From Candidatus Calditenuaceae archaeon HR02 (lineage in GTDB: Archaea; Thermoproteota; Nitrososphaeria_A; Caldarchaeales; Calditenuaceae): a stretch of DNA of 10,112 nt. The stretch is from the NCBI GenBank assembly GCA_002898395.1, contig BEHE01000031.1, forward strand, positions 1 through 10,112, read 5' to 3'. The position numbers and the translations under genes were made by a program. Positions 1 to 10,112 of the stretch are shown piece by piece. Under the pieces are notes generated by a model. That model searched no databases, was not told where the DNA came from, and worked only from the letters and a program-made list of their open reading frames with translations. The stretch's first letter is position 1. Every line of letters starts with the position of its first letter.

Positions 1-112
1 ACGAGTGGTGGATATGGTAAGGGATTTAAATACTGCTCAAAACACCAACAATACATAAACACAGAACAGGTTAAATGCAACACAAAACCTGAGAAACAAG
101 TCAAGAAGATAG
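1..112 (+). pseudogene. 3' remnant of a small zinc-ribbon protein gene (same family as 8760..9012 and 9629..9932), 5' end outside the window
   Basis: Manual translation of frame 1 gives TSGGYGKGFKYCSKHQQYINTEQVKCNTK. A +1 shift at about 85-88 gives LRNKSRR* (TAG 110-112). This aligns with GGKYRAGYKYCCRCRAFQLTDSVWCPYCGVKLRTRP at 8836 onward, but the second CxxC is collapsed to one Cys. Confidence 0.5.
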
Positions 113-128
113 GAGGCTTAGGGTTAAA

Positions 129-137
129 TTTTATATG
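129..137 (+). promoter_or_regulatory. TATA box of rps27ae (probably leaderless transcript)
   Basis: TTTTATATG ends about 24 nt before ATG 161, the canonical archaeal spacing. Confidence 0.6.
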
Positions 138-160
138 GTGCGGGAGACATTGATGGGTGA

Positions 161-358
161 ATGTCTTCAATCCGCGTCTCTCAGAAGGAGAAGGGGTTGT
201 GGAAGCTCTATTCGGTAACTCCAGACGGCAAGCTGGTTCGAAATGTTAGCTTCTGCCCTATCTGTGGCCCGGGATACATTATGGCAAGGCACCAAGACAG
301 ATATACGTGTGGCAGATGTGGATATACTAGCTTCACCTCCGAGAAGAAACCTCGATAA
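161..358 (+). CDS. rps27ae: 30S ribosomal protein S27ae (eS31)
   Basis: 65 aa with W-K-L-Y..DGKL.R...[26 protein letters not shown], the S27ae C4 zinc-finger signature. No N-terminal ubiquitin fusion. Confidence 0.96.
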
Positions 359-851
359 GCCCCCGCGCGAATTTTCTAACTTCTTCATCTATATGTACTA
401 TAACAACTCCCTCCCTAGGCTGTCCATATAGCATTAATGTATTCAGGGGCGCTTCAGCCATAACGACCAAGCCCAACAAGTCCTCCTCACCGTCTACACG
501 GACAATAACCGGACCACACATTCCAAGAGCCTCTACAACAGTCTTATAGGCCTGGCCGCTTATCGTTCCCGGCCTATTCTCACAACTCAGTTCCATTGCA
601 CCATCGATAACAACCGGCTCAACCGGTCTGCGCTCAATTTTTCCATCAACTATACATACGTCGGGCTTAAGCCCTATAGAGAGGAGTGTTTTGGTCACCG
701 CATCGCCTACTGCCACAATCATTCCTGCACTTTTTCTGACAACGCTCCTAACCACCTCAGAGGTATTCTCGGGACAGCCCCGCACCAGCAGACCTAGCGG
801 TCTCTTCAGACGTTCCCTAATTTCCTCGGGGATAACTATTTCGTCACTCAA
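333..851 (-). CDS. DUF359 family GTP-dependent dephospho-CoA kinase
   Basis: Motifs [45 protein letters not shown] start overlaps the spt4 stop, and the position after spt4 is the conserved archaeal gene order. Confidence 0.92.
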
Positions 852-1032
852 CCTTGATCGCGTATCTTCCGGGCTTCACAATACCAAGGAGTTTAGCTAT
901 GTCTGACGACTCGGGCAGTATCACGATTAGGAGGCCTGAATATGTTGCAGTCAGATTGGTTGAGCCGCAGTTATCACACCTGTTGCCTGTAACTATTGCC
1001 CTGCAATTTCTGCAAGCGCGCTCTCTCGGCAG
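844..1032 (-). CDS. spt4: Transcription elongation factor Spt4 (RpoE''), CTG start, absent from the ORF track
   Basis: Manual translation (62 aa): (M)[61 protein letters not shown]. It has CxxC...CxxC, GL..I..P..S.IA..LG...PG.YA.KV and lies between rpo7 and DUF359. SD-like GGGGAGTGA lies upstream of CTG 1032. Confidence 0.93.
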   Translation of the reverse strand: MPRERACRNCRAIVTGNRCDNCGSTNLTATYSGLLIVILPESSDIAKLLGIVKPGRYAIKVE

Positions 1033-1038
1033 ATCTCA

Positions 1039-1608
1039 TCACTCCCCCGCAACCTTCTCTGCACGGGGTACGCGCTCCCTACGTCTCTGCTCTTCAATCC
1101 ACTCCAGGTTCCCCAAGTAGGGCTGCCGCGTAGTTATTCCCACTTTTCCACCAGCTAGCGAGACGGCAACCACCCTAGCTCTAACCTTATCGCCAACCCC
1201 GAGCTTCCAACCAGTCTGAGACCCCACAAACACGGCGTTCTTCTTGTCAAAATTCACGAAGTCGTCAAGTATCTGCGATACATGGAGCAGAGCATCCAGC
1301 GGACCTATCCTAACAAATGCGCCAAAATCTGTTAACTCCACGACCTCACCCTCTACGACCTCCTGGATACGGGGGATAAACACGAGGAGCCTGCATTTGA
1401 CCCTGTGATAGAGGTTGGGGTCCCGCGGAAGCATATAACCCACATCCTCAACATCTACGCTCAGGACCGTGATTACATATCCAAGCTGCTCGTCGACTAG
1501 TCCCTCGTAGAGGGCTGTGAGCTTCTTAAAAGCAATCTCCTTTAGAGTGAGTCCAAAATCTCGCGGTTCAACACCGATCACATCCGCTATTTCAACTATG
1601 TAAAACAT
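1039..1608 (-). CDS. rpo7: DNA-directed RNA polymerase subunit Rpo7 (RpoE')
   Basis: MFYIVEIADVIGVEP..., S1 domain EVVEGEVVELTDFGAFVRIGPLDALLHVSQI and C-terminal TTRQPYLGNLEWI. Start moved from the track's 1692 (GTG) to ATG 1608, which matches the family N-terminus. Confidence 0.95.
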   Translation of the reverse strand: MFYIVEIADVIGVEPRDFGLTLKEIAFKKLTALYEGLVDEQLGYVITVLSVDVEDVGYMLPRDPNLYHRVKCRLLVFIPRIQEVVEGEVVELTDFGAFVRIGPLDALLHVSQILDDFVNFDKKNAVFVGSQTGWKLGVGDKVRARVVAVSLAGGKVGITTRQPYLGNLEWIEEQRRRERVPRAEKVAGE

Positions 1609-1694
1609 ACGCCGGTGGCTCCTATTAGGGGGTACTGGGAGGTAATAAATCTGATATGACCGCGCATACGCCTCCCAAAACTCCCACCCCACTA

Positions 1695-2072
1695 CTATGC
1701 TAGGATGTGAACTTGGAGCCTCCTATTGACGTATATGCATTTTAACCCCTGCTTCCTAAGCCTCTTCTGGAGGGCTGAATCCGTTGTGACAACTGCGTAT
1801 CCAGTCTTAGACGCCAGCCTAATCAGCTCCTCATCCGCCTCGACCTCTTGGCTGGATTCAATCCTCATCATCCTCTCCGCCATCGAAAGGGCCAGCTCTG
1901 CCAGTCTTCCACGCTTTCCTCCTCTTGCTGAGAGCCGCTTAAGCTCCCCTATAACAGAGTCAGGGACCATCGGGACCACGGGCTCGCCTAGCTTCTCCTC
2001 GATAAGCTGGAGGATGTTTCTACCACTCTCTGCTAAGAAGAGAAGGAAGCTGGTATCTATTAGTACAGGCAA
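1695..2072 (-). CDS. PIN-domain protein, Fcf1/Utp24-like archaeal RNase
   Basis: LIDTSFL, V..EL, AD..L and VVTTDSALQKRL PIN motifs. Conserved position between aIF2-gamma and rpo7. TTG start. Confidence 0.9.
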   Translation of the reverse strand: MPVLIDTSFLLFLAESGRNILQLIEEKLGEPVVPMVPDSVIGELKRLSARGGKRGRLAELALSMAERMMRIESSQEVEADEELIRLASKTGYAVVTTDSALQKRLRKQGLKCIYVNRRLQVHILA

Positions 2073-2077
2073 CCCGT

Positions 2078-3319
2078 CTATCCCACGATTAACCCGTAGC
2101 CTATCAGCCGCCAGCCCATCCCAATCTTCCTACATATAGAGACCCTGTCACCTGGCCATGCGCAAAGAGGCTTAGAGAGGTTAAGGGTCAACCGACTACC
2201 GTGACGCTTGACAACTATACCACTCGTGACTGCTGTGTACGAGTTAATTACTAGCGGTTCCTTCTCGGATATCTGTTTTACATCAACGTCGCCCTCAACA
2301 CCGATCACCTTCTCGAATAGAGTATAATCAACCTCTAGCGTCTTCCAGACAGGAGGCAGCTTAGAGGGAGTTCCAGCCATCTCGCCCACCAGGGCATCAG
2401 ACTTAGTGAGGGCGGGGTCTAGGGAGGTCTCTACGCCGATAAGCCCGCCGCTGGTCGCCTCCTCCACACTCTTACCACCCGCCTGAATGCTGACGACCTC
2501 CGTGACAATCGGCTCATACTCGGACGAGCCCTCCTTAACAGGAATGCCGGGTGCTATCTCAACTTCATCACCTACACGAAGCCTCCCCTGAATTATCGAC
2601 CCGCCTATCACCCCACCCCTAATCATCGTTGCTGGCGTTCCGGGGAGATTAACGTTGAAGGATCTCAATATGGGCATAAGGAAAGGCTTGTCAAGCTGCC
2701 TCACGGGCGTGGGGATGTACTTGTCCATTGCATACATTAAGGCCTCGACACCAACCCCCTGCTGGGCCGAGACGGGAATTATGGGGACATCTTGGAGGCC
2801 TATTTTCTCAAGATATCCCCTGATCTCATCATAGCTCGCCAACGCACGCTTCTTATCAATAACATCTATCTTATTTTGGGCAACCACCATCTTCGACACA
2901 CCCATTATAAGGGCGGCCTCTAGATGCTCCCTGTCCTGTGCCTGGGGGAACTTCACCCTAGCGTCGGCCACGAGTATTGCGCCGTCGAAGAGGGCGGCGC
3001 CGCTCAGCATTGTTATCATGAGGGAATGGTGGCCTGGACAGTCGATGAAAGACAGCGCCCTAACAAACTCGCACTCCCTGTTATGTATCGGGCAAACAGG
3101 CACCGAGTAGTAGTTGTAGGGCTCCTCGCAGAGGTCACACCTGTATTGGACAGCATCGGCATATCCGACGCGAATAGTGATCCCCCTCTTCAACTCCTCA
3201 CTATGTCTACCCGTCCAGACACCACTTATCGCCTGAACTAGAGTAGATTTTCCATTATCAACGTGACCCAGTGTCCCAATGTTAACCTCAGGCTGCTTCG
3301 GCAGGGGGATAGCGCTCAT
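2078..3319 (-). CDS. eif2g: Translation initiation factor 2 subunit gamma (aIF2-gamma)
   Basis: QPEVNIGTLGHVDNGKSTL, RHSEELKRGITIRVGYA, Zn knuckle CDLC...CPIHNREC, DCPGH, QNKID, PVSA and C-terminal WRLIGYG. Start moved from the track's 3463 to ATG 3319, 25 nt downstream of a TATA box. Confidence 0.97.
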   Translation of the reverse strand: MSAIPLPKQPEVNIGTLGHVDNGKSTLVQAISGVWTGRHSEELKRGITIRVGYADAVQYRCDLCEEPYNYYSVPVCPIHNRECEFVRALSFIDCPGHHSLMITMLSGAALFDGAILVADARVKFPQAQDREHLEAALIMGVSKMVVAQNKIDVIDKKRALASYDEIRGYLEKIGLQDVPIIPVSAQQGVGVEALMYAMDKYIPTPVRQLDKPFLMPILRSFNVNLPGTPATMIRGGVIGGSIIQGRLRVGDEVEIAPGIPVKEGSSEYEPIVTEVVSIQAGGKSVEEATSGGLIGVETSLDPALTKSDALVGEMAGTPSKLPPVWKTLEVDYTLFEKVIGVEGDVDVKQISEKEPLVINSYTAVTSGIVVKRHGSRLTLNLSKPLCAWPGDRVSICRKIGMGWRLIGYGLIVG

Positions 3320-3344
3320 CCACCGCACCCAGATACCCATGCCG

Positions 3345-3352
3345 CTTATATA
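3345..3352 (-). promoter_or_regulatory. TATA box of the aIF2-gamma operon
   Basis: TATATAAG on the minus strand, 25 nt before ATG 3319. Confidence 0.7.
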
Positions 3353-3637
3353 GTTGGTCTTGCACAACTTGAAAACATGGGTAAGGCCACATTCACTCCT
3401 GGAAGCCTGTATCCAGATCCTACGCCTTGATAAGCAACATAGGCTTGGACAAGTCAGTGTCAACTATAGAGTTGATATAGAAAGACCTGGCCAGGGTTAA
3501 TATTGTCAGTAGGGTCTAAGGGGGTCGGAGCCTTAAGAGTGTAGCCCCATACATTGCAGAGTTAATGTCTGGGCAGGGTTCTCAGACGCTCGAAGCGAGC
3601 CTACCCAACATTTGAGGCGTGGACTTGAAGTCAGGGT

Positions 3638-4198
3638 TTAGGATACAACTCCTCGCAAAGCTGTTGCGTTAGTCAACATCCATTTTACCATCAGACGACC
3701 CTTCACATCTAGGCTATACCTGACTCTTACGGGGTGAGAGCCGATTACTTCCCTCCTCACCATTTGGAAGACCTGCAGTTTCCTCAACCTTTGGGACAGA
3801 ACCTTCCATGAGATTCCCGGTACCTTCTCAGCTAGCTCAACGGCAAATAGGTCTCCTGTCAGCAGACTACTCAGTATCTGCGGCATCCACTTGCAGCTTA
3901 GGACTTCGTGAAGCTCCAGAGGTGTTATACCCACCGATACCGCGGGCTTCACGATTCCCGCCACTTCTCTACCCTTTTCCGTCAGGCAGTACAGCCTCTT
4001 AATACCGTCGACGCTGTATATCAGCCCTGATCTTGACAGTGCTTTAATCTTCTCTGACAACACCTTATTCGATATTTGCAGCCGCTTAGCTAATTCGGAG
4101 AAGCTGAGAGGATCTTCATAGAGGAGGCTTATTATCGTCAAACCCCACTTACATAGGATAGACTTGGGATAGGGCTCATTTGCTAACACGTTCGCCAA
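3638..4198 (-). CDS. HxlR/DUF24 (MarR-like) winged-helix regulator with two tandem HxlR domains
   Basis: Domain 1: CKWGLTIISLL..PLSFSELAKRLQISNKVLSEKIKALSRSGLI...YCLTEKG. Domain 2: CKWMPQILSSL...ELAEKVPGISWKVLSQRLRKL...VRREVIGSHPVRVRYSLDVKG. TTG start with a G-rich SD upstream. Confidence 0.88.
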   Translation of the reverse strand: MANVLANEPYPKSILCKWGLTIISLLYEDPLSFSELAKRLQISNKVLSEKIKALSRSGLIYSVDGIKRLYCLTEKGREVAGIVKPAVSVGITPLELHEVLSCKWMPQILSSLLTGDLFAVELAEKVPGISWKVLSQRLRKLQVFQMVRREVIGSHPVRVRYSLDVKGRLMVKWMLTNATALRGVVS

Positions 4199-4228
4199 CG
4201 TGTCCCCCCATGCTGGGGCTGGTGTGGG

Positions 4229-4305
4229 ATTATAAAATTCTATTCTCCTAGCAGGTTACTTTCTGGTAAGATCGTCACCATAAAGACACTCTATTCCTTA
4301 TAATC
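4229..4305. promoter_or_regulatory. Divergent promoter region: two opposed TATA boxes with an inverted-repeat operator candidate between them
   Basis: Minus-strand TTTATAAT at 4229-4236, plus-strand TTATAATC at 4298-4305, GTTAC-N6-GTAAG at 4255-4270 and a weaker GTCAC-N6-GACAC at 4274-4289. Confidence 0.65.
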
Positions 4306-4326
4306 TTGCATGGAAGCGTTCGAGAT

Positions 4327-4920
4327 GTGTCGGTGAGTAATATACCGGGCTATGACTATGGGAAGCCTAGCGTGCCTGTGGCTCCGATATCTGATGAGGA
4401 GTTCGAGCTTCTGAAGAAGACTGTCATGCTGAGCGCGGAGGACGAGTCATATCTCAGGAAGGCTGGAGAGGTATTATCAGACCAAATAGACGCTATATTG
4501 GATCTCTGGTACGGATGGGTGGGCTCTAATCCTCACCTCGTCCATTATTTTGGTAAGCCGGAATCTGGAAGGCCTATCCCCGAATATTTGGAGGCTGTGA
4601 GGCGTAGATTCGGGCAATGGATCCGCGATATGTGCAGTAGAAGGTTTGATAGGACTTGGCTTAACTATCAGTATGAGATTGGGCTCAGGCATCACAGGAG
4701 CAAAAAGAACAAGACAGATCGTGTAAATAGTGTAGAACATATTCCACTCAGGTATATGATTGCCTTCATCTATCCTATCACTGCAACGATCAAGCCTTTC
4801 CTAGCTAAGAAGGGGCACGCCCCCGATGAGGTTGAAAAGATGTATAATGCTTGGTTCAAGGCCGTCGTCTTGTCGGTTGCGCTCTGGAGCATCCCTTACG
4901 CTAAGGACGGAGACTATTAG
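4327..4920 (+). CDS. pgb: Protoglobin (archaeal single-domain globin)
   Basis: IPGYDYG, LLKKTVML, ILDLWYGWV (B9 Trp/B10 Tyr), YQYEIGLRHHRSKKN (proximal His), IPLRYMIAFIYPITATIKPFLAKKG and AWFK.V.L.VALWS.PY match Aeropyrum pernix and Methanosarcina acetivorans protoglobins as I recall them. Start GTG 4327 (or 4333) is preferred over the track's TTG 4306, which directly abuts the TATA box. Confidence 0.95.
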   Translation: MSVSNIPGYDYGKPSVPVAPISDEEFELLKKTVMLSAEDESYLRKAGEVLSDQIDAILDLWYGWVGSNPHLVHYFGKPESGRPIPEYLEAVRRRFGQWIRDMCSRRFDRTWLNYQYEIGLRHHRSKKNKTDRVNSVEHIPLRYMIAFIYPITATIKPFLAKKGHAPDEVEKMYNAWFKAVVLSVALWSIPYAKDGDY

Positions 4921-4940
4921 GAAGAGTGGATGGTCTCCAG

Positions 4941-4950
4941 CCTCCTTTTT
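4941..4950 (+). terminator. Pyrimidine/oligo-T terminator candidate after protoglobin
   Basis: CCTCCTTTTT about 20-30 nt after the stop codon. Confidence 0.4.
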
Positions 4951-5131
4951 CATGCCTGTGTTTCTCGGGTATATCGTACATATTTGCATGAAATCATGTG
5001 AAATTTATTATGGAGGGTGAGAGGAGTCGTCTTGTTATTGTTTTCAGACTTTTTGACACATTTGCTTGAATAATGTATAGATGGCTTGACCGTCTATTAG
5101 CGACTAGATCGAGTTTAGGTTAGGGGTAGCC

Positions 5132-5668
5132 ATGTTTTTGGAGATATTGTTTCTTGGTCGCGGCGGACAGGGGGTTGTGACGGCTGGGAGGATTATTGCT
5201 GAGGCGGCTCTCAGGGCTGGACTGTTCAGCCAGAGTTTCCCAGAGTTTGGGCCTGAGCGTTCCGGCGCCCCCGTGAGATCATACGTCAGGATCTCGGACG
5301 AGCCAATCTCCACGAGGGCACCCATGGAGAGTTTTGATGTGGCCGTTGTGTTTGAGGAAAGGTTGTTGGGCCCGTCAATCGTTGAGTCAGTCAGAAGTGG
5401 AGGGATTATCGTCTTGGCGGCTGAGTCTGCACCAGAGCTCCCGCGGAGCGATGTCAAGCTATTCGTTGTGGGAGCCAGGCGGATAATCGAGGAGCTTAAG
5501 AAGCCGCGCTCGCTTAATCTGGCTATGGTGGGAGCCCTTTGCTCGGTGATAAACACGATACCGCTTAAGCATGTTGAGGATATCGTAGGTAGGAGATTCG
5601 GGGAGGAGAATAAGGAAGTCGTGCGGCGTGCTGCCCAGATGGTGGTGAGTGTTGAGCAGACGGCCTGA
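5132..5668 (+). CDS. porC: Pyruvate/2-oxoacid:ferredoxin oxidoreductase gamma subunit
   Basis: EI...GRGGQGVVTA, QSFPEFGPERSGAPVRSYVRIS and NLAMVGA. Confidence 0.93.
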   Translation: MFLEILFLGRGGQGVVTAGRIIAEAALRAGLFSQSFPEFGPERSGAPVRSYVRISDEPISTRAPMESFDVAVVFEERLLGPSIVESVRSGGIIVLAAESAPELPRSDVKLFVVGARRIIEELKKPRSLNLAMVGALCSVINTIPLKHVEDIVGRRFGEENKEVVRRAAQMVVSVEQTA

Positions 5669-5924
5669 GTTTCTTATCCCGATAGTCTTTGAGGCCGGGA
5701 ATACTGCTAAAAGAAGCGTAGCCAGCTGGCGTAGTAATAGGCCGTTGATCGAGAGGCGGCTCTGCACCAACTGTCTAATCTGCTGGATATACTGCCCAGA
5801 ACCAGCCATATTCCTCGATGATGCTGGGAATGTGCAGATAGACTATGATCACTGTAAGGGATGTGGGATATGTGCAGAGGAGTGTCCCCGTAAGGCTATA
5901 AAGATGGTGGTGGAGAATGTATAG
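5649..5924 (+). CDS. porD: Pyruvate/2-oxoacid:ferredoxin oxidoreductase delta subunit (2x[4Fe-4S])
   Basis: WR..RP, CTNCLICWIYCPE and IDYDHCKGCGICAEECP. Start is GTG 5649 or TTG 5652 after SD GGTGGTGA. Confidence 0.93.
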   Translation: MLSRRPEFLIPIVFEAGNTAKRSVASWRSNRPLIERRLCTNCLICWIYCPEPAIFLDDAGNVQIDYDHCKGCGICAEECPRKAIKMVVENV

Positions 5925-7092
5925 CCTTGCATCCTATAGGTTGATGACTGGAAATGAGGCAGTAGCTTTCGCTGTTAAGCAAGTGGACGTCGATTTCATC
6001 TCGGCCTACCCAATCACACCGCAGACAATAATCGTGGAGAGGCTCAGCGAGTATGTTAGTTCGGGCGAGTTGGATGCAGAGTTTGTCCCTGTAGAATCTG
6101 AGCACTCGGCGCTCAGCGCCTGTATAGGAGCCTCACTTGCAGGAGCCCGCGTCTTCACGTCTACCTCAAGCCAGGGCCTCGCGCTCATGCACGAGGTCAT
6201 GTACATCGCATCGGGGATGAGGTGCCCCATTGTTATGGCTGTATCGAACAGGGCTCTCTCCGCACCCCTCAACATCCACGGGGACCACTCGGATATAATG
6301 GGCTCGCGGGACGCGGGGTGGGTGCTAATATTCTGCGAGAATCCACAAGAAGTCTACGATTATACCATTCAGGCTTTTAGGCTGGCTGAGCATCCTGAGG
6401 TTTTGCTGCCAGTGGCCGTCAACCTCGACGGCTTCACGGTATCACATAGCAGCGAGCCAGTCGCCATCCTAGAGGATGAAGTAGTGAGGGCTTATCTCCC
6501 GAGGCGCGAACGCCCGCGGCTGGAGTTCGAGGAACCCGCAAGTTTCGGTGTCTTCGCCCTCCCCACACACTACTTTGAGTTTAAGGTTGAGCAGGAGAAG
6601 GCCCTCAGGAAGGCAGGAGAGGTCTTGGAGGAGGTTTCAGCAGCCTATCCAAACCGTTCAGGCCGGCTCCTGAAGCTTTCCAAATTTAACGAGGATGGTA
6701 GAATCGCCATCATCTGCTTAGGTGGTACTGCAGGGACAGTAAGACATGTTGTGAAAAAATACGGGATGAAGGATTTCTCACTCATCTCTCTGAAACTCTT
6801 CTCGCCGTTCCCAAGCGAGGAGCTGTTAGACGCCTTAAAAGAGGCTGAGGGCGTCGTCGTTATGGATAGGGCGACCTCGCCTGGTGCACCTCTCCCACCG
6901 CTCGCCTCCAACGTTGCCGCCAGCTTATACGAGGCAGGAGTTCGTCTCCCCCTCATGAGCGTGGTTTACGGATTGGGTGGGAGGGAGCCAACCCTAAAGA
7001 TGATTGTAGAAATGTTGGAGAAGTCTAGGGAGAGGATTGGTGAAGGCGGGCCCGTCGTCTCTCGGATGTATCTCGGCTACGGGGGTGGGTAG
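5917..7092 (+). CDS. porA: Pyruvate/2-oxoacid:ferredoxin oxidoreductase alpha subunit
   Basis: GNEAVA, AYPITPQT, VESEHSA, TSSQGL.LMHE, NRALSAP, DGF..SH and GLGGRE. Confidence 0.95.
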   Translation: MYSLASYRLMTGNEAVAFAVKQVDVDFISAYPITPQTIIVERLSEYVSSGELDAEFVPVESEHSALSACIGASLAGARVFTSTSSQGLALMHEVMYIASGMRCPIVMAVSNRALSAPLNIHGDHSDIMGSRDAGWVLIFCENPQEVYDYTIQAFRLAEHPEVLLPVAVNLDGFTVSHSSEPVAILEDEVVRAYLPRRERPRLEFEEPASFGVFALPTHYFEFKVEQEKALRKAGEVLEEVSAAYPNRSGRLLKLSKFNEDGRIAIICLGGTAGTVRHVVKKYGMKDFSLISLKLFSPFPSEELLDALKEAEGVVVMDRATSPGAPLPPLASNVAASLYEAGVRLPLMSVVYGLGGREPTLKMIVEMLEKSRERIGEGGPVVSRMYLGYGGG

Positions 7093-7094
7093 GA

Positions 7095-8012
7095 ATGATG
7101 CCGATATCTAAGCTGGCTGACTTATACGGTCGTGAGGGCCTCAGCCCTGGACACTCAGCCTGTCAGGGCTGCGGCGCCACAATCGCCGTTAGGCAGGTAT
7201 TATTGGCGGCCGAGCCACCCTACATAGTAGTCAGCCCAACAGGGTGTCTTGAAGTGATCTCCACCCCGTACCCCTTCACCGCCTGGCGAGTACCATGGGT
7301 CCACGTGGCCTTCGAGAACGCTGCGGCTGTCGCGTCGGGGATTGAGGCGGCTCTAAACGTCCTTGAAAGAAAGGGGATAGGGAGACGCCACAAAGTTATA
7401 GTAATCGGGGGGGATGGGGGTACTTTCGATATTGGGTTACAAGCCCTCTCAGGAGCCTTCGAGCGCGGCCATAATATCCTCTATGTTTGCTACGACAACG
7501 AGGCCTATATGAACACGGGGATTCAAAGGTCTGCGGCTACACCACCCGGCTCCATCACCACCACAACGCCAGCAGGCAAGCGTGAGCGGAAGAAGGATAT
7601 TGTCTCGATACTTGTAGGACATGGCTCCCCTTACGTCGCGACGGCGTCACCGCACCTCTGGAAAGACCTCACAAACAAGGTTAGAAAGGCACAAAGCATT
7701 GAGGGACCAACCTTCCTCCACATAATAGCCCCATGTCCGAGGGGCTGGTACTTCGACCCTCACCTCACCATAAAGCTCGCTAAGCTCGCGGTGGAGACAC
7801 GGATATTCCCGATCTACGAGGTGGAGAATGGTAGATACAGAATTAACTACCTTATCTCCAGGCCTAGGCCGGTTGAGGACTACCTCAGGCTCCAGAACAG
7901 GTTTGCACACCTGTTGAGGCCCGAGAATGCGGCCCTCCTAGAAGAGTTTAAGCGTTGGGTGGAGGATAGATGGAGCCAACTCCTCAAGATGGCTGAAGCC
8001 TTCCCAGCCTGA
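7095..8012 (+). CDS. porB: Pyruvate/2-oxoacid:ferredoxin oxidoreductase beta subunit (TPP-binding)
   Basis: GHSACQGCG, TGCLEV, FENAAA.ASG, GGDGGTFDIG...DNEAYMNTGIQRS and PCPRGW. Confidence 0.95.
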   Translation: MMPISKLADLYGREGLSPGHSACQGCGATIAVRQVLLAAEPPYIVVSPTGCLEVISTPYPFTAWRVPWVHVAFENAAAVASGIEAALNVLERKGIGRRHKVIVIGGDGGTFDIGLQALSGAFERGHNILYVCYDNEAYMNTGIQRSAATPPGSITTTTPAGKRERKKDIVSILVGHGSPYVATASPHLWKDLTNKVRKAQSIEGPTFLHIIAPCPRGWYFDPHLTIKLAKLAVETRIFPIYEVENGRYRINYLISRPRPVEDYLRLQNRFAHLLRPENAALLEEFKRWVEDRWSQLLKMAEAFPA

Positions 8013-8030
8013 CCCAAATAAGAGTCAAAC

Positions 8031-8038
8031 TTTATCAC
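8031..8038 (+). promoter_or_regulatory. TATA box of the macrodomain gene
   Basis: AAAC-TTTATCAC, 25 nt before ATG 8064. Confidence 0.5.
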
Positions 8039-8063
8039 CGACCAAGCTTATCGGCCAAAACGG

Positions 8064-8606
8064 ATGAGAGAGTTTCCTATAGCTGGTCTAAAGATTATCG
8101 TCATGAGAGGGGACATAACGGAGGTTGAGGCCGACGCCATAGTGGTTCCAGCTAACAGCAGGCTCATCATGGGTGGCGGCGTGGCAGGAGCTGTGAAGCG
8201 TAAGGGTGGCGCTGAAATAGAGAAGGAGGCAATGAGCAAAGCGCCAGTCCCAGTCGGGAAGGCCGTAACAACAGGCGCCGGAGCGTTGAAGGCGCGCTTC
8301 GTAATACACGCACCAACAATGGAGAGACCAGCAGGTGAGACAGACCCTGACAAGGTGTACATCGCCACTCAGGCAGCTGTGAGGGAGGCGCTGGGGCTTG
8401 GACTGAAGACTATAGCCTTCCCGGGAATGGGGACTGGGGTCGGCGGCCTCAACCCTCTAGTAGCAGCCCGAAGGATGGTTAAGGCAGTACTGGACACGCT
8501 ACATGGAAGTGAACAGCCTCTCGAGCGAGTATACCTGGTAGCCTTTGACAAGGAGCTAGAGGATGCCTTCAAGACCGCGGTAGAGGAGCGTGCCGAAAAC
8601 CCCTAA
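8064..8606 (+). CDS. Macrodomain protein (ADP-ribose-binding, AF1521/YmdB-like)
   Basis: GDITEVEADAIVVPANS.L.MGGGVAGA, T.AG.LKA.FVIHAPTM and IAFPGMGTGVGG. Confidence 0.93.
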   Translation: MREFPIAGLKIIVMRGDITEVEADAIVVPANSRLIMGGGVAGAVKRKGGAEIEKEAMSKAPVPVGKAVTTGAGALKARFVIHAPTMERPAGETDPDKVYIATQAAVREALGLGLKTIAFPGMGTGVGGLNPLVAARRMVKAVLDTLHGSEQPLERVYLVAFDKELEDAFKTAVEERAENP

Positions 8607-8636
8607 AAGTCAGTACAGAATCTGGACAAAAAGAGG

Positions 8637-8710
8637 GCCCCGGTAGCTCAGCCAGGTAGAGCGGCCGCCTCGTAAGCGGCAGGTCGCGGGTTCAAACCCC
8701 GCCCGGGGCT
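8637..8710 (+). tRNA. tRNA-Thr(CGT), intronless, CCA not encoded
   Basis: Acceptor GCCCCGG/CCGGGGC, D-stem GCTC/GAGC, anticodon stem GCCGC/GCGGC with loop CT-CGT-AA (anticodon 8671-8673), T-arm GCGGG-TTCAAAC-CCCGC, discriminator T. Confidence 0.96.
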
Positions 8711-8759
8711 AATTAAATTCTAACCCCAATCCTTCGTAGAAAAATCCAACCGAGGAGGC

Positions 8760-9012
8760 TTGGGCCCTAAAATATCTTGGCTAATATGTAGCCATTACTG
8801 CTCCGACTTATCTCCCTCTCAAAGACCCTTAGGGAGGTGGGAAGTATAGGGCTGGCTACAAATACTGTTGTCGATGCAGGGCGTTTCAGCTAACTGATAG
8901 TGTCTGGTGCCCATACTGCGGTGTGAAGCTGAGGACTAGGCCTACAAGGGAGTATAGAAAGGGGTGGCCTAAGAGGTATGTAAGCTTCATGGAAGGGATG
9001 GTGGACGGATGA
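8760..9012 (+). pseudogene. Frameshifted small Cys-rich zinc-ribbon protein
   Basis: From TTG 8760: (M)GPKISWLICSHYCSDLSPSQRPLG. A +1 shift in the G run at 8832-8834 continues GGKYRAGYKYCCRCRAFQLTDSVWCPYCGVKLRTRPTREYRKGWPKRYVSFMEGMVDG* (TGA 9010-9012). The start is uncertain. Confidence 0.65.
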
Positions 9013-9015
9013 GGG

Positions 9016-9490
9016 ATGAACCACCCATCATATCCGTTAAGGGTCAAGCTGTGTCAACAAGTTCTATAGTTCCAGGGCGAGGGTCTAAGGTATGAAATGA
9101 TTCAGAAGAGGATTTTACGATGGTGACGGGCGGGCCCGATGCCAGCCTACATAAACACCAACGTTGAATTGCTCGATTATAACAGAAAAATTCTTGCCGA
9201 AATCGGTATTACGACAAGTCCATTGATAATGTGGGAGAAAAAGGGTAACAAAGCATGGCACCCGAGGAGGTGTGGATAGAGGAGAAGAAGAATGCTTAGT
9301 GTGTATATCTATCCATTATGGACTATCAAAGGTTCTTGGAGAAGGTCGGAACATCTATAACTAAGAAGGGGCATCTCGTCGAACTCTTGATAAAGATGAA
9401 CCGGTGTTGTATGGATGGGATAAGAGAGAGGAAGGATTGGTGGGAGATTTGTGAGATGTTACAGAAAAGTATCGGCAGGAGAATGATGAA
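9016..9490 (+). pseudogene. Degenerate free-standing LAGLIDADG endonuclease with N-terminal HTH-like segment
   Basis: Fragments across frames: MNHPSYPLRVKLCQQVL*FQGEGLRYEMIQKRI (9016-), FRRGFYDGDG (9101-9130, LAGLIDADG helix), AYINTNVELLDYNRKILAEIGI (9145-), and EKKNA*CVYLSIMDYQRFLEKVGTSITKK (9282-). In-frame stops at 9067 and 9297 and at least three frameshifts. The 3' end is approximate. Confidence 0.75.
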
Positions 9491-9628
9491 GCTCAGACGA
9501 CCCCCCCTTATCCTCTCATACTTATATAATTTAACGGCGTTGGGTGGGGATTATACCATTCCGAGGTAATGGAGTTTGAGAATAACTTCTACGCCATTGT
9601 TATTGAGAGTGATACTTTTAGGCCTTAA

Positions 9629-9932
9629 CTATTCCAGATCCTCTATTCTTGTGGTTATGTATTTCTTCTCACCGTTATTTTTTCTTGGCTTTTTTCTGGG
9701 TTTTCTACTGCAGTATGGGTAGTGGTCGCCTTTGTCCCAGCTTGATTGGCAGATAGGGCAGTATCCCTCCCCACACCTATAGTTTGGCTGGATATGCGGT
9801 ATGTAATAATCCGAGTCTAGCCTCTCTCCAGGCCTATACGATATTCCATCCTCTATCCATAAGTCGATATGGATGGGCTTCTCCCCCTACTAGTAGCTCT
9901 GGCTGGAGTAGATATTTCTTGCTCACAGGCAT
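9629..9932 (-). pseudogene. Second degenerate zinc-ribbon paralog, converging on the LAGLIDADG relic
   Basis: ATG 9932 gives MPVSKKYLLQPELLVG. A +1 shift in the G5 run at 9883-9887 continues EKPIHIDLWIEDGISYRPGERLDSDYYIPHIQPNYRCGEGYCPICQSSWDKGDHYPYCSRKPRKKPRKNNGEKKYITTRIEDLE* (TAG 9629-9631). The first Cys of the second CxxC reads Tyr. Confidence 0.55.
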
Positions 9933-10072
9933 CCTAAGCCTGAAGCCAGCAGTAACATCATATCTACAAGTAAAAGTCTTCCACTAAAGCTGCTAGGGTT
10001 TAGCATCTAGCCGTCTATCTCTGGAGGAGATGTGTTGGGGTTGGAGATGTTGTTATAGACCCTTTGGCCGGG

Positions 10073-10104
10073 GTAGGGGGGTACTCCCCACTACATGTAG
10101 GGGG
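10073..10104. repeat. Alternating direct/inverted short repeat (GTAGGGGG / CCCCACTAC / GTAGGGGG)
   Basis: GTAGGGGG at 10073-10080 and 10097-10104, inverted copy CCCCACTAC at 10086-10094, and perfect palindrome CTACATGTAG at 10091-10100. Confidence 0.5.
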
Positions 10105-10112
10105 CCTAGATT

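Follow-up and report, generated by a model that had tools for sequence, protein, structure and literature searches.

A probable relic of a zinc-ribbon and HTH-LAGLIDADG unit near tRNA-Thr(CGT) in Candidatus Calditenuaceae archaeon HR02, and an apparent archaeal family of LAGLIDADG genes abutting tRNA genes

The stretch of DNA analysed here (the window) is the entire contig BEHE01000031.1 of Candidatus Calditenuaceae archaeon HR02, 10,112 nucleotides in length. Its segment 8831-9534 probably represents a displaced and inactivated copy of a mobile unit in which a zinc-ribbon leader (Zn1) precedes a gene (sf1) encoding an HTH part and a two-domain LAGLIDADG endonuclease; this is the best explanation of the segment as a whole. 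Judged by sequence comparison, the unit is evidently a member of a large family of archaeal LAGLIDADG genes that are free-standing and lie with their 3' ends against those of tRNA genes. The original prediction, a free-standing homing cassette of two genes at the tRNA-Thr(CGT) gene, is partly supported: the relic, the free-standing family and the link to tRNA genes were upheld, but neither tRNA-Thr as the target nor a general pairing of endonuclease and ribbon was. The features of the region go beyond chance; each piece has further occurrences in the genome, 70-90% identical in DNA sequence, and the 47 matches to the region within this genome, mapped piecewise, are genome-wide repeats.

The sf1 copy of the window (9016-9534 on the + strand, with the ancestral stop position at 9532-9534) begins at an ATG at 9016 that opens the frame MNHPSYPLRVKLCQQVL, closed by a stop codon and homologous to the N-terminus of the better copies of the family. 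The N-terminal HTH part (9016-9114) contains an in-frame TAG at 9067-9069, and a deletion of approximately 350-380 nucleotides with its junction within 9073-9115 has removed the first nuclease domain. Enzymes of this type have a pair of LAGLIDADG motifs, each with an acidic residue at its end; in the window copy only the second is left (FRRGFYDGDG, 9101-9130), in another frame, and more frameshifts follow. The stop codon, deletion and frameshifts bear out the predicted relic status, and the window copy is unable to encode an enzyme. The best sf1 copy in the genome (C25:18401..17476) has both motifs (YVVGSVLSDGN and LRGFFDGDG) and matches the Pfam LAGLIDADG_3 profile (E 1.5e-6, 28.8 bits, cut-off 22.5); the LAGLIDADG profile has 18 matches across the genome. 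The fragments of the window copy itself have no Pfam match, and are linked to the family by BLAST (52-66% identity). The sf1 copies of this genome are all broken, and the intact form of the sf1 unit is therefore a reconstruction.

Zn1 (8833-9012 on the + strand) is a leader frame of 59 amino acids from stop to stop, with the zinc-ribbon pattern C-x2-C-x11-C-x2-C. It opens 121 nucleotides past the tRNA-Thr(CGT) gene rather than about 50 nucleotides after it, as had been estimated, and it is without a start codon, there being no ATG, GTG or TTG ahead of the first Cys. Reading of the ORFs confirmed the predicted arrangement at its other end, where the stop codon TGA 9010-9012 is overlapped by an ATG at 9009-9011 and the next ATG is that of the endonuclease frame at 9016. 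Pfam returns ribbon matches to Zn1 below threshold only. Constraint on the frame is weak (7 synonymous versus 10-12 non-synonymous codon changes), and the homologues found elsewhere, 54-91 amino acids long, stand as separate proteins. Zn1 is probably a small first gene with a DNA-binding or expression-coupling role.

The Zn1 frame and the frame from 9016 onward are one and the same reading frame, with TGA-GGG alone between them, and the C25 copy is stop-free from the ribbon tail into the HTH part (GGWPKRYISVPEQVEVGLERHYLPYPVRV), as would be expected if a single ancestral gene had encoded a fusion of zinc ribbon, HTH and LAGLIDADG, TGA 9010 being a nonsense mutation and not a gene boundary. Such a fusion is nonetheless rather unlikely: a shared frame has a one in three chance of arising anyway, no protein combining the ribbon with HTH-LAGLIDADG was found among 1.84 billion representatives (24 matches, nearly all within the 54-91 amino acid range), a word search for longer proteins, which is weak evidence, found none, and the ribbon ORF of the IS110-like element described below terminates before the next gene.

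The intact host gene for tRNA-Thr(CGT) is located at 8636-8711 on the + strand according to ARAGORN, and at 8637-8710 according to Infernal (68.8 bits). The gene order of a macro-domain gene followed by tRNA-Thr is conserved in 6 of the 13 loci of relatives that were scanned. The first 120 nucleotides past the tRNA gene are host flank as in the relatives, and include the 3' stump of a host C2H2 zinc-finger gene (8738-8830 on the - strand, ending in CPYCDMYFESKTELSKHINRVHVGKGLLEGDKSKW) that is 90% identical to C1:150374-150282, the site of the whole gene. Whole orthologues are found downstream of tRNA-Thr(CGT) in two genomes (G005 and G007), and the gene converges on the tRNA gene in relatives, where this flank, predicted to be the home of the cassette, consists of the host C2H2 gene with no cassette. 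The cassette breakpoint is at 8830/8831, where the copy is joined to the C2H2 stump. Because the copy is oriented head-on to the tRNA gene, 120 nucleotides off behind the stump of a host gene and with no tRNA at its tail, its adjacency to tRNA-Thr(CGT) is secondary; this tRNA is not the cassette's partner. Infernal at E values up to 10 found no tRNA or tRNA remnant after 9534 (9535-9628), and the tRNA-like look by eye of this relic tail is unsupported; across 8500-10112, at the same E values, it found no RNA family except tRNA-Thr. Logan contigs from one DNA run, which may be that of the source sample, span 8682-8957 and 8957-9590; neither joints nor an empty-site form were found among the contigs of that run.

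The contig stops 1.4 kb after the tRNA gene, at position 10112 inside a repeat, and the far side is unseen. Both genes might accordingly have been carried by an island or provirus that an integrase inserted at tRNA-Thr(CGT), the integrase gene and attR then lying past the contig end, and integrase-type integration at tRNA-Thr loci is the model published for a relative (PMC3293823, in the part of the text available). This is highly improbable here, as the tyrosine integrase domain PF00589 has no match in a genome that is 93.65% complete but is matched in 14 of 14 control genomes, the genomic matches to tRNA-Thr are all complete tRNA genes with no orphan 3' end in the assembly, the first 120 nucleotides after the tRNA gene are those of the relatives, the same modules adjoin more than 20 different tRNAs, and no direct repeat of a tRNA end of at least 10 nucleotides was found in 14 flanks. 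At the window, no intron or intein context was found, the frames being bounded by stops with no extein; the prediction that the HTH-LAGLIDADG gene stands free, with no intron, intein or integrase, holds for the window and, with respect to the integrase, for the genome.

The association with tRNA genes is a property of the family rather than of the window copy. In this genome, 25 of 35 family loci abut a tRNA gene tail to tail (the 3' end of the gene being approximately 10-110 nucleotides from the 3' end of a convergent tRNA gene), accounting for 25 of the 42 tRNAs. The same is true of 6 of 9 family loci in relatives and 51 of 74 testable foreign loci in other archaea, two of the tRNA calls being dubious. 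The predicted location of a cassette at a tRNA 3' end is therefore correct for the family, but the window copy, with its sole tRNA on its 5' side, does not fit the tail-to-tail pattern. Family genes lie outside their tRNAs and antisense to them. Intact family members of this genome include C2:61530..60649 and C28:9850..8966. There are 459 relatives in the databases; those among the matches listed carry PF14528, and many are named as LAGLIDADG homing endonucleases. Split-integrase remnants of the SSV type were considered for the coding tail conserved beside many tRNAs and were rejected, the frames being LAGLIDADG with no PF00589 and no tRNA-end repeats.

The AF2 model of a close sf2 relative (pLDDT 85.6) has the two-domain alpha-beta-beta-alpha-beta-beta-alpha fold, with I-DmoI as its top Foldseek match (2vs8, E 1e-9, TM 0.78 by target) and further matches to PI-PfuI and I-SceI. 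Like I-DmoI and other archaeal monomeric two-domain LAGLIDADG enzymes (PF14528), the family thus combines this fold with two motifs that end in acidic residues. I-DmoI is encoded in an rRNA intron, whereas the genes of this family are free-standing, encode an additional N-terminal HTH part, and lie on the strand opposite to the tRNA genes and outside them. In phages, homing endonucleases that stand free are familiar, but in archaeal chromosomes they are, to our knowledge, hardly known, and the portion of the literature covered by a search contained no description of LAGLIDADG genes at tRNA flanks. If the family colonises most tRNA flanks, it would be a novel means by which selfish DNA takes advantage of conserved RNA genes, and it would also cause rearrangements and assembly breaks such as those encountered here.

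A parallel is SegB of phage T4, a free-standing homing endonuclease of the GIY-YIG type in the T4 tRNA gene cluster, whose recognition site takes in the T-psi-C stem-loop motif conserved in tRNA genes (PMC2330249, as far as its available text describes). SegB resembles the present family in that its gene stands free in the midst of tRNA genes, and recognition of the T-psi-C motif in the same way would explain how one enzyme lineage could colonise many tRNAs. It differs in its nuclease family, in residing in a phage and not an archaeal chromosome, and in having no zinc-ribbon leader. By analogy with SegB, the intact enzyme would probably cut tRNA flanks that are free of the gene, and repair would copy the gene in.

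The coupling of endonuclease and zinc ribbon is seen within this genome: all five sf1 copies that have kept their N-terminus are preceded by at least the C-terminal tail of Zn1 (WPKRYVSF...), which forms the junction to the endonuclease gene. Ribbon ORFs occur near 7 of the 29 LAGLIDADG loci, compared with 2.1% of the genome, although these are related copies and not independent events. Elsewhere, an ORF with the ribbon motif lies within 500 nucleotides upstream at 3 of 66 foreign loci versus 6 of 355 control windows, which is not an enrichment; the nearest intact foreign gene resembling sf1 (in G034) is without a ribbon; and ribbon clusters in four other genomes have no LAGLIDADG gene, 290-amino acid ORF (see below) or tRNA nearby. 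The predicted pair of ribbon and LAGLIDADG genes is thus real for the five copies here, but the enrichment of upstream ribbons expected among other archaeal genomes is contradicted, and the pairing is apparently local to this genome rather than a general partnership of the LAGLIDADG family.

The original idea was that of a dedicated cassette of two genes homing to the 3' end of tRNA-Thr(CGT), in which the ribbon serves as accessory factor. Zn1 stands directly ahead of the endonuclease start, with the ATGA overlap and the ATG at 9016, the junction persists in all five copies, the Zn1 homologues in databases are separate small proteins of similar length, and the family favours tRNA flanks. As a whole the idea is still unlikely, and tRNA-Thr(CGT) as its target is already refuted. 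The polarity is wrong, the family being tail to tail with tRNAs and the window copy head-on behind its stump; relatives have the host gene in the flank; ribbon ORFs are not enriched upstream of foreign homologues, and the intact gene of G034 has none; and the same Zn1 heads an unrelated element.

That element is 1.5 kb in length and consists of Zn1b, Zn1 and an ORF of 290 amino acids that resembles a recombinase, Zn1 being the leader and Zn1b an inverted paralogue of Zn1. Positions 8837-8972 of the window are 84-85% identical to its ribbon gene. Compared with the IS110 transposases in the Atlas, the 290-amino acid ORF scores a TM of 0.74 by query in predicted structure (IS110 cluster) and 0.95 in features, but it has no match in Pfam or NCBIfam, including the DEDD domains PF01548 and PF02371; the element is called IS110-like on account of the Atlas likeness, the single basis of this assignment. 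The IS110 family has a DEDD transposase and comprises bridge-RNA recombinases, and its elements carry a non-coding RNA at the position occupied here by the ribbon pair. The present element thus resembles IS110 in the predicted structure and features of its 290-amino acid ORF, and is unlike it in having a protein-coding pair in place of the RNA; a zinc-ribbon term was not found in the part of the IS110 literature that was searched.

The left 470 nucleotides of the element (Zn1b and Zn1) precede sf1 on contig C11, and Zn1 has evidently been taken by sf1 units from the IS110-like element or exchanged with it. A zinc-ribbon leader is common to the endonuclease units and the element. Deletion derivatives of the element retain both of its ends, and the truncated sf1 relics found at many tRNAs likewise retain theirs, namely the tail on the tRNA side and a piece of Zn1b. 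This retention of both ends is more in keeping with a unit that is transposon-like or mobilised in trans than with simple homing, and together with the shared left 470 nucleotides would be accounted for if sf1 units were moved in trans by the IS110-like recombinase via the common Zn1b/Zn1 module at the left end. Such mobilisation is decidedly unlikely, however: sf1 units are without the right end of the element, full copies of the element are not at tRNAs, the LAGLIDADG family occupies tRNA flanks also in lineages that lack ribbon modules, and the IS110 assignment itself comes from Atlas likeness only. A more speculative and rather unlikely proposal is that Zn1/Zn1b serves as a portable module for control or targeting, one that arose from a core host ribbon gene and has been exchanged between two unrelated mobile nucleases, the IS110-like recombinase and the tRNA-flank LAGLIDADG endonuclease; its retention at the outer edge of the units after loss of the nuclease gene would then reflect a need for it in movement or expression.

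The element can be tied to the published 'a-b' insertion sequence of a relative, Caldiarchaeum subterraneum, which is present at tRNA-Thr loci, one of them beside tRNA-Thr(CGU), and for which the action of a pNOB8-type integrase was proposed in the accessible sections of the report (Sugahara et al. 2012, PMC3293823), a model that lacked an integrase. The likeness, on the basis of those sections, consists of repeated modules beside tRNA-Thr genes in the same archaeal order. The term LAGLIDADG has 0 occurrences in the text of Sugahara et al. 2012. At the published coordinates, the ORF beside tRNA-Thr(CGU) (genome G024) belongs to the same family as the 290-amino acid ORF that follows Zn1, so that ORF b of Sugahara et al. 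is the IS110-like ORF; its identification as a LAGLIDADG gene was considered and rejected. No ribbon module was found beside this ORF in G024.

With respect to the preferred explanation, a dead and displaced copy of a tRNA-flank unit, the history of the window would be as follows. Zn1, the 5' module of the IS110-like element, would in this genome also have come to head the sf1 gene; the window copy would have lost its distal end on joining the host C2H2 stump at 8830/8831, as well as the first nuclease domain and the reading frame; and a later module, consisting of a 54-nucleotide filler, Zn2 and X244, would have separated the copy from its tRNA. In a duplicate on contig C2, this module leads to an intact sf2 LAGLIDADG gene and tRNA-Met. 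The window copy adds no enzyme, but it illustrates the decay and displacement of such units, nested with filler DNA.

The filler (9563-9616) matches part of the interior of a host ORF on contig C3 (98% identity) and is found again in the C2 duplicate, at the same junction; the possibility that it is an RNA gene was rejected, as it matches no RNA family and belongs to the host ORF. The left part of a repeat module of approximately 1.2 kb, made up of Zn2 and the divergent ORF X244, occupies 9618-10112; at least 6 copies of this module exist, and several lie at the ends of contigs. Zn2 is a frameshifted pseudogene (9629-9983 on the - strand), with a ribbon frame at 9629-9886 that goes on to 9983 in another frame. 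The original prediction had taken it for a second copy of the Zn1 ribbon converging from the other side; it is indeed a ribbon on the minus strand and a related module (hhalign probability 95.6%, E 1.1e-8, 36 columns), but it represents a different, longer protein and another repeat module. The whole protein, of which the single complete copy is C22:11433-11945, has 170 amino acids and consists of a beta-barrel at the N-terminus and the ribbon at the C-terminus. Foldseek found nothing for this fold at E 0.001 or better, and the top VIA-align score (Z 5.5) is too weak to name it, DNA-binding barrels of the B3 and EcoRII-N-like types being mixed with flavin-binding barrels. Sequence searches of Pfam, NCBIfam and PDB gave no match for Zn2, X244 or the 290-amino acid ORF. 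The first 27 codons of X244 (10030-10112 on the + strand) run off the contig; elsewhere the protein has 217-244 amino acids and contains VIITSPPYG. Because the contig ends at 10112, the sequence past this point is taken from the C2 duplicate, which is 90% identical and has a nested arrangement of tRNA-Met, the intact sf2 gene, an X244 relic, Zn2, the filler and an sf1 relic.

The free-standing HTH-LAGLIDADG genes of the HR02 genome (1.73 Mb in 36 contigs, of which C31 is the entire window) lie predominantly beside tRNA genes. Merging of tblastn hits gave 35 loci, of which 25 are tail to tail with a convergent tRNA, the two 3' ends being 10-110 nt apart; of the 10 exceptions, 4 are so close to a contig end (600 nt at most) that a tRNA may lie beyond the assembled sequence. 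Such a neighbour is present at 25 of the 42 tRNAs (41 found by Infernal, one by ARAGORN). The same tail-to-tail layout occurs at 6 of 9 loci fetched from relatives, and at 51 of the 74 testable loci (two of these calls being dubious, with huge 'introns') in a foreign set of 80 from named genomes of Caldarchaeales, Nitrososphaerales, Thermococcus, Methanocaldococcus and Archaeoglobaceae. The portions of the literature searched gave no account of LAGLIDADG genes at tRNA flanks. Many tRNAs (25 of 32 ARAGORN tRNA flanks) are followed at 50-100 nt by a purine-rich run (GGGGGAGGGG-like), which is antisense to the sequence encoding the Pro-rich C-terminal tail in either LAGLIDADG subfamily.

The best copy of the first subfamily (sf1; C25:18401..17476, minus strand, approximately 290 aa with one in-frame TGA) encodes an HTH followed by the motifs YVVGSVLSDGN (first) and LRGFFDGDG (second), and 5 nt separate its stop codon from the end of a convergent tRNA-Ser (3' side); its C-terminal 191-aa frame matches Pfam LAGLIDADG_3 (E 1.5e-6; 28.8 bits versus a cut-off of 22.5). 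Intact genes occur in the second subfamily (sf2, 30-35% identity), on contigs C2 and C28. The C2 protein retrieved 459 relatives, which among the matches listed carry PF14528 and are in many cases named LAGLIDADG homing endonucleases; for a relative at 75% identity, the AlphaFold model (pLDDT 85.6) has I-DmoI as its top match (E 1e-9, TM 0.78 by target), with PI-PfuI and I-SceI next.

The original prediction described a tRNA-Thr, a ribbon gene, an overlapping ATG and an endonuclease frame in the window, all of which are real after four corrections. The tRNA-Thr(CGT) gene (8636-8711, plus strand) is followed by a ribbon frame, Zn1 (8833-9012, plus strand, C-x2-C-x11-C-x2-C), whose TGA (9010-9012) is overlapped by an ATG at 9009; the ATG at 9016 starts a frame reading MNHPSYPLRVKLCQQVL and then a stop. 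Zn1 opens 121 nt past the tRNA rather than about 50 nt, contains no possible start codon (ATG, GTG or TTG) upstream of its first cysteine, and shares one reading frame with the 9016 frame. The supposed second copy of the ribbon gene, Zn2 (9629-9886, minus strand, extended to 9983 by another frame), is part of a different and longer protein, but its ribbon module is indeed related to that of Zn1 (hhalign 95.6%, E 1.1e-8, 36 columns). Database relatives of HR02 proteins are labelled Nitrososphaerota, Caldarchaeum or Calditenuis.

The window endonuclease gene is a dead member of sf1. The 9016 frame retains the N-terminal HTH part, interrupted by a TAG at 9067-9069; relative to the C25 copy, approximately 350-380 nt are absent, including the first nuclease domain, with the deletion junction within 9073-9115 at an AGAGG(A/C)TT microhomology. 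The second motif, FRRGFYDGDG (9101-9130), and the remainder are in shifted frames, up to the ancestral stop at 9532-9534. The copy points away from tRNA-Thr(CGT), and, unlike at most copies, no tRNA was found at its tail. The window copy is itself debris, and the interest lies in the LAGLIDADG family and the shared ribbon module. What remains of the unit in a miniature copy of approximately 330 nt beside tRNA-Glu (C6:52380-52750) is a piece of Zn1b (an inverted Zn1 paralogue), the tail of Zn1 and, from sf1, 36 N-terminal codons plus the C-terminal tail; this copy is an internal-deletion derivative preserving both ends of the whole unit.

The order of a macro-domain gene followed by tRNA-Thr is conserved in the genus, and in two relatives (G005 and G007, loci L021 and L022) a small convergent C2H2 zinc-finger gene, conserved and approximately 50 aa long (...CPYCDMYFESKTELSKHINRVH...), lies downstream of tRNA-Thr(CGT). 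Only the final 90 nt or so of this gene remain in the window (8738-8830, with a 1-nt deletion), and therefore the cassette starts at a breakpoint in a host gene (8830/8831), not at the tRNA end. The whole C2H2 copy of HR02 has moved to C1:150162-150317 (plus strand), adjoining another LAGLIDADG relic. Zn1, Zn2, X244 (an ORF of 217-244 aa) and a recombinase-like 290-aa ORF are absent from the tRNA-Thr flanks of six relatives. In one of the six, the congener G001, the orthologous tRNA-Thr(TGT) locus (L024) has, 64-306 nt downstream of the tRNA, a LAGLIDADG relic in convergent orientation (47% identity with sf2 over 83 aa); flank occupancy therefore varies within the genus.

An integrase-borne island at tRNA-Thr(CGT) is highly improbable: as predicted, no integrase was found (no PF00589 match in HR02, with C31 covered to 10112), the tRNA-Thr sequence matches nothing in HR02 but whole tRNA genes, and tRNA-end repeats occur in 0 of 14 flanks, although the DNA beyond 10112 is unseen. 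Beside the anatomy, copy numbers, junctions and decay of the units, which are directly observed, stands a proposed mechanism. T4 SegB, according to the portion of PMC2330249 consulted, cuts a site containing a tRNA T-arm motif and is copied in by repair; by analogy, intact enzymes of this family probably cut gene-less tRNA flanks, whose repair would copy the gene in. Zn1 is probably a small DNA-binding or coupling first gene. Both ends are retained in deleted units, which this mechanism leaves unexplained.

The ribbon tail (W)PKRY(I/V)(S/R)V... lies immediately upstream in all five sf1 copies retaining an N-terminus (window, C25, C11, C6:52599 and C29:5743), and the Zn1-sf1 junction is therefore ancestral to sf1 in HR02. 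That Zn1 and sf1 are one fused gene rather than two is unlikely: they share one frame, through which C25 reads, but no fused ribbon-LAGLIDADG protein was present in the libraries searched. Zn1 (84-85% DNA identity) is also the second module of an IS110-like element of approximately 1.5 kb (C6:6010-7497, C4:237-1725 and C7:42789-41310) with the order Zn1b (inverted, its stop at the left terminus), spacer, Zn1, 290-aa ORF. At least five deletion derivatives retain both ends (C9:46819-47566, C18:21866-22538, C11:4675-5371, C12:7965-7321 and C21:6950-6249). On C11, sf1 is preceded by the element's leftmost 470 nt (Zn1b and Zn1), and many sf1 relics with internal deletions have a solo Zn1b piece of approximately 130 nt as a cap. 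Neither Pfam nor NCBIfam gave a match to the 290-aa ORF, but it resembles IS110 transposases in Atlas (TM 0.74 by query; features 0.95). Genome G024 has eight copies of its family at E below 1e-20, one beside tRNA-Thr(CGU) at the coordinates given for the 'a3b4' region in the consulted part of PMC3293823; ORF 'b' of the 'a-b' insertion sequence in that paper is therefore of this family, with which the element as a whole can probably be grouped. The identity of the ORF at those coordinates rules out ORF 'b' as a LAGLIDADG gene, and the sections consulted never mention one.

The original cassette reading is only partly sustained: its features exist, but its start is not at the tRNA end and the ribbon-LAGLIDADG link is not general. 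The predicted upstream enrichment did not appear: a ribbon-motif ORF lies within 500 nt at 3 of 66 foreign loci versus 6 of 355 control windows, and ribosomal protein S27ae accounts for one of these 3. An intact sf1-like gene in G034 (45% identical) is without a ribbon. Of the 80 foreign LAGLIDADG loci, 6 have a Zn2-type ribbon, which in four cases is upstream and divergent. In HR02, 7 of 29 ribbon-module ORFs are within 300 nt of a LAGLIDADG locus, versus 2.1% of the genome, these being related copies and not independent events. Database relatives of Zn1 are stand-alone proteins of 54-91 aa, and 37 of 41 related genomes have a close relative (E 1e-24 or better), in most a single copy, so that Zn1 looks like a recruited host gene family. 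The query for these matches, a stand-alone 67-aa ribbon protein (C9:39969-40169, minus strand), is the likely host gene from which the mobile ribbon genes descend. Four other genomes have extra ribbon copies, none of them near a LAGLIDADG gene, a 290-aa ORF or a tRNA.

To the right of the sf1 relic, a 54-nt piece (9563-9616) that is 98% identical to part of a host ORF (C3:35088-35141) looks like filler DNA from break repair. Beyond it is the left part of a 1.2-kb module (9618-10112), comprising Zn2 (minus strand, frameshifted here), for which fold searches gave no nameable fold, and the first 27 codons of divergent X244 (10030-10112). Longer X244 copies (217-244 aa; C3:118390-119124, minus; C18:286-939, plus; C24:18656-19312, plus) had no sequence match in Pfam, NCBIfam or PDB; X244 contains VIITSPPYG, which is reminiscent of motif IV of N6/N4 DNA methyltransferases. 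In a 90% identical duplicate on C2, an intact sf2 gene lies nearest to tRNA-Met and is followed outward by an X244 relic, Zn2, a copy of this filler (62654-62707) and lastly an sf1 relic. Such nesting is consistent with newer insertions at the tRNA having displaced older relics outward, and predicts the content beyond 10112.

Bases 8600-10112 have 47 matches within HR02 itself: 8738-8830 occurs once more (90% identity), 8837-8972 at three places (84-85%) plus several weaker, 9099-9530 at more than 20 (69-80%), 9354-10112 on C2 (90%), and 9618-10112 at five further places (78-90%), several at contig ends. Logan contigs from one hot-spring run span 8682-8957 and 8957-9590; since the run may be the source sample, they do not count as independent support. 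C31 also begins inside a repeat, a solo Zn1b piece of approximately 110 nt (4-112, minus-strand sense) that matches the left terminus of the IS110-like element at 78% identity; thus, both contig ends are in mobile-element debris. This piece directly precedes a ribosomal protein S27ae-like gene (161-358), and the plus frame 1-153 reads ...GFKYCSKHQQYINTEQVKC...
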